The notes under the pieces are model-generated. The model was given only the letters and a program-made list of their open reading frames with translations. It did not search any database and had not been told where the DNA came from. From positions 6,937-70,936 of the forward strand of contig SVSK01000001.1 in the NCBI GenBank assembly GCA_015064345.1: a DNA stretch of 64,000 bases, given 5' to 3'. Every line of letters starts with the position of its first letter. Position 1 is the stretch's first letter. This stretch comes from Oscillospiraceae bacterium (GTDB lineage: Bacteria; Bacillota; Clostridia; Oscillospirales; CAG-272). Made by a program: the position numbers and the translations under genes. This document shows positions 1 through 64,000 of this stretch, in pieces.

Positions 1-306
1 GTATGCTTTCATTGCTATTTCAAAGCGTTCTTTCGGGGATTTCTCATCCCAAAAGGCGATACAAGCTTCTTCAACTTTTCTCTCCCACTCCGCTTGTCTT
101 GCTTCCTCGTTAGCGCCAAGCAGCTCGTCGGTAGTTATCCCAAAATACAATGATATCTTCGGAATAAGCTCAATATCGGGGTAGGCAACGCCGGTCTCCC
201 ATCTGCTGACAGACTGGAAAGTAACCCCGAGAGCCTGCGCAAGCTCATCCTGTGTGACATTCTTCTCTCGCCGCTTGTTTCGTATAATTTCAGCAATCGG
301 TAACAT
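1..306 (-). CDS. XRE-family helix-turn-helix transcriptional regulator, N-terminal 102 codons (gene runs off the window start)
   Basis: Own translation of the minus strand from ATG at 306: MLPIAEIIRNKRREKNVTQDELAQALGVTFQSVSRWETGVAYPDIELIPKISLYFGITTDELLGANEE... This is a typical HTH_3 pattern. The N-terminus is paralogous to CDS 49655..50761. Not in the ORF track because it is truncated. Confidence 0.75.
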   Translation of the reverse strand, partial: MLPIAEIIRNKRREKNVTQDELAQALGVTFQSVSRWETGVAYPDIELIPKISLYFGITTDELLGANEEARQAEWERKVEEACIAFWDEKSPKERFEIAMKAY

Positions 307-458
307 TAGTAGTTCCTCATTTCATAAAAATGTGAATCAGCGCTGTTTCTGTCTATAGAATAACACGCGCATAAAAATAAATCAATAACTTATTTCGTGA
401 CATAAACTCACGTGCCAAGTGAATTTTTCCTGCGCGACGTGAGTGAACAGAGGTAAAA

Positions 459-2834
459 ATGAACTCAAAAGCCTTATATACACTTGAATTTGATAAGATC
501 CTTGCCGAGCTTGCCGAAGTAGCACAGACAGAGGGCGCGGCAGAACTTGCAATGCGGCTTAAGCCATCTTCCGACATAGAAAAAGTGCGCCTGATGCAGC
601 AGAGAACAACTGACGCAAAGGCTTTTGTGGGAATGAAGGGTCAGCCGTCCTTTGGCAAGATCAAGGATATCAGAGCAAGCCTTGAAAGAGCCGAGAAAGA
701 GGCGGTACTCTCCCTCAGAGAACTTCTCGACTGCGCGGCAGTGCTCAGAACGTCAAGAACACTGCTTGACTATATAAAAAGCGACAAGACTCCCGACACC
801 ACTCTTGCTGAAATTTTCGAGCGCCTTACTCCGAACAGACATCTTGAGGATAAGATCACACGCTCGATCATAGCGGAGGATTTTGTGGCGGACGAAGCCA
901 GTCCCGAGCTTGCCGCAATCAGACGCAAGAAAAGAGCGACTGACAACAAGATCAAGGATATTATTCAGAAATACGTCTCCGGTCAGTCGAAATATCTTCA
1001 AGAAAATATCGTAACCACCCGCGGCGGCAGATTCGTTATTCCCGTTAAGGCGGAGTACAGAAACGAAGTCAAGGGTCTGATCCACGACACATCCCAGTCC
1101 GGTGCAACACTCTTCATCGAGCCCATGGCGGTGGTTGAAGCCAATAACGAGCTGAGAGAACTGGAGAGCAAGGAAGCTCATGAGATCGAACGTATTCTCC
1201 GCGATCTTTCCGCAGGAGTTGCTGTTTCTGCCCGCTCCATTGAACTCGACTATCTGAATATCACAGAGCTTGCATTCATCTTCGCCTGTGCGGAGCTTTC
1301 CTATAAAATGGACGCGACCGCACCGAAGATATCCGATAAAAAGATCATCGAGCTTTACCGTGCCCGTCATCCTCTTCTTGATAAGAAAACGGTAGTGCCG
1401 ATAACGGTTACTCTCGGCAGAGATTACAAGATGCTGGTTATAACAGGTCCCAATACGGGCGGTAAGACTGTTACACTAAAGACGATTGGTCTCTTTGCCC
1501 TTATGGCACAGGCGGGACTTCATATCCCTGCAGAGGATACGTCCGTTGTAGGCGTGTTTGACGAGATCTTCTCCGATATAGGAGACGAGCAGAGCATTGA
1601 GCAGTCTCTCTCCACATTCTCCTCACACATGAAGGGCATAGTTTCCATCATCAACAGTATGACCGAAAATTCTCTCGTGCTGTTTGATGAGCTTGGTTCA
1701 GGTACTGACCCTGTTGAGGGCGCGGCACTTGCCATGGCAATACTTGAAGAAGCAAGACTTGGCGGCATACTTTGTGCGGCAACGACTCACTATGCTGAAC
1801 TGAAGGCTTATGCCATCGAAACAGAGGGAGTGGTCAACGCATCCTGCGAATTTGACGTAAATACGCTCCGTCCCACATACAGACTCATAATCGGCACGCC
1901 CGGCAAGTCAAATGCGTTTGCAATTTCCGAAAAGCTCGGACTTCCCGAGGACATTGTAAAGCGCGCATCCCGATTTGTTGACACAGGATCACGCAATTTC
2001 GAGGCTGTTATCGAAAAACTTGAAGCAACCCGAACACAGCTTGAAAAAGAGAAGAGAGATGCAGAACGATCCCGCAGAGAATTTGAAGAATACCGCAAAA
2101 ATTCCGAAGCGGAGCTGAAAAAGCGCCTTGCAAATGCAGAAAAAGAAGCAGATAAGATGCGCAAAAAAGCACAGGAACTGCTTGACGGCGCAAGAGCTAC
2201 CAGTGATTACGTCATCACCGAGCTTGAAAAAGCTAAAAAGCAGAAGGACTCCGAAAAATTCGGCGAGTATATCGCTGATGCCAGAAAGAACGTTCGTCAG
2301 AGAGTCCGCGAATATGACGACAGAATGAATCCCGTTATGGGAGCAGACAGAGATGACGACTACGTACTGCCACGGGAGCTTAAGACAGGGGATGTGGTAC
2401 AGCATCGCAACCTGGGCACTAAGGGTAAGCTTGTTGACAATCCCGACAAAAACGGCAACGTCAATGTTCTTATGGGTGCTGTGAAGATGAGAGTAAATAT
2501 CAAGGACCTCAGGCTCATCGAGGATGCTGAATCTGCTGACAAAGCGAACAAAGCCAAGATACAGTCCCAGTTTAAGGCGGCGGTCACAAAAAGCTTTAAG
2601 CTGGAATGTGACGTACGCGGCATGACAGGTGAAGAAGCGTGGGTCGTAGTTGACGGATACATCGACAGCGCCATTATCGCAGGCGTTCACTCTGCAACAG
2701 TTATCCACGGAAAGGGAACAGGTGCTCTCCGCGCATCTCTTTGGCAGAAATTCAAGGCGGATAAGCGTGTAAAATCCTTCCGCGCAGGTGCATACGGAGA
2801 GGGAGACTACGGCGTTACCGTTCTTGAGATGTAA
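459..2834 (+). CDS. mutS2: Endonuclease MutS2 (MutS ATPase domain plus C-terminal Smr domain)
   Basis: 791-aa ORF. Walker A ITGPNTGGKTV, MutS family core (STFSSHM, LFDELGSGTDP), coiled-coil region and C-terminal Smr (DVRGMTGEEA...HGKGTGALR). AGAGG lies 5 nt before the ATG. Confidence 0.95.
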   Translation: MNSKALYTLEFDKILAELAEVAQTEGAAELAMRLKPSSDIEKVRLMQQRTTDAKAFVGMKGQPSFGKIKDIRASLERAEKEAVLSLRELLDCAAVLRTSRTLLDYIKSDKTPDTTLAEIFERLTPNRHLEDKITRSIIAEDFVADEASPELAAIRRKKRATDNKIKDIIQKYVSGQSKYLQENIVTTRGGRFVIPVKAEYRNEVKGLIHDTSQSGATLFIEPMAVVEANNELRELESKEAHEIERILRDLSAGVAVSARSIELDYLNITELAFIFACAELSYKMDATAPKISDKKIIELYRARHPLLDKKTVVPITVTLGRDYKMLVITGPNTGGKTVTLKTIGLFALMAQAGLHIPAEDTSVVGVFDEIFSDIGDEQSIEQSLSTFSSHMKGIVSIINSMTENSLVLFDELGSGTDPVEGAALAMAILEEARLGGILCAATTHYAELKAYAIETEGVVNASCEFDVNTLRPTYRLIIGTPGKSNAFAISEKLGLPEDIVKRASRFVDTGSRNFEAVIEKLEATRTQLEKEKRDAERSRREFEEYRKNSEAELKKRLANAEKEADKMRKKAQELLDGARATSDYVITELEKAKKQKDSEKFGEYIADARKNVRQRVREYDDRMNPVMGADRDDDYVLPRELKTGDVVQHRNLGTKGKLVDNPDKNGNVNVLMGAVKMRVNIKDLRLIEDAESADKANKAKIQSQFKAAVTKSFKLECDVRGMTGEEAWVVVDGYIDSAIIAGVHSATVIHGKGTGALRASLWQKFKADKRVKSFRAGAYGEGDYGVTVLEM

Positions 2835-2857
2835 GTCGGATTTTTTACCCTATTCTA

Positions 2858-2886
2858 TTGCAAAAGTCGCATGATAATGCTATAAT
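2858..2886 (+). promoter_or_regulatory. Sigma-A type promoter upstream of rhaB (TTGCAA-17-TATAAT)
   Basis: TTGCAA at 2858-2863, 17-nt spacer, TATAAT at 2881-2886, about 90 nt upstream of the rhaB ATG. Confidence 0.5.
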
Positions 2887-2975
2887 GTAATTTGAATTAT
2901 TGTGAGCGATATTTTTTTGTCGGTCACTTTGACAAACACGAATAAAAATAATGAAATATAAAGGAGACCTGTAAC

Positions 2976-4457
2976 ATGAGCGCTAAAAAAATGCTTGCCA
3001 TCGACCTTGGTGCATCCAGCGGCAGAGGTATAATCGGAGGCTGGGATGGCGGAAAGATCACTCTTGATGAGATACATCGTTTCTCCAATGATACTGTTAT
3101 GATGCCCGGAGGATTCTTCTGGGATACTCTCCGTTTGCTGTTTGAGATCAAGACCGCTATTCTGAAGGCTTCTCACGCAGGCGGTATTGATACTATCGGT
3201 ATCGACACATGGGGTGTTGACTACGGTTACCTTGATAAGACAGGTACACTTCTCTCCAATCCTTACCACTACAGAGATACAAGAACTGACGGAATTCAGG
3301 ATTACGTATTCGGTAAGTTCCTCACAAAGAGCGAGCTTTACGCAAAGACCGGTATCCAGTCCATGAATTTCAACACAATATTCCAGATGGCAGCTGACCT
3401 CAGAGACCGTCCTTGGATCGTTGAAAACGCAGAAAGTATGCTCCATATGCCCGACCTTCTCGGATATATGCTTACAGGTAAGAAGGCGAGCGAATATACC
3501 ATCGCTTCCACAGGTGCTCTTCTTGACGCAAGAGAAAGAGATTACGCACGTGACATCATCGCAAAGTTCGGTATTCCCGAAAGACTGTTCTGCGACATCG
3601 TACAGCCCGGATATAACATGGGCAAGCTGCTTCCTTCAATCGAAGAGGAAACAGGCTTCACAGGTGCGGATGTAATTAAGGTTGCATCTCACGACACAGC
3701 AAGTGCGGTGCTTTCCGTTCCCGCGCAGTGTGACGATTTCCTTTACATATCCAGCGGTACATGGTCCCTCATGGGCACAGAAACAAAGGAACCTGCTCTT
3801 ACACCCGTTTCCGAAAAGTATGACTTTACAAACGAGGGCGGTGCAGGAGGTACCATCCGTGTACTCCGTAACATCATGGGTCTGTGGCTTGAACAGGAAT
3901 CCCGCCGTCAGTGGAAGAGAGAGGGTAAGACATACTCCTTCGACGATCTTTCAAACATGGCACTTGCATCCAAGCCCCTGCAGTGCTTCATCAATCCCGA
4001 TGATCAGCTCTTCGCAACTGCAGGTAACATGCCCGGTCGTATCTGCGAATACTGCAAGAAGACAGGTCAGCACGTTCCCGAAAACGTAGGCGAGATCGTT
4101 CGTTGCATCTTCGATTCTCTTGCACTCCGCTACCGTTGGACAGCAGAAAAGCTTGAAGAGCTTACAGGCAAGACGTATCCCGTTATCAACATCGTAGGCG
4201 GCGGTACAAAGGAAGAAATGCTTTCCCAGTTTGCTGCAGACGCTTCCCACAAGCACGTTTCCGCAGGTCCTGTTGAAGCAACAGCTCTCGGTAACATTGC
4301 GGCACAGTGCATTGCATCCGGCGAGATCAAGGATATCAAGGAAGCAAGAGCAGTTATCCGCAATTCTTCAGAGGTTAAGGAATACGAGCCCGACACAGCA
4401 ACCGCTGCACAGTGGGATGATGCATACGGCAAGTTCCTCACTCTGCTTGGCAAATAA
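2976..4457 (+). CDS. rhaB: Rhamnulokinase (FGGY carbohydrate kinase)
   Basis: 493-aa ORF. N-terminus LAIDLGASSGRGI... and FGGY family features. AGGAG RBS. Immediately upstream of rhaA. Confidence 0.9.
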   Translation: MSAKKMLAIDLGASSGRGIIGGWDGGKITLDEIHRFSNDTVMMPGGFFWDTLRLLFEIKTAILKASHAGGIDTIGIDTWGVDYGYLDKTGTLLSNPYHYRDTRTDGIQDYVFGKFLTKSELYAKTGIQSMNFNTIFQMAADLRDRPWIVENAESMLHMPDLLGYMLTGKKASEYTIASTGALLDARERDYARDIIAKFGIPERLFCDIVQPGYNMGKLLPSIEEETGFTGADVIKVASHDTASAVLSVPAQCDDFLYISSGTWSLMGTETKEPALTPVSEKYDFTNEGGAGGTIRVLRNIMGLWLEQESRRQWKREGKTYSFDDLSNMALASKPLQCFINPDDQLFATAGNMPGRICEYCKKTGQHVPENVGEIVRCIFDSLALRYRWTAEKLEELTGKTYPVINIVGGGTKEEMLSQFAADASHKHVSAGPVEATALGNIAAQCIASGEIKDIKEARAVIRNSSEVKEYEPDTATAAQWDDAYGKFLTLLGK

Positions 4458-4489
4458 TACAGCGAAAAATAAATTAACGGAGAATAAAA

Positions 4490-5743
4490 ATGAATATTGA
4501 AAGAAATCTTGACATAGCACGCGAGGCTTACGCGAAGCTTGGCGTTGACGTTGATGCCGCTATAAAGTCTGTTTCCGAAACACCCGTTTCCATCCATTGC
4601 TGGCAGGGAGATGACGTTGCAGGCTTTGAAACTCCCGATGGAGAACTGACAGGCGGTATTCAGTCCACAGGTAATTATCCCGGAAAGGCGCGCAACATTG
4701 ACGAGCTTCGTGCAGACTTCGAGTTTGCAAACAAGCTTATCCCCGGTAAGAAGAAGTTCTCTCTTCACGCAATCTACCTTGATGCACAGGGTAAGAAGGT
4801 TGCAAGAAACGAAGTTGCTCCCGAGCATTTTACATCTTGGGTACAGTGGGCAAAGGAAAACGGCCTCGGTCTTGACTTTAACCCCACATTCTTCAGCCAT
4901 CCTCTCTCCGCTGACGGATTTACTCTTTCCAGTGATGACGAATCTATCCGTAAGTTCTGGGTAGAGCACGGTATTCAGTCCAGACTCATCTCCGAGTCTT
5001 TCGGCCGTGAGCTTGGTCAGACATCCTGCAACAACCTCTGGGTTCCCGACGGATTCAAGGATATCCCCGTGAATCGTGCAAAGAAGAGAGAAAATCTCGC
5101 AAAGTCCTATGACGAGATCTTCGCTGTCAAGACTGACGACAACTACAACCTCGACTCTCTTGAGAGCAAGGTGTTCGGTATCGGTGCTGAAAGCTGCACA
5201 ATCGGCTCTCACGAGTTCTATATGGGCTGCGCTATGAAGCACGGTAAGCTTCTCACACTTGATACAGGTCACTACCACCCCACAGAGGTAGTTTCCGATA
5301 AGATCTCCGGCGTTCTTACATATCTTGACGGTGTAATGCTTCATGTTTCCCGTCCTGTTCGTTGGGACAGTGACCACGTTGTTATCCTTGATGACGAGCT
5401 TAAGGCTATAACAACTGAGATCAAGCGCGGCGGATACGAGAAGAGAGTTCACATAGGACTTGACTTCTTCGACGGATCTATCAACAGAATCGCATGCTGG
5501 GCAATCGGTTCCCGCAATATGCAGAAGGCACTTCTTTGGGCAGCCCTTGAGCCTATTGCAATGCTTCAGAAGTTTGAGGCAGAGGGAGACTTCACAAGCC
5601 GTCTTGCATACCTTGAAGAGATCAAGACACTTCCGTTCGGATTTGTTTGGGATGCATACTGCGCACAGCAGAACGTACCTGTAGGAGATAAGTGGATCGC
5701 TGACGTAAAGAAGTACGAAGCAGACGTCCTCTCCCACAGATAA
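4490..5743 (+). CDS. rhaA: L-rhamnose isomerase
   Basis: 417-aa ORF colinear with E. coli RhaA motifs (HCWQGDDV.GFE, GGIQ.TGNYPGKARN, RPVRWDSDHVV.LDDE, HIGLDFFD.SINRIA.W). Confidence 0.95.
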   Translation: MNIERNLDIAREAYAKLGVDVDAAIKSVSETPVSIHCWQGDDVAGFETPDGELTGGIQSTGNYPGKARNIDELRADFEFANKLIPGKKKFSLHAIYLDAQGKKVARNEVAPEHFTSWVQWAKENGLGLDFNPTFFSHPLSADGFTLSSDDESIRKFWVEHGIQSRLISESFGRELGQTSCNNLWVPDGFKDIPVNRAKKRENLAKSYDEIFAVKTDDNYNLDSLESKVFGIGAESCTIGSHEFYMGCAMKHGKLLTLDTGHYHPTEVVSDKISGVLTYLDGVMLHVSRPVRWDSDHVVILDDELKAITTEIKRGGYEKRVHIGLDFFDGSINRIACWAIGSRNMQKALLWAALEPIAMLQKFEAEGDFTSRLAYLEEIKTLPFGFVWDAYCAQQNVPVGDKWIADVKKYEADVLSHR

Positions 5744-5744
5744 T

Positions 5745-6557
5745 ATGAAAATCAACTCGAAAATAAAGCTTGTTTCATTGATACTTGCCCTTGTCATGGC
5801 GATCATTCCGCTCTCATCATGCTCTGACTCCGGTGGAGCGAAGAATGATGGAGAAGAGGAAAACAAGGTCACACTTGCAAGTCCGTCCATTGGCATTGGC
5901 AGACCAAGCCAAAGCGGCGACGGCCCGTCAAATGATCCTGCGGCCGATACAGGTATTGTGATCTGCATAGACCCGGGCCACGGATTCATGGATGGCGGCT
6001 GCGGAGAGGGAATTGAAGCGCTTGGCGGTGTTCTTGAAAAAGAGATCAATCTTGCAATAGCAAATATGCTTGATGAAGACCTCAGGCACATGGGCTACAC
6101 CACGATAGTGACCCACAACGGCAAGGACATTCCCTCGTGGGATACTAACAAAAACAACATTTTCAGCGCAAGCGAGAGAGTTGTTTACGTGAACACACTT
6201 GATATAGACTATCTGGTGTCTATTCACGTCAACTCAAACAGCGACACATCAATTTCCGGACTTTGGATCTGCTACGAGCAGAACGCAAGAAAGCAGAACG
6301 ATTGGTCTGAAAAGATCGCGCAGAGTATTTCATCCGCGATAACTGAAAACGGGCTTGACGTGGCGAAGAACGTGCTGAAAAGCGAGTATTCTCTTGCTCT
6401 TACAAGAGAGACATACGCCGCAGCTTCTCTCATTGAGATCGGCTTTGCGACAAATGTATCAGACGCGGCGAGAATGCTTGACCCAGAGTGGCAGAGCCTT
6501 CTTGCACAGTCTATAGCAGACGGTATTGACGACTATTTCAAAGGTGGCGATAATTAA
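5745..6557 (+). CDS. N-acetylmuramoyl-L-alanine amidase (Amidase_3 family), predicted lipoprotein
   Basis: 270-aa ORF. Signal peptide with lipobox LSSC. IDPGHG...H.N motif pattern of the CwlD/AmiC-type amidase_3 fold. Starts 1 nt after the rhaA stop. Confidence 0.85.
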   Translation: MKINSKIKLVSLILALVMAIIPLSSCSDSGGAKNDGEEENKVTLASPSIGIGRPSQSGDGPSNDPAADTGIVICIDPGHGFMDGGCGEGIEALGGVLEKEINLAIANMLDEDLRHMGYTTIVTHNGKDIPSWDTNKNNIFSASERVVYVNTLDIDYLVSIHVNSNSDTSISGLWICYEQNARKQNDWSEKIAQSISSAITENGLDVAKNVLKSEYSLALTRETYAAASLIEIGFATNVSDAARMLDPEWQSLLAQSIADGIDDYFKGGDN

Positions 6558-7516
6558 TGCTTGACAATCTTGTTTACAGCATAAATTCTATCCTTCCCAT
6601 ATTTTTGCTTGTGGTGTTTGGTGCACTGCTTAAAAAATGGGAGAAGATCACAGACTCCTTTACAGAGATCGCTGACTGGATAGTGTTCAAGATCGCACTT
6701 CCCGTTATGCTGTTTTTGGAGGTTGCCTCCTGCAGCATATCGGACGATTTTGACAGTAAACTTGTGCTGTTTCTCGTCATATCCGTAACCTCGGTGTTCA
6801 CCCTTGTAACGGTAATCACAGCACTTGTGATAAAGGATAACTCGAAGCGCGGTGCGTTCATTCAGGGAATGTGCAGATCAAACTTTGCCATCCTCGGTGT
6901 TCCACTTGCTGAGAATATGTTCGGCGAGGCGGGCGGCAAAACCATTGCGATCGTAATGCCGTTTATCATCCTTATGTTCAATTCCTACTCGGTTATAATC
7001 CTCTCGATGTTCTCGGGAAGCGAAAAACATAAGCTTGACAAAAAATCCGTATTTGGAATAATCAAAAACGTGGTAACAAACCCCCTTATCATTGCGGTAG
7101 TTCTTGCTCTTCCGTTTATGCTGTTTGATATCAGAATCATCACGGCGGCGGATAAAACTCTTACTTACCTTTCCGCTCTTGCAACACCTCTTGCGCTTCT
7201 CAGCCTCGGAGCAAACTTCAAGACTGAAAGCCTCAGGGGAAGAGTCGGATATGCGGCTATGGCGGCGGCGGGAAAAACTGTCATCGTTCCGGCGATTGCT
7301 GTTACAGTGGCGGCACTTTGCGGGCTCAGAGGTCCCTCACTTGGTGTTGTGCTCATCTGTTTTGGCTCTCCCACTGCTGTTACAAGCTACATTATGGCGA
7401 AGAAAATGGATAACGACCACGATCTCGCCGCACAGATATTGCTTCTCTCAACGCTCGTTTGCGTTGTGACGATATTTATCGGTATTTTTATACTGAAGAC
7501 CCTGGCACTAATTTGA
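6557..7516 (+). CDS. AEC (auxin efflux carrier) family transporter
   Basis: 319-aa polytopic membrane ORF typical of the AEC/malate-permease family. Its ATG overlaps the amidase stop by 1 nt (TAATG). Confidence 0.85.
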   Translation: MLDNLVYSINSILPIFLLVVFGALLKKWEKITDSFTEIADWIVFKIALPVMLFLEVASCSISDDFDSKLVLFLVISVTSVFTLVTVITALVIKDNSKRGAFIQGMCRSNFAILGVPLAENMFGEAGGKTIAIVMPFIILMFNSYSVIILSMFSGSEKHKLDKKSVFGIIKNVVTNPLIIAVVLALPFMLFDIRIITAADKTLTYLSALATPLALLSLGANFKTESLRGRVGYAAMAAAGKTVIVPAIAVTVAALCGLRGPSLGVVLICFGSPTAVTSYIMAKKMDNDHDLAAQILLLSTLVCVVTIFIGIFILKTLALI

Positions 7517-7537
7517 AAATCTAATGAATGGAGATGA

Positions 7538-8584
7538 ATGATCATGATCAATCTCGAAAAAGAAATCAGAGAACAGCCCGAGGCGCTTGCCCGTGTGCTC
7601 GACATCAATCTTGACACTATCCGTGAGGTAGTTGCAAAGGCTAAGGCTACAGGAGTAAAGTCCGTTTATTTCGCAGCTCGCGGAACCTCCGACCACGCTT
7701 GTGTTTACGCACAGTACCTCTTTGGTATTCTTGCAGGTATTCCTTGCACACTCGGTACTCCCTCCGTGTTCACAAAGTACGGTGCACATGTTGACCTTTC
7801 CGGTATGCTTGTTGTAGGCGTTTCCCAGTCCGGTAAGGCCGAGGACGTTCTTGCAGTTCTCGAATCTGCAAAGGCTGACGGCGCTATCACAGTTGCTGTT
7901 ACTAACAATACAGAGTCTCCCATGGCAAAGTGTGCTGACTACCATCTCTTCTGCGGCTGCGGACTTGAATCAAGTATCGCCGCTACAAAGACATTCACAA
8001 CACAGAAGATGATCCTCGGTGCAATGGCTGCAGTTTGGGCAGGCGACGAAGCAATGATCGAAGCTTTCCGCGGCGTTTCCGCAAAGGCACAGGAGCTGCT
8101 TGATACAAAGTTCGACGATATCATGAAGTTCGCTGACAAGTATCAGAACATTCCCGGCGCAGTTCTTCTCGGCAGAGGCGTATCCTACTGCATCGCACTT
8201 GAAGGCGCACTCAAGATGCTTGAAACAAACAAGCTGAAGATGAAGGGTTACCCCACATCCGACTTCCACCACGGTCCTATCGCTCAGCTTAAGGCAGGCG
8301 ACCTTGTATTCGTTATCAACCCCACAGGTAAGACAGAAGACGACTCCGCTGAGATCTGCAAGAAGCTTCTGAACGTTGGTGCTGACGTAGTTGTTGTAAC
8401 AGACGACGCATCTCTTGCTCCCGAAGGAACAACAGCATTCGTTCTTCCTAACACAGGAAGCGAGCTTACATTTACATACATGGCAGCTATGTTCTTCCAG
8501 CTTGTTGCTTGCTGCATGACCATCGTCCGCGGTATCGACCCCGACAAGGCAGGCGTAATCAACAAGATCACAATCACAAAGTAA
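7538..8584 (+). CDS. Double SIS-domain sugar-phosphate isomerase/deaminase (GlmS C-terminal-like; AgaS/FrlB/NagB-II-like)
   Basis: 348-aa ORF. EI.EQP start and two SIS repeats (GVSQSG...; GRG..Y..ALEGALK..E). An alternative ATG at 7544 is possible. Confidence 0.8.
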   Translation: MIMINLEKEIREQPEALARVLDINLDTIREVVAKAKATGVKSVYFAARGTSDHACVYAQYLFGILAGIPCTLGTPSVFTKYGAHVDLSGMLVVGVSQSGKAEDVLAVLESAKADGAITVAVTNNTESPMAKCADYHLFCGCGLESSIAATKTFTTQKMILGAMAAVWAGDEAMIEAFRGVSAKAQELLDTKFDDIMKFADKYQNIPGAVLLGRGVSYCIALEGALKMLETNKLKMKGYPTSDFHHGPIAQLKAGDLVFVINPTGKTEDDSAEICKKLLNVGADVVVVTDDASLAPEGTTAFVLPNTGSELTFTYMAAMFFQLVACCMTIVRGIDPDKAGVINKITITK

Positions 8585-8602
8585 TCAAAAGCACAAACGT
8601 AA

Positions 8603-8641
8603 AACGCACCCGAGCAGAAATGTTCAGGTGCGTTGTTTTTT
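8603..8641. terminator. Intrinsic terminator shared by the convergent SIS operon and the P-type ATPase gene
   Basis: AACGCACC (8603-8610) pairs with GGTGCGTT (8627-8634) and is followed by a T-run. An A-rich left flank gives weaker function on the minus strand. Confidence 0.7.
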
Positions 8642-11396
8642 ATGCTTTACGCCGCCGTATCAGAGCAAAGACTGACTTCCTTATAGTATCAGCCGGGATG
8701 ACTGTCATGGCAAACAGAGAGCAGATGAGCAGCTCATGCCCGTCAAGGGGAACACAGCGGAATACCTCTCCGCCAAAATATATAATAAGAAGTTGAATCG
8801 CCGCAACGGCAGGCATAATTATGATAAAAGCTTTGTTCTTCAGGATGTTTGCGAAAATATTGATCCTTGCCGTGCGGGTACACATTGCAATTCCCACTCC
8901 CATGAACACGAAAAGGGCGAAGAACAGCGTAAGATGATAAATCTCACCGCCGCCGAACATATGCCGAATGTTCTCCGAGAGCAAGAAGAATATCGACAAA
9001 GCAACCGCATAGCCACCTGTCAGGAGAATTTGCCAAAGCATCGCGGGCGTAAGAATGTGCTCATTTCTCTTGACGGGGGACTGACGCATATATTCCCGAA
9101 GTGCAGGCTCTCCTGCAAAGGCAAGTGACCCAAGGGTGTCCATGATAATATTAACCCACAGCATCTGTATAACGGTGACGGGACTGTTAATGCCGAACAT
9201 CGTTCCGATTATCGACACGCCAACTGCGGCAAGGTTCATGGTTAGCTGGAAAGTGATGAATTTCCGAATACTCTGAAAGATCGTTCGCCCGAAAAGAACA
9301 GCCTTGGTGATGGAGGCAAAATTGTCGTCAGTTATCACGATATCACCTGCCTGGCGTGCAATATCCGTGCCGCTTCCCATGGCAAAGCCTACGTCCGCCG
9401 ATTTTAGCGCAGGCGCATCGTTGATTCCGTCACCTGTCATGCCCGTAATATGCCCGCTTGCTTTGGCTAATTTAACAAGCCTGCTCTTGTCAGAGGGAGT
9501 GACACGTGATATGACTCGCATTTGCGGCAGAAGTGAGATTACGTCCTCATCTGTCATGCCACGAAGAGTCTGCCCGTCCAGTATTACGTCACATCCGCTT
9601 GACACTGTGTCACGGATGGATGACGATTCTCCGAATGCTCTGTAACGCGATGAGAGTATTCCACATTCAACGCCAATACCTGCTGCAGTTTCGCTGTTGT
9701 CGCCGGTTATCATAACTACCTGTACTCCTGCCGACCGGCAGTCTTTGACAGCGTCAATTGCTTCCTTACGTATCTCATCGCGAATGATAAACAGGGATAC
9801 GAAGGTGAGGGGCGTAGCGGTGGATGGCGGGCTGCTTCGAAGATGGTCAAGTAATTCGGGGCTTCCTTCCGCATGAATCAGCACTCGGCACGACTTTTGC
9901 GCATAGTGTGATATCTTGTCTCGGATAGTTTGCCTTAATGCACCGCCAATGGGGAGAATATCGCCACAGCTGTTCATATACGAGGAGCATGCGGGGAGAA
10001 TATACTCTGCAGCACCGCGAATGTACAGACGGTTACCGTACCGTGCGGCGGCAAACTTGCGGGATGAGTCAAAAGGGATGATATCCTTTGATTCGCTTGT
10101 CTGGTGTGAGCTTTTTATATTGAGGAAATCGCACAGTGCTCGCTCGGTCTGATTGAATACAGCGGCGCAGGCTATACCACCGTTTTTCATGCTCTTTAGT
10201 TGTGGGGAGGGAAGAGATTTTGCTGTATCATATTCACCTTCAGCAGTAACAACTAAGCTTACGTTCAGCTTTCCCGTGGTGAGAGTACCTGTTTTATCGG
10301 TGAAGAGAATGTCCACCCCGCCTGCAGTCTCGATTCCCACAAGTCTTCTCACAAGCACGCCCGCCTTAAGCATACGCTTCATGTTGGATGACAGTACCAC
10401 CGTTATCATCATGGGCAGACCCTCGGGCACGGCTACGACAACGATGGATATTGCCATTGTCAGCGCCTGTATCAGCTCGGAGACTACCAGCCGCATATCT
10501 GCAAGTCGGATTAGCGCCACGGAAGCATTACACCCTGCGTCAAACCAGAATGCATCTGCAAGATGAACAGCAGCAACGATTGCAGCAGAAAGGTAACCTA
10601 TCTTCGATATCGTTTTTGCAAGATCTGATAGGCGGTTTTTCAGTGGACTGACATTTTCCTCATCGGCAAGCTCGGTGGCTATAGCACCATACATAGTGTT
10701 CTCACCGACGGCAAGTACCAGCATCAGCGCACTTCCCGAGACAATATGACTGCCCTTGAAGAGAGAAGTGCTGTTGCCTGTGGTGAGCCTGAAGTCGCAG
10801 CTGTTTCGCAGTGTGGCGACTGCTTTGCTGTCTACGGTTTTCTTGATGCTTTTGCTCTCGCCTGTCAATGGAGACTCGTCACACGCTACCTCGCCTTGAA
10901 GAAGAATACCGTCAGCGGGAACGGTGTCGCCCGGGTAGAGATACACAAGATCGTATTTTACAAGGTCTGACACGGCACAATCCACTGTCTCACCGTCACG
11001 GAGCACGTGGCACATGCAGTCCCCAAGAGTAGAGTACAGTTTGTCAAAGGAAGCCCCGGAGGAATATTCGGAAATTGTGGTGACAAGGGCGGAGATGAGC
11101 ACAGTTGCGGCGATTCCGATAGATTCTGCCCAGTTCATGTCGGAGAACATGAATGCGGTGTTTACAACGAGAGCGCATATGAGTATCTTTATTATCGGAT
11201 CGTTCAGATTTCTGAAAAACTGCCGTATAAAGCCTGCACGCTTGTGAGGCTTGAGTGTGTTTTTTCCGTGCTTCTCCCGCGATAACGATACCTCCTCGTG
11301 AGAGAGACCACAGGAAAGTGAGGGTATTCTCAGCTCTGATTCTTTTTTCTCGGTTTTTGGTGTTCTACCGTACTTGTGCTTGATGTTTTCGTTCAT
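8640..11396 (-). CDS. Cation-transporting P-type ATPase (P2, Ca2+-ATPase-like)
   Basis: 918-aa ORF. Phosphorylation motif DKTGTLT, TGES, MITGDN, hinge GDGINDAPAL, and the PEGL motif in TM4. Confidence 0.9.
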   Translation of the reverse strand: MNENIKHKYGRTPKTEKKESELRIPSLSCGLSHEEVSLSREKHGKNTLKPHKRAGFIRQFFRNLNDPIIKILICALVVNTAFMFSDMNWAESIGIAATVLISALVTTISEYSSGASFDKLYSTLGDCMCHVLRDGETVDCAVSDLVKYDLVYLYPGDTVPADGILLQGEVACDESPLTGESKSIKKTVDSKAVATLRNSCDFRLTTGNSTSLFKGSHIVSGSALMLVLAVGENTMYGAIATELADEENVSPLKNRLSDLAKTISKIGYLSAAIVAAVHLADAFWFDAGCNASVALIRLADMRLVVSELIQALTMAISIVVVAVPEGLPMMITVVLSSNMKRMLKAGVLVRRLVGIETAGGVDILFTDKTGTLTTGKLNVSLVVTAEGEYDTAKSLPSPQLKSMKNGGIACAAVFNQTERALCDFLNIKSSHQTSESKDIIPFDSSRKFAAARYGNRLYIRGAAEYILPACSSYMNSCGDILPIGGALRQTIRDKISHYAQKSCRVLIHAEGSPELLDHLRSSPPSTATPLTFVSLFIIRDEIRKEAIDAVKDCRSAGVQVVMITGDNSETAAGIGVECGILSSRYRAFGESSSIRDTVSSGCDVILDGQTLRGMTDEDVISLLPQMRVISRVTPSDKSRLVKLAKASGHITGMTGDGINDAPALKSADVGFAMGSGTDIARQAGDIVITDDNFASITKAVLFGRTIFQSIRKFITFQLTMNLAAVGVSIIGTMFGINSPVTVIQMLWVNIIMDTLGSLAFAGEPALREYMRQSPVKRNEHILTPAMLWQILLTGGYAVALSIFFLLSENIRHMFGGGEIYHLTLFFALFVFMGVGIAMCTRTARINIFANILKNKAFIIIMPAVAAIQLLIIYFGGEVFRCVPLDGHELLICSLFAMTVIPADTIRKSVFALIRRRKA

Positions 11397-11538
11397 TTTG
11401 CATACCTGCCACTTCTTATTCTGGTCTATTATATTCGCCTGTGCGGTGATTTAGGAATAAATGTACTCACAAGGCAGGTTGGTGATAAAATAATATCACT
11501 CGAGAATATCAAAATCCTCAATAATTTCATGTCGCCTA

Positions 11539-11567
11539 TTGACTTTGCGGTAAAATAATGCTATAAT
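11539..11567 (+). promoter_or_regulatory. Sigma-A promoter of the SCIFF locus (TTGACT-17-TATAAT)
   Basis: TTGACT at 11539-11544, 17-nt spacer, TATAAT at 11562-11567, 40 nt upstream of the scfA ATG. Confidence 0.65.
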
Positions 11568-11606
11568 ACATTGTAATTATGATAATCATACGGAGGATAA
11601 TCTATT

Positions 11607-11765
11607 ATGAAGCATATCAAGACACTTGAAACTCGTAATCTCTGCGACAGCGCAAAGAACGGCGGCTGCGGCGAATGCCAGACATCTTGCCAGTCCGCTT
11701 GCAAGACCAGCTGCGGTATTGCTAATCAGAAGTGCGAAAGCAAGGATAAGAAGGCAAGCAAGTAA
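11607..11765 (+). CDS. scfA: Six-cysteine ranthipeptide SCIFF precursor (52 aa)
   Basis: Own translation: MKHIKTLETRNLCDSAKNGGCGECQTSCQSACKTSCGIANQKCESKDKKASK. GGAGG at 11592-11596. The core GGCGECQTSCQSACKTSC is the SCIFF family signature. It lies directly upstream of the SCIFF maturase. Too short for the ORF track. Confidence 0.9.
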   Translation: MKHIKTLETRNLCDSAKNGGCGECQTSCQSACKTSCGIANQKCESKDKKASK

Positions 11766-11780
11766 TCCATAAAATCGAAG

Positions 11781-11815
11781 TGCCGCCGTATTACTACATA
11801 TGGCGGCATTTTTAT
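11781..11815 (+). terminator. Intrinsic hairpin plus T-run between precursor and maturase (probable leaky terminator/attenuator)
   Basis: TGCCGCC (11781-11787) pairs with GGCGGCA (11802-11808), followed by TTTTTAT. The maturase RBS AGGAG is at 11825-11829. Confidence 0.65.
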
Positions 11816-11838
11816 CTGTATAAAAGGAGTACATAACA

Positions 11839-13224
11839 ATGATACATCAGTATCAGCTGGGCGGATATAATATCGTGTTGGACATTTGCTCCGGTTCTGT
11901 TCACGTTGTGGACGAGGTGGCGTACGATATTATCGCCATGTTTGAAAATAATGACCGCGATGCTGTAGTTGCCGCTATAAGAGAAAAATATGCGGGACGT
12001 GATGACATTACCGCGGAGGATATAGACGAATGCTACGATCAGGTGCTCTCGCTCAAGGAAAGCGGAAAGCTGTTTGCGCCGGATACCTTTGAGCCTATGG
12101 CGGGTGAGCTGAAACAGAAAACGTCAGGCGTAGTAAAGGCACTTTGTCTGCACGTTGCACACACCTGTAACCTTAACTGCGAATATTGCTTTGCAAGTCA
12201 GGGTAAGTATCACGGCGACCGTGCTGTAATGAGTCTTGAAGTCGGTAAGCGTGCTATGGATTTTCTTATCGAGAACTCCGGTACGCGCCACAATCTTGAG
12301 GTGGACTTCTTTGGCGGTGAGCCGCTGATGAACTTTGAGATGCTGAAGGAGCTTGTTGCTTACTGCCGCAGTATCGAGAAAGAAAAGGGCAAGAACTTCC
12401 GCTTCACCCTCACAACAAACGGACTGCTTATTGATGACGACGTAATAGATTTTGCCAACCGCGAGTGCAGCAACGTAGTCCTCAGTCTCGACGGACGCAA
12501 AGAGATACACGACAGATACCGCGTTGACTATGCGGGTAACGGAAGCTGGGAGAAGATCGTACCCAAGTTCCAAAAGCTCGTGGAAGCACGCGGCGGTAAG
12601 GATTACTATATGCGCGGCACGTTTACACATGCAAATCCTGATTTTCTTAAGGATATTGAGGTAATGCTCGATCTGGGATTTACGGAGCTTAGCATGGAGC
12701 CTGTTGTTTGCGCCGCAGGTGATCCGTCAGAGCTTACAGAAGAGGATCTGCCTATCGTTCTCGACCAGTACGAAAAGCTGGCAGAGCTTATGATCAAGCG
12801 CGACGGAGAGGGAAGACCCTTTACGTTCTACCACTATATGATCGACCTAACCGGCGGTCCTTGCATCTACAAGCGTATCTCCGGATGCGGCTCGGGAACA
12901 GAATACATGGCGGTTACACCTTGGGGCGACCTTTATCCCTGCCACCAGTTCGTTGGTGAAGAAAAGTTCAAGCTTGGTGATATTTGGAACGGCGTTACGG
13001 GTACAGCTATCCAGGACGAGTTCTGCGCATGCAACGTGTACGCGAGACCCGAATGCCGTGATTGCTGGGCAAGACTGTATTGCTCGGGCGGATGTGCTGC
13101 CAATGCGTACCACTCCACGGGTTCGGTAACAGGTGTATATAAATACGGATGCGAGCTGTTCAAGAAGAGAATGGAATGCGCCATCATGGTACAAGTTCAC
13201 CGCATGATGGGCGAGGACGAGTGA
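11839..13224 (+). CDS. scfB: Thioether cross-link-forming SCIFF peptide maturase (radical SAM/SPASM)
   Basis: 461-aa ORF. N-terminus MIHQYQLGGYNIVLD..SG.VHVVD is typical of the family. rSAM cluster CNLNCEYC. C-terminal SPASM cysteines (CRDCWARLYCSGGC). Confidence 0.92.
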   Translation: MIHQYQLGGYNIVLDICSGSVHVVDEVAYDIIAMFENNDRDAVVAAIREKYAGRDDITAEDIDECYDQVLSLKESGKLFAPDTFEPMAGELKQKTSGVVKALCLHVAHTCNLNCEYCFASQGKYHGDRAVMSLEVGKRAMDFLIENSGTRHNLEVDFFGGEPLMNFEMLKELVAYCRSIEKEKGKNFRFTLTTNGLLIDDDVIDFANRECSNVVLSLDGRKEIHDRYRVDYAGNGSWEKIVPKFQKLVEARGGKDYYMRGTFTHANPDFLKDIEVMLDLGFTELSMEPVVCAAGDPSELTEEDLPIVLDQYEKLAELMIKRDGEGRPFTFYHYMIDLTGGPCIYKRISGCGSGTEYMAVTPWGDLYPCHQFVGEEKFKLGDIWNGVTGTAIQDEFCACNVYARPECRDCWARLYCSGGCAANAYHSTGSVTGVYKYGCELFKKRMECAIMVQVHRMMGEDE

Positions 13225-14576
13225 TGGACACTCCCATAGTTGATTTTGTTCGCAGGTATGCTGACAGCGAGACCTTGCGACTTCACATGCCCGGTCACAA
13301 AGGCGTGAACTTTCTTGGGGTCGAGACTCTTGACATAACTGAAATACAGGGTGCGGACAGCCTTTACGAAGCGGAAGAGATCATTCGCGAGAGTGAGCGT
13401 AACGCGGGACAGCTGTTTGGTGCGAACACCTTTTATTCCACTGAGGGATCATCGCTGTGTATCCGTGCAATGCTGTATCTTGCAGTGCTGTACGCGAGAG
13501 AACATGGCAGACGTCCTTTAATTGCGGCAGGTAGAAACGCACATAAAACATTCATCAGCGCCGCCGCACTACTTGACTTTGACGTAATGTGGCTGTATCC
13601 CGAATCCGGGCAGAGCTATCTTTCCGTAAGTGTCAGCGGTGAAGATATAGAAAACACGCTGAAAAACGCAGACGAGATTCCGACTGCCGTATATCTTACC
13701 AGTCCTGACTATCTCGGAAACACAGTAGACATCGCGGGGATAGCAGAGGTTTGCCACAGGTACGGTGTTCTTCTCCTTGTTGACAATGCTCACGGCGCAT
13801 ATCTGAAGTTTTTGCCAGAGTCACGTCACCCCATCGACCTCGGTGCGGATATGTGCTGCGACTCCGCTCACAAAACTCTTCCTGTTCTGACAGGCGGCGG
13901 ATATTTGCATATATCAAAGCATGCCGATCCAATGTTCAAGGCTGACGCGAAAAATGCCATGGCACTCTTCGGCTCAACAAGTCCGTCATATCTTATTTTG
14001 CAGTCCCTCGATCTTGCAAATAAATACATCTCTGGCGGTTATCCGGAACGCTTGGCGAATTATATCGCGAAAATCGACTGCGAAAAAGAGAAAATCACAT
14101 CACTTGGATACACTCTCATAGGAAGCGAGCCGCTGAAACTGACTATTGCAACCAAATCCTACGGCTACAGAGGATACGAGCTGGCACAGCTTTTGCGGGA
14201 GCGGGGTATCGAATGTGAGTTTTCCGACCGCGACTTCTGCGTGATGATGCTGACACCCGAGACAGGGGAGGCTGGATTGTCGCGGTTGGTCAGAGCACTT
14301 TCCGATATTCAGAAAAAAGAGAAAATAGATGAGATACCACCTGTTATTGCAAAAGCAGAGCGGGTTATGACAGTCAGAAACGCGACTTTGAGCTGTTCGG
14401 AGATTATCCCTGCCTCTGAATCACTTGGAAGAATACTGGCGAGTGCAACTGTCGGATGCCCACCTGCCGTGCCGATTTTGGTGTGCGGTGAGCGAATAAA
14501 TGAAGCGGCTGTGCGCGCGTTTGAGTATTATGGAATTGAAAAAGTTGCTGTTGTGACTGAAGAGGTGTGCAAATGA
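13224..14576 (+). CDS. PLP-dependent Orn/Lys/Arg decarboxylase-family enzyme (YaaO-like)
   Basis: The ATG at 13224 overlaps the scfB TGA (13222-13224). MDTPIVDFVRRY...LHMPGHKG N-terminus. PLP lysine motif DSAHKTLP. The track ORF start at 13149 is an upstream extension inside scfB. Confidence 0.85.
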   Translation: MDTPIVDFVRRYADSETLRLHMPGHKGVNFLGVETLDITEIQGADSLYEAEEIIRESERNAGQLFGANTFYSTEGSSLCIRAMLYLAVLYAREHGRRPLIAAGRNAHKTFISAAALLDFDVMWLYPESGQSYLSVSVSGEDIENTLKNADEIPTAVYLTSPDYLGNTVDIAGIAEVCHRYGVLLLVDNAHGAYLKFLPESRHPIDLGADMCCDSAHKTLPVLTGGGYLHISKHADPMFKADAKNAMALFGSTSPSYLILQSLDLANKYISGGYPERLANYIAKIDCEKEKITSLGYTLIGSEPLKLTIATKSYGYRGYELAQLLRERGIECEFSDRDFCVMMLTPETGEAGLSRLVRALSDIQKKEKIDEIPPVIAKAERVMTVRNATLSCSEIIPASESLGRILASATVGCPPAVPILVCGERINEAAVRAFEYYGIEKVAVVTEEVCK

Positions 14577-15079
14577 ACATTCAAGCAATAGTTTACACTT
14601 CAAACACAGGATATACCGCTGAATACGCGAGACTCCTTGGTGAGAAAACGGGACTGCCTGTGTACTCTCTTGAGGAAGCAAAGCAGAATTTGACGGAAAG
14701 AACAGAAATCGTTTACCTTGGTTGGCTTATGGCGAGTATGGTAAAGGGTTACGGCGAAGCTTCAAAGCTGTACAACATATCGCTGGTGTGCGGTGTGTGC
14801 CTTGGGACCAGCGGATCACAGATGCCAGAGGTGCGTAAGATGAACAAGTTACCAAAGGACTTGCCGCTGTTCACTCTGCAGGGCGGATTTGACATGAACA
14901 AGCTCCGCGGAATGAACAAGTTTATGATGAAGATCATGAAAAAGATCCTCACAAGGCAGATAAACGGCAAGGAAGAGCAAACCGAGAATGATCGCGCTAT
15001 TCTTCATATGCTTAACGAAGGCGGAAGCTGTGTGAGCGAAGAAAACCTTGCGCCGGTGATCGAGTTAATTAATGAATAA
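14573..15079 (+). CDS. Flavodoxin-like domain protein
   Basis: The ATG at 14573 overlaps the upstream TGA (14574-14576). N-terminal FMN phosphate-loop-like YTSNTGYT. About 168 aa. The track start at 14567 is a GTG. Confidence 0.7.
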   Translation: MNIQAIVYTSNTGYTAEYARLLGEKTGLPVYSLEEAKQNLTERTEIVYLGWLMASMVKGYGEASKLYNISLVCGVCLGTSGSQMPEVRKMNKLPKDLPLFTLQGGFDMNKLRGMNKFMMKIMKKILTRQINGKEEQTENDRAILHMLNEGGSCVSEENLAPVIELINE

Positions 15080-15082
15080 CAA

Positions 15083-15115
15083 AAAACGGAGATTTTACTC
15101 TCCGTTTTATTTTTG
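15083..15115. terminator. Bidirectional intrinsic terminator (flavodoxin-like gene / gdhA)
   Basis: AAAACGGAGA (15083-15092) pairs with TCTCCGTTTT (15099-15108), with an A-run on the left and a T-run on the right. Confidence 0.75.
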
Positions 15116-15126
15116 TCTTATGTAGC

Positions 15127-16470
15127 TTAGCAAGCGCCCTGAGCAAGCATAGCATCAGCAACCTTGATAAAGCCTGCGATGTTTGCACCTGCAACGAGGT
15201 CGTCCCCGAGATCGTAGTCATGAGCAGCCTTAATGGATGCATTGAAGATGTTCTTCATAATGCCCTTGAGCTTCTGGTCAACTTCTTCAGCAGACCAGCT
15301 GTAGCGCATGGAGTTCTGGGACATTTCAAGACCGGAAACGGAAACGCCACCTGCGTTAACTGCCTTGGAAGGAGCAACGATCACGCCGTTTGCCTTGAGA
15401 TATGCAACAGCCTCGTTTGTTGTGGGCATGTTGGATACTTCAACATAGTACTTAACGCCGTTTGCAACGATCTTTTCAGCTTCAGCCATACCAACTTCGT
15501 TCTGTGTAGCGCAAGGCATAACGATGTCAACCTTAACGCCCCAGGGCTTTTCACCGGGGAAGAACTGTGCGCCGAACTTGTCAGCATAGTCCTGAGCCTT
15601 GTTACGGCAGGAAGCACGCATTTCGAGGAGGTAGTTGATCTTTTCGGGAGTGTTAATTCCGTCGGGATCGTAGATGTAGCCGTCGGGACCGGAGATTGTA
15701 ACAACCTTACCGCCGAGCTCTGTAACCTTCTGAACAGTACCCCATGCAACGTTACCGAAGCCGGAAACTGCGAATGTCTTACCCTTGATATCATCGCCGA
15801 AGTACTTGAGCATTTCTACTGCGTAGTAAACAGCACCGTAGCCTGTTGCTTCGGGACGGATGAGAGAACCGCCGTAGGGGATGCCCTTACCTGTGAGAAC
15901 GCCTGTGAACTCGTTGCGGAGTCTCTTGTACTGGCCGAAGAGGTAACCGATCTCTCTTGCACCAACACCGATGTCACCTGCGGGAACGTCTGTATCAGCA
16001 CCGATGTGCTTGGAAAGCTCTGTCATGAAGCTCTGGCAGAATGCCATAACCTCGCGGTCAGACTTGCCTGAGGGATCGAAGTCGGAGCCGCCCTTACCGC
16101 CGCCCATGGGGAGAGATGTGAGGGAGTTCTTAAATGTCTGTTCAAATCCAAGGAACTTCATGATGCTGAGGTTTACTGTGGGATGGAAACGGAGACCTCC
16201 CTTGTAAGGACCGATGGCGCTGTTGAACTGAACACGGTAACCTGTGTTAACCTGCATCTGACCCTTGTCGTCGATCCACGGAACGCGGAATATGATCTGG
16301 CGTTCAGGCTCGATCATACGCTCAAGGAGTGCCTCTTTCTTATATTTTTCTTCATTCTTTGCAATAACAGGAGCGAGAGATTCAAGAACCTCTTTTACTG
16401 TCTGTAAAAATTCGGGCTGAGTGGCAAATTTCTTTTCAGCCATAGAGAGTACGTCGCTTAAATAGCTCAT
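15127..16470 (-). CDS. gdhA: NADP-specific glutamate dehydrogenase
   Basis: GDH motifs (KGGLRFHP, GGGKGGSDFDP, GFGNV.WG). I place the start at ATG 16470 (MSYLSDVL...), preceded by GGAGG. The 43 upstream codons of the track ORF look non-coding. Confidence 0.93.
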   Translation of the reverse strand: MSYLSDVLSMAEKKFATQPEFLQTVKEVLESLAPVIAKNEEKYKKEALLERMIEPERQIIFRVPWIDDKGQMQVNTGYRVQFNSAIGPYKGGLRFHPTVNLSIMKFLGFEQTFKNSLTSLPMGGGKGGSDFDPSGKSDREVMAFCQSFMTELSKHIGADTDVPAGDIGVGAREIGYLFGQYKRLRNEFTGVLTGKGIPYGGSLIRPEATGYGAVYYAVEMLKYFGDDIKGKTFAVSGFGNVAWGTVQKVTELGGKVVTISGPDGYIYDPDGINTPEKINYLLEMRASCRNKAQDYADKFGAQFFPGEKPWGVKVDIVMPCATQNEVGMAEAEKIVANGVKYYVEVSNMPTTNEAVAYLKANGVIVAPSKAVNAGGVSVSGLEMSQNSMRYSWSAEEVDQKLKGIMKNIFNASIKAAHDYDLGDDLVAGANIAGFIKVADAMLAQGAC

Positions 16471-16693
16471 TGTATTATCCTCCGAATAATTAGAATAATT
16501 ATTTATTACGATGTATAATATACCACCAAATAAAGAAAAAAGCAATATATGTAAGAGAAATATTTGCATAAAACCATCAATTTCTACATATTGCAACAAA
16601 AAGAACTCTGACTTGCACCGCTATTTAATCAAAAGAACGAATGAATTTTCGTTGATTTTTAACGAAAAAAGCATATGCAGTTAGTGGAAAACA

Positions 16694-16736
16694 TAAAAAA
16701 TCAGCGAGTGGCAGTTAAATATATGCAGCTCGCTGA
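16694..16736 (-). terminator. Intrinsic terminator downstream of ispE
   Basis: TCAGCGAG (16701-16708) pairs with CTCGCTGA (16729-16736). On the minus strand the hairpin is followed by ATTTTTTA. Confidence 0.6.
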
Positions 16737-16758
16737 ATATTTATTATCAGAAATGTAA

Positions 16759-17634
16759 TTAATTATGCGCGGGAACAGGGGCGCAGACGTGTGAATCAAA
16801 TCCAGCGCTGCTCAGGGAAGTTATTGCTGTGTCAAGAGCAATATCATCCTCAAAAAGGCCGAATATAGTTGAGCCGCTTCCGCTCATCATTGACGAGACT
16901 GCGCCTGAGTCAAGCATGATCTTCTTAACAAGTCGAGCTTTATCGTGATTCGGCAAAACTGCAAGCTCAAAGGCATTGTACATCTCACGGGGGGGTTCGC
17001 CTTTTGCAATTGAGCCAAGAACATCTTCTATAGTAGCGTGATCGGCAGGGCGGGGAAGTGCGTCAAGTGCTTTGTATGCCACAGGGGTGGAAATACCCTC
17101 GCCGGGGAAGGAAATGAGCACCTTGTACCTGAGTGACGGAAGCTTTACGGGGGTCAATATCTCTCCTATTCCCTCACAGATGCAGGTGCCGCCCACAACG
17201 CAGAAGGGAACGTCCGCTCCAACCTTTACACCGATTTCACACAGCGTTTCCCGGTCAGCGTGAATGTCATACAACTCATTCAATAGCTTCAGTACAGCCG
17301 CACCGTCTGTTGACCCTCCCGCAAGACCACCGCAAGAGGGAATGTTTTTCTCTATGTGAATGTGTATTCCGCGGTCAGTAATACCGAAATGCTCAAAGAA
17401 GCGCGTGGCGCACTTGTGGACGATATTGCGCTCGTCCGTGGGTACATCAGGGTCTGTACAGGTGACTGTGATCCCGCTTTCCGCGTCAATTTTGGTCACT
17501 GTAACCTTGTCACAGAGTGATACCTGCTGCATTATGCTTTTTATATTGTGATATCCGTCTGCCCTTGTGTCAAGCACGTCGAGAAACAGATTGATCTTTG
17601 CATACGCCTCTGTAGTAAGTGTGTGCATGTTCAC
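16759..17634 (-). CDS. ispE: 4-(cytidine 5'-diphospho)-2-C-methyl-D-erythritol kinase
   Basis: GHMP kinase fold (AKINLFL.V...R.DGYH, IP...GLAGGS.D.AA). Codon 17634 is GTG. The ATG at 17628, preceded by GAGGTG, is the more likely start. Confidence 0.9.
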   Translation of the reverse strand: MNMHTLTTEAYAKINLFLDVLDTRADGYHNIKSIMQQVSLCDKVTVTKIDAESGITVTCTDPDVPTDERNIVHKCATRFFEHFGITDRGIHIHIEKNIPSCGGLAGGSTDGAAVLKLLNELYDIHADRETLCEIGVKVGADVPFCVVGGTCICEGIGEILTPVKLPSLRYKVLISFPGEGISTPVAYKALDALPRPADHATIEDVLGSIAKGEPPREMYNAFELAVLPNHDKARLVKKIMLDSGAVSSMMSGSGSTIFGLFEDDIALDTAITSLSSAGFDSHVCAPVPAHN

Positions 17635-17635
17635 C

Positions 17636-18793
17636 TCAATGAATCAGCTTAATGATAATGTTTTGCTTTACGTCAACCGCACCGATTGGACAGAGCTCCT
17701 GACAGCAGTAGCACTTGATGCAGTCGCCGCGATGAATGACGGCCAGCTTTTTGCCGTGTTTTTTCTTTATCTCAATGGTATGACGGGGGCAAGACTCCGC
17801 ACATTTTCCGCAACCGATGCACTTTTTAAGATTGATTGCAGGTTTGGATTCAAAAAACTTTGCCAGACTGCCGCCCATGATTCCCGAAAGATTGCCGAGG
17901 AAGCTTACGCTGTCGGGCAGGGCAAATTCGTACTGCGGTATCTCATCAAGTCCGCGCACATCAATATCCTGCCGGTTTCTCGATACGAGACCTCTCTCTG
18001 CCGCATAATCAAGCATTCTTACGTTGCCGTCGTTCTTCATAACGTGCTCACCGACTACGTCAAGTGCATAGGGAGATCGGGAGGCGAGGACAAGCTCTGT
18101 CTTCTTCGGTGTGCCGTGGGTAGGACCGTTGCCCTCCATTGAAATAATGGCATCGCAGAGTGCAAGGAACGTCTTGTTTTCGAGAACGTAGGAGGCAAGA
18201 TCTATGAGCATTTCGCTGAACGAATCCACGTCGGGGAAAGATGAGTGCATCTCAAACTTCTCTACACCCGGGATGATGCCAAAGAGATTCTTTGTAGCAC
18301 CGGAAAGGCCCGTGAGAGAGTGAGTTTTCAGTTTGCAAAGGTCGATTATCACTTCCGCATCCATTACCGCGTTAATAACGTGCATGTTTTTAAGTCTGGT
18401 GCCGTTTGTTCTTACACTCGACCAGGTGAAATCGTCATTGATCTTCAGCATATCACAGCGAATTGAGTTCATCTCACAGACGCGGTAAACATTATTGAGT
18501 GCTACAGCATTAAACGGACCTCCGGGTGAATCTGCCAGTACAAGGCTTGCGGGATTCATCTCGGAAATGAGCTTTGCACATGCTTCAACAAAGAGCGGAT
18601 GGGATGTTGCACCGAATTCAGGCTTCTTCGCAAGCACAAGATTCGGCTTGAGCAGTACTTTCTTGCCCTCGATCAGCTCTCTTGAGAAGCCGAGCTCACA
18701 AAAAGCATCACGCATGATGGAGTATAGTGTGTCAACATCGTATGTGTCGCAGTAAGCGGCATAAACAGGAGCGTTTTTGATGTTTTCGATCAT
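17636..18793 (-). CDS. DUF362 domain protein with C-terminal 2x[4Fe-4S] ferredoxin domain
   Basis: 385-aa ORF. DUF362-like N-terminal region (KPNLV...). C-terminus has CIGCGKCAESCP and CIKCYCCQELCP. Its stop lies 1 nt before the ispE ORF. Confidence 0.8.
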   Translation of the reverse strand: MIENIKNAPVYAAYCDTYDVDTLYSIMRDAFCELGFSRELIEGKKVLLKPNLVLAKKPEFGATSHPLFVEACAKLISEMNPASLVLADSPGGPFNAVALNNVYRVCEMNSIRCDMLKINDDFTWSSVRTNGTRLKNMHVINAVMDAEVIIDLCKLKTHSLTGLSGATKNLFGIIPGVEKFEMHSSFPDVDSFSEMLIDLASYVLENKTFLALCDAIISMEGNGPTHGTPKKTELVLASRSPYALDVVGEHVMKNDGNVRMLDYAAERGLVSRNRQDIDVRGLDEIPQYEFALPDSVSFLGNLSGIMGGSLAKFFESKPAINLKKCIGCGKCAESCPRHTIEIKKKHGKKLAVIHRGDCIKCYCCQELCPIGAVDVKQNIIIKLIH

Positions 18794-18953
18794 AGTTACA
18801 ATACACTGTCTTTCGTGTTATTTTTTAATTTAATAATTGATTATACCATATTCATCGGAATTAATCAAGAACAATGTTCCCGCGTGCAAAAGTTATGAAG
18901 ATACTTGATTTTCTCGGATGCTTGTGTTATGATGGACTAAAGCGATAAACTGC

Positions 18954-19697
18954 ATGGAGGCAGATGACGTGAACAACACGATCAAGTTTAATGCAAGAAA
19001 AACAAAGCTTATTGCCCATCGGGGACTTTCCGGCTTGGAAAAGGAGAATACCTGTGCGGCATTTGTAGCGGCGGGCAACCGATCCTACTACGGCATTGAG
19101 ACAGACATTCATAAGACCGGCAACGGTAACTTTATTATCATACACGACTCCACAACTATAAGAGTAGCAGGGGACAACGTAAATGTTGAGGAGACAACGT
19201 ACGAGACTCTGCGACAGATCAGACTGCTGAACCGTAGCGGAATCAAGGATAGGGCGGATCTTCACCTGCCGTCTCTTGAAGAGTATATTTCCATATGCAA
19301 GCAGTATGAAAAGATCGCGGTGCTTGAGCTTAAGACTGACTTCACGCCTGAACAGATCCGTGAGATAATCGACAGGATCGAGGCACTCGACTACATAGAC
19401 GGAGTAGTGTTCATTTCTTTTATCTACGACACACTGCTCAAAGTCCGTGAGTACAGACCGAATCAGAGGTGCCAGTGGCTGCAGGGGAAAATGAAAGAGA
19501 GGGATATTTGCCGACTTGCCGCCGACAAAATAGACGTTGATATCTGCTGGACAGATCTCACAAAGAAAAAGGTGGAGATGATCCACAAAAAGGGACTTGA
19601 GGTCAACTGCTGGACTGTGGACAACCCCGAAACCGCTGAAATGCTTGCGAGCTGGGGTGTAGACTATATCACGTCTAACATTCTTGAAGCGGAATAA
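18954..19697 (+). CDS. Glycerophosphodiester phosphodiesterase family protein
   Basis: GDPD signature (IAHRG.SG...ENT..AF, E.D). An alternative GTG start at 18969 has a better RBS (GGAGG 18956-18960, 8-nt spacer). A TTGATT-17-TATGAT promoter lies just upstream. Confidence 0.85.
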   Translation: MEADDVNNTIKFNARKTKLIAHRGLSGLEKENTCAAFVAAGNRSYYGIETDIHKTGNGNFIIIHDSTTIRVAGDNVNVEETTYETLRQIRLLNRSGIKDRADLHLPSLEEYISICKQYEKIAVLELKTDFTPEQIREIIDRIEALDYIDGVVFISFIYDTLLKVREYRPNQRCQWLQGKMKERDICRLAADKIDVDICWTDLTKKKVEMIHKKGLEVNCWTVDNPETAEMLASWGVDYITSNILEAE

Positions 19698-19718
19698 TTT
19701 GCGTAAAGGAGAAGAATT

Positions 19719-21467
19719 ATGAAAACAATACGCTTAAAAGATTACGGTATTTTGCCTGATACAGACATAACCTTGGCTCTTTGCGAGCTTTTCAGAAACA
19801 ATCCCCGTGACACAGAATTTGTGTTTGAAGACGCAGACTATTACTTCACTCCATATGAGGAGATGAGATACGACTATCGCGTTTCCAATTCCGACGTAAC
19901 CCCTTACCGTGTGCTCGGCTTGTGGATGCGTGATATGGAAAACTGCAAGCTGACCGGTAACGGAGCAAGGCTGTACTATGCAGGTCATATGCAGGCTGTG
20001 ACAATGGACCACTGCAAGAACATCACGATGTCAGGCCTTGTTATCGACTGGAAGAAGCCTCTTGTAGCGGAGGGCGTGGCGGTAGCAATTGGTGAAAAAC
20101 ATATCGATATGTACATAGATCCCGTGGCATTTCCTCACAGATTCACGGGAAGCAATGTGGAGTTTGACGTTGGCAACGACGAGTGGTATCCTCTTCTCGT
20201 ACGCAACTGCCTGCAGTATGATGCGGAACATATGATTGCCAGCCGCGTAAACGGTAATAGTTTTGTTCCGTGGAGCGCAGAGGACCTGGGAGACAACGTA
20301 TACCGCCTCCATGCCTGCAGTGAGGTACATGCAAGAGTAGGGAACGTGTTTATCCTGCGCCACAATATGAGAATGCACGCAGGTATTTTCGCAGAAAAGT
20401 GCGAGAACGTTACAGTTAACGATGTAACTGTTCATTCATGCGGTGGTCTTGGTTGCCTCGCACAGTTCTGCCACGGTATGACGTTTAACGGATTGCACTT
20501 CGTACCCAACACCAAAGCTGGACGAAAGGTATCCAGCGGACGTGATGACGGATTCCACCTTACCAACAACAGTGGTACAATGACAATAAGCGGATGCACG
20601 TTCCTCGGACTGATGGATGACCCGATCAACGTTCACAGCTGCTGCTGTCCTGTTGAGTCAGTAGTGGACGATTATACTTTGAAGTGCAGATACGGTCACG
20701 AAGAAGCAAAGGGCTTCCACTATTGGGCAGAAAAGGGGGATGAGATCACTCTCATTCGCCGAGGCAATCTTGAACAACTCGGTAGTCTCACAACGGCCGA
20801 ATATGAGCTTATTGATCTTGAAACATTCTACCTTAGATTTAACGAGCCCATCCCCGAGGAAATAAAGCAGATTGCGACTGACGGCAAGCTGACTGTTGAT
20901 AATTACAATCATACAGCAGCGTTTGTGTGCCGTGGTAACCGCTTCGGAAGCAGCAACTGCAGGGGTATGCTTATCTCAACTCCCAAACCTGTTCTGGTTG
21001 AAAACAACTATTTCCTGTCATCAGGCTCACCTATCGTTATCCCCGGAGACGCAATGTACTGGTTTGAATCTGGTCCCTGCCGCGATGTGGTGATCAGGAA
21101 TAACGTCTTCACCGATGCATGCCTCACTGCAGATTATCAGGACTGCTACGGGGTCATCAGCATTTCTCCTCAGGTTCCCGAGCCGGATATAAACATCCCC
21201 TTCCACAGAAATATCCGCATTACGGACAACGTGTTTGACACAGCTGACACTCCTGTTCTTTATGCTTATTCAGTGAAAGGACTTGAGTTCAAAAATAACC
21301 GTATATATAAGAGCTACGCAGCGCCTAAGTGGCATCCGAACGACTGCAAGATCAAGCTTCGCTACTGCGTAGATGCAGATGTGAGCGGAAACGAGTGGAT
21401 CGGCAAGTTTGATTTTGGAAACGAAGTAATACTTGACGGAGAAAACTTGAATATCATAACCGAATAA
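19719..21467 (+). CDS. Right-handed parallel beta-helix repeat protein (probable glycoside hydrolase/lyase; GH110-like is only a guess)
   Basis: 582-aa ORF with repeated N-x-x-(I/V)-x-G / NN-F type beta-helix turns and no signal peptide. Function is inferred from fold-type repeats only. Confidence 0.55.
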   Translation: MKTIRLKDYGILPDTDITLALCELFRNNPRDTEFVFEDADYYFTPYEEMRYDYRVSNSDVTPYRVLGLWMRDMENCKLTGNGARLYYAGHMQAVTMDHCKNITMSGLVIDWKKPLVAEGVAVAIGEKHIDMYIDPVAFPHRFTGSNVEFDVGNDEWYPLLVRNCLQYDAEHMIASRVNGNSFVPWSAEDLGDNVYRLHACSEVHARVGNVFILRHNMRMHAGIFAEKCENVTVNDVTVHSCGGLGCLAQFCHGMTFNGLHFVPNTKAGRKVSSGRDDGFHLTNNSGTMTISGCTFLGLMDDPINVHSCCCPVESVVDDYTLKCRYGHEEAKGFHYWAEKGDEITLIRRGNLEQLGSLTTAEYELIDLETFYLRFNEPIPEEIKQIATDGKLTVDNYNHTAAFVCRGNRFGSSNCRGMLISTPKPVLVENNYFLSSGSPIVIPGDAMYWFESGPCRDVVIRNNVFTDACLTADYQDCYGVISISPQVPEPDINIPFHRNIRITDNVFDTADTPVLYAYSVKGLEFKNNRIYKSYAAPKWHPNDCKIKLRYCVDADVSGNEWIGKFDFGNEVILDGENLNIITE

Positions 21468-21473
21468 CAAAAC

Positions 21474-21507
21474 AAAAAAACTGCTGACCAAAACGATCAG
21501 CAGTTTT
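21474..21507. terminator. Bidirectional intrinsic terminator (beta-helix gene / pckG)
   Basis: CTGCTGA (21481-21487) pairs with TCAGCAG (21497-21503), flanked by an A-run and a T-run. Confidence 0.75.
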
Positions 21508-21520
21508 ATATTGTCTCAAA

Positions 21521-23302
21521 TTAGCCGAGTCTTGCTTCGAGAGCAGCGAGCTCTTCGTGAAGCTCTGCGGGAACTCTCTCGCCGATAAGTGCGTAGAATT
21601 CCTTGATGTTCTGGATGTCAGCCTTCCAGCTGTCAACGTCAACGGAAACGAGCTCACGGATAGTGTCGATTGTGATACCGTCGAGACCTTCGATGTTGAT
21701 GTCCTCTGCCTTCGGAACATAACCGATAGCTGTGAGGTCAGCGTCAACCTTGCCTTCGCAACGGTCGAGGATCCAGAGGAGAACTCTCATGTTGTCACCG
21801 AAGCCGGGCCAAATGAAGTTGCCGTTATCATCTGTTCTGAACCAGTTAACGTGGAAAATCTTGGGAGCGTTGGGAATGTTCTTGCCCATGTTGAGCCAGT
21901 GAGCGAAATAGTCACCCATGTCGTAGCCTGTGAACGGACGCATAGCCATAGGGTCGCGGCGAACTACACCAACAGCACCTGCTGCAGCTGCAGTTGTTTC
22001 GGAAGCCATGATGGAGCCAACGAATGTACCGTTCTGCCAGGATGTGGACTGGTATACCAGGGGAGCAGTCTTTGCACGTCTGCCGCCGAATACGATAGCG
22101 GAGATGGGCACGCCTGCGGGATTGTTGAATTCCTTAGAAAGGCAAGGACAGTTGATAGCCTTTGCTGTGAAACGGGAGTTGGGATGTGCGCCTGCGGTCT
22201 GAACCTTGTTGTTCTTGTCGTAGGTCTTGTAGTCCCAGGGTTCGTTTCTCCAGTTGGTTGCGTTAACGGGAGGATTGTTGTCGAGGCCTTCCCACCAAAC
22301 AGTGTTGTCATCAAGATTGTGGCAAACGTTTGTGAAGATAGTGTCCTTAAGGCAGGTAGAAAGAGCGTTGGGATTGGACTTATCGTTAGTACCGGGAGCA
22401 ACGCCGAAGAATCCGTTTTCGGGGTTAACAGCCCAGAGTCTACCGTCAGCACCAACACGGAGCCATGCGATGTCGTCACCTACGCACCATACCTTGTAGC
22501 CCTGCTTTGCGTAAACTTCCGGAGGAATGAGCATTGCGAGGTTGGTCTTACCGCATGCGGAGGGGAATGCAGCGGAGATGTACTTAACTTCACCGTTGGG
22601 GTATTCAACGCCGAGGATGAGCATGTGTTCAGCCATCCAGCCTTCCTTACGACCGAGGTAGGAAGCGATACGGAGAGCGAAGCACTTCTTACCGAGAAGA
22701 ACGTTTCCGCCGTAACCGGAGTTAACAGACCAGATTGTGTTATCTTCGGGGAAGTGAACGATGTAGCGGTTTTCTTCGTCAAGATCAGCCTTTGCGTGCA
22801 GACCCTTGATGTAGTCAGCGGAGTCGCCGAGAGCTTCAAGAACGTTTGTGCCAACGCGAGTCATGATGAGCATGTTGAGTACAACGTAAATGGAGTCTGT
22901 AAGCTCGATACCGTACTTAGCAAAGTCGGAGCCAACGATACCCATGGAGTATGGAATAACGTACATTGTTCTGCCCTTCATAGAGCCCTTGTAGAGCTTG
23001 GAGAGCTTAGCGTAGCATTCCTTAGGATCCATCCAGTTGTTGATGTTGCCGGCGTCTTCCTTCTTGCTTGTGCAGATGAAAGTTCTGCCTTCAACTCTTG
23101 CAACGTCGTTGATAGCTGTGTGGTGGAGGTAGCATCCGGGGAGCTTTTCCTCGTTCAGCTTGATCATTTCGCCTGTGGAGCAAGCTTCTGCGCGAAGAGC
23201 CTCAGCCTGTTCTTCTGAACCGTCGATCCAAACGATCTTATCGGGTGTTGTGAGGGCAGCCATTTCTTCTACCCAAGACATTACGTGCTTGTTTGCTGTC
23301 AT
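21521..23302 (-). CDS. pckG: Phosphoenolpyruvate carboxykinase (GTP)
   Basis: 593-aa ORF with GTP-PEPCK signatures (FPSACGKTN kinase-1a loop, GDDIAW, NWFR). AGGAG RBS. A TTGAAA-17-TATAAT promoter lies about 120 nt upstream on the minus strand. Confidence 0.95.
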   Translation of the reverse strand: MTANKHVMSWVEEMAALTTPDKIVWIDGSEEQAEALRAEACSTGEMIKLNEEKLPGCYLHHTAINDVARVEGRTFICTSKKEDAGNINNWMDPKECYAKLSKLYKGSMKGRTMYVIPYSMGIVGSDFAKYGIELTDSIYVVLNMLIMTRVGTNVLEALGDSADYIKGLHAKADLDEENRYIVHFPEDNTIWSVNSGYGGNVLLGKKCFALRIASYLGRKEGWMAEHMLILGVEYPNGEVKYISAAFPSACGKTNLAMLIPPEVYAKQGYKVWCVGDDIAWLRVGADGRLWAVNPENGFFGVAPGTNDKSNPNALSTCLKDTIFTNVCHNLDDNTVWWEGLDNNPPVNATNWRNEPWDYKTYDKNNKVQTAGAHPNSRFTAKAINCPCLSKEFNNPAGVPISAIVFGGRRAKTAPLVYQSTSWQNGTFVGSIMASETTAAAAGAVGVVRRDPMAMRPFTGYDMGDYFAHWLNMGKNIPNAPKIFHVNWFRTDDNGNFIWPGFGDNMRVLLWILDRCEGKVDADLTAIGYVPKAEDINIEGLDGITIDTIRELVSVDVDSWKADIQNIKEFYALIGERVPAELHEELAALEARLG

Positions 23303-23534
23303 GATAACTCCTTATATGTATTGTTTTTTTATTTTTTCTTGTTGTTATTCGAGGATATTTCATTAAATTATCCCCAAATTTACCTATCATAAATTATACA
23401 CTATGAGAACTGTTTTTTCAAGAGCAAATTACGAAATAAAAAATAAAGTTTAATGTACGATTATTATGCTGTTTGACGAAAAGATGGGATGAGGGGGAGT
23501 GCGTCGAAAATAATCAAAAAAATAATAAAAAACA

Positions 23535-23548
23535 CGAACAAGTGTTTA
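23535..23548 (+). promoter_or_regulatory. Putative LexA (Cheo/SOS) box
   Basis: CGAACAAGTGTTTA compared with the Firmicute consensus CGAAC-N4-GTTCG (CGAAC and GTT conserved). It overlaps the -35 of the lexA promoter. Confidence 0.55.
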
Positions 23549-23573
23549 CATTGTCGATCGTTTGTGTTATAAT
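23545..23573 (+). promoter_or_regulatory. lexA promoter (TTTACA-17-TGnTATAAT)
   Basis: TTTACA at 23545-23550, 17-nt spacer ending in TGT, TATAAT at 23568-23573. Confidence 0.55.
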
Positions 23574-23644
23574 AAGGTAAGCGAACAAATAACAAAGCGA
23601 TATTTTGACACAAACACGGTAAATAAAATAAGGCGGTAATATAC

Positions 23645-24265
23645 ATGACAAGTCTCGACCCAAAAGAACAGCGAATATTTGACTATATTAAAGAAAACAT
23701 ACTGAAAAACGGATATTCTCCCTCTATCAGGGATATTTGCTCTGCACTTCACATTAAGAGCACATCCACAGTGCACACATGCCTTGACAGACTGGAGAAA
23801 AAGGGCTACATTCAGAAGGAAAACGGTAAGAGCCGTACGCTCAGAATCGAGGGCCTTACAGCCGACGGAAGAGAAGAGCCGAAGGACTATATGAACGTGC
23901 CGATCCTCGGTAAGGTAACAGCAGGTCAGCCTATTCTCGCTGTAGAAAATTACGAGGGCTACGTTCACTATCCAAAGGGAATGAGAGCCTTGCCTGCGGG
24001 AGAGCTTTTTGCACTGAAAGTCAGAGGCACAAGCATGATAGAAGCGGGGATCCTTGACGGGGACATTGTTATCGTTGAGAAGACACCCATGGCGGAGAAC
24101 GGAGACATCGTAGTTGCACTTATCGACGACGAAGCTACTGTTAAGACCTTCTACAAGGAAAGCGGACACTTCCGACTTCAGCCGGAAAATAAGACCATGC
24201 TCCCGATTATTGTAACCAACCTTATGATTCTCGGAAAAGTTGTGGCAAGCGTGAGATATTATTGA
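23645..24265 (+). CDS. lexA: LexA repressor (S24 autopeptidase)
   Basis: 206-aa ORF. Winged-helix N-terminus (GYSPSIRDI...S.STVH..L..LEKKGYI). Cleavage/catalytic region (AG.P, G.SM, GDIVVA...KT). Confidence 0.95.
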   Translation: MTSLDPKEQRIFDYIKENILKNGYSPSIRDICSALHIKSTSTVHTCLDRLEKKGYIQKENGKSRTLRIEGLTADGREEPKDYMNVPILGKVTAGQPILAVENYEGYVHYPKGMRALPAGELFALKVRGTSMIEAGILDGDIVIVEKTPMAENGDIVVALIDDEATVKTFYKESGHFRLQPENKTMLPIIVTNLMILGKVVASVRYY

Positions 24266-24297
24266 TCATAACAACAAAAAATAAAGGAGAAAACAAA

Positions 24298-24714
24298 ATG
24301 GCAAACGAAATCATCAAGGGAATGGGATTCCATCACATAGCTGTAAAGGCAAAGAATTACGAGGAGTCCATGAAGTTCTATACAGAAGGACTTGGCATGA
24401 AGTTTATGACTCAGTGGGGCGAGGGCGACGAGAGAATCGCTATGCTCGACATGGGTAACGGCGATATCGTAGAGCTTTTCGCAGGCGGAAATGACAAAGA
24501 GTCCGTTGACCCTAAGTATATTCACTTTGCTATGTGCGTGGACGACGTTGATGCGGCATATGAGGCAGCTCTCAAGGCAGGTGCAAAGCCTAAGACTGCT
24601 CCCCTTGTTGCACCTCTCGACTCTGCTCCCATAAAGCTGACTCTCAACTGTGCATTCGTTTACGGCCCTGCAGGTGAGGAGCTTGAGTTTTTCAAGATTC
24701 TGGAGCAGAAGTAA
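24298..24714 (+). CDS. VOC family protein (glyoxalase/bleomycin-resistance/dioxygenase fold)
   Basis: MANEIIKGMGFHHIAVKAKNYEESMKFY... is the typical VOC N-terminus. AAGGAG RBS upstream of ATG 24298. The track start at 24262 overlaps lexA. Confidence 0.85.
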   Translation: MANEIIKGMGFHHIAVKAKNYEESMKFYTEGLGMKFMTQWGEGDERIAMLDMGNGDIVELFAGGNDKESVDPKYIHFAMCVDDVDAAYEAALKAGAKPKTAPLVAPLDSAPIKLTLNCAFVYGPAGEELEFFKILEQK

Positions 24715-24754
24715 TATTATTTGAATAACACACTTTCTTGGAGGAATAATAATT

Positions 24755-25048
24755 ATGCTCGCAACTCTTGTTTTCGTTGACGTGATTCCCGAATATACCG
24801 AGCAGTTCAAACAGATCACAAAATACAATCATGAAAACTCCCGCAAAGAGCCCGGAAACGTGAGATTTGACGTGCTTTGCGATAATAACGATCCGAATAA
24901 GTTCATTCTGTTTGAGGTGTACGAAGATGCCGACGCAGCAGCCGCACACAAGCAGACAGAGCACTACAACAAGTGGCGCGAAACTGTGGCACCTATGATG
25001 GCTTCTCCCAGACGCGCAATTCCCACAACTCCGTACTGCTTTGACTGA
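24755..25048 (+). CDS. Antibiotic-biosynthesis-monooxygenase (ABM) family protein / putative quinol monooxygenase
   Basis: 97-aa ORF with the ferredoxin-like ABM pattern (E.GN..F......P..F...E.Y.D..A...H..T.H). GGAGG RBS. Confidence 0.8.
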   Translation: MLATLVFVDVIPEYTEQFKQITKYNHENSRKEPGNVRFDVLCDNNDPNKFILFEVYEDADAAAAHKQTEHYNKWRETVAPMMASPRRAIPTTPYCFD

Positions 25049-25688
25049 TCTGACACGGGACTTTTATCGCGCTGATGCATTGACATTGGCACGTCAGCTT
25101 ATTGGAAAAACTCTCGTTCATCGGACGGAGCATGGCGAAATCTGCGGCATCATATCCGAGGCCGAGGCGTATATGGGTGTCACGGACAGGGCGTGTCATG
25201 CGTTTGGCGGAAGGCGTACGAAGCGGACGGAAACCATGTACATGGACGGTGGGCATGCGTATGTTTATCTCATCTACGGTATGTATTCCTGCATGAACAT
25301 TACCGCAAATTCCGTGGGTGTACCCGAAGCAGTGCTGATTCGTGCGGTTATGCCAATCGGCGGTGAGGAGTTGCTTTATGCTAATGTAAAGAGAACGAGC
25401 CGACGCAAGAATCTGCCGGACAGTTGTCTTGGGCTGAGCAAAGCAGAGATGTATTCTTTTGCAGACGGTCCGGGCAAGCTGTGCAACGCCATGGGCATAT
25501 CCCGAGAGCATGACGGTTGTGATATGATGGGAGACCGTCTGTTTGTCAGAGACGACGGATGGCAGGCAGAGAAAATAATATGCGCTCCTCGTATCGGAAT
25601 CGACTATGCCGGTGAGGCGGCATCTTATCCATGGCGCTTTACTGCCGATGCAGTCGGAAACGTGCCGATTTTTACGAAAAAAACATAA
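25041..25688 (+). CDS. DNA-3-methyladenine glycosylase (Mpg/AAG family)
   Basis: 215-aa ORF with Mpg family motifs (EAEAYMG..D.A.HAF.G.RT.RT..M...GG.AYVY.IYGM. C.N). Apparent TTG start at 25041 overlaps the ABM stop by 8 nt. Confidence 0.88.
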   Translation: MTDLTRDFYRADALTLARQLIGKTLVHRTEHGEICGIISEAEAYMGVTDRACHAFGGRRTKRTETMYMDGGHAYVYLIYGMYSCMNITANSVGVPEAVLIRAVMPIGGEELLYANVKRTSRRKNLPDSCLGLSKAEMYSFADGPGKLCNAMGISREHDGCDMMGDRLFVRDDGWQAEKIICAPRIGIDYAGEAASYPWRFTADAVGNVPIFTKKT

Positions 25689-25878
25689 GTGATTTTTTGA
25701 TGGCAATGATAAATCAATAACGATCAGGCTTCGGGTATTTCTACTGCGGATAACTCGAAGTCTTATAATTTTCTGTCGAAAAAATATATTACACATATAC
25801 AGATGTAATTATTTGTTGAAAATGCTAAAAAGCCAAGCGTGAAAGCGCAAAAAAATTAATATATATATCAAAAAACTA

Positions 25879-25907
25879 TTGAAAAATAGTTTTGTGTGTT
25901 GTATAAT
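25879..25907 (+). promoter_or_regulatory. Promoter of the glycogen operon (TTGAAA-17-TATAAT, TG-extended)
   Basis: TTGAAA at 25879-25884, 17-nt spacer ending in TTG, TATAAT at 25902-25907. Confidence 0.6.
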
Positions 25908-25927
25908 TATGGTAAGAGAAAGGATGG

Positions 25928-27916
25928 ATGATCAAAATGGATACCATAGAAAAAACAAACTTGCCGTATGAGGACGCATCTTATCCGGCATATCTCTTCC
26001 ATCAAGGAACCAATTTCGCTTCATATGAATATCTTGGAGCTCACGAAAAGAAGACAGATGACGGTTACAGATGCGTTTTTCGTGTCTGGGCACCGAATGC
26101 AAAGAGCGTCAGCCTCATGTCGGATTTCACGGGCTGGGATAACGGACAGCCAATGATGAGGGTGACGGACTCAGGGGTTTGGGAAACCACCGTGGAGGCC
26201 TCTGAATCCTTCGTGGGCAAGTATTATAAATACGCTGTGACAGGGCAGAATGGGGTTACTCACTTAAAGTCAGACCCATATGCATTCCACTCGGAAACGC
26301 TGTCGAGAACTGCCTCGATAATTGCCGATATTTCAGGTTATACATGGCATGATGAGGACTGGATGAAGAAGCGCAGTGCAACCCTTTGCCCGAAGACAAG
26401 AGGCTTCAAGCCAAAGGTAAACCATTTCTACAGCGCACCGCTGAACATTTACGAGGTACATCTTGGGTCGTGGAGAACAAAGGACGGCAAGAGTACCGTT
26501 GGCGGCGAAAACTATCTTAATTACCGCGAGATTGCCGATAGATTGTCTGCTTATCTTATGGACATGGGTTACACTCATGTTGAGCTGTTGCCAATTACCG
26601 AGCATCCCTTCGACGGCTCGTGGGGATATCAGGTAACAGGCTACTATGCACCAACCTCAAGATTCGGAACGCCTGAGGACTTCAGATATTTCGTTGAGAA
26701 AATGCACTCCTGCGGAATCGGCGTTATCCTCGACTGGGTACCCGCCCACTTCCCGAAGGACGAGCACGGACTGTATGAATTCGACGGTCAGCCGCTTTAC
26801 GAATATCAAGGCTGGGACAGAATGGAAAACGAGGTCTGGGGCACACGTTACTTCGACGTAGGACGCCCGGAGGTTCAGTCATTCCTTATTTCCAACGCGC
26901 TTTTCTGGATGAGGGAATACCACATCGACGGACTTAGAATAGACGCGGTTGCGGCGATGCTGTATCTGGACTTCGACAGAAAGCCCGGTCAGTGGTTGCC
27001 GAACTCCGAGGGGAACAATAAAAATCTCGAAGCTATTGCTTTCTTCAAGAAGCTCAATACCGCTGTATTCGGCGAATTCCCCGATGCGCTGATGATTGCT
27101 GAGGAATCCACCTCATGGCCTATGATAACAAAGCCGGTTTACGACGGAGGCCTCGGATTTAACTTCAAGTGGAACATGGGCTGGGCGAACGATGTTTTTG
27201 AATACGTCAAGACAGACCCGGTGCATCGCAAATATCATCATAACAAGCTGACTTTCCCGCTTATGTACGCATTCAGCGAGAATTACATCTTGCCCATATC
27301 TCACGATGAGGTGGTTCACTGTAAGGGATCCCTTGTGAACAAGTGCTTCGGTGAGTACGATGATAAATTTGCCTGCATGAGAACGCTTATCATGTACATG
27401 ATGACGTTGCCGGGCAAGAAGCTTATGTTCATGGGCACTGAATTTGCACAGTTCCGCGAATGGGACTTTGAGAATCAGCTTGAATGGTTCATGATCGATT
27501 ATCCGCGTCATGTGGAGATGCAGAGATTCGTCCGTGCCATCAACCACCTTTATCTCGAAAGCTCCGAGCTTTGGGATATTGATGACGGCTGGGACGGATT
27601 TGAGTGGATCGACCCTGATATGGCGGACCTCAACATAATTTCCTACCGCAGACGCGACAAAAAGGGCAAGGAAATGGTAGTTGTTCTGAACTTCGCACCT
27701 GTTGAGAGACAGAACTTTGAGGTCGAAGTGCCGAAGATGGGCAGATACGAGGAGATACTCACCACCGACAGATACGAGTTCGGCGGCAAGAACAGGCTTA
27801 ACGAAGATGCTGTCCGCTCTCGCTTAGTCACGGATGAGTACGGAAACAAAAAGAATGTAATAAATATCACTCTTCCCGCACTCGGCGGTGTTATTCTCAA
27901 GAAACAGCAAAATTAA
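25928..27916 (+). CDS. glgB: 1,4-alpha-glucan branching enzyme
   Basis: 662-aa ORF. GH13 subfamily 9 motifs (DWVPAHF, GLRIDAV, EESTSWP, LPISHDEVVH). An alternative ATG is at 25937. Confidence 0.95.
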   Translation: MIKMDTIEKTNLPYEDASYPAYLFHQGTNFASYEYLGAHEKKTDDGYRCVFRVWAPNAKSVSLMSDFTGWDNGQPMMRVTDSGVWETTVEASESFVGKYYKYAVTGQNGVTHLKSDPYAFHSETLSRTASIIADISGYTWHDEDWMKKRSATLCPKTRGFKPKVNHFYSAPLNIYEVHLGSWRTKDGKSTVGGENYLNYREIADRLSAYLMDMGYTHVELLPITEHPFDGSWGYQVTGYYAPTSRFGTPEDFRYFVEKMHSCGIGVILDWVPAHFPKDEHGLYEFDGQPLYEYQGWDRMENEVWGTRYFDVGRPEVQSFLISNALFWMREYHIDGLRIDAVAAMLYLDFDRKPGQWLPNSEGNNKNLEAIAFFKKLNTAVFGEFPDALMIAEESTSWPMITKPVYDGGLGFNFKWNMGWANDVFEYVKTDPVHRKYHHNKLTFPLMYAFSENYILPISHDEVVHCKGSLVNKCFGEYDDKFACMRTLIMYMMTLPGKKLMFMGTEFAQFREWDFENQLEWFMIDYPRHVEMQRFVRAINHLYLESSELWDIDDGWDGFEWIDPDMADLNIISYRRRDKKGKEMVVVLNFAPVERQNFEVEVPKMGRYEEILTTDRYEFGGKNRLNEDAVRSRLVTDEYGNKKNVINITLPALGGVILKKQQN

Positions 27917-27961
27917 TTTCAGCTAATCATTACTAATAAGAAATATACACTGGAGGTCATC

Positions 27962-29167
27962 ATGTATAAGAAACAGGAATGTGTAGCAATGCTCCTTGCC
28001 GGCGGACAGGGAAGCAGACTTTACACGCTTACTGAAAAGACAGCAAAACCGGCGGTTCCTTTCGGCGGAAAGTATCGTATTATCGACTTTCCTCTGTCTA
28101 ACTGTGTGAATTCAGGCATTTTCACAGTTGGTGTACTTACACAGTATCAGCCGCTTCAGCTGAATGAGTATATCGGTAACGGCCGTCCCTGGGACCTTGA
28201 CCGAGCTCAGAGCGGTGTACGTGTTTTGCCACCTTATCAGGGAAAGGACGGCGCAGACTGGTACAAGGGCACCGCAAATGCCATATACCAGAATCTGAAT
28301 TTCATTAACCGTTATGATCCGGATTACGTGCTTATCCTCTCAGGTGACCATATCTACAAGATGGATTACGATAAGATGCTCGCTGCCCATAAGGAGACCG
28401 GTGCGGACTGTACTATCGCTGTTCTTGAGGTGCCGATTGAAGAAGCAAGCAGATTCGGTATCATGAATACTGATGATAATTTGAAGATAATTGAGTTTGA
28501 AGAAAAGCCGAAGGTGCCGAAGAGCAATAAGGCATCTATGGGTATATATATCTTCAACAGAGACGTGCTTAGCAAATATCTTATTGAGGATGAGGCAGAC
28601 CCCAATTCCTCAAAGGACTTCGGTAAGAATATCATCCCAAAAATGCTCGCTGACGGTAAGAAGATGTACGCTTATCCCTTCAGCGGTTACTGGAAGGACG
28701 TTGGAACCATCCAGTCTCTCTGGGAAGCTAATATGGACCTTCTGGGCGAGTCTCCCGAATTTGACCTGCGCGACAGAAAGTGGAGAATCTACTCCCGCAA
28801 CTATTCCGACCCGCCGCAGTCTATCGGAAAGTACGCAAGAATATCCAACTCCCTCATTACAGAAGGCTGTAATATTGAGGGTATCGTTGAAAACTCCGTG
28901 CTTGCAAGCGGAGTAAAGGTTGCCCGCGGTGCATATATCAAGGACTCCATCATCATGAAGAACGTTACCATAGGTGAGGGCACTACCATCAACTACTCAA
29001 TCATCGACAGCGATACAGCAATCGGTGCAGGATGCGTTATCGGAAGAACCAAGAGCTCAGGTGAGGATATCACAGTAATCGGCTCTGATCTCGAACTTCG
29101 TCCCGGCACTGATGTGGCTGGCGGAGAAATGGTAAATGCAGCTTGGCTTGAAAATAATAAACAGTAA
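27962..29167 (+). CDS. glgC: Glucose-1-phosphate adenylyltransferase, catalytic subunit
   Basis: 401-aa ORF. LAGG.GSRL..LT...AKPAV.FGG.YRIIDF.LSN motif. C-terminal left-handed beta-helix. Confidence 0.95.
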
Positions 29168-29187
29168 GGAAAGGACGGAGTACAAAA

Positions 29188-30321
29188 ATGTCAGCATCAG
29201 GAATTATTTTCTCGAATATTCACGATAATAACATACCGGAGCTTACCAGAATGCGTACTATCGCGTCCGTGCCTTTTGGTTGCCGTTATCGTTTCATTGA
29301 CTTTACCCTCTCTAACATGGTAAACTCAAACATTTACAACATAAGCGTTATTACACATCTTAACTATCAGTCTCTTATGGACCATATCGGCTCCGGTAAG
29401 GACTGGGACCTTGCACGTCGCTCCGGCGGTATCAAAATCCTGCCTCCTTACATTACCGCATATGCGGATAAGAACACAAATTTGTATCCCACACGTCTTG
29501 AAGCGCTCAAAAACGTAAGCAACGCTATCAACCGCATAACTGACGATTACGTTGTGCTCTCTGACTGCGACGTTATTTGCAACGTTGACTTTAACGATAT
29601 GATCGAATATCACCGCAAGACGGGCGCAGATATGACATTTGCAGTCAAGACGGTTTCTCTGACCAAGGAAACAGCAAAGCTGAACGTAATTTATAATTCC
29701 GACGAAGAGGGAAGACTCAACGGAGTACTAGCTTATCCTGTAAACTTTGAGGGTGAAGCGGATATCAGCCTTAACATGATCGTAATGAGCACAGCTTATC
29801 TTCGTCAGATCGTTGCGGAAGCTGTTGCATATGATCACATCAGTATTACAAGAGACGTAATCGCACGCAATCTTGAGAGAATGAACTACCGTATATACAA
29901 GTATGACGGCTATTTTGCTTGCATATCATCTCTTGTGGACTACTTCCAGCACAGCATGGACCTTATCACCAATTCTCATGCAAGAGATTCGCTGTTCAAT
30001 GTTAAGAACCGTCCTGTGCTTACAAAGGTAAGAAACTCCACTCCCGCATATTATAGCCCCACCGCAAGAGTTGACAGCTCCATGATCGCGGACGGATGCT
30101 ATATTGAGGGTACTGTTGAGAATTCTATTATCTTCCGCGGCGTAAAGATCGGCAGAAACGCAACGGTTAAGAACAGCATCATCATGCAGGACACTATCGT
30201 TGGCGACGGAGCTCATCTTAACTATGTAATCACAGATAAGAATGCAGTTATCCGCGACGGTACAATGCTTGTAGGTGCTGAAGCACAGCCCTTCTATGTA
30301 TCAAAAGGTAAGATGATATAA
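29188..30321 (+). CDS. glgD: Glucose-1-phosphate adenylyltransferase, GlgD subunit
   Basis: 377-aa paralogue of GlgC lacking the G-rich loop (RTIASVPFGCRYRFIDFTLSN). Position between glgC and glgA as in the Firmicute glgBCDAP operon. Confidence 0.9.
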   Translation: MSASGIIFSNIHDNNIPELTRMRTIASVPFGCRYRFIDFTLSNMVNSNIYNISVITHLNYQSLMDHIGSGKDWDLARRSGGIKILPPYITAYADKNTNLYPTRLEALKNVSNAINRITDDYVVLSDCDVICNVDFNDMIEYHRKTGADMTFAVKTVSLTKETAKLNVIYNSDEEGRLNGVLAYPVNFEGEADISLNMIVMSTAYLRQIVAEAVAYDHISITRDVIARNLERMNYRIYKYDGYFACISSLVDYFQHSMDLITNSHARDSLFNVKNRPVLTKVRNSTPAYYSPTARVDSSMIADGCYIEGTVENSIIFRGVKIGRNATVKNSIIMQDTIVGDGAHLNYVITDKNAVIRDGTMLVGAEAQPFYVSKGKMI

Positions 30322-30388
30322 TGTGATAAAGTGGCGTGGGGCATATCTGTGCTTCACGCCAAACTGAATGAATGAGAGGAGGATATTT

Positions 30389-31828
30389 ATGAAAATATTG
30401 TATGCGGCTTCCGAGGCGTTGCCCTATATATCCACAGGCGGACTTGCGGATGTTGTTGGCTCACTTCCGAAGGCAGTAAAGGCAGAACTTGGCGGAAATG
30501 CAGACGTCAGAGTTGTTATTCCCATGTATCCCGCTATTCGTGATAAATATTTTGATAAGCTTGAGCTTGTATGCGAGACGACAGTAAGACTTGCTTGGCG
30601 AAACCAGTACTGCGGTATCTGGAAAACCGTGTCTGACGGGGTGACATTCTATTTTATAGATAATCTCTACTATTTTGAGAGAAGTATGCTTTACGGCAAC
30701 TTCGATGACGCGGAAAGATTTGCTTTCTTCTCGAAATGCGTGCTGGAGCTGATGGCAGCGGTGAACTTCTATCCCGACGTTCTTCATGCCAACGACTGGC
30801 AGACCGCGCTTTCAGTCATATACTTAAAACGTAAGTATGCGCATCTTGAGGAATACAGACGAATATCCGCTCTGTTTACCATCCACAACATTGACTACCA
30901 AGGCGTGTTTGACTTCGGAATCCTCGGTGACGTGTTTGAACTTCCCGAATGGGACAGAAGCATTGTTGAATATAACGGATGCATCAATCTTCTTAAAGGA
31001 GCAATCGCCTGTGCCGACATGGTAAACACCGTAAGCCCCACGTACTCCCGTGAGATACTTACAGAGTACTACGCAAGCGGACTGCACCACATCCTTCGCC
31101 AGATTGACTGGGAGGGTAAGCTGACAGGCATCATCAACGGCATTGACGTGGGATATTATAACTCGGAAACAGACCCCGATATCGCCGCAACCTTTACAGC
31201 TGACGACCTGTCAGGCAAGGCGATCGACAAGGCTGACCTTCAGCGCACCTGCGGACTCCCCGAGAAACCCGACGTACCTGTTATCGCAATGGTATCCCGA
31301 CTCGCGGCACATAAGGGATTTGACCTTGTAAAGCGCGTTATTGAAGAGCTGATAACTTGCACAACTGCACAGTTTGTGCTTCTCGGAACAGGTGAACCGA
31401 TGCTTGAGAGATTCTTCTACGACCTCGGACAGCGTCATCCCGACAGATTCTGCGTAAAACTGGAGTACAACAAGGCGCTCTCAAAGAAATTCTATGCAGG
31501 TGCCGATATGTTCCTTATGCCATCAAAGAGTGAGCCTTGCGGACTTGCACAAATGATCGCCTCAAGGTACGGAACGGTTCCGATCGTTCGTGAGTGCGGC
31601 GGACTTGCAGATACAATCCGTCCATTTAACGAATATGATGAAACAGGAAACGGTTTTTCATTCAAAAACTACAATGCCCACGATATGAAACACGTTGTTG
31701 AATATGCAATCTCCATGTATTGCCATCATTCCAAATGGCGAAATTTGGTGAAAAACACAATGAATGTTGATTTTTCATGGAATGTTTCGGCAAAAAGATA
31801 TATTGATATATACAACAAAATCGGGTAA
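30389..31828 (+). CDS. glgA: Glycogen synthase (ADP-glucose type, GT5)
   Basis: MKILYAASEALPY..TGGLADV is the canonical GlgA N-terminus (KTGGL-type motif). GGAGG lies upstream of ATG 30389. The track start at 30368 adds 7 codons. Confidence 0.93.
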   Translation: MKILYAASEALPYISTGGLADVVGSLPKAVKAELGGNADVRVVIPMYPAIRDKYFDKLELVCETTVRLAWRNQYCGIWKTVSDGVTFYFIDNLYYFERSMLYGNFDDAERFAFFSKCVLELMAAVNFYPDVLHANDWQTALSVIYLKRKYAHLEEYRRISALFTIHNIDYQGVFDFGILGDVFELPEWDRSIVEYNGCINLLKGAIACADMVNTVSPTYSREILTEYYASGLHHILRQIDWEGKLTGIINGIDVGYYNSETDPDIAATFTADDLSGKAIDKADLQRTCGLPEKPDVPVIAMVSRLAAHKGFDLVKRVIEELITCTTAQFVLLGTGEPMLERFFYDLGQRHPDRFCVKLEYNKALSKKFYAGADMFLMPSKSEPCGLAQMIASRYGTVPIVRECGGLADTIRPFNEYDETGNGFSFKNYNAHDMKHVVEYAISMYCHHSKWRNLVKNTMNVDFSWNVSAKRYIDIYNKIG

Positions 31829-31907
31829 AATATAATATAGGATAAATTCAGCGCAGTCTGACTATTTTTGCCGGACTGCGCCGAAATAAATTTCAGGGGC
31901 AGAAAAT

Positions 31908-34337
31908 ATGGACAAAAACAACAAATACTCAGCTCAGAAGATCAGAGAGAATCTCGAAGCAAAGCTGAGAAATTATTACGGAGTCAGCCCGAGTGAGGCA
32001 ACTGAAGAGCAGATCTATAAGATCACTATGCTCAGTGCAAAGGATCTGCTTACTTCCAAGCGCTCTGTTTTCCGTGAGGATATAAAGCGCGAGCATCCCA
32101 AGAGAGTGTACTATATGTGCATGGAATTCCTCATGGGACGTCAGCTTAAGAATAATCTGATGAATCTCGGTGTTGCGGATCAGTACAGAGAAGTACTTGC
32201 CGACATGGGATTTGATCTTGACAAAATATATGAGCTCGAGCCTGATCCGGGTCTCGGTAACGGCGGCCTCGGCAGACTTGCGGCTTGCTTTATGGACTCT
32301 CTTACCGCACTTGATTACGCGGCAACAGGCTTCTCCATTTGTTACGAATACGGTCTGTTCAAGCAGCGCATTATTGACGGTAACCAGGTTGAGCTTCCCG
32401 ATGACTGGATGAGTGACGGCAGCCCGTGGCTTGTTCCGAGAACTGACAAGGCATTCAATGTCAAGCTCGGCGGTACAGTAAGAGAAAGCTGGGACAGCGG
32501 CAGATGCGAGTTCACATACGAGAACTATCAGGAAGTTCGCGCTGTACCATATGATATGATGATCTCCGGCGCTGATTCCAAGGCGGTAAACGTTCTCCGT
32601 CTGTGGAAGGCTGTTGATACCTCCAACTTCAACATGAACCTGTTCTCACAGGGTGAATACGTTAAGGCTATTCAGGAGATATCCAATGCGGAAGTCATCT
32701 CCAAGGTGCTCTATCCCTCTGATGACCACGAAGAAGGTAAGCTGCTCCGTCTTACACAGCAGTATTTCCTTGTATCCGCATCTCTTCAGAGCATAATCTC
32801 CGACCACCTTGCACAGTACGGCACACTGTATAACTTTGCTGACAAGGTGGCTATCCACATCAACGATACTCACCCGGCGCTGTGTATTCCCGAGCTTATG
32901 CGTATCCTCATGGACATTTACTCCTACTCTTGGGAGTCTGCGTGGTCAATTGTTACCCGCGTAATGTCCTACACAAACCACACAGTATTACCCGAGGCGC
33001 TTGAATCCTGGAACGTATATCTGTTCAAGATGAAGCTCCCGAGAATTTATATGATCGTTGAAGAGATCAACCGCAGACTTTGCGCAGATCTTTGGAATAT
33101 GTACCCCGGCGACTGGGACAGAATCTCACGCATGGCTATTGTTGCTCATTCCCAGGTCAGAATGGCAAACCTCAGCGTAGCGGCTTCTCACGCAGTAAAC
33201 GGCGTATCCGAGCTTCACTCCGATATTCTGAAGCGTACTGTTTTCCATGATTACTACAAGGCAATGCCCTATAAGTTTACCAACGTAACAAACGGTATTG
33301 CAATGAGACGTTGGCTGTGCTACTCCAACCCCGGACTTACAGCCCTTCTTGACGAAACTATCGGACCTGAATATCGCAAGAATTTCGAGCTTCTTTCAGG
33401 CTTCAAGAAGTATGAGGACGACACCGCTATCCACGAAAGACTCCGCGCTATTAAGACAGAGAACAAGGAGACATTTGCGGCTTACTACAAGGGTAAGACA
33501 GGCAAGACTATCGACACAAGCTCCGTATTTGACGTTCAGGTTAAGAGAATGCACGAATATAAGCGTCAGCTTCTCAACGTGCTTAAGATTATTGCTCTCT
33601 ATAACGAGATCAAAGCTCATCCGAACGGAAGCTATACTCCCACCACGTTCATCTTCGGCGGTAAGGCTGCTCCCGGATACTATAAGGCGAAGGATATCAT
33701 CAAGCTGATCTGGAAGCTTGGTGAGGAGATAGAGAAGGATAAGAAGGTTCGTGACATACTGAAGGTCATCTATCTTGAGGACTACAACGTAAGCACGGCT
33801 GAGGTTCTTATGCCTGCAACCGATATCAGTGAGCAGATCTCTCTCGCAGGTAAGGAAGCCAGCGGTACAGGCTGCATGAAGTTCATGGTAAACGGCGCGC
33901 TTACTCTCGGTACACTTGACGGCGCAAACGTTGAAATGAAGGATGCTGTGGGAGACGATAACATCTACATCTTCGGTCTGCGTGCTGAAGAGGTTGACGA
34001 TCTCTGGAAGCAGGGCTACTCCTCCCTCAGATATTACAACAGCAGCGAAAGACTCAAGGGCACTATCGACAGACTGCTGGGCACATTCGGCGGATGCAAC
34101 TATACTTCCATGTATAATTACTTCCTCCACAGCCCCGGTATTGCCGACCCTTATATGTGTCTCGCTGACTTTGATTCTTATATGAGCACATTCAACACAA
34201 TGATCGACACTTACCACGATCAGACAGCATGGACAAAGAAGTCGCTCAACAATATTGCAGGCGCAGGATTCTTCTCTGCAGACAGAAGCATACGCGAATA
34301 TGCCGACAGAATCTGGCACATTTCCGAAGTAAAATAA
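31908..34337 (+). CDS. glgP: Glycogen/maltodextrin phosphorylase (GT35)
   Basis: 809-aa ORF. PLP-lysine region EASGTG.MKF..NGALT.GT.DGANVE and GNGGLGRLAAC motifs. Confidence 0.95.
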   Translation: MDKNNKYSAQKIRENLEAKLRNYYGVSPSEATEEQIYKITMLSAKDLLTSKRSVFREDIKREHPKRVYYMCMEFLMGRQLKNNLMNLGVADQYREVLADMGFDLDKIYELEPDPGLGNGGLGRLAACFMDSLTALDYAATGFSICYEYGLFKQRIIDGNQVELPDDWMSDGSPWLVPRTDKAFNVKLGGTVRESWDSGRCEFTYENYQEVRAVPYDMMISGADSKAVNVLRLWKAVDTSNFNMNLFSQGEYVKAIQEISNAEVISKVLYPSDDHEEGKLLRLTQQYFLVSASLQSIISDHLAQYGTLYNFADKVAIHINDTHPALCIPELMRILMDIYSYSWESAWSIVTRVMSYTNHTVLPEALESWNVYLFKMKLPRIYMIVEEINRRLCADLWNMYPGDWDRISRMAIVAHSQVRMANLSVAASHAVNGVSELHSDILKRTVFHDYYKAMPYKFTNVTNGIAMRRWLCYSNPGLTALLDETIGPEYRKNFELLSGFKKYEDDTAIHERLRAIKTENKETFAAYYKGKTGKTIDTSSVFDVQVKRMHEYKRQLLNVLKIIALYNEIKAHPNGSYTPTTFIFGGKAAPGYYKAKDIIKLIWKLGEEIEKDKKVRDILKVIYLEDYNVSTAEVLMPATDISEQISLAGKEASGTGCMKFMVNGALTLGTLDGANVEMKDAVGDDNIYIFGLRAEEVDDLWKQGYSSLRYYNSSERLKGTIDRLLGTFGGCNYTSMYNYFLHSPGIADPYMCLADFDSYMSTFNTMIDTYHDQTAWTKKSLNNIAGAGFFSADRSIREYADRIWHISEVK

Positions 34338-34339
34338 TT

Positions 34340-36250
34340 ATGATAAAGAATTTCGAAGAGTATAAATTCGATATTCAATCAAACCGTGATGTGTCGCTGT
34401 TTGGGGCTTTCCCATGCGGCGGCACTGTGCGTTTTGAGGTCAGAATACCGAAAACGATAAATCCGCGGAAGGTGGATATGGTCATTCACGAGGACGGCTG
34501 GGGTAGAGACGAGAAGGTGTACGGCAGACTTGAGTTTGCAATGTCGGACACTTCTGATGATTATATAAGCTTTTCACGCGAGATAGAGCTTTCAAGCATA
34601 CTTCAAGGCAAGCGTGGACTGTACTATTATCATTACGCTGTGTTTACTTCTGACGGCACTGTATATTATGGCGGAGAGCGTCCTACAACGCTTACACAGC
34701 TTATAGATTTCGTTGGCGAACGTCAGCTCCTTTTGTACGATGACGGCTATAAAACGTCTGAGAGCTTCACACGGGGTATTGTGTATCAGATATTCGTTGA
34801 CAGATTCAAGAGAAGCGGCAGATGCGGTGTAAGAAGTGACGCCATTCTCAACGAGGACTGGTCGGGCGGTATACCCCAGTACGCTGAATATCCGGGCGCA
34901 CCTCTTCTCAACAATATGTTCTTTGGCGGCGACCTTTACGGCGTTGCTGATGAGCTTGAATACATATCATCCCTCGGAGTGAGCACCATCTACCTCTGCC
35001 CCGTGTTTGAGGCATATTCCAATCACAAATATGACACGGGCGACTACATGAAGGTTGACGATATGTTCGGCGGAGACGGCGCGTTAACCGAGCTGTGCGA
35101 GAAGGCGAGAGCATACGAAATCGACATAATTCTTGACGGTGTGTTCAATCATACGGGCTCCGACAGCGTTTACTTCAACAGAAGCGGAAGATACGATAGC
35201 AAGGGCGCATATCAGTCGAAGGAGTCACCGTATTATTCTTGGTACGGATTCTCAAATCATCCCGACAAGTACGATTGCTGGTGGGGAATTGACATTCTCC
35301 CGCGAGTTGACAGCGCAAATCCAGACTACAGACGGTTCATCTGCGATTCGGTTGTTGAAAAGTGGATGAAGGCGGGCGTGGCAGGCTGGAGACTTGACGT
35401 AGCAGATGAGATATCGGGAGAATTTCTCGATGATTTGAGACTTGCTGTAAAATCCCGAAATCCCGACGGTGTTATTATCGGCGAGGTTTGGGAGGATGCT
35501 ACGGACAAGGTAAGCTATAGCCAGAGACGGGAATATCTCCAGGGCGGTCAGCTTGACTCTGTGATGAACTATCCCCTCCGCGGTGCCGTAATTGCCTATG
35601 TAATGAACGGTGACAGCGAGCGGCTGAGATACAACACCGAATCCCTCTACAGAAGATACCCGAAGATATCCTCTGACAATCTGCTCAACTTCCTTGGTAC
35701 CCATGATACCGAGCGCATACTGACGGTCCTCAGCGGTGTACCAGCGGGAAACAGAAGCAACAAGGAGCTTTCAACGGCTAAGATGAGCGACAAAGAAAGA
35801 AGAGTCGCTGTTGACAGACTGAAGTTTGCTTATGCGCTTATAGCAGGCCTTCCCGGAGCACCGTGCGTGTTCTACGGAGATGAGGCGGGGATTGAGGGAT
35901 ATCGTGACCCATTCTGCCGCCGCACGTTCCCATGGTCCAACATGAACCGTGAGCTTCTACGCCACTACCGCATGATAGGTGCAATCCGTAAAGAGCACAA
36001 GGTATTCCGCGACGGTCTGTTCAGGATTCTCTCACTTACACCTGAGCATTTTGTATATTTGCGCGAGCCGTATACAGAGGGTGAAGAGAAGATCGTTGTT
36101 GCGGCAAGCCGTGTGGGTAAGCTGAACATATGCTTCCCGGGAAAGGTACGAAAGCTGTACGGCACTGAAGAGTATGTCCGCGATTACACAGTCTCCGAGG
36201 GAGAGGTGGAATACTTCGCTTGTCCGATAGATATGGATTTCACAAGATAA
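34340..36250 (+). CDS. GH13 alpha-amylase family enzyme (neopullulanase/cyclomaltodextrinase-like)
   Basis: GH13 conserved regions (DGVFNHTG, GWRLDVADE, IGEVWED, FLGTHD). ATG at 34340, 2 nt after the glgP stop. The track start at 34229 lies inside glgP. Confidence 0.88.
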   Translation: MIKNFEEYKFDIQSNRDVSLFGAFPCGGTVRFEVRIPKTINPRKVDMVIHEDGWGRDEKVYGRLEFAMSDTSDDYISFSREIELSSILQGKRGLYYYHYAVFTSDGTVYYGGERPTTLTQLIDFVGERQLLLYDDGYKTSESFTRGIVYQIFVDRFKRSGRCGVRSDAILNEDWSGGIPQYAEYPGAPLLNNMFFGGDLYGVADELEYISSLGVSTIYLCPVFEAYSNHKYDTGDYMKVDDMFGGDGALTELCEKARAYEIDIILDGVFNHTGSDSVYFNRSGRYDSKGAYQSKESPYYSWYGFSNHPDKYDCWWGIDILPRVDSANPDYRRFICDSVVEKWMKAGVAGWRLDVADEISGEFLDDLRLAVKSRNPDGVIIGEVWEDATDKVSYSQRREYLQGGQLDSVMNYPLRGAVIAYVMNGDSERLRYNTESLYRRYPKISSDNLLNFLGTHDTERILTVLSGVPAGNRSNKELSTAKMSDKERRVAVDRLKFAYALIAGLPGAPCVFYGDEAGIEGYRDPFCRRTFPWSNMNRELLRHYRMIGAIRKEHKVFRDGLFRILSLTPEHFVYLREPYTEGEEKIVVAASRVGKLNICFPGKVRKLYGTEEYVRDYTVSEGEVEYFACPIDMDFTR

Positions 36251-36257
36251 TAAAAAA

Positions 36258-36300
36258 GCAGTCTGACGGAAGATTTTCTCCCGAAAGACTGTTTTCTTTT
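36258..36300 (+). terminator. Intrinsic terminator of the glycogen operon
   Basis: CAGTCT (36259-36264) pairs with AGACTG (36286-36291), closing a long imperfect hairpin followed by TTTTCTTTT. Confidence 0.7.
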
Positions 36301-36387
36301 ATTCTGAAAACCACACATTAGACAGCGTAGTACAGTATGGGTATGACGTTTAGCAGTAAAAATTAACGCAAAGGTAGTAACCATTAG

Positions 36388-36549
36388 GCCCCTTCCGGGA
36401 GGAGGCTCCCACGAAGTGGGTGGGGGAGAGTGCGTAACTAATATAGTAAAGCTTAATGTAAGATTACGCAGGCTCCTTCCGTCAGACTCCGTCTGCCACC
36501 TTCCTGTTTTGGAAAAACGGCCGGAGGAAGGCAAATTTAGACTTGCCTT
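36388..36549 (+). ncRNA. Candidate structured RNA of unknown class (very tentative)
   Basis: Convergent intergenic region with no credible CDS. Helices: 36390-36398/36521-31; TGCGTAA 36431-37 with TTACGCA 36464-70, extended by GGGGGAGAG/CTCCTTCC; CAGAC/GTCTG 36483-95; AAGGCAA/TTGCCTT 36528-49. G-U pairs favour the plus strand. No family recognised and no clear promoter. Confidence 0.2.
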
Positions 36550-36640
36550 AGCGAACAGGGGGTAACACTTTTAGACAATTGACAAGATGTGTAAGTGTGT
36601 TTACATACACGCGAGGAGCAGAGGGCTATATCCGCATAAG

Positions 36641-36666
36641 AAAAACCACCTGTTGTTCGGGTGGAT
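36641..36666 (-). terminator. Intrinsic terminator downstream of the 138-aa hypothetical gene
   Basis: On the minus strand: CCACC-CGAACAACA-GGTGG followed by TTTTT (plus-strand coordinates 36641-36664). Confidence 0.65.
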
Positions 36667-36673
36667 TCTTATT

Positions 36674-37090
36674 TTATTCTTTTCCTGCGTTGTAGTGGCA
36701 TGGCGACTCATAGAACTTTTTAAGATCTATCTGCCAGCCGGCCTCTGTTTTTCTGAATCCCATTTTCTTTATTTTATCCACGGGATAAACGTCCTCGCTG
36801 ATAGTAAGATAGGGAATCTCTGCCCGATATACCGAGTACATAACGGTACGAACGAGAATGGTCATCGCCTCATCCTCTTCGCATCCCAGAGCAGGAGTGA
36901 GAGACTTTATAACCGAGCAGGTAGGATCAAAGGTGAACTGACACAGCCCTATAAGCGATGTTACCGTAGTGCCGTCATCAGTCATCTCACCTGCAAAAAA
37001 TGCGTATGTATCTTTGAAAAAATCGCAACCCAAAGCAGTTGCTATCTGCTCTTGAAGTTCACGGGAGCGAACAGGTTGTACCCCGAACAT
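36674..37090 (-). CDS. Hypothetical protein (138 aa; possibly a degenerate GNAT-like fold)
   Basis: The ORF has protein-like composition, whereas the overlapping plus-strand ORF 36587..37138 is Cys/His-rich junk. It lies 10 nt downstream of rluB. The C-terminal KKMGFRK segment is reminiscent of GNAT. No family confidently recognised. Confidence 0.55.
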   Translation of the reverse strand: MFGVQPVRSRELQEQIATALGCDFFKDTYAFFAGEMTDDGTTVTSLIGLCQFTFDPTCSVIKSLTPALGCEEDEAMTILVRTVMYSVYRAEIPYLTISEDVYPVDKIKKMGFRKTEAGWQIDLKKFYESPCHYNAGKE

Positions 37091-37100
37091 AATTTACCTC

Positions 37101-37844
37101 TCAAATGCTTTTCAGATATTCTATTTCTTCTTCTGTAAGATGTCTCCATTTGCCGGATGCAAGTCCGTCAAGCGTAATTTCACCTACAGAAATGCGTGTA
37201 AGCCGCGTGAGCTTGTATCCGTGATGAGTGCATATGTTGCGTATCTCGCGATTTCTGCCCTCGTGAAGAGTGAACTGCACAACTGTGGAGTCACCTGCGG
37301 ATGTTTTGGTGTACTCAATCAGTTCCACCTCAAATGGGCGGAGCATATATCCCTCAAGCTCAAAGGGCACTGCAAGATCGCGGATATTTTCATCCGTAAG
37401 ATGAGAAGTCAGCGTCGCAAGATATTTTTTCGGTATGCTGTGGCTGGGATGGGTGATCTTGTTAGTCAGATCTCCGTCATTTGTGCATATGAGCAGTCCG
37501 TCAGAATACATGTCAAGCCGTCCAACGGGGTAAACACGCTTACCCACATCGGAGAGAAGGTCTCGTACAGTCTTGCGTCCCTGCTCGTCTGACATTGTGG
37601 TTACATATCCGATAGGCTTGTTGAGCACAATATATGTACTGCGGCGAGGGTCGTCACCGCTGTTTTTATACTCAACAGTTTTGCCATTGTACATGACCAC
37701 GTCGCACTCGGGGTCCACCTTGTCACCAACGGTTGCAGTTATACCGTTTACGGTAAAGTTACCCTTGGCGATTTCAGCTTCTGCCGCGCGACGTGACATC
37801 AGGCCACATTCACTGATAAATTTTTGAAGTCGTATTTTTTCCAT
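37101..37844 (-). CDS. rluB: Pseudouridine synthase, RsuA/RluB family (N-terminal S4 domain)
   Basis: 247-aa ORF. S4 motif RLQKFISECGLMSRR.AE. Catalytic GRLD motif (YPVGRLDMYSDGLL). Confidence 0.9.
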   Translation of the reverse strand: MEKIRLQKFISECGLMSRRAAEAEIAKGNFTVNGITATVGDKVDPECDVVMYNGKTVEYKNSGDDPRRSTYIVLNKPIGYVTTMSDEQGRKTVRDLLSDVGKRVYPVGRLDMYSDGLLICTNDGDLTNKITHPSHSIPKKYLATLTSHLTDENIRDLAVPFELEGYMLRPFEVELIEYTKTSAGDSTVVQFTLHEGRNREIRNICTHHGYKLTRLTRISVGEITLDGLASGKWRHLTEEEIEYLKSI

Positions 37845-37847
37845 AAT

Positions 37848-38954
37848 TCATCTGAAGACATCGGTTAATTTTTCGAAAATGGAGCGCGTGTCTTCAGTAA
37901 CACTCACATTACTTGCGGCATAAAGGGGAAGGGTAGCAATTTCTTTGCCATCTGCGTGGAATATTACCGTTCCAAGCTCGTCTCCGACCTCAACAGGCGG
38001 GAAGATAAGCCTGTCAGCGACGATCTCGTGCTTTATTTTTGTGCCGTTTTTTAGACACACGGTCAACTCATCCCGATTTTGCAGGATAACATATCCATCC
38101 TCAGCGCCCACACAAGGTACTTCCACGGTAAATTCACCCGCTTCTGCCAATGTGACGGACGAATACGCACCAAAGCCTTCCTCATGCATTGCGAGATGAT
38201 CGTTCCAGTCGTCAGGCGCATTCAGCGTTACTGCAATAACAGAAACTCCGTCACGCTCTGCCGCAGAGACAAGGCAACGGCCGCTGTGCTTGGTGAATCC
38301 TGTCTTTACTCCGATAACATCGTCGGACAAACGCAGCAGCTTGTTGTGATTCACAAGATATCGCACTCCACCGTCAGCATTTGGGATCTCGTGCTTGTAG
38401 GTTGAGACGATTCTCCGAAAGTCATCGTTCTTCATAGCATAAGCTGTGAGGCGTGCAAGGTCGGTAGCGGTGGTGTAGTGCTCTTTATCATCAAGTCCGT
38501 GGGGATTTGTGAAATGGGTGTCTGTGAGTCCCAGCTTTTCTGCAGTTTCGTTCATCAGATCTGCAAAGATGTCGATATCTCCTGCAATCTCACAAGCAAC
38601 AGCTGCGGCCGCATCGTTGGCACTCTCCAGCATGACAGCGTAGAGCAGATCCTCAAGTGTGAGAACCTCTCCGGGCTTGAGATATATGCTTGAGCCCTCG
38701 ATCCCGCAGGCTTCATTTGCAACGGTTACCTTTTTGTCGAGCTTACCGTGTTCAAGCGCCACGAGAGCTGTCATTATCTTTGTAGTGCTTGCCATTGACA
38801 TTCTCTCGCCGGCATTTTTTTCGTATATGATGTCCCCGCTGTCCGCCTCAATAAGTACCGCCGACTTTGCCGAAACGTCAACGGCAGTTGCAACAATAGG
38901 CATAAGACATATCAGCGCGAGGACAGAGGCGAAAATTATTATTGATCTTTTCAT
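37848..38954 (-). CDS. dacB: D-alanyl-D-alanine carboxypeptidase (S11, PBP5-type)
   Basis: 368-aa ORF. Signal peptide, SxxK (ASTTK), SxN (ESAN) and KTG (VKTGFT) motifs. Synteny with scpAB as in Bacillus. Confidence 0.9.
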   Translation of the reverse strand: MKRSIIIFASVLALICLMPIVATAVDVSAKSAVLIEADSGDIIYEKNAGERMSMASTTKIMTALVALEHGKLDKKVTVANEACGIEGSSIYLKPGEVLTLEDLLYAVMLESANDAAAAVACEIAGDIDIFADLMNETAEKLGLTDTHFTNPHGLDDKEHYTTATDLARLTAYAMKNDDFRRIVSTYKHEIPNADGGVRYLVNHNKLLRLSDDVIGVKTGFTKHSGRCLVSAAERDGVSVIAVTLNAPDDWNDHLAMHEEGFGAYSSVTLAEAGEFTVEVPCVGAEDGYVILQNRDELTVCLKNGTKIKHEIVADRLIFPPVEVGDELGTVIFHADGKEIATLPLYAASNVSVTEDTRSIFEKLTDVFR

Positions 38955-39036
38955 TCTTTGCTCCGTTTACAGTTATTTTGACTGTATTATCGGGCAAAAC
39001 GGTGAAATTGATTCAATAAAACTTTCGCCTATGAAG

Positions 39037-39468
39037 TTAAATATTGTTTTCTTCGTTTTTCTTTGTGAAAACAGCTTTGATTCGCTCAATAAGCTCGGGG
39101 GAGCGCTCGATGAATCCAACGACCTGGGAAACTGTGTCGGCAGGTGCGGAGCCGTTTGCAACAGGAGAGTTTACGTTAAGAATGTTTACGCCGCCGTTTG
39201 CATCAACAACAAGGAAAGCAACGGGAGTTACAGTCAGACCTGTACCGCCGCCACCGCCGAAGTTGCCCTGCTTTGCGCTTGCTTCCTTTTGGGCGTAGTC
39301 AACACCGCCCGACGCATATCCTACGGAGATCTTGGAAATAGGGATAATGCAGGTGCCGCTGGAAGTTTCAATGGGATCGCCAACGATAGTGTTGGCGTCG
39401 AGAAGATTGCGGATGGATTCAAGAGAGGATCTTGTCATCTCGCCGAGTTTGTTGGTGTTTTCAGCCAT
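39037..39468 (-). CDS. ytfJ: Sporulation protein YtfJ (GerW family)
   Basis: 143-aa ORF with the GerW pattern (IVG.P......IIP.SK.S.G...GG and a G-rich GGGGGTG segment). GGAGG RBS. Confidence 0.88.
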   Translation of the reverse strand: MAENTNKLGEMTRSSLESIRNLLDANTIVGDPIETSSGTCIIPISKISVGYASGGVDYAQKEASAKQGNFGGGGGTGLTVTPVAFLVVDANGGVNILNVNSPVANGSAPADTVSQVVGFIERSPELIERIKAVFTKKNEENNI

Positions 39469-39482
39469 AATAACCTCCGAAT

Positions 39483-40235
39483 TTATTTATGGGATTTTTT
39501 GTTAAATTTATGCGCCGTATTGACGCTGTTTTTCGATTCTTTGATCTTTTGTGAGATAAACCACTTAAGTGTGTGCCATCCCACGCGGACGATGGAGAAA
39601 AGACGGAGTCTGAACGACAGCTTAAGCTTGTAGGTCGTCTTTGTTGCCACGAAATCAGCCGCAACGCCTACTGCACCGGGCTTTATTTGCTTCATTTGGG
39701 TTTTATTATTCAGAAGCTCCACGAGGTTTGCGGTCAATGTGGATATTGTGCCATAAGAGCGAGCGATCTTGTCCGCATCCTTGCCGCCTACTGTGATGTA
39801 AAGGCGTCGGATATCCGTTTTAATGTATGATGCAAACACGGGAAGCTCCTGAAGGACGAATTTGATAAGCTCCATTATTGAAGCAAGCTTGTTTCCCTCC
39901 ACAGCTTCTTCTGTGGCTTTTGCCGCGGATTCTGCTTCTTCCTTTAAGAGCTTTGCTTTGCGCTTTTTCTCGGCTTTTTCTGCTTGCTTTGCAGACTTTT
40001 TAAGAGCTTTTTTACGCTCTTTTTCCAGTCTTTTCTGATGTTTTTTGTATGTGAAGTCGGATAGCTTGATCTTTTTCTTCTTTTTCGGGGACAGCGTGAT
40101 AATTACAGGTCCGTAACCCACCCGAAGCTTCAGTTTGTCTTCAAGCTCAATAAATACTTTAAGATGCAGAGAGAACAGAAGAGCAAAAAACAGTACTATC
40201 CCAAGTAAAATGTATAATACTATCAAGACTTGCAC
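39483..40235 (-). CDS. DUF2953 family protein (YtfI-like)
   Basis: N-terminal TM segment, Lys-rich linker, and position next to ytfJ. The GTG at 40235 sits within GGAGGTG, so a TTG start at 40226 is more plausible. Confidence 0.75.
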   Translation of the reverse strand: MQVLIVLYILLGIVLFFALLFSLHLKVFIELEDKLKLRVGYGPVIITLSPKKKKKIKLSDFTYKKHQKRLEKERKKALKKSAKQAEKAEKKRKAKLLKEEAESAAKATEEAVEGNKLASIMELIKFVLQELPVFASYIKTDIRRLYITVGGKDADKIARSYGTISTLTANLVELLNNKTQMKQIKPGAVGVAADFVATKTTYKLKLSFRLRLFSIVRVGWHTLKWFISQKIKESKNSVNTAHKFNKKSHK

Positions 40236-40266
40236 CTCCGTTCTTTATGTCAGTCTGTCCGAGGGA

Positions 40267-40905
40267 TCATTCTATTTCCATCTCCACCTGCTCTGTGACA
40301 GGGTCAACTGTGGGGACTATCTCAACAGCCTCTCCGCCTTCGTTTTTGAGCTTGATTGTGGGAAGCTCGGAAAGCTCGGAAATGCCGAATACTCTGAGGA
40401 ACTTTGTTGTGGTCCTGTAAAGGGAAGGACGTCCGGGAGCATCAAGTCTGCCGCACTGCTCGATGAGATCCTTTTCGCAAAGAGCACCGACTGCGTAGCT
40501 TGAGTCAACACCGCGAACTGCGTCAACGAATGCGCGGGTGGTGGGCTGATTGTACGCGATCACAGCAAGTACTTCAAGGAGAGACTGAGACAGATTGCCG
40601 CCCTTCTTCATGCCGAGAGCGATCTTGATCTGGTCTCCGAAAGCTTCTTTAGTGCAAAGCTGGCATGACTCGGGAAAGCGTACAAGCATAACACCGCGGG
40701 GAAGTGCGCTGTCGTTGTTGTATACAGCCGCCATCTTTTCCACTGTATCCTCACATTCTGCGGCAGTGATACCGAGAACGTCTCCAAGCTTATCATAGGT
40801 GAGGGGATATCCTGCGGCGAAGAGACATGCTTCAATGATAGCGAATCTTTCTTCAATTGAATAGTTAGGGGTCTCTTCCATAGTGAACTGATTATTATTG
40901 TCCAT
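40267..40905 (-). CDS. scpB: Segregation and condensation protein B
   Basis: 212-aa ORF with ScpB winged-helix repeats (EA.LFA.G.PL, IAY.QP.TR..V...RGV.S). Confidence 0.93.
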   Translation of the reverse strand: MDNNNQFTMEETPNYSIEERFAIIEACLFAAGYPLTYDKLGDVLGITAAECEDTVEKMAAVYNNDSALPRGVMLVRFPESCQLCTKEAFGDQIKIALGMKKGGNLSQSLLEVLAVIAYNQPTTRAFVDAVRGVDSSYAVGALCEKDLIEQCGRLDAPGRPSLYRTTTKFLRVFGISELSELPTIKLKNEGGEAVEIVPTVDPVTEQVEMEIE

Positions 40906-40926
40906 TTTTTCGTATTCCTAATCTGA

Positions 40927-41706
40927 TTATTGATATGATTCAAGCTCTGCGGCTTCCACTTCGCCATCTGCGGCAATAAGAGTGATCTTTGCGTGAGATA
41001 TCATGTTTGTGACACCGGTCTCCTCGTCTGCCGCGCCGTCGTCAATGGAGATAATGTGAGACTTGAGCAGCTCAAGGATGCCGATGAACTTTGCAATGAT
41101 CTCTGACTTATTCTCGGAGTTGCGAAGGAATCCGTCTAGGTAAACGTCACTCTTCTTGAGGTCCGCCATAAGGTTTGAGATGACCGTGTGTACGGGAATT
41201 CTCGGTGCGTTGACGATCTTGTCAAATTCCTTCTGTGCGGTCTTTTCGTTCAAACGCGTTTCGGTGAAAACGTGAATGAGTGCCGCGCGGAGAAGCTCGA
41301 TAGAGTGATCTGCTACATAAGTGCGATCAGGGGAGATGTCATCCGTTTCCTTAACCATTCGTGTGCCGTATTCCATATAGAGATCAGACAGCTCTGTTGC
41401 CGCAAGCTTTGCCTTCTGATACTCCATAATGGCATCAATAAGGATCTTTCTCGGGTCTTCGTCCTTTTCAGGGTCGCGCGGGAGAAGCATACGGCTCTTG
41501 ATAAGCATCAGCTCGCTTGCCATATACAGAAATTCACATGCGAGGTCAATATTGTAAAGCGACGCCTCGCGGATGTATTCCATGTACTGCTCGCATATGA
41601 GATCTATCGGAATATCGTCTATCTTAAGCTTGTTCTTTTCAACCAGTGAGAGAAGAAGATCGAGAGGACCTTCAAACAGCTCAAATTTGTAGTTAATAAT
41701 GTCCAT
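40927..41706 (-). CDS. scpA: Segregation and condensation protein A (kleisin)
   Basis: 259-aa ORF. N-terminus FEGPLDLLL.L..K.K..I.DI.I. Adjacent to scpB. Confidence 0.93.
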   Translation of the reverse strand: MDIINYKFELFEGPLDLLLSLVEKNKLKIDDIPIDLICEQYMEYIREASLYNIDLACEFLYMASELMLIKSRMLLPRDPEKDEDPRKILIDAIMEYQKAKLAATELSDLYMEYGTRMVKETDDISPDRTYVADHSIELLRAALIHVFTETRLNEKTAQKEFDKIVNAPRIPVHTVISNLMADLKKSDVYLDGFLRNSENKSEIIAKFIGILELLKSHIISIDDGAADEETGVTNMISHAKITLIAADGEVEAAELESYQ

Positions 41707-41709
41707 AAA

Positions 41710-42414
41710 TCATCCTATAAACGGAATTAGATTAATAAGCTTCAGCATACCGCCCGAAACAAAGTCAACGGCGAAACTGAGAGGTGTAGAGAGGATACCT
41801 GTCCAAAGAAGGACGAACAAACCGATCATGATATATCTTTCATTGTTTATCAGCCAGAAATACGCCTTCGGGGGCAGGAATATGTGTGCGATTCTGGAGC
41901 CGTCGAGAGGGTTGATCGGGATTAGATTAAACAACGCCAGCGAGACGTTGAGAATGTGGAGCGTGCCTACTATGGTAAGCAATGCGATCTTCAAATTAAG
42001 CGAGGTGGGAGCACCCTGGATCATTCCGTAAAGATAAACTACGTCAGTGGTCTGTCCTACAAGATGAACGTGAAGTGGGATGTAGATGAGAGCACTTACC
42101 AGAGCAAGAATAAGATTCGCTATAGGGCCTGCCGCAGCTGATACAGCCATTCCAACGCGGGGATTTTTGAAGTGCCTCATATTGATCGGTACAGGTTTAG
42201 CCCATCCGAAGCGGAAGAATACCATGCACAAAGCACCGATCGGATCAATGTGCTTCAGCGGGTTCAGGGTAAGTCTGCCCATGTTGCGTGCTGTTGGGTC
42301 GCCAAGCTTGTAAGCTACCCAACCGTGTGCAAACTCGTGAAAGGTCAGCGAAATAAGCACGCATGGGATGGTGAATAAAACAGAAATAAGCTGTTCTGTG
42401 GAAAAATTAAACAA
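41710..42414 (-). CDS. Site-2 protease family (peptidase M50) membrane metalloprotease
   Basis: HEFAHGW (HExxH) and NLIPINPLDGSR motifs. I prefer a TTG start at 42414 (GGAGG 7 nt upstream, just after the lysA stop). The track ORF extends to 42504 inside lysA. Confidence 0.8.
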   Translation of the reverse strand: MFNFSTEQLISVLFTIPCVLISLTFHEFAHGWVAYKLGDPTARNMGRLTLNPLKHIDPIGALCMVFFRFGWAKPVPINMRHFKNPRVGMAVSAAAGPIANLILALVSALIYIPLHVHLVGQTTDVVYLYGMIQGAPTSLNLKIALLTIVGTLHILNVSLALFNLIPINPLDGSRIAHIFLPPKAYFWLINNERYIMIGLFVLLWTGILSTPLSFAVDFVSGGMLKLINLIPFIG

Positions 42415-42427
42415 TTTTATTCCTCCG

Positions 42428-43726
42428 TTAAATATCAAGGGACATGACATCGGCAAATGTTTCGCGTCGTACTGCCACCTTTGCCTCACCGCCGCTGATC
42501 TCAATAATGGGAGGATTCGGCAGGCGGTTGTAATGTGATGCCATGGAATAGTTGTATGCGCCGGTTACCAGTGTTGCAATAATGTCACCGCGCTTCGGTT
42601 CAGCCATTGAGATACCCTCTGCAAGCAAATCTCCGCTCTCACAGCAACGACCGCTGACGGTGCAGGGGAAATCCGCCTCATCAGCCGCGCGGGAAGCATT
42701 CAGAATGGTGTACTTTGACTGGTAGAGAGTGTACCTTGGGTTGTCAGGCATACCGCCGTCTACGGAAACGTAATTTCTGAATCCGTTTATGGACTTGACC
42801 GTACCGCAGGTGTAAAGAGTTGCACCGGCAGCTGCTACGATGGAACGACCGGGCTCCATAAGCAGCATGGGCTTTTCAAGATTATATTCAGCGCACATCT
42901 TGTCAATTTCAAGACCAAGCGCGCGAATATTTGCTTCATAGTCAATTTCGGGATCGTCTTCAGTATAGCGAACGCCAAAGCCACCGCCGATGTTCAGAAT
43001 CTTTGCGGTGTAGCCGTAGAGTCCCTTTACCTTTGCGACAAACGCAAGCATAATGTCGCAAGCCTCTGTAAAGGGGTCAATATCGAATATCTGTGAGCCA
43101 ACATGACAATGGAAACCGTCAAGAATGAGGTTTTTGCAGTCAAGAGCGGCTTTCACAAATTCAAATGCCTGACCTGTGAGAATTGCCATGCCGAATTTGG
43201 AGTCTACATTGCCTGTCACGATTTTCTGATGAGTATGAGGGTCAATACCGGGGGTGATGCGGAGCAGTATAGTGGGGCGGAGACTCATCTCATGGGCAAT
43301 CGCATCAAGAGCATAAAGCTCATCGAGTCCGTCAACTACAATGTGACCTACACCAAGCTCAAGAGCGAAGCGAAGATCGGCATCAGTCTTGTTGTTGCCG
43401 TGGAAGAAAGTTTTGTCCATGGGGAAGCCTGCAGCATTTGCCGTATAAAGTTCACCGGAGGACACGCAGTCGGCACAGAGACCTTCCTCGGCAATGAGAG
43501 AATAGAGTCCCTTGTAGCAAAGCGCCTTGCCTGCATATACGGGGATGGAATTCTCACCGAAATATTTTGCAAAGCATCTTTTGTACAGACGGCACATCTC
43601 ACGAACGGCATCTGTGTCAAGGAAGTAAGCGGGTGTGCCGAATTCCTTTGCCAATTCCACGGAATCAAGTCCGCCGATGGTCAGATGTCCGAGTTTATTT
43701 ACATCATAAGAGGGGTGAAGGATCAT
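42428..43726 (-). CDS. lysA: Diaminopimelate decarboxylase
   Basis: 432-aa ORF, fold-type III PLP decarboxylase (YAGKA, GGG.G, CESGD motifs). Confidence 0.95.
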   Translation of the reverse strand: MILHPSYDVNKLGHLTIGGLDSVELAKEFGTPAYFLDTDAVREMCRLYKRCFAKYFGENSIPVYAGKALCYKGLYSLIAEEGLCADCVSSGELYTANAAGFPMDKTFFHGNNKTDADLRFALELGVGHIVVDGLDELYALDAIAHEMSLRPTILLRITPGIDPHTHQKIVTGNVDSKFGMAILTGQAFEFVKAALDCKNLILDGFHCHVGSQIFDIDPFTEACDIMLAFVAKVKGLYGYTAKILNIGGGFGVRYTEDDPEIDYEANIRALGLEIDKMCAEYNLEKPMLLMEPGRSIVAAAGATLYTCGTVKSINGFRNYVSVDGGMPDNPRYTLYQSKYTILNASRAADEADFPCTVSGRCCESGDLLAEGISMAEPKRGDIIATLVTGAYNYSMASHYNRLPNPPIIEISGGEAKVAVRRETFADVMSLDI

Positions 43727-43752
43727 TTCAGTATCTTCTTTCAGTTGTAGAG

Positions 43753-44352
43753 TTACAGTTTGCAGTAAGCGTAAAGCTGACGCCAGAGTTCGTCTCTGCC
43801 AAGATGAGATTTGGCGGAGTACATGATGACGGGGAGATCCGCTGTCAGCTCGTCACCGTCGATTATCTCCTTGAACTTTGCCTTTTCGGTAGCGTTAAGC
43901 TTGTCTGTCTTTGTTGCCACGATAATGTGAGGCAGACCTGACTCGCGGAGATAGTACAGCATGTCGTAGTCGTCCTCTGTTGGACCTGTTCTGCTGTCGA
44001 TAAGCTGGCAAATAAGCTTTACTGAGTCAATGTTCTTGTTGCTTGTAAAATATCCGTCAGTGAGAGCGGACCACTTTGCCTTGTCTTCCTTGGTACGCTT
44101 TGCATAGCCGTAGCCGGGAAGGTCAACAAGGTACATCTTTTTGTCGATGTCGTAGAAGTTGATAGTAATTGTCTTGCCGGGTTCACCGCTGACACGTGCA
44201 AGGCTCTTTCTGTTGAGAAGAGAGTTGATAAGAGAGCTTTTTCCCACGTTGGATCTGCCGGAGAAGGCTACCTGAGGAAGTCTGTCGCCGGGGAACTGCT
44301 TTGGCAGACCTGCGGATATTTTCAGTGATACATTATTAAGATTCGGTTTCAT
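43753..44352 (-). CDS. ysxC: Ribosome biogenesis GTP-binding protein YsxC/EngB
   Basis: 199-aa ORF. G1 GRSNVGKSS, G3 DLPGYG, G4 TKTDK. Classic lon-ysxC synteny. Confidence 0.93.
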   Translation of the reverse strand: MKPNLNNVSLKISAGLPKQFPGDRLPQVAFSGRSNVGKSSLINSLLNRKSLARVSGEPGKTITINFYDIDKKMYLVDLPGYGYAKRTKEDKAKWSALTDGYFTSNKNIDSVKLICQLIDSRTGPTEDDYDMLYYLRESGLPHIIVATKTDKLNATEKAKFKEIIDGDELTADLPVIMYSAKSHLGRDELWRQLYAYCKL

Positions 44353-44365
44353 AATTTACCTTACG

Positions 44366-46801
44366 TCAGATTGTTCCGTAGATTCTCTTTCCTTTGGAGG
44401 TGGGGAGAACGATCTTGTTTTCTTCTTTCTTTTCGTCAGTAGCAGTATCGGAGAGGTCGTATTCCATCTCTCTTTCCTGTGCAAGTGCAACGCGGAGCAC
44501 GTCGTCAAGAGTGGAGCAGGGTATGAACTTCACTTCCTTAGCCACTATGGGATCAAGCTCACGGGTGTCACGCATATTGTCTGCGGGGATGAGGATAGTG
44601 CGGATACCCATAGCATATGCCGCAGTTGACTTTTCACGGAGTCCGCCGATTGCGAGAACTCTGCCTGTCAGCGTGATCTCACCTGTCATGGCAACGTCAT
44701 GTCTTACGGGGATACCGGAGAGCGCGCTGATGAGAGATGTGGTCATCGTCACGCCTGCGCTGGGACCGTCCTTTGGAACAGCACCCTCGGGAACATGGAT
44801 ATGTATGTCTTTTGTCTTGTAGAAATCTGTGGGAATGCCGAACTTTGTGGCATGAGCGCGCGCATAAGTTACCGCAATGTGTGCGGATTCCTTCATAACG
44901 TCGCCGAGGGTACCTGTCAGCTCGATCTTTCCGCTTCCGTCAACGGCAAGAACCTCAACTTTAAGCATATCGCCGCCAACCTCGGTGTAAGCCAGACCGT
45001 TTGTAACGCCAACCAGGTCACCGTCGGAGAGCTTGTCGTCAATTATCTTTCTCGGGCCAAGGTAAGCTTCCATGTCAGCCTTGTCGATAGTGAGAGACTT
45101 TCTTTCTTCCTCAACAAGAACCTTGGCTCCCTTGCGGCAGAGAGAAGCGATCTCGCGTTCAAGATTACGCACACCGGACTCACGGGTGTAGCCTGCGATG
45201 ACCTCCTCTATAGCACCGTCGGTGATCTTCAGCATACGCTTATTCAGGCCGTGACGCTTCAGCTGCTTGGGAATAAGATGATTCTTTGCGATAGCAAGCT
45301 TTTCGGAGGGAGTGTATGTGTGAAGCTCGATAACCTCCATTCTGTCAAGCAGAGGGCGGGGAATTGTGTCGAGCGTGTTTGCAGTTGCGATGAACATGCA
45401 GTCGGAAAGGTCCACGGGAAGCTCAATGAAGTGATCCCGGAAAGCCTTGTTCTGCTCGCCGTCAAGTACTTCAAGAAGTGCGGACGCAGGGTCACCGTGA
45501 ACGTCGGAGCACATCTTGTCTACCTCATCGAGAAGCATGACGGGATTGAGCGAACCGCACTGTGTGAGTGCTGTGATAATACGACCGGGCATTGAACCGA
45601 TGTATGTTTTTCTGTGACCGCGGATGTCGCTCTCATCACGGATACCGCCGAGAGACACGCGAACGTATTTACGCTTCATTGCACGTGCGATGGACGCACC
45701 GAGAGAGGTCTTACCAACTCCGGGAGGGCCAACGAAGCAGATTATCTGATTCTTAAGCTCGGGATTAAGCTGCTTGACTGCAAGATATTCGAGTATTCTT
45801 TCTTTGATCTTCTTAAGTCCGTCGTGGTCTGCGTCAAGGATCTTGCGAGCCGCGTCAATGTCAACTCTGTCCTTGGTTTTCTTCATCCACGGGATCTCAA
45901 GGCATGTTTCAACATAATTACGGATAACTGCAGCTTCGGGAGAGCCTGAGGGGGTCTTTGAGAGCTTTGTGATCTCTTTTTCAATTCGCTCACGAACTTC
46001 TGTGGGAAGATCCACTTTTGCAGCCTTTTTGGTCAGCTCTGCAGAGTCCTCGTCTATACCAAGCTCGCTTTCGATTGCCTTAAGCTGCTCACGGAGATAG
46101 TAGTCTCGCTGATTGTCGTCGATAGCCTTCTTAACCTTGCGCTGGATCTCAAGCTCAGCCTGAAGAAGCTTCATCTCGCTTCTCATGAGGATGATAGCCT
46201 TTTCAGCGCGCTTCATGGGATCGAATATTTCAAGAACGTCAGCCTTGTCCTGGAATCTCACGAATACGCTGGACGCGATAAAGTCAGCGAGAAGTCCGGG
46301 ATTGGTTATGGAACTTGCAGTAGCAAAGAAATCGTCGGAGAAAGAGGGAAGATAACGAAGCATCTCGTCAAGAGTGTTCATTGTCTCGGTAATGATCGCC
46401 TCTGTTTTGAGGTCACTCATAGAGAAATCTGCTGTGATAGTCTTTGACATAACATCAGCATAGAGGCATCCTCTCTCCCGTCTGAGCTCAATTACGGAGC
46501 CGCGGCAGTAACCCTCTGCAACAACGCGAATGTTTCCGCCCTGGGGCTTTTTGAGCGACTGCTTGATCTTTGCGACGCATCCAACAGAATAGAGATCGCT
46601 CTCTTTAGGATCGTCAACGCTGATATCCTTCTGTGTGAGAAGGAATACCATCATATCCCCGTTAAGTGCCGACTGACAAGCATTCTTGGATATCTCTCTT
46701 TCGAGCTCGAAATTCAGAGGTATCGAGGGGAATGCCACAATGCCGCGCAAGGGGATAACTGGCAAGGTGAGTTTTTCTGCTTTTTCTATATATCTGGGCA
46801 T
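44366..46801 (-). CDS. lon: ATP-dependent Lon protease (LonA)
   Basis: 811-aa ORF. LON N-domain, Walker A GPPGVGKTS, and protease Ser-Lys region (PKDGPSAGVTM). Confidence 0.96.
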   Translation of the reverse strand: MPRYIEKAEKLTLPVIPLRGIVAFPSIPLNFELEREISKNACQSALNGDMMVFLLTQKDISVDDPKESDLYSVGCVAKIKQSLKKPQGGNIRVVAEGYCRGSVIELRRERGCLYADVMSKTITADFSMSDLKTEAIITETMNTLDEMLRYLPSFSDDFFATASSITNPGLLADFIASSVFVRFQDKADVLEIFDPMKRAEKAIILMRSEMKLLQAELEIQRKVKKAIDDNQRDYYLREQLKAIESELGIDEDSAELTKKAAKVDLPTEVRERIEKEITKLSKTPSGSPEAAVIRNYVETCLEIPWMKKTKDRVDIDAARKILDADHDGLKKIKERILEYLAVKQLNPELKNQIICFVGPPGVGKTSLGASIARAMKRKYVRVSLGGIRDESDIRGHRKTYIGSMPGRIITALTQCGSLNPVMLLDEVDKMCSDVHGDPASALLEVLDGEQNKAFRDHFIELPVDLSDCMFIATANTLDTIPRPLLDRMEVIELHTYTPSEKLAIAKNHLIPKQLKRHGLNKRMLKITDGAIEEVIAGYTRESGVRNLEREIASLCRKGAKVLVEEERKSLTIDKADMEAYLGPRKIIDDKLSDGDLVGVTNGLAYTEVGGDMLKVEVLAVDGSGKIELTGTLGDVMKESAHIAVTYARAHATKFGIPTDFYKTKDIHIHVPEGAVPKDGPSAGVTMTTSLISALSGIPVRHDVAMTGEITLTGRVLAIGGLREKSTAAYAMGIRTILIPADNMRDTRELDPIVAKEVKFIPCSTLDDVLRVALAQEREMEYDLSDTATDEKKEENKIVLPTSKGKRIYGTI

Positions 46802-47067
46802 TATTTGTTTCCTTTCATTTGTGCCGAGTCATAATTTATGTTAATTCATATAATTATCGCATGATAACATACTTATCCTACATTATAACATATCCCGCGG
46901 GAAATTTCCATAGCGAAACGCAAATATTTGTAACTTTTTTATAAGTTTTGCGATTGTGATTTGTGTTATTTCCTCAGCATTTTTGCTCATCCGAGCTACC
47001 GTGTATGATTATTGTCCTGTTTTTCTTCCAATAATTACCCTATACGCCGATTGTTCATAAAAAATCG

Positions 47068-47096
47068 TTGACTTATCGGGTAAAGTCGTTTACAAT
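47068..47096 (+). promoter_or_regulatory. Promoter of the GNAT gene (TTGACT-17-TACAAT)
   Basis: TTGACT at 47068-47073, 17-nt spacer, TACAAT at 47091-47096. This argues against the track start at 47100. Confidence 0.5.
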
Positions 47097-47129
47097 AATA
47101 TGCATCACGGTAATATGTTGGAGGAAGCT

Positions 47130-47834
47130 ATGATCAGGGCTGAAGACAAGCAGTTTGAAGAGGAGATAATCTCAGGCGGACATCACATCGCGCTCCCTTT
47201 TGAAATGTCAATAACAGAAAACGGAATAGATATACTCGCGTATTCTTTTTGCCTGGACATTGCAAGGGAGTTTGAAGAAAAGTATTCGTCCTCTCCCACG
47301 TCTCCCGAAGCAAAGTCGTTCCTCTACTCAAGACTTCTTCCGATAATGGACGAGCTGGACTATGGATCCGACGGAGACGCTTGCCGTGTACATTTGGAAT
47401 ACCGCTGCACATCCCCCGATACATCGAAAATTCTTCCGATCTGCCGCATCATTGATACACTGGATGGCGCGAGATACAACGAAAGCTTGCCACTTGACGA
47501 GTTTGAGCTTAATCCGTCTGACGAGATCGACAGAATGGCGGTTATTGAAGAGGGGGGCGAGATAGTCTGCTTCTGCGGTATCAACGATATCTCCGGAGAA
47601 GACGGACTTCTTGAGATAACCGTTGAATGTGCAGAAGAGCACCGCGGAAAGGGATACGGCACTTCCTGCGTGGCAAAGTTGACGGAATATCTCATCTCAA
47701 AGGGAGAAGAGGTAGTATATATCTGCACTGAAACAAACGAACCGTCAAAAAGAACCGCTATCGCTGCGGGATTTGAACTAAACAAAACGGTTATGCCATT
47801 TGTTTGCTACAAGAAAGAAACTGACGAAGAATAG
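47130..47834 (+). CDS. GNAT family N-acetyltransferase with uncharacterised N-terminal domain
   Basis: C-terminal GNAT core (VECAEEHRGKGYGTSCVAKL...AAGFEL). Start chosen at ATG 47130 (GGAGG 47120-47124, 5-nt spacer). The track start is at 47100. Confidence 0.7.
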   Translation: MIRAEDKQFEEEIISGGHHIALPFEMSITENGIDILAYSFCLDIAREFEEKYSSSPTSPEAKSFLYSRLLPIMDELDYGSDGDACRVHLEYRCTSPDTSKILPICRIIDTLDGARYNESLPLDEFELNPSDEIDRMAVIEEGGEIVCFCGINDISGEDGLLEITVECAEEHRGKGYGTSCVAKLTEYLISKGEEVVYICTETNEPSKRTAIAAGFELNKTVMPFVCYKKETDEE

Positions 47835-47853
47835 ACCTGAAAGGATGACATAA

Positions 47854-49617
47854 ATGGCTTACGATGCCGGTATGCTGCGATTTGTCATTGCTGAACTTAA
47901 CGCAAAGCTGACAAACGGTAAGGTAGACAAAATATATCAGCCGTCCAGAGATGAGGCGGTATTTCAGATAAGATGCGCGGGAGAAGAGCACCGACTTGCA
48001 ATATCCGCAGGCGGAAACGGCGCGCGAATGAATCTGACGAAGCTGAAAACGGAGAACCCCGCCACCCCGCCAATGTTCTGCATGATGCTTCGTAAGCATT
48101 TCAGCGGTGCAAGATTTGCGGGAGCAGAACAGCTTGGCTTTGAGAGAGCGGCAAGACTTACATTTGATACACACGATGAGATGGGATTTGCCTCAAAAAA
48201 GCACATTATTTGCGAGCTGATGGGACGTTTTTCCAATATAATCATTACGGATGAGCAGGACAAGATAATCGGCGTGCTCAAATCCATTGACTTTACCACC
48301 AGTGAAAAGCGTCAGGTGCTCACAGGAATGAAGTATGAGCTGCCGCCGAAGCAGGATAAGCATGATCCAATGGATGAGTCAGTCGACAGACGCTTTTTCA
48401 ACAAGCTTGCGGGCGAAGCTGACGGAAACAAGTCGGCGGAGAAGTTTATCATATCAAATTTTGCGGGTATCTCTCCCCTTATTGCCCGTGAGATCGTGTA
48501 CAGAGCCGCAGGCAAAACCGATGCAACTCTGGCTGAAGCTTCAAAAGAGCTTACAGAAAAGTTCTTCGGGGTTATCGAGTCCATAAAAAATGTCGACGGC
48601 AAGCCTGTTGTGGTGAAGAATCACGACGGTATTCCGATAGAGTATGCATTTACTGATATCAGACAGTACGGAAGAGACGCGAAGGTTGAGGAGTGCGAGT
48701 CATACGGCCAGCTTATTGACGTGTATTTCGGTGAGAGAAGCCGAGATGAGAGAGTTCACAAGAAAATGTCCGATATTTTCAAGCTTCTCTCCAATGCGGA
48801 AACCAGAATTATAAAGAAGATCGGCATACAGAAGGAAGAGCTTGCAGCCTGTGACGAGGGTGAAAAGTATAAGTTGTGGGGCGATCTCATCACCGCAAAT
48901 ATCTACAGACTCAGCCGCGGCATGGAGGAGTGCACAGTCCCCAACTACATGAGCGAGGACTACTCGGATATCACCATTCCCCTTGACAAACGGCTCACTC
49001 CATCTGCCAACGCACAGCGATATTACAAGAGATACAACAAGTCAAAAACGGCGAGAGTGCATCTTACAGAACAGCTTAAGGCGGCAGAAGCGGAGCTTGA
49101 ATACGTATATTCCGTGCTGGATTCACTTTCCCGTGCGGATAGCGAAAAGGAGCTTTCAGAGATCCGCGCAGAGCTTTACCACAGCGGATATGCGTCCAAG
49201 ATGAAGAACTATACGGAAAAGAAGCAGTCCGCACCCTGTATCGCAAAGTATCTCACTTCAGACGGGCATACCGTGCTCTGCGGTCGGAACAATATCGCAA
49301 ACGACTATCTTACCACAAAGCTGGCAGACCGGGGAGACTGGTGGTTCCATGTTAAGAATCAGCCGGGCTCACACGTTGTGCTTGTGAATAAGGAGGGTGA
49401 GGACGATCCCTCAGGCGAAGCATTTACGGAGGCGGCTGAGATTGCGGCATACAACTCAAAGGCACGCGGCGGTGTTATGATTCCAGTTGACTACACCAAG
49501 GTGGCAAAGGTAAAGAAACCTGCAGGTTCAAAGCCGGGATTTGTTATCTACACCACCAACTGGACAGCGTATGTTACACCTGACGAAGAGCGCATCAACA
49601 AAATGAAGCAGAAATAA
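47854..49617 (+). CDS. rqcH: Rqc2/RqcH (NFACT, fibronectin-binding protein A-like) ribosome quality-control factor
   Basis: 587-aa ORF. NFACT-N (GKVDKIYQP..DE), coiled-coil middle region, and NFACT-R (DWWFHVK..PGSHVV). Confidence 0.9.
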   Translation: MAYDAGMLRFVIAELNAKLTNGKVDKIYQPSRDEAVFQIRCAGEEHRLAISAGGNGARMNLTKLKTENPATPPMFCMMLRKHFSGARFAGAEQLGFERAARLTFDTHDEMGFASKKHIICELMGRFSNIIITDEQDKIIGVLKSIDFTTSEKRQVLTGMKYELPPKQDKHDPMDESVDRRFFNKLAGEADGNKSAEKFIISNFAGISPLIAREIVYRAAGKTDATLAEASKELTEKFFGVIESIKNVDGKPVVVKNHDGIPIEYAFTDIRQYGRDAKVEECESYGQLIDVYFGERSRDERVHKKMSDIFKLLSNAETRIIKKIGIQKEELAACDEGEKYKLWGDLITANIYRLSRGMEECTVPNYMSEDYSDITIPLDKRLTPSANAQRYYKRYNKSKTARVHLTEQLKAAEAELEYVYSVLDSLSRADSEKELSEIRAELYHSGYASKMKNYTEKKQSAPCIAKYLTSDGHTVLCGRNNIANDYLTTKLADRGDWWFHVKNQPGSHVVLVNKEGEDDPSGEAFTEAAEIAAYNSKARGGVMIPVDYTKVAKVKKPAGSKPGFVIYTTNWTAYVTPDEERINKMKQK

Positions 49618-49650
49618 ACAAAAAGAGCAGCGTAAAAACTGCTCTTTTTT
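49617..49650. terminator. Bidirectional intrinsic terminator, copy A of a duplicated module
   Basis: AAAAGAGCAG (49621-30) pairs with CTGCTCTTTT (49639-48), loop CGTAAAAA. Near-identical to 50965-50997. Confidence 0.75.
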
Positions 49651-49654
49651 GTTT

Positions 49655-50761
49655 TCATTCCATCATTTCGTGTAGCTTTTCTATGAGTGCTCTGAATTTG
49701 TCAGTGTCTCGGATAGGTGAGAAAACGTCATCCTCAAGATGGCGACAAACAACTTCAGCGTGAGGACAAGTATAACTGCGCATAAGATTCTTCCCAGAAA
49801 ACGACAGCCGGTCAAATAATATTGACGTGTGTTTCATACCGTCAAGGGCATGAATAAATTCTATCTCATGATTTATGTATTTTTCTGCGGTATCAATAGC
49901 GCTATCATAATCGCCCATTTCAATAAACGCAGTCATGAGGCTCTCGTATATTTGAGCAACCATGGTGTGATAGTAACCGTAGTCTCCGTTTTCGTACATT
50001 GTTTCGAACAACGATATGGCTTTCTTGCAAAGCAAAACTTTGTTTTTGGGGTCTCTTTGCCCATTTACGGCACTTCTGATCCATATCCACAAATAGAAAA
50101 TCAGATTCTGAATATTATCTTGATGGAATATGATGTGTTCCTCCGTGTCGTAGCCATAAAGTCTGTATAGTGCCATGCTATTAGTGTAGGTAATATCAGG
50201 CAACCTTTTGGCTGCTTTGATAGCGTTTTCTTTGTCCCCAAGTTCACTGTATGCCAAGCTTAAAAGATCAATAGCATTGTAGCGAATATCATCAATGGTG
50301 CAGTCTTCGACAATATTATTGCAAACAGTTACAATCTCTTGATGTATTGAGTTACGTTCCTCCTCTGTTTTTGCGGATTCGCAATCATTCTCGACATAAA
50401 CTGTTGCAGCTAATGCCCAGGCGTATTTGATAAGAATTCGGAAATCACCCGGATACTTGTTTTTTGCTTCTGTCATTAATTCCAAAGCCTTTTGAACTTC
50501 ACCACTTGCATTGAGCCTGAAATATTCCGATAGATATTGTTGCACGCTTTCTTCACGTTTGTCTTTGTCTATGCCAAGAAGTAAATCGCTCGTCACGCAG
50601 AAAAACGAAGCAATAGCCGGAATCGTTGCAATATCTGGATAAGTAATCCCATTTTCCCAACGGCTGATTGCCTGAGGGGAAAGACTCAAATATTCTGCAA
50701 GCCTTTCTTGAGTAATATTTTTCTCCCTGCGAAGCCTTTTGATGATTGTGCCGATCTCCAT
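49655..50761 (-). CDS. XRE-family HTH regulator with long TPR-like C-terminal domain (RNPP-like architecture)
   Basis: 368-aa ORF. N-terminus IIKRLRREKNITQERLAEYLSLSPQAISRWENG. The helical-repeat C-terminus is rich in Y/A/L pairs. AAGGAG RBS. Confidence 0.85.
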   Translation of the reverse strand: MEIGTIIKRLRREKNITQERLAEYLSLSPQAISRWENGITYPDIATIPAIASFFCVTSDLLLGIDKDKREESVQQYLSEYFRLNASGEVQKALELMTEAKNKYPGDFRILIKYAWALAATVYVENDCESAKTEEERNSIHQEIVTVCNNIVEDCTIDDIRYNAIDLLSLAYSELGDKENAIKAAKRLPDITYTNSMALYRLYGYDTEEHIIFHQDNIQNLIFYLWIWIRSAVNGQRDPKNKVLLCKKAISLFETMYENGDYGYYHTMVAQIYESLMTAFIEMGDYDSAIDTAEKYINHEIEFIHALDGMKHTSILFDRLSFSGKNLMRSYTCPHAEVVCRHLEDDVFSPIRDTDKFRALIEKLHEMME

Positions 50762-50964
50762 ATCAGTTCTCCTTATAACTGTTCTATTATAAGGTGCGCG
50801 CCTTATGTCTCTATTATATCAGAGGTGGGTTTCTCTGTCCACAGATCGTTTGTTAACATCAAGTAAATCAATGATTGATTTTTTCTATCAACGCGCAACA
50901 AAACCTTACTCAAAAAAGTGTAATTATCGGGCGTAGGGTGTGTATTTGCGGTCAATCGAGAAAA

Positions 50965-50997
50965 AACAAAAAGAGCAGCGTGAAAAACTGCTCTTTT
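50965..50997. terminator. Bidirectional intrinsic terminator, copy B of the duplicated module (terminates the GH25 gene)
   Basis: GAGCAG (50973-78) pairs with CTGCTC (50988-93), loop CGTGAAAAA, with A/T runs flanking. Confidence 0.75.
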
Positions 50998-51002
50998 ATT
51001 TG

Positions 51003-51776
51003 TTATTTTAACCTATACCTGGGAAAAGCTGCGAAATCCTCTTCGCTTCCGAAGAACACATTCATATCAATGAATTTTTCTTCACCACTGTATCCGTCAA
51101 GCTGCTCTCGATTGGTGTACTGCCAGAATGTCCATTGTCTGCCATCGGATGTTTTTGCCTTCGTTTTTACATTTCGTATCCAAATATCGTACTCTTCGTA
51201 ATCATTGGCAAGGTATAACTCGTAGCTTTCTTCCGTGGCATAGATGATAGGCTTCAGTTCGTAGTATTCTTCTAGTGTATCAAGCATTGCTCTGAGCTCT
51301 TTGTCTACAGTTTCTTTTGAAAGAGGGGCCTCTGCAAATTCACCGTAGAATTCGAGATCAACAACGGGCGGAAGCATACCATCAAACGGTGAAACAGTAG
51401 AAATAAAGTTTTCAGCTTGTGTCAACCCGGAACTGCTGAAGCTGAAAAAGTGATAGGCACCAACAGCGATGTTACACTTCTGCGCTTCGGCAAAATTATA
51501 TGCAAAACGGTCATCAACGAATGAACTGCCTTCAGTTGCTTTGATGAAAGCGAAATCTATATCCTCACCGGATAGAACATTCCAGTCGATTTCACCCTGA
51601 TAATGAGAAACATCCACACCGCGAACAGGATATTTCCTCTCGGACGGATTGTTGAGGAGTATTATGCCATTCCACACCATGTGATTCAGTGCGACGGCAG
51701 AAAGTCCGGCAAGTATGAGGAAGCCGAGTATTATCAAAAGTACAGTAAGCTTCTTTTTCATTTTTTTACCTATCAC
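51003..51776 (-). CDS. GH25 family lysozyme (muramidase), N-terminal membrane anchor
   Basis: GVDVSHYQG.IDW......IDFAFIKATEG is the GH25 signature. Codon 51776 is GTG and overlaps the GH20 stop. The ATG at 51761 (MKKKLTVLL...) is an alternative start. Confidence 0.88.
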   Translation of the reverse strand: MIGKKMKKKLTVLLIILGFLILAGLSAVALNHMVWNGIILLNNPSERKYPVRGVDVSHYQGEIDWNVLSGEDIDFAFIKATEGSSFVDDRFAYNFAEAQKCNIAVGAYHFFSFSSSGLTQAENFISTVSPFDGMLPPVVDLEFYGEFAEAPLSKETVDKELRAMLDTLEEYYELKPIIYATEESYELYLANDYEEYDIWIRNVKTKAKTSDGRQWTFWQYTNREQLDGYSGEEKFIDMNVFFGSEEDFAAFPRYRLK

Positions 51777-53905
51777 TGCACAATCGCAACTGCGTAAAGC
51801 TCGGCTTCAAGGGGAGAGAATGGCTCATTGACAAAGCGAACACCTGTGATCTTGTGGCCTGGGTAGGGGTTCTCCCACTCGCAGGAATAGACTGTGCGGA
51901 TTCCGTCGGGTGTATCAAACTCTGCAAACCTGCAGGAATAGATAGCCGCGGCTCTCCAGTTGTCAACGGGGGAATACATGGGAGAGAGGGTAAGCTTTTC
52001 TTCGTTGACCACGTTTGCATCATCAATATCGTTGAGCATATTGCCGTAAGCATCGGGACGAACGTATTTGTCAGTGGAATGCTTGTCACCCACAGCCACA
52101 CCGCCATGCTCCGCCATTGCGAACTCAACAAGAACGGTCTTCACCATTCCGTCATCGTAGTCAACAGCATATTTTGCAGGGACTCTCGGACGCTTGTCCA
52201 TGAACGCCCATGTGGTAAGTCTGTCTTTCGGCTGTCCGTTTACTGCGTGGAAGAACACGAGTTTATCAGCCTCGCCGTCAAGGGTTAGCTTTTCGCCTTC
52301 TTCGAGAGGGGTGAGACCGCCCGACACGATTTCATCGGCAACAGCCTTGTCAATAGTGCCGTAACGGTAGGTGATGTTCTTTTTCTCGCCTGTTTTGACA
52401 GACATCTGACCGAGAGTGTCGGCTGTGCCGTCAAAAGCGCGCTTTCCGCTGAGCTTTTCCATGAGAGTTGGCATGTATTCCTCAGCGATTCGGGAGAATT
52501 CCATGCGTTTTTCGTCACAGAAATCGTCTTGCCAAAGCACCTTTGCGGAGAATGCCAGCTCGTAGAACCAACCGTTGAAGCCGATCTCATATTCGCTGGG
52601 GATGCACCATGTGGAAACCTCACCGCCGATAACGTTGGGAGATTTCGATCTCTTATCCCAATTTGCGATCTGCGAGCCGCGGAAGTTTCCGTATATTTCG
52701 GTGAATCCTTTTTCTCTGAATTCATCCTGTGTGCCGTCTGCCATTGAATAATACCAGTCGAACATGAGAATATCCTTCGGGATCATGTGGGCCGCTTCGT
52801 AAGTAGTGGGCAAGTGGTATATTCTGCCGTATTTGTCAACGTGATTGTGCTCAACGCCACCTGTGGGCATGCCTTTCCAGGAGGTGAAGTTCTGTACCAT
52901 CTCGCCCCACATCATGATCTTGATGCCGCGTGCGTTGTAGAAATCGTAAAGTCGGTTGATATCGCCTGCGAGAAGCTCGTGACCGCTCTTTTTACGGCAG
53001 AGAGGACATTCACCCAGCACTCGAACCTCGTCGTGACCGATGTGCACGTGTGTTGGCTCAATTACCTCGAGAATTTCCTCCGCCACCTCAAAGTATAATT
53101 TATAGCTCTTGTCATTGGAGGGGCAGTAGTGGTCGGGCCAACGCTCGTGAGGACGTTCTGCAATCTCGGGGTGAGCGAGAGTCAGATAATATGCGTGGCT
53201 GAGAGACTGAAGCTCGGGAACAAGATTGAGCCCAAGCAGTCTGCAGTGGTCAACGATGCGTCTGAGGTCAGCCTTGGAGATGAGTCCGCCGCCGCTTATC
53301 TCAACGTGAGTAGAATCCTTCCAGTAAGCTTCTGAACCCTGGATTCCCTGAGGACCTGTGGGATAGTCGTGTGCTTCGTGACAGAACTTCAGCCATGCCA
53401 TGTTGATTTCAGGGTGTCTGTCAAGCTGAACACAACCGCCGATCTCAAGAATTATGGTGTTGTACTTCATTGACGCTAAAGTGTCGAGAAGAGTAAAGAA
53501 CTCGTCGATCATATAAACAGGCGGCAGATAAAGATGCACACCGCGAACAGGCTTGTAGGGTGCATCCTCAATGTGACAGCAAGGGAAGAGAAGACCGGAG
53601 TCCGCAGGGGTGGAGATAGACTTCAGCGTCTGAAGTGCGGACATTGCTCCTGCTTCGTCGGTAGCAGTAACTGCGATTTTTTCGTCTATATCTATTACAT
53701 ACGCACCGTTTCCGCCGCAATCTGACAAAGAAAGCGTGAAGAGCGGCTTCGCTGTGCTTTCTGTATCTATTGCACCTCCGAAAAGATAGCGGGCGAGGGA
53801 CTCGGCTGTTTCGAGTTTGGCAGGGATAGATGAAGCTGTGAACACTCCGTCGCGCAGTTCTGCCTTTTTTGGTGTCGGAAGCAAATTTTTGAGCTTGTTT
53901 TTCAT
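51773..53905 (-). CDS. GH20-like glycoside hydrolase (beta-N-acetylhexosaminidase family) with C-terminal extension
   Basis: 710-aa ORF. N-terminus LLPTPKK is typical of GH20. TIM-barrel region has RGVHLY and the HIGHDE catalytic-type motif. No signal peptide seen. Confidence 0.75.
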   Translation of the reverse strand: MKNKLKNLLPTPKKAELRDGVFTASSIPAKLETAESLARYLFGGAIDTESTAKPLFTLSLSDCGGNGAYVIDIDEKIAVTATDEAGAMSALQTLKSISTPADSGLLFPCCHIEDAPYKPVRGVHLYLPPVYMIDEFFTLLDTLASMKYNTIILEIGGCVQLDRHPEINMAWLKFCHEAHDYPTGPQGIQGSEAYWKDSTHVEISGGGLISKADLRRIVDHCRLLGLNLVPELQSLSHAYYLTLAHPEIAERPHERWPDHYCPSNDKSYKLYFEVAEEILEVIEPTHVHIGHDEVRVLGECPLCRKKSGHELLAGDINRLYDFYNARGIKIMMWGEMVQNFTSWKGMPTGGVEHNHVDKYGRIYHLPTTYEAAHMIPKDILMFDWYYSMADGTQDEFREKGFTEIYGNFRGSQIANWDKRSKSPNVIGGEVSTWCIPSEYEIGFNGWFYELAFSAKVLWQDDFCDEKRMEFSRIAEEYMPTLMEKLSGKRAFDGTADTLGQMSVKTGEKKNITYRYGTIDKAVADEIVSGGLTPLEEGEKLTLDGEADKLVFFHAVNGQPKDRLTTWAFMDKRPRVPAKYAVDYDDGMVKTVLVEFAMAEHGGVAVGDKHSTDKYVRPDAYGNMLNDIDDANVVNEEKLTLSPMYSPVDNWRAAAIYSCRFAEFDTPDGIRTVYSCEWENPYPGHKITGVRFVNEPFSPLEAELYAVAIVQ

Positions 53906-54007
53906 GTGCTTGCCCTACTTTTCTGAAAAATTCTATTAAAATTATTATATCATACAGGTGAGATTTGTCAAGGCAATAATTTTCTCTCGGGTATTTGGAA
54001 GCGCCTA

Positions 54008-54036
54008 TTGACAAACGCGGCGGAGTGTGATATAAT
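54008..54036 (+). promoter_or_regulatory. Consensus sigma-A promoter of the sdpR/sdpI-like operon (TTGACA-17-TATAAT)
   Basis: TTGACA at 54008-54013, 17-nt spacer, TATAAT at 54031-54036. Confidence 0.7.
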
Positions 54037-54037
54037 A

Positions 54038-54059
54038 CATTTAACATATAGGTTAAATG
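54038..54059 (+). promoter_or_regulatory. Perfect inverted repeat, putative operator of the ArsR/SdpR-type autorepressor
   Basis: CATTTAAC (54038-45), ATATAG spacer, GTTAAATG (54052-59), starting 2 nt after the -10 box. A further TTAAATG half-site is at 54060-66. Confidence 0.5.
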
Positions 54060-54079
54060 TTAAATGAAAGGAGAGCAAA

Positions 54080-54355
54080 ATGGGACTACAGCAGACTATG
54101 AAGGCACTTGCCGACCCGATAAGACGGGAGATACTGAATATGCTCAAGGGCGGCAGGATGTCGGCGGGGGAGATTGTGGATAAATTTGACGTAACGGGCG
54201 CATCCATCTCTCGGCATTTGTCCGTACTGAAGGAAGCAGACCTCATTCGCGACTTCAGAGAAGGAAAGTTCATTTTTTACGAGCTCAACGCATCTGTGCT
54301 TGAGGAAATAATGCTTTGGATAGCAGAACTTAGAGGAGGAGAAGATAATGTTTAA
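54080..54355 (+). CDS. ArsR-family autorepressor, SdpR-like
   Basis: 91-aa ORF. LADPIRREIL..L..G..SAGEI...F...GASISRHL..LKEA.LI matches the SdpR-type wHTH. Confidence 0.85.
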   Translation: MGLQQTMKALADPIRREILNMLKGGRMSAGEIVDKFDVTGASISRHLSVLKEADLIRDFREGKFIFYELNASVLEEIMLWIAELRGGEDNV

Positions 54356-55412
54356 GAAAAACAAGCTTAGTCTTATTATTTCATCGGTAGTTATCATGTT
54401 GCCTACCGTGTTCGGATTAATTTTCTATGATGCTCTCGGTAAGGGAATGGGAGATTACGCAGGCAAGAGCGTAGGCGGACGTGGATTTGTGGTGTTCGCA
54501 TTACCGATTATTTTACTCTTTACCCACTGGCTGTGCATAATCATAACGTCCCTTGACAAGCGAAGTGCAGAGCAAAGCGGAAAAGTAACTGCCATGGTGC
54601 TGTGGATAATTCCCGTGCTATCTATTTTTGTAAGCACCGTTTTCTATTCTGTATTGCTGGGCAAAAAAATTGACATGATGCTCATGGCTGTTATTCTTTT
54701 CAGCGCGCTGTTTATTATTATCGGCAACTACATGCCAAAGTGCAAACGCAACAGCGTCATCGGTGTAAAAACATATCACACCCTTTCGAGTGATGAAAAC
54801 TGGAGCAAAACTCATAGGCTTGCGGGCATTTTGTGGTTCTTTGGCGGAATTGTAATGCTTTGCGGTCTTTTCCTTAAAGCTAAAGCGGCGTTTATCTTAA
54901 TTTTTGCAGTTATTGCCGTAGCCGTTGTAGTCCCGGCTGTATATTCTTGGCTCTACTACAAAAAGCAGGTTGCGCGAGGTGAGGAACTCAGCCTTGCCGA
55001 TTTTCCCGGAATAGGTAAGCGCGGAGGCATAATCTCTGCCGTTATTTGTGTTGCAATACTTGCACTTGTAGCGGTGCTTATGTTTACGGGGAATGTTGAG
55101 GTGCAGTTTGGAGAGACATCATTCACCGTCGAGGCAACATACTCGGGGAACATAACGGTAAACTACGCCGACATCGATGAGATAGAGTACAGAGAAAACG
55201 GTGTGCCCGGCACCAGAGTTGTGGGATTCGCCTCAGCAAAATTACTGACCGGTATGTTCCAAAATGATGAGTTCGGTAATTATGCACGCTATACTTACAC
55301 ACAAAGTGAATCTGCAATAGTGCTGACTGTGGGGGACGATATCATTGTAATAAGCGACAAGAGTGCCGAAGAAACAAAGGTGCTATACGACAAGCTGATA
55401 GAGCAGAAATAA
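54348..55412 (+). CDS. SdpI/YhfL-family membrane protein (DUF1648 + SdpI region) with C-terminal bacterial PH-like domain
   Basis: 354-aa ORF, 8-nt overlap with the repressor gene. Multi-TM N-terminal part contains the NSVIGVKT...W..THR SdpI motif. The soluble C-terminus (about 120 aa) is beta-rich. Confidence 0.8.
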   Translation: MFKKNKLSLIISSVVIMLPTVFGLIFYDALGKGMGDYAGKSVGGRGFVVFALPIILLFTHWLCIIITSLDKRSAEQSGKVTAMVLWIIPVLSIFVSTVFYSVLLGKKIDMMLMAVILFSALFIIIGNYMPKCKRNSVIGVKTYHTLSSDENWSKTHRLAGILWFFGGIVMLCGLFLKAKAAFILIFAVIAVAVVVPAVYSWLYYKKQVARGEELSLADFPGIGKRGGIISAVICVAILALVAVLMFTGNVEVQFGETSFTVEATYSGNITVNYADIDEIEYRENGVPGTRVVGFASAKLLTGMFQNDEFGNYARYTYTQSESAIVLTVGDDIIVISDKSAEETKVLYDKLIEQK

Positions 55413-55426
55413 ATACTGAAAAGCAA

Positions 55427-55462
55427 AAGAAACTGTCCCACAGAAAAGTGAGACAGTTTTTT
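55427..55462. terminator. Bidirectional intrinsic terminator (sdpI-like gene / oxidoreductase)
   Basis: AACTGTC (55431-37) pairs with GACAGTT (55452-58), followed by a T-run with an A-rich left flank. Confidence 0.7.
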
Positions 55463-55471
55463 GTTATGTAA

Positions 55472-56752
55472 TTACATAAATTCCTTTTCGAGATCGTTCG
55501 GGACAGGATCTTCACAGCGGCATACTCTGTGGTGATTCTCGATCCAGAGCGGCGGGGGAGTGTAAGGCTTTGACGAGCAGGGGATATCCACGTCGTACTC
55601 ATCGTTCTCCGGCTTTTCAGGATGCATCGGCGGATACGGAGAGAGATCGTCGTTTTCGTACTTCACGCGATCTTCTTCCTTGCGGAAATCGGGAATGTCG
55701 TAGGGCGCGCTTCCGTTCAGTACACTTCGCCATGCGAGAATTGCAACGGATGCTGTGGTTGTGGCGCGGTAAACGTCCCAGAAGGGCTCAACATCCTCTT
55801 CAAGCGCCTTTACAAAGTAATATATCGAGAGGAAATCTCCGCCTCCGTGACCTGCATTAGCTGCTTTTTTTCCAAGCTCAGCATCAGGCCATGTAGCATC
55901 GTATTCTGTTACGTCTTCTGTGTATTTTTCAGGACGTGAGCAGAATGAAAGTCTCATCTTGCCGTTTGTGGGGCTGACTTCGATACCGCCGTTTGTACAG
56001 CAGAGACGGTAATGATTACCGTGAGGAGCAAAATGCGCCCAACCTGTAACGCGGAAAACAGCATCCGTGTCAGTCTGGCAGAGAATGATGGCTGCTGCAT
56101 CACCGAAGCGCAGAGCAGTGTCCTTACATACCTCGGGACGGAAGGCTGTCATTGCAGTAACTCTTGTGGGAGTTGCACCTGTCATCTGCATGAGCGGTGC
56201 AAGAGCATGAGTTGAGTAATATGTTCGAGGTGTCCAGTTTCTCCAGTGAGTTCTCTGGGGAGAAAGAGTGTTGTAAGTCTTTACATCCATAGGATGAACG
56301 TACTCACCCTCAGCAAATACGAGTCTGCCCAGGTCTCCTGTACCGTACATTCTCTGCATCTCGAGATTTTCCTTGAAGTAAGGATAATTTTCAAGCAGAC
56401 TGTAAACCATTCCGGTTTTTTCCTTTGCACGAACAAGACGAACACCCTCTGCCATGGTAACGTTGCTCATTGTTTCCGAAAGAACGTGCTTGCCTGCCTC
56501 CATACATTTAATGGCGTATTCCGTATGCTCACAGAAATAGTTGCACAGGAGCACAGCATCCATGTCGTGCTTGATAAATTCATCGAAATCCGTATACCAG
56601 GCAGCGTTTGCAAAAGGCGAATCCGCGGCAGGCTTAAGGTGCTCACCCTTTTCACAGATTGCAACGACTTCAGCACCTGCATCAACTATGCAATATGCCA
56701 GCGCGTGGCCTCTTCCGAAACCGAAAATACCCATTTTGATCTTTTTGCTCAT
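55472..56752 (-). CDS. Gfo/Idh/MocA family oxidoreductase
   Basis: Rossmann N-terminus MSKKIKMGIFGFGRG. Start chosen at ATG 56752 (GGAGG 5 nt upstream). The track start is at 56764. Confidence 0.88.
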   Translation of the reverse strand: MSKKIKMGIFGFGRGHALAYCIVDAGAEVVAICEKGEHLKPAADSPFANAAWYTDFDEFIKHDMDAVLLCNYFCEHTEYAIKCMEAGKHVLSETMSNVTMAEGVRLVRAKEKTGMVYSLLENYPYFKENLEMQRMYGTGDLGRLVFAEGEYVHPMDVKTYNTLSPQRTHWRNWTPRTYYSTHALAPLMQMTGATPTRVTAMTAFRPEVCKDTALRFGDAAAIILCQTDTDAVFRVTGWAHFAPHGNHYRLCCTNGGIEVSPTNGKMRLSFCSRPEKYTEDVTEYDATWPDAELGKKAANAGHGGGDFLSIYYFVKALEEDVEPFWDVYRATTTASVAILAWRSVLNGSAPYDIPDFRKEEDRVKYENDDLSPYPPMHPEKPENDEYDVDIPCSSKPYTPPPLWIENHHRVCRCEDPVPNDLEKEFM

Positions 56753-56859
56753 ATGTGCCTCCACGGAGTTGCATGATTTATTTGATTTGATTTTATATCA
56801 GTTTATCAGCCAAATCAATGGAAAATAGTGACTCCAACAAGGAAATATACCATCTCACC

Positions 56860-56888
56860 TTGACTTGATGTCGTTATTTAATTATACT
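56860..56888 (+). promoter_or_regulatory. Promoter of the AraC-family regulator gene (TTGACT-17-TATACT)
   Basis: TTGACT at 56860-65, 17-nt spacer, TATACT at 56883-88. Confidence 0.55.
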
Positions 56889-56916
56889 ATAATTGAACAC
56901 ATTGAGGAGGTGGAGC

Positions 56917-57753
56917 ATGAGTATCGGATCAAATGGGCAATATCCTATAGATAATATTTGTAGATTCTCCGCACCGGATGACATAAAAACGAGCACCGAC
57001 AGCACCGTCATGAGATTTGTCTATGAAAACTCTGCGGCAAAGCTGCTTAATGACTTACTTTATCCTGCCTTTGGATGCTATCTTATTACAAGTGGCAGTG
57101 CAGTGCTTGTTATTGAAGGAGCAGAGCATGAGATCGAAATGGGAGATATGTTTGTCACTTTCCCCATGATTCCCATTTCTTTCAGAGAAGAGAATAATCT
57201 GAAATGTATGTATATCAATTTTGTGGGCAGCGGTATGGAGGAGATGCTTGCGTCTGTGGGCATCAAGCGCGGTGCACAGGTTTGCAAAAAAATGGGCGAG
57301 CTGATAGACATTTGGTTCTATGCCATCAATCGAAGCAGTGCCGAGAATCTGTCCATGCTTGGTATGGGAGTCTTGTATTACACATTGGCAATGGTCCCGA
57401 GCTGTGAACCAAAGACAGTCAAGCACAATGAAGAGAATATTGCGGTACGTATGAAGCATTCGGCTGATATGTGTTATCAGAACGAGGATATGTCTATTGA
57501 CTATCTTGCCAAGCAGTACAAATATAACAGCAAGTATCTGTCAAGAAAGTTTATTTCAACATTTGGAATAAAGTTCTCCGATTATCTTGAAACTACAAGG
57601 ATAAACCGCGCGATTGTTCTTCTCGGCGAGGGGGATAAAAGCGTTCAGGAAATTGCAGCATTAGTCGGTTATCACGATCCTCTGTATTTCTCCAAGGTGT
57701 TCAAAAAACATATGAAGATGTCGCCGAGTCAGTACAAAATAAATATGAAATAA
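56917..57753 (+). CDS. AraC family transcriptional regulator (cupin-like N-domain + HTH_18)
   Basis: The C-terminus (SKYLSRKF....G..FS.YL...R...A..LL......V.EIA..VGY.D..YFSKVFKK..G.SP..Y) is the AraC signature. ATG at 56917 follows GGAGG. Divergent from the oxidoreductase gene. Confidence 0.88.
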   Translation: MSIGSNGQYPIDNICRFSAPDDIKTSTDSTVMRFVYENSAAKLLNDLLYPAFGCYLITSGSAVLVIEGAEHEIEMGDMFVTFPMIPISFREENNLKCMYINFVGSGMEEMLASVGIKRGAQVCKKMGELIDIWFYAINRSSAENLSMLGMGVLYYTLAMVPSCEPKTVKHNEENIAVRMKHSADMCYQNEDMSIDYLAKQYKYNSKYLSRKFISTFGIKFSDYLETTRINRAIVLLGEGDKSVQEIAALVGYHDPLYFSKVFKKHMKMSPSQYKINMK

Positions 57754-57756
57754 AAA

Positions 57757-57800
57757 AGATCCCGAGCAGTTCACTTGAATTACTCGGGAAATTTATTTTA
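57757..57800. terminator. Intrinsic terminator between the AraC gene and ackA
   Basis: TCCCGAG (57760-66) pairs with CTCGGGA (57783-89), with an A-run on the left and AATTTATTTTA on the right. Confidence 0.6.
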
Positions 57801-57811
57801 TTCAGATTAAA

Positions 57812-59020
57812 TTACAGCGCCTTTACGATCTCTTCTGTGTCGGATGCGATCATAAGCTCTTCGTTTGTGGGAAGAACGTAAACCTTAACCTTGGAATCGG
57901 GAGTGGAGATTTCAACAGTGTCTCCCTGGTGGTGGATCTTAGCGTTGAGCTCGTTATCAAGCTTGATGCCGTAGAATTCCATGTCAGCGCAAACTCTTTC
58001 ACGAAGCTCGGTGTTGTTTTCACCCATACCTGCTGTGAATACAACTGCGTCGAGGCCGTTCATTGCAGCAGCGTAGGAACCGATGTACTTCTTGATCTGG
58101 TAAGCGAGGGTGGAAGCAGCAGCGTAAGCTCTCTTATCGCCTTCAAGAATAGCAGCTTCGATGTCACGGCTGTCGGAGGAGATTCCGGAAACGCCGAGGA
58201 AACCGCACTTCTTGTTCATATATGCATCAGCCTCAGCAGGTGTCCAGCCTTCTCTTTCCATAAGGAAGGGAACGATAGCGGGGTCGATGGAACCGCAGCG
58301 TGTACCCATCATAACGCCTTCAAGGGGAGTGAGACCCATGGAAGTATCCATGCACTTGCCGCCCTTAACAGCGGAGATGGAGGAACCGTTACCGATGTGG
58401 CATGTTACGATCTTTGTTTCTTCTACAGGCTTGTCAAGAAGCTTTGCCATCTCGCGGGAAACGTATCTGTGGGATGTACCGTGTGCACCGTAGCGGCGGA
58501 TGTGATATTTTTCAGCCATTTCGTAGGAGATGCCGTATGTGTAAGCCTGCTCGGGCATTGTCTGGTGGAATGCTGTGTCGAATACAAGAACCTGAGGAGT
58601 CTTGGGCATTACTGCGAGACAACCCTTGATACCCATGATGTGTGCACCTGTGTGAAGAGGAGCAAAGTCACGGCAGAGTTCAAGCTTTTCGAGAACTTCG
58701 TCGTTAAGGAGAACGGACTGGAAGAAGTAAGGACCGCCATGGACAACTCTGTGACCAACAGCTTCGATCTCGCTCATGTCAGCGATAACACCTGTTTCAG
58801 CGTCTGTGAGATACTTGATAACGATCTCAGTAGCAACTGCGTGGTCAGGCATAGCGTAGTCAGCCTTGATCTTTTCGCCGGACTCGCCCTTTCTGTGTTC
58901 GATTCTGCCGTCAATACCGATTCTCTCACAAATACCCTTTGCGAGAACGGACTCTGTAGCAGTATCGAAAAGCTGATACTTAAGTGAAGATGAGCCTGCG
59001 TTAACAACTAATACTTTCAT
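57812..59020 (-). CDS. ackA: Acetate kinase
   Basis: 402-aa ORF. MKVLV.NAGSSSLKYQL N-terminus and HRVVHGG, GHRYV-type motifs. GGAGG RBS. Confidence 0.96.
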   Translation of the reverse strand: MKVLVVNAGSSSLKYQLFDTATESVLAKGICERIGIDGRIEHRKGESGEKIKADYAMPDHAVATEIVIKYLTDAETGVIADMSEIEAVGHRVVHGGPYFFQSVLLNDEVLEKLELCRDFAPLHTGAHIMGIKGCLAVMPKTPQVLVFDTAFHQTMPEQAYTYGISYEMAEKYHIRRYGAHGTSHRYVSREMAKLLDKPVEETKIVTCHIGNGSSISAVKGGKCMDTSMGLTPLEGVMMGTRCGSIDPAIVPFLMEREGWTPAEADAYMNKKCGFLGVSGISSDSRDIEAAILEGDKRAYAAASTLAYQIKKYIGSYAAAMNGLDAVVFTAGMGENNTELRERVCADMEFYGIKLDNELNAKIHHQGDTVEISTPDSKVKVYVLPTNEELMIASDTEEIVKAL

Positions 59021-59055
59021 GATTAAAAATAATCCTCCAAGTTTGTGATAAATAT

Positions 59056-59084
59056 TTGACAGTTAAAAAAATATCAAGTATAAT
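59056..59084 (+). promoter_or_regulatory. Consensus sigma-A promoter upstream of tmcAL (TTGACA-17-TATAAT)
   Basis: TTGACA at 59056-61, 17-nt spacer, TATAAT at 59079-84. Confidence 0.65.
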
Positions 59085-59149
59085 TATATATGATAACTCA
59101 GAAAAAAACAAGGCATTTCAAAATTCTTTTTAGGAAAAAAGCAAAAAAT

Positions 59150-60262
59150 ATGGAAGTGAATGCAATCATTTGCGAGCTGAACCCCATGCATAAGGGGCAT
59201 AAGTTCATATTTGACTCCGCACGTGAGAGATTCGGCGCGGATTCGGTCAACGTTGCCGTCATGAGCGGTAACTTCACACAGCGGTGCACCCCTGCCATAT
59301 ACGACAAATACACCCGTGCCGAGGCTGCTGTAAAATGCGGCGCAGATATCGTGGTAGAGCTGCCGTTTCCGTGGTGCTCGTCAGGTGTAGAAGATTTTGC
59401 GTTTGGCGGAGTGACTGTCGCGGCAGGACTTGGCGCATCCCGACTTGTGTTCGGCTCGGAAACGGGAGATATTGACATACTGAAGCAAGTCGCTGATGTC
59501 AAGGACTCCCACGAATACAAAGACGCTGTGATAAAGGCGGAAGAGAGCTTACGTGACAGCGGGTCTGCGGTAATATTTGACACGGTAATAGAATCGTTCG
59601 GTATCACAGATAAGCTCGGTGCAAACGATAAGCTGGGATCGGAATACATCCGCTACGGAAGAGGACTCGGGATAGGCGAGTTTGTACCCATCCGTCGACT
59701 CGGTGAAATGAAAAGTGCAACAGAACTGCGCAGGATGATCTTTGAGGACGGTATAGAGCTTGCCCGCGACATGATCCCTACTGACGCATTCCGACCCTTT
59801 GCATATGCCGAGATTTGCAGGGAAGAGCGATACCGCGAGATACTGTTCACCCACTCCCGACTGAACTGCAGAAATCTTGACAGCGATATTTTGGCTTATG
59901 CTGCAAAAGTTGCACGGGAAGCGAGAACTCATGACGAATTTGTGCAGTCGCTTCCCACGAAAAAGTACACCGCCGCAAGACTCAGGCGAGAGATACTTCG
60001 CCATATCATCGGAGGAGGCGACTCAACAGTAGCACCGCGCTTCACTCAGCTTCTTGCTATGAACGAGCGGGGGCGTGAATATCTTTCTGCGAACAAAAAG
60101 ACACTCGGACTGCCGATCATCACTAAACCTGCGGACACAAGCGGGCTTGACGAGGTGGGCCAGAGACAGTATGAGACCCACAAAAGAGCAGACGAGCTCT
60201 ACGCACTGTGTCGCAACGAACCCGCCGCTGAATATATAAAAAAACATCCTCATGTTATGTGA
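59150..60262 (+). CDS. tmcAL: tRNA(Met) cytidine acetate ligase (YlbM/UPF0348 nucleotidyltransferase)
   Basis: MEVNAIICELNPMHKGH matches the family N-terminus (E.NPFH.GH). The track ORF begins 20 codons earlier at 59090 (see finding on a leaderless start). Confidence 0.85.
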   Translation: MEVNAIICELNPMHKGHKFIFDSARERFGADSVNVAVMSGNFTQRCTPAIYDKYTRAEAAVKCGADIVVELPFPWCSSGVEDFAFGGVTVAAGLGASRLVFGSETGDIDILKQVADVKDSHEYKDAVIKAEESLRDSGSAVIFDTVIESFGITDKLGANDKLGSEYIRYGRGLGIGEFVPIRRLGEMKSATELRRMIFEDGIELARDMIPTDAFRPFAYAEICREERYREILFTHSRLNCRNLDSDILAYAAKVAREARTHDEFVQSLPTKKYTAARLRREILRHIIGGGDSTVAPRFTQLLAMNERGREYLSANKKTLGLPIITKPADTSGLDEVGQRQYETHKRADELYALCRNEPAAEYIKKHPHVM

Positions 60263-60276
60263 GGATGTGATTTTTT
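60245..60276. terminator. Bidirectional intrinsic terminator (tmcAL / radical SAM gene)
   Basis: CATCCTCA (60245-52) pairs with TGAGGATG (60260-67), followed by TGATTTTTT. The A-run on the left serves the minus strand. The hairpin includes the tmcAL stop codon. Confidence 0.7.
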
Positions 60277-60278
60277 GT

Positions 60279-60875
60279 TTACTGCTTTGTGCGGAGTCTG
60301 AAAACCGCTCCAACGCTGGTTGCAATATCACGGCAACGCTCAATGTCGGAATCGGGAATCGTGCCTTCAACAACGGACAGAACTACCTTTGGTACGTATT
60401 TTGCCACCTCGCGGGCGAACTTAACAACTCCCATGAAAGTATCTTCACCGAATCTGGGACGGCAGACTTTCATGTACGTATCCGAATCAGCGGCATTGAG
60501 GCTGATGGAAACGCAGTCAACAAGTCCTGCAAAGAGAGGCGGTGTGTCTTCCTTGAGAATGAGGGAAGCGTGACCGTTTGTATTGACTCTGATGGGAGTC
60601 TGGGTGAACATACGGAGCCTTTTGCATATCTCAAGCATCTCATACAGGCGGCAAGTGGGCTCACCGTATCCGCAGAACACGATCTCATCAAAGGAATTGA
60701 GATTATACGAAAGCAAATCGTCAACTATCTCCTCAAGTGTGGGTTCGCGTTCAAGAAACAGATTGCAGTAGGGCTCGGGCTGGGGTGTGTCTCTGAGGCA
60801 AAACTCGCATCTGTTTGTGCAGTGATTTGTGATGTTGACGTAAAGGCCTGAGCCTACTTGATAAGTGATTACCAT
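60279..60875 (-). CDS. Radical SAM protein, TatD-family-associated type
   Basis: 198-aa ORF. N-terminal CTNRCEFC (CX3CX2C). Small single-domain rSAM encoded 52 nt downstream of tatD, matching the described TatD-linked rSAM family (TIGR04038 as I recall it). GGAGG RBS. Confidence 0.8.
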   Translation of the reverse strand: MVITYQVGSGLYVNITNHCTNRCEFCLRDTPQPEPYCNLFLEREPTLEEIVDDLLSYNLNSFDEIVFCGYGEPTCRLYEMLEICKRLRMFTQTPIRVNTNGHASLILKEDTPPLFAGLVDCVSISLNAADSDTYMKVCRPRFGEDTFMGVVKFAREVAKYVPKVVLSVVEGTIPDSDIERCRDIATSVGAVFRLRTKQ

Positions 60876-60927
60876 GGTGTTTCCTCCGTTTGGTTAGAGT
60901 TACTGTAAAGTGAATCGGAGTACACTT

Positions 60928-61722
60928 TTACAGAGATATACCGAAGAATCGGCATGCGTTCTCCCGTGTGATCCTTGCGGCTTCTTCAAATGAGATACCG
61001 CGGATATCGGCAACAGCCTGACAGGTGTGCTTCATATATCCTGAGTAGTTCAGCTCACCGCGATGGGGAACAGGTGGGAGATATGGGCAGTCGGTCTCAA
61101 TGAGGATCTTATCCGCAGGAACGATTGCCGCTGCTTCTTTTACTTTATTTGCGTTTTTATACGTTACGGGACCTGAGAATGAGATGTACCACCCCTTCTC
61201 GCAAAGCTGACGTGCGGATTCAGCGCTTCCACTGTAGCTGTGCATGACTCCCGTTACGTCGGGATGACGGTTTAGTATGTCAAGTGTATCACCGAAAGCA
61301 TCTCGTGTGTGAATGACAACCGGCAGGCCTACCTTGCGAGCGATCTGCATTTGTGCATCGAAGAAGTACGCCTGGCGGTCCTTGTCAAGAAAATCGTAAT
61401 GATAGTCAAGACCAATTTCACCGATTGCAACAACTTTTTCATGCTTTGCAAGCTCTTCAACCTTGTACAGAGCTGAGTCAGTCATTGAGGCAGGCAGTCT
61501 CTGTGCATCAGAGGGATGAATACCCACAACTGCATAGATGAAGCTGTATTTTTCGGCGAGGTCAACGGAATTCTCGGACGTCTCAATGTTTGAGCCTACG
61601 TTAACAATACCGCAAACTCCTTCACTTGCCGCTTTTCTGATAGCTCCGTCAGTACCGCCTTCGAATTCCTCAACGAATCTGTCGTCATCGTAGTGTGCGT
61701 GGGAATCGAACAATCCGAGCAT
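60928..61722 (-). CDS. tatD: TatD family metal-dependent hydrolase/deoxyribonuclease
   Basis: 264-aa ORF. FDSHAH N-terminus and HTRDA, ETD.PYL motifs. The start codon overlaps the metG stop by 1 nt (TAATG). Confidence 0.92.
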   Translation of the reverse strand: MLGLFDSHAHYDDDRFVEEFEGGTDGAIRKAASEGVCGIVNVGSNIETSENSVDLAEKYSFIYAVVGIHPSDAQRLPASMTDSALYKVEELAKHEKVVAIGEIGLDYHYDFLDKDRQAYFFDAQMQIARKVGLPVVIHTRDAFGDTLDILNRHPDVTGVMHSYSGSAESARQLCEKGWYISFSGPVTYKNANKVKEAAAIVPADKILIETDCPYLPPVPHRGELNYSGYMKHTCQAVADIRGISFEEAARITRENACRFFGISL

Positions 61723-63677
61723 TATCTTACTCTTTCTCCGAGAGGTGTTTCGGGATCAAGGAATACCACGCGAATTGTTTCTTCACCGGATGCGAGGATC
61801 ATGCCGTTTGACTCAATTCCGCAGAGAACAGCAGGCTTGAGGTTGGCAACGACGATGATCTTCTTGCCGATGAGCGCATCAGGCTCGTAGAACTTTGCGA
61901 TACCGGAAACAACAGTGCGCTCTTCGTAACCGAGATCGATCTTAAGCTTGAGAAGCTTCTTTGCCTTCGGAACCTTTTCACATTCGATGATCTGTGCTGT
62001 GCGAAGCTCAACTCCCATGAAGTCTTCAATACCGATGAGAGCAAGACCTTCGGGCTTTTCAGGCTTTGCGTTTGCCTTTTCAGCGGCTTCGCGAGCCTTC
62101 ATGGCCGCTTCACGCTCTGCTTCGATTTCAGCAAGGAGCTTTGCCTCGTCAATTCTTGCGAAGAGGGGTGTTGCCTCGCCTACGGAATTGCCGGATACAA
62201 GAGAACCGAAATTAAAGATAGAGTCATAATCCTTAACATCAGAGCCGATCTGTGTAAAGATGGATTCAGCTGTTGCGGGAAGGAGAGAAGAGAGCATTAC
62301 AGCGCCGATTCTGATAACCTCGAGGAGATTGTAGATAACAGTCTGGAGTCTGCCCTTTGTATCTTCGCTCTTTGCAAGAGTCCAAGGAGTTGTTTCGTCA
62401 ATATACTTGTTTGCACGGCGGAGCATTGTGAATACGTCGGTGCAAGCGTCTGCAATGTGGAATGTGTCCATATTCTCACCGAATGACTTTGCGGCAGAGG
62501 CGCAAGCAGCCTTCAGCTCTTCGTCAACTGCGTCTGTGTCAGCAGGTGTGGGAATGATGCCGTCAAAGTACTTCTTCGTCATAGCAACAGTACGGCTAAC
62601 AAGGTTGCCGAGGTTGTTAGCAAGGTCAGTGTTGTAACGGTTAACGATGGATTCGTATGTGATAGAACCGTCAGTTGCGTAAGGCATTTCGGAGAGGGCG
62701 TAGTGACGGACACCGTCAACAGAGAAGCGCTTTGCAAGATCGTCTGCATAGATAACGTTGCCGCGGGACTTTGACATTTTGTCGGTTCCAAAGTTGAACC
62801 AGGGGTGACCGAAGATCTTTTTCGGCAGGGGAATGTCAAGAGACATAAGGAAGATAGGCCAGTAGATGGAATGGAATCTTACGATGTCCTTACCGATAAC
62901 GTGAACGTCAGCGGGCCAGTACTTGTTGAAGATCTCAGGCTGTGTTTCGTTGCCTGCATCATATCCGATGGCGGAGATATAGTTGGTCAGCGCATCAAGC
63001 CAAACGTAGGTAACGTGCCTCGGGTCAAACTCAACGGGAATACCCCATGTGAAGCTGGAACGGGATACGCAGAGATCCTGAAGACCGGGCTTGAGGAAGT
63101 TGTTTACCATTTCCTTGCGGCGGGATTCGGGCTGAATGAAGTCGGGGTTTTCCTCGATATGCTTCATCAGTCTGTCAGCATACTTGCTCATCTTGAAGAA
63201 GTAAGCCTCTTCCTGAGTGAGAGTAACCTCGCGTCCGCAGTCAGGGCACTTGCCGTCAACAAGCTGTGTCTCTGTGAAGAAGGATTCGCAGGGAGTGCAG
63301 TACCAGCCTTCGTAGTGACCCTTGTAGATGTCCCCCTTCTCGTACATCTTTTTGAAGATGTTCTGAACGTTTTTTTCGTGGTAGTCGTCAGTTGTGCGGA
63401 TGAAGTGGTCATAGCTGGTGTTCATCAGATCCCAGATGCCCTTGATCTCGTCAGCAACCTTATCAACGTATTCCTTCGGAGTAATGCCTGCGTCCTTTGC
63501 CTTGTTTTCGATCTTCTGACCGTGCTCGTCAGTACCTGTGCAGAAGAATACGTCATATCCTCTCTGTCTCTTGTATCTTGCGATAGCGTCAGTTGCGATT
63601 ACTTCGTATGTGTTGCCGATGTGGGGCTTTGTTGATGCATACGCGATCGCGGTTGTTATATAGAATTTCTCAGCCAT
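61722..63677 (-). CDS. metG: Methionine--tRNA ligase with C-terminal tRNA-binding (Trbp111/EMAP-like) domain
   Basis: 651-aa ORF. HIGN (HIGH-type) and KMSKS motifs, zinc knuckle CPDCG. AGGAG RBS 7 nt upstream. Confidence 0.96.
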   Translation of the reverse strand: MAEKFYITTAIAYASTKPHIGNTYEVIATDAIARYKRQRGYDVFFCTGTDEHGQKIENKAKDAGITPKEYVDKVADEIKGIWDLMNTSYDHFIRTTDDYHEKNVQNIFKKMYEKGDIYKGHYEGWYCTPCESFFTETQLVDGKCPDCGREVTLTQEEAYFFKMSKYADRLMKHIEENPDFIQPESRRKEMVNNFLKPGLQDLCVSRSSFTWGIPVEFDPRHVTYVWLDALTNYISAIGYDAGNETQPEIFNKYWPADVHVIGKDIVRFHSIYWPIFLMSLDIPLPKKIFGHPWFNFGTDKMSKSRGNVIYADDLAKRFSVDGVRHYALSEMPYATDGSITYESIVNRYNTDLANNLGNLVSRTVAMTKKYFDGIIPTPADTDAVDEELKAACASAAKSFGENMDTFHIADACTDVFTMLRRANKYIDETTPWTLAKSEDTKGRLQTVIYNLLEVIRIGAVMLSSLLPATAESIFTQIGSDVKDYDSIFNFGSLVSGNSVGEATPLFARIDEAKLLAEIEAEREAAMKAREAAEKANAKPEKPEGLALIGIEDFMGVELRTAQIIECEKVPKAKKLLKLKIDLGYEERTVVSGIAKFYEPDALIGKKIIVVANLKPAVLCGIESNGMILASGEETIRVVFLDPETPLGERVR

Positions 63678-63714
63678 AGTACGTCTCCTGTGTGATTTAT
63701 AATCATAATACTAT

Positions 63715-63743
63715 ATTATAACAGAAAAACGCCTTTTTTACAA
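63715..63743 (-). promoter_or_regulatory. metG promoter (TTGTAA-17-TATAAT on the minus strand)
   Basis: The reverse complement of 63738-43 is TTGTAA and of 63715-20 is TATAAT, with a 17-nt spacer. The leader is far too short for a T-box. Confidence 0.5.
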
Positions 63744-63796
63744 GACGTTTTTGCTATATTTATTGATAGATATTTATATAAAAGTGATAAAAAGCC

Positions 63797-64000
63797 TTAT
63801 TCTTCGTCCTTTTTCATGACAAGAGCGTAAATCTCGTTTTTCGCCACACCTCTTGCTTTGGCTGCGGCCTTTATCGCATCCTTCTTTGACATTCCCGACT
63901 CGACAAGCTCTTCAACGTGCAGAATGGGGTCGGCGGGATAGTTGATCTTTGCGGCGGTTTGCACATTCCCCTCAACGATAAGCACGTATTCTCCCCTCGG
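63797..64000 (-). CDS. rsmI: 16S rRNA (cytidine1402-2'-O)-methyltransferase RsmI, C-terminal part (5' end outside window)
   Basis: The C-terminal sequence ...EYVLIVEGN....LVESGMSKKDAIKAAAKARGVAKNEIY is the typical RsmI tail. The ORF is open to the window end. Confidence 0.85.
   Translation of the reverse strand, partial: PRGEYVLIVEGNVQTAAKINYPADPILHVEELVESGMSKKDAIKAAAKARGVAKNEIYALVMKKDEE

Follow-up and report, generated by a model that had tools for sequence, protein, structure and literature searches.

A probable scfAB operon for a SCIFF ranthipeptide and its recurrent PLP-enzyme neighbour in an Oscillospiraceae bacterium

The window considered here, a stretch of 64,000 nucleotides from an Oscillospiraceae bacterium that was analysed as a whole, carries a run of plus-strand genes which opens with a short precursor gene, scfA, and continues with the gene of its putative maturase, scfB. 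Upstream of scfA a divergent gene is found, and an antisense reading frame covers scfA on the minus strand. The features, with the evidence on which each assignment rests, are as follows:

8640 to 11396, minus strand: PMCA-type calcium P-type ATPase, divergent upstream gene (TIGR01517, 550 bits, cutoff 507)
11539 to 11567, plus strand: promoter of scfA, sigma-A type, with TTGACT and TATAAT separated by 17 nt and an extended -10 TG (11 matches among the 12 consensus positions)
11586 to 11834, minus strand: antisense ORF of 82 amino acids, almost certainly a non-coding artefact (no family match, pattern of codon variation)
11592 to 11596, plus strand: Shine-Dalgarno sequence GGAGG, 10 nt 5' of the scfA ATG (read from the sequence)
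11607 to 11765, plus strand: scfA, 52-amino-acid SCIFF ranthipeptide precursor (TIGR03973, PF13165, substitutions by codon position)
11777 to 11812, plus strand: intrinsic terminator or attenuator hairpin in the scfA-scfB spacer (folding, conservation)
11839 to 13224, plus strand: scfB, 461-amino-acid radical SAM/SPASM thioether-forming SCIFF maturase, orthologue of CteB (TIGR03974, match to 5WGG)
13224 to 14576, plus strand: YaaO-like PLP enzyme of 450 amino acids, Orn/Lys/Arg decarboxylase family, candidate third component (PF01276, 105.7 bits)
14573 to 15079, plus strand: flavodoxin-like ORF of 168 amino acids, last of the plus-strand run (Flavodoxin_5, 25.5 bits, cutoff 27)

An earlier note, made from the letters of the DNA, had read a SCIFF-type ranthipeptide precursor at this place, and its frame was recovered exactly, with GGAGG at 11592-11596, the ATG at 11607-11609, 52 codons and the TAA stop at 11763-11765, all on the plus strand; the translation of 11607..11765 agrees letter for letter (MKHIKTLETRNLCDSAKNGGCGECQTSCQSACKTSCGIANQKCESKDKKASK). 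The search with the model TIGR03973 ('six-cysteine ranthipeptide SCIFF') that had been proposed there places ScfA well over the curated cutoff (81.4 bits against 50, E = 3e-23, model positions 1-43 of 43), and PF13165 gives 83 bits against a cutoff of 27 (E = 1e-23); together with the TIGR03974 maturase encoded directly 3', these matches bear out the family assignment. For ScfA the protein collection contains 5,838 homologues, and scfA is the sole ORF with the SCIFF cysteine motif in the whole 64 kb. Its cysteines are located at position 13, in the leader, and at positions 21, 24, 28, 32, 36 and 43, such that the peptide of 52 residues (the SCIFF class comprises about 45-50) combines the six cysteines of the C-terminal part with the core GGCGECQTSCQSACKTSC, which is identical to the invariant columns in alignments of the homologues. 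By analogy with CteA, residues 1-18 would form the leader and the core would start at residue 19. GenBank holds an identical 52-residue protein, MBE6625567.1, 'six-cysteine peptide SCIFF [Ruminococcaceae bacterium]', and under the adjacent accession MBE6625568.1 the maturase, named as SCIFF maturase. The occurrence of SCIFF in Clostridia fits, with the identical protein recorded from a Ruminococcaceae/Oscillospiraceae MAG and the nearest orthologous loci in MAGs of Oscillospiraceae, Acutalibacteraceae and Ruminococcus. The pairing of scfA with a TIGR03974 maturase is present in 79 of 80 related loci. The streptococcal 'subcutaneous fitness' genes that share the names scfA and scfB are unrelated to this pair. 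The locus is thus very probably an scfA-scfB ranthipeptide operon, and the pair is an ordinary, already catalogued SCIFF system that standard annotation names already: the call is right but ordinary, because the family is curated and the exact peptide and its maturase carry these names in GenBank.

A sactipeptide reading was considered and rejected, as the RumMC maturase model reaches only 126 bits on ScfB (cutoff 720). In SCIFF products the links go to C-gamma or C-beta, and these peptides have been reclassified out of the sactipeptides (PMC8326336, PMC8172795). In the homologue collection several unusual entries were encountered. Three metagenome proteins of 91-92 residues (P0017, P0018, P0137) each hold two full SCIFF units in tandem within a single ORF, and a further one of 74 residues (P0019) looks like a partial internal SCIFF duplication; all four are encoded elsewhere than in the window. 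Many ENA calls of SCIFF peptides overrun the normal stop into the terminator hairpin, with tails such as 'ESAKESKYLHTPKCRRSRRHFF…' and 'ESKDKSSYLHIRKCRR…', sometimes with Tyr at the stop position, and their apparent length is thereby inflated to 60-100 residues; these overlong calls look as if another genetic code had been used in gene calling, or like artefacts of read-through of some other kind.

The expression signals around scfA recur among its relatives. A promoter with at least 10 of 12 consensus positions was found 30-96 nt (median 36) 5' of the scfA ATG in 66 of 80 orthologous loci (61 of these 66 have the TG element), and a Shine-Dalgarno-like motif within 20 nt upstream of scfA in 76 of the 80. 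The hairpin in the 73-nt spacer between scfA and scfB comprises 15 bp, with a GC-rich core at 11781-11808 and a T-tract at 11809-11813; its folding energy of -23.9 kcal/mol (z = -4.98) was equalled in 0 of 200 shuffles. A consensus terminator scan of 11300-12000 returned no hit and missed hairpin and T-tract, which were found by folding and confirmed in relatives: 68 of the 80 loci have a GC-rich hairpin with a T-run behind it no more than 90 nt from the scfA stop, and the left arms occur in 58 distinct sequences, so that structure was kept rather than sequence. A search of 11000-13500 against Rfam at E values up to 1 gave no match, so that riboswitches and leader RNAs of known families are absent. 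Between the hairpin and scfB the promoter scan found no promoter-like site, which suggests that scfB is expressed via read-through of the terminator and that the precursor message exceeds the maturase message. A conserved terminator placed between precursor and maturase points to a built-in control of the scfA:scfB ratio.

The minus-strand ORF at 11586..11834 (82 amino acids), which the earlier note had set aside as an antisense artefact, exists and spans the entire scfA gene. One may ask whether the true gene is this ORF, with the SCIFF-like frame as a coincidence, as the ORF is longer than scfA, is listed in place of the SCIFF by one public metagenome annotation (L091), and corresponds in relatives to an in-phase antisense frame that stays open over scfA in 66 of 80 loci. 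The openness finds a simple explanation in scfA itself, which lacks in-phase TTA, CTA and TCA codons, and the ORF has no match in either Pfam or NCBIfam. A frame test over 80 orthologous loci from named genomes, in which non-majority bases were counted over codons 1-44, gave 251, 78 and 1184 substitutions at the first, second and third codon position of scfA, respectively. From this pattern it follows that the plus frame is under purifying selection; the most variable sense position 3 is position 1 of the antisense codons, where the variation would alter an antisense protein. Promoter, Shine-Dalgarno sequence and terminator all belong to the plus strand, and all are conserved. A minus-strand gene is therefore exceedingly improbable, and the artefact reading is supported by the missing family match, the distribution of variation over the codon positions of the plus frame and the signals on that strand. 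The description of scfA as a hidden gene holds in part: it was missed by one of three public gene calls, but it is named in GenBank and the 52-residue SCIFF is listed by the other two. In the call that missed it (L091), the antisense ORF of 82 residues appears at 5748..5996 on the minus strand, equivalent to 11586..11834 of the window, and the SCIFF is omitted. Short RiPP precursor genes can lose to a longer antisense ORF in automatic annotation, and L091 provides a concrete case.

The maturase gene scfB starts 73 nt downstream of scfA on the same strand, in agreement with the order of the two genes in the earlier note, and is preceded by its own Shine-Dalgarno sequence (AAGGAG, 11824-11829). 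On TIGR03974 ('thioether cross-link-forming SCIFF peptide maturase', cutoff 425) ScfB reaches 758.6 bits, and it remains below the cutoff of 855 on NF040492, the 'not_ScfB' exception model for ScfB-related orphans (554.6 bits); it aligns with CteB (PDB 5WGG_A) over the full length with 536 bits. The ten cluster-ligating cysteines of CteB, as given in PMC10177961, are all conserved in ScfB. The radical SAM cluster would be held by Cys110, Cys114 and Cys117 (CX3CX2C, in HTCNLNCEYC; C104, C108 and C111 in CteB), the first auxiliary cluster (AC1) with its open site by Cys350, Cys368 and Cys419 (C344, C362 and C413), and the second auxiliary cluster (AC2) by Cys406, Cys409, Cys415 and Cys438 (C400, C403, C409 and C432). 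Judged by these residues, ScfB is a radical SAM/SPASM enzyme of the CteB type, and the sites for its three Fe-S clusters are all intact. The Pfam SPASM match is weak (18.6 bits, cutoff 21.5); residues 1-90 align with the N-terminus of CteB, and the PqqD-like Pfam match in this region is weak as well (16.7 bits, cutoff 23.4).

Two peculiarities of the peptide had been pointed out in the earlier note, a seventh cysteine and a lysine-rich tail, and the alignment proposed there showed that Cys13 and a short Lys/Glu tail are both shared among related genomes. Cys13 is indeed present and located in the leader, but it is a trait of the clade (128 of 130 close homologues, 77 of 79 related genomes). 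It is encoded by TGC in 61 and TGT in 17 cases, in proportions that resemble those of the canonical cysteine positions; as both codons are used in this way, Cys13 is evidently maintained within the clade of the window. In a more diverse set, position 13 is occupied by Cys (105), Ala (18) or Lys (5), and otherwise by Glu, Asn, Ser, Val, Arg or Gln. The leader of CteA has been defined as residues 1-18 (PMC6231123), which puts Cys13 in the leader, so that it would be absent from the product if the leader is removed. With regard to the tail, ESKDKKASK of the window peptide (9 residues, net +2) is indeed among the longest and most basic, but it lies inside the range of 80 sequences, and short tails of mixed Lys and Glu that close with Lys are usual. 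In these 80 sequences the tail always begins with Glu and has a mean length of 6.1 residues, with 28% Lys and 28% Glu; in the clade of the window, 67 of 80 peptides end in Lys. A seventh cysteine was also observed in a Ruminococcus bromii-type clade, located in the tail instead of at position 13 (…NQQCEKCLEK, …CEKCMSEK, …CEKCK; loci L130, L136, L145, L148, L150, L151, L156, L159, L160, L163 and L165). The extra cysteine, at position 13 on the one hand and in the tail on the other, thus arose at least twice at different places.

The position of the thioether cross-link has been disputed even for CteA. According to the accounts in PMC8326336 and PMC8172795, a link between Cys32 and Thr37 was found in vitro (Bruender 2016, Grove 2017), and a link from Cys32 to the gamma carbon of Thr34 was found upon co-expression in E. 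coli (Hudson 2019), such that Thr37 in vitro stands against Thr34 in vivo. ScfA possesses Cys32 and Thr34 (11706-11708), and position 37 (11715-11717) is occupied by Gly, so that only the link to Thr34 is possible in this peptide. All of 140 diverse SCIFF motifs (P0137-P0276) carry Thr34; at position 37, the acceptor described at first for CteA and Tte1186a, 136 have Gly and 4 have Thr. This share of Gly37 is biased upward since the sample was ranked on resemblance to the query; Thr34 is kept without exception in Gly37 and Thr37 types alike. As Thr34 is invariant and Thr37 rare, the alignments favour Cys32-Thr34 as the general SCIFF cross-link.

Formation of a thioether by ScfB on ScfA is predicted from the systems CteB/CteA and Tte1186/Tte1186a. 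In CteB, the leader of CteA docks on the RRE domain as an added beta-strand, and a cysteine of the substrate is bound at an open iron site of the first auxiliary cluster (PMC6231123); for Tte1186, selenium EXAFS located the donor residue on the first auxiliary cluster (PMC10177961). Along these lines, the leader of ScfA (residues 1-18) would bind the predicted N-terminal RRE domain of ScfB as a beta-strand. The radical SAM cluster would split SAM into the 5'-deoxyadenosyl radical, which would take a hydrogen from the acceptor residue, which here would have to be Thr34, given the Gly at position 37; the thiolate of Cys32, held at the open iron site of AC1, would then make the non-alpha thioether. 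As scfB and the genes that follow it seem to lack a separate promoter, their transcription would depend entirely on read-through of the terminator, giving many precursor transcripts per maturase transcript. The least certain steps of this scheme are that the product may be a regulatory, quorum-sensing-like peptide, as reported in solventogenic clostridia, and that in this lineage the YaaO-like PLP enzyme, whose gene is translationally coupled, may be involved.

The gene of this PLP enzyme begins with an ATG that overlaps the TGA of scfB by 1 nt (TGATG, 13222-13226). The protein belongs to the Pfam family OKR_DC_1 (PF01276), and its best solved relative is 2X3L (110 bits, full length). The PLP gene is located directly 3' of scfB in 63 of the 66 related genomes whose sequence extends far enough, and at most loci of the clade the two genes share 1 or 4 nt or the PLP gene begins within 12 nt of scfB. 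When all ORFs of 79 related loci were clustered, only scfB and the PLP enzyme recurred, and the other neighbours varied by genome; neither the calcium ATPase nor the SIS-domain gene, the flavodoxin-like ORF or gdh is conserved beside scfAB in the relatives. The flavodoxin-like ORF, whose start codon overlaps the PLP stop codon (ATGA, 14573-14576), has no homologue in the 80 related loci and is specific to the source organism; reduction of the radical SAM cluster by a flavodoxin would be conceivable in principle. The linkage of the PLP gene was followed in the window (13224..14576) and in the loci L001-L080, L082 and L094-L173; for several divergent SCIFF types (L081, L083, L084 and L088-L090) the contigs ended too close to scfAB for the flanking genes to be seen. 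A second sample of 78 metagenome loci, picked with a query other than of the Cys13 type, gave the following distribution by residues 13 and 37 of the peptide:

Cys13/Gly37: PLP gene after scfB in 15, before scfA (same strand) in 0, absent in 2
Ala13/Gly37: after scfB in 1 (and in 1 more downstream on the opposite strand), before scfA in 15, absent in 2
Lys13/Gly37: after scfB in 1, before scfA in 8, absent in 3
Gln13 and Ser13/Gly37: after scfB in 0, before scfA in 3, absent in 0
Lys13/Thr37: after scfB in 0, before scfA in 0, absent in 3

The other 22 loci of this sample were mostly too short, and one Asn13/Gly37 locus among them has the PLP gene after scfB. The gene is also absent from one further Thr37 locus with the order DUF3792-scfA-scfB-secD-secF. 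The upstream copies share 27-36% identity with the enzyme of the window and are full-length OKR_DC_1 proteins with the motifs HMPGHK and HKTLP. By the names of the sources, Cys13 peptides belong to Oscillospiraceae and Acutalibacteraceae, Ala13 to Subdoligranulum and Gemmiger, Lys13/Gly37 to Ruminococcus bromii and relatives, and Thr37 to Lachnospiraceae. The linkage of PLP gene and scfAB is a trait of Oscillospiraceae-type lineages that survived changes in gene order and deep divergence; it goes with the Gly37 form of ScfA and is missing from the sampled Thr37 (CteA-like) loci. A C-terminal lysine was considered as a correlate of the PLP enzyme and discarded, as Thr37-type peptides without the enzyme often end in Lys too.

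SCIFF has been described as a two-gene cluster (PMC11063209), and no report of a partnership between a PLP enzyme and scfAB was found in the literature searched. A gene order inherited without any functional tie, next to a SCIFF system that is an ordinary two-gene unit as in the literature (PMC11063209), is given slightly better than an even chance: Thr37-type loci of Lachnospiraceae and others do without the PLP gene, and CteB and Tte1186 function alone in vitro and in E. coli (PMC8326336, PMC8172795). The enzyme family is widespread, moreover. Its closest solved member, 2X3L, is presumably a protein of Staphylococcus aureus and, if this origin is right, comes from beyond the Clostridia, to which SCIFF is confined according to the literature (PMC8326336). 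Against mere synteny speaks that the adjacency is kept in 63 of 66 genomes while every other neighbour differs, that it outlasts both a rearrangement, with the PLP gene on either side of the scfAB pair, and sequence divergence down to about 30% identity, and that PLP gene and scfB overlap or nearly touch at most loci in the clade of the window. On balance a functional link falls somewhat short of an even chance, and a direct action of the PLP enzyme on the peptide is less probable still; the enzyme might act on the peptide, for example on the usually C-terminal lysine, or might provide or use up a small molecule of the pathway. That SCIFF is a three-component system in Oscillospiraceae- and Ruminococcaceae-type bacteria, with the YaaO-like enzyme as its third member, is offered as a tentative proposal that is rather unlikely to hold. 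The persistent linkage nevertheless provides a concrete and testable handle on the role of SCIFF in one order.

As to this role, the earlier statement that the physiological function of SCIFF peptides is still unknown goes too far, as a role of the quorum-sensing type has been described for solventogenic clostridia (Chen et al. 2020, as presented in PMC8102284 and PMC8326336). According to the same sources, disruption of a pair of the scfAB type in C. beijerinckii turned sporulation genes down and agr up, and Chen et al. read this phenotype as quorum sensing. Near scfAB, no conserved gene for an exporter, a leader protease or a receptor or sensor was detected in about 160 loci, which fits a classical secreted signal poorly, and an intracellular role was therefore kept as an alternative. 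ScfA would in that case be a cysteine-rich peptide that is not secreted, for instance metal- or Fe-S-binding or redox-active, and in need of one thioether staple, and the changes in the transcriptome of knock-outs would be indirect. In addition to the missing transporter, protease and sensor genes, it agrees with such a role that ranthipeptide clusters are near-universal in Clostridia with at most one per species (bioRxiv 10.1101/2025.02.12.637840; PMC11063209), that the scfA promoter is of a near-consensus housekeeping type, that at least five cysteines besides the donor are invariant in SCIFFs, and that the broad distribution of SCIFF speaks against an antimicrobial role (PMC8326336). The knock-out phenotypes as taken by Chen et al. 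point the other way, and a leader that looks cleavable and is recognized through an RRE is typical for exported RiPPs; metal binding, on its part, is hypothetical. An intracellular function is, all in all, conceivable though doubtful.

Among the characterized relatives, PapA/PapB (freyrasin) from Paenibacillus polymyxa is a ranthipeptide system with a homologous radical SAM/SPASM enzyme. PapB introduces six Cys-Asp C-beta links in CX3D motifs (PMC8326336, PMC10177961), whereas ScfA has no CX3D motif, and on the PapB model ScfB of the window stays below the cutoff (267 bits, cutoff 340). The maturase of quinohemoprotein amine dehydrogenase, QhpD, is a related radical SAM/SPASM enzyme that forms non-alpha thioethers and is reported as the nearest non-RiPP relative of SCIFF maturases; its substrate is a protein subunit, in contrast to the small, leader-bearing peptides of the ScfB class, and ScfB reaches 262.7 bits on the QhpD model (cutoff 453). 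The PLP enzyme of the window shares with the YaaO-type protein 2X3L the motifs HxPGHK and S-x-HKTLP; 2X3L is an uncharacterised 'Orn/Lys/Arg decarboxylase family protein', and the suggested tie of its family to a ranthipeptide is drawn from gene neighbourhood alone.

Closer to the window is Tte1186a/Tte1186 from Caldanaerobacter subterraneus, a thermophile of another order, which belongs to the same SCIFF and ScfB families. Tte1186a obtains one Cys-to-Thr thioether, with the donor cysteine bound to the first auxiliary cluster (PMC10177961); the peptide is of the Thr37 type as reported, and it is not known to have a Cys13. The closest counterpart is CteA/CteB (thermocellin) from Clostridium thermocellum (PDB 5WGG and 5WHY), whose maturase matches ScfB over the full length with the cysteines of the radical SAM cluster, AC1 and AC2 conserved. 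CteA and ScfA are alike in length class, in the cysteines 21, 24, 28, 32, 36 and 43, in the core GGCGECQTSCQSACKTSC and in Thr34, and the CteA leader aligns with ScfA over residues 1-21. The two peptides differ at position 13, with Cys in ScfA and Lys in CteA, and at position 37, where the Thr of CteA-type peptides is replaced by Gly in ScfA, so that the link reported first, Cys32-Thr37, cannot form. The PLP neighbour present in the window is absent at the sampled loci of the Thr37 type.
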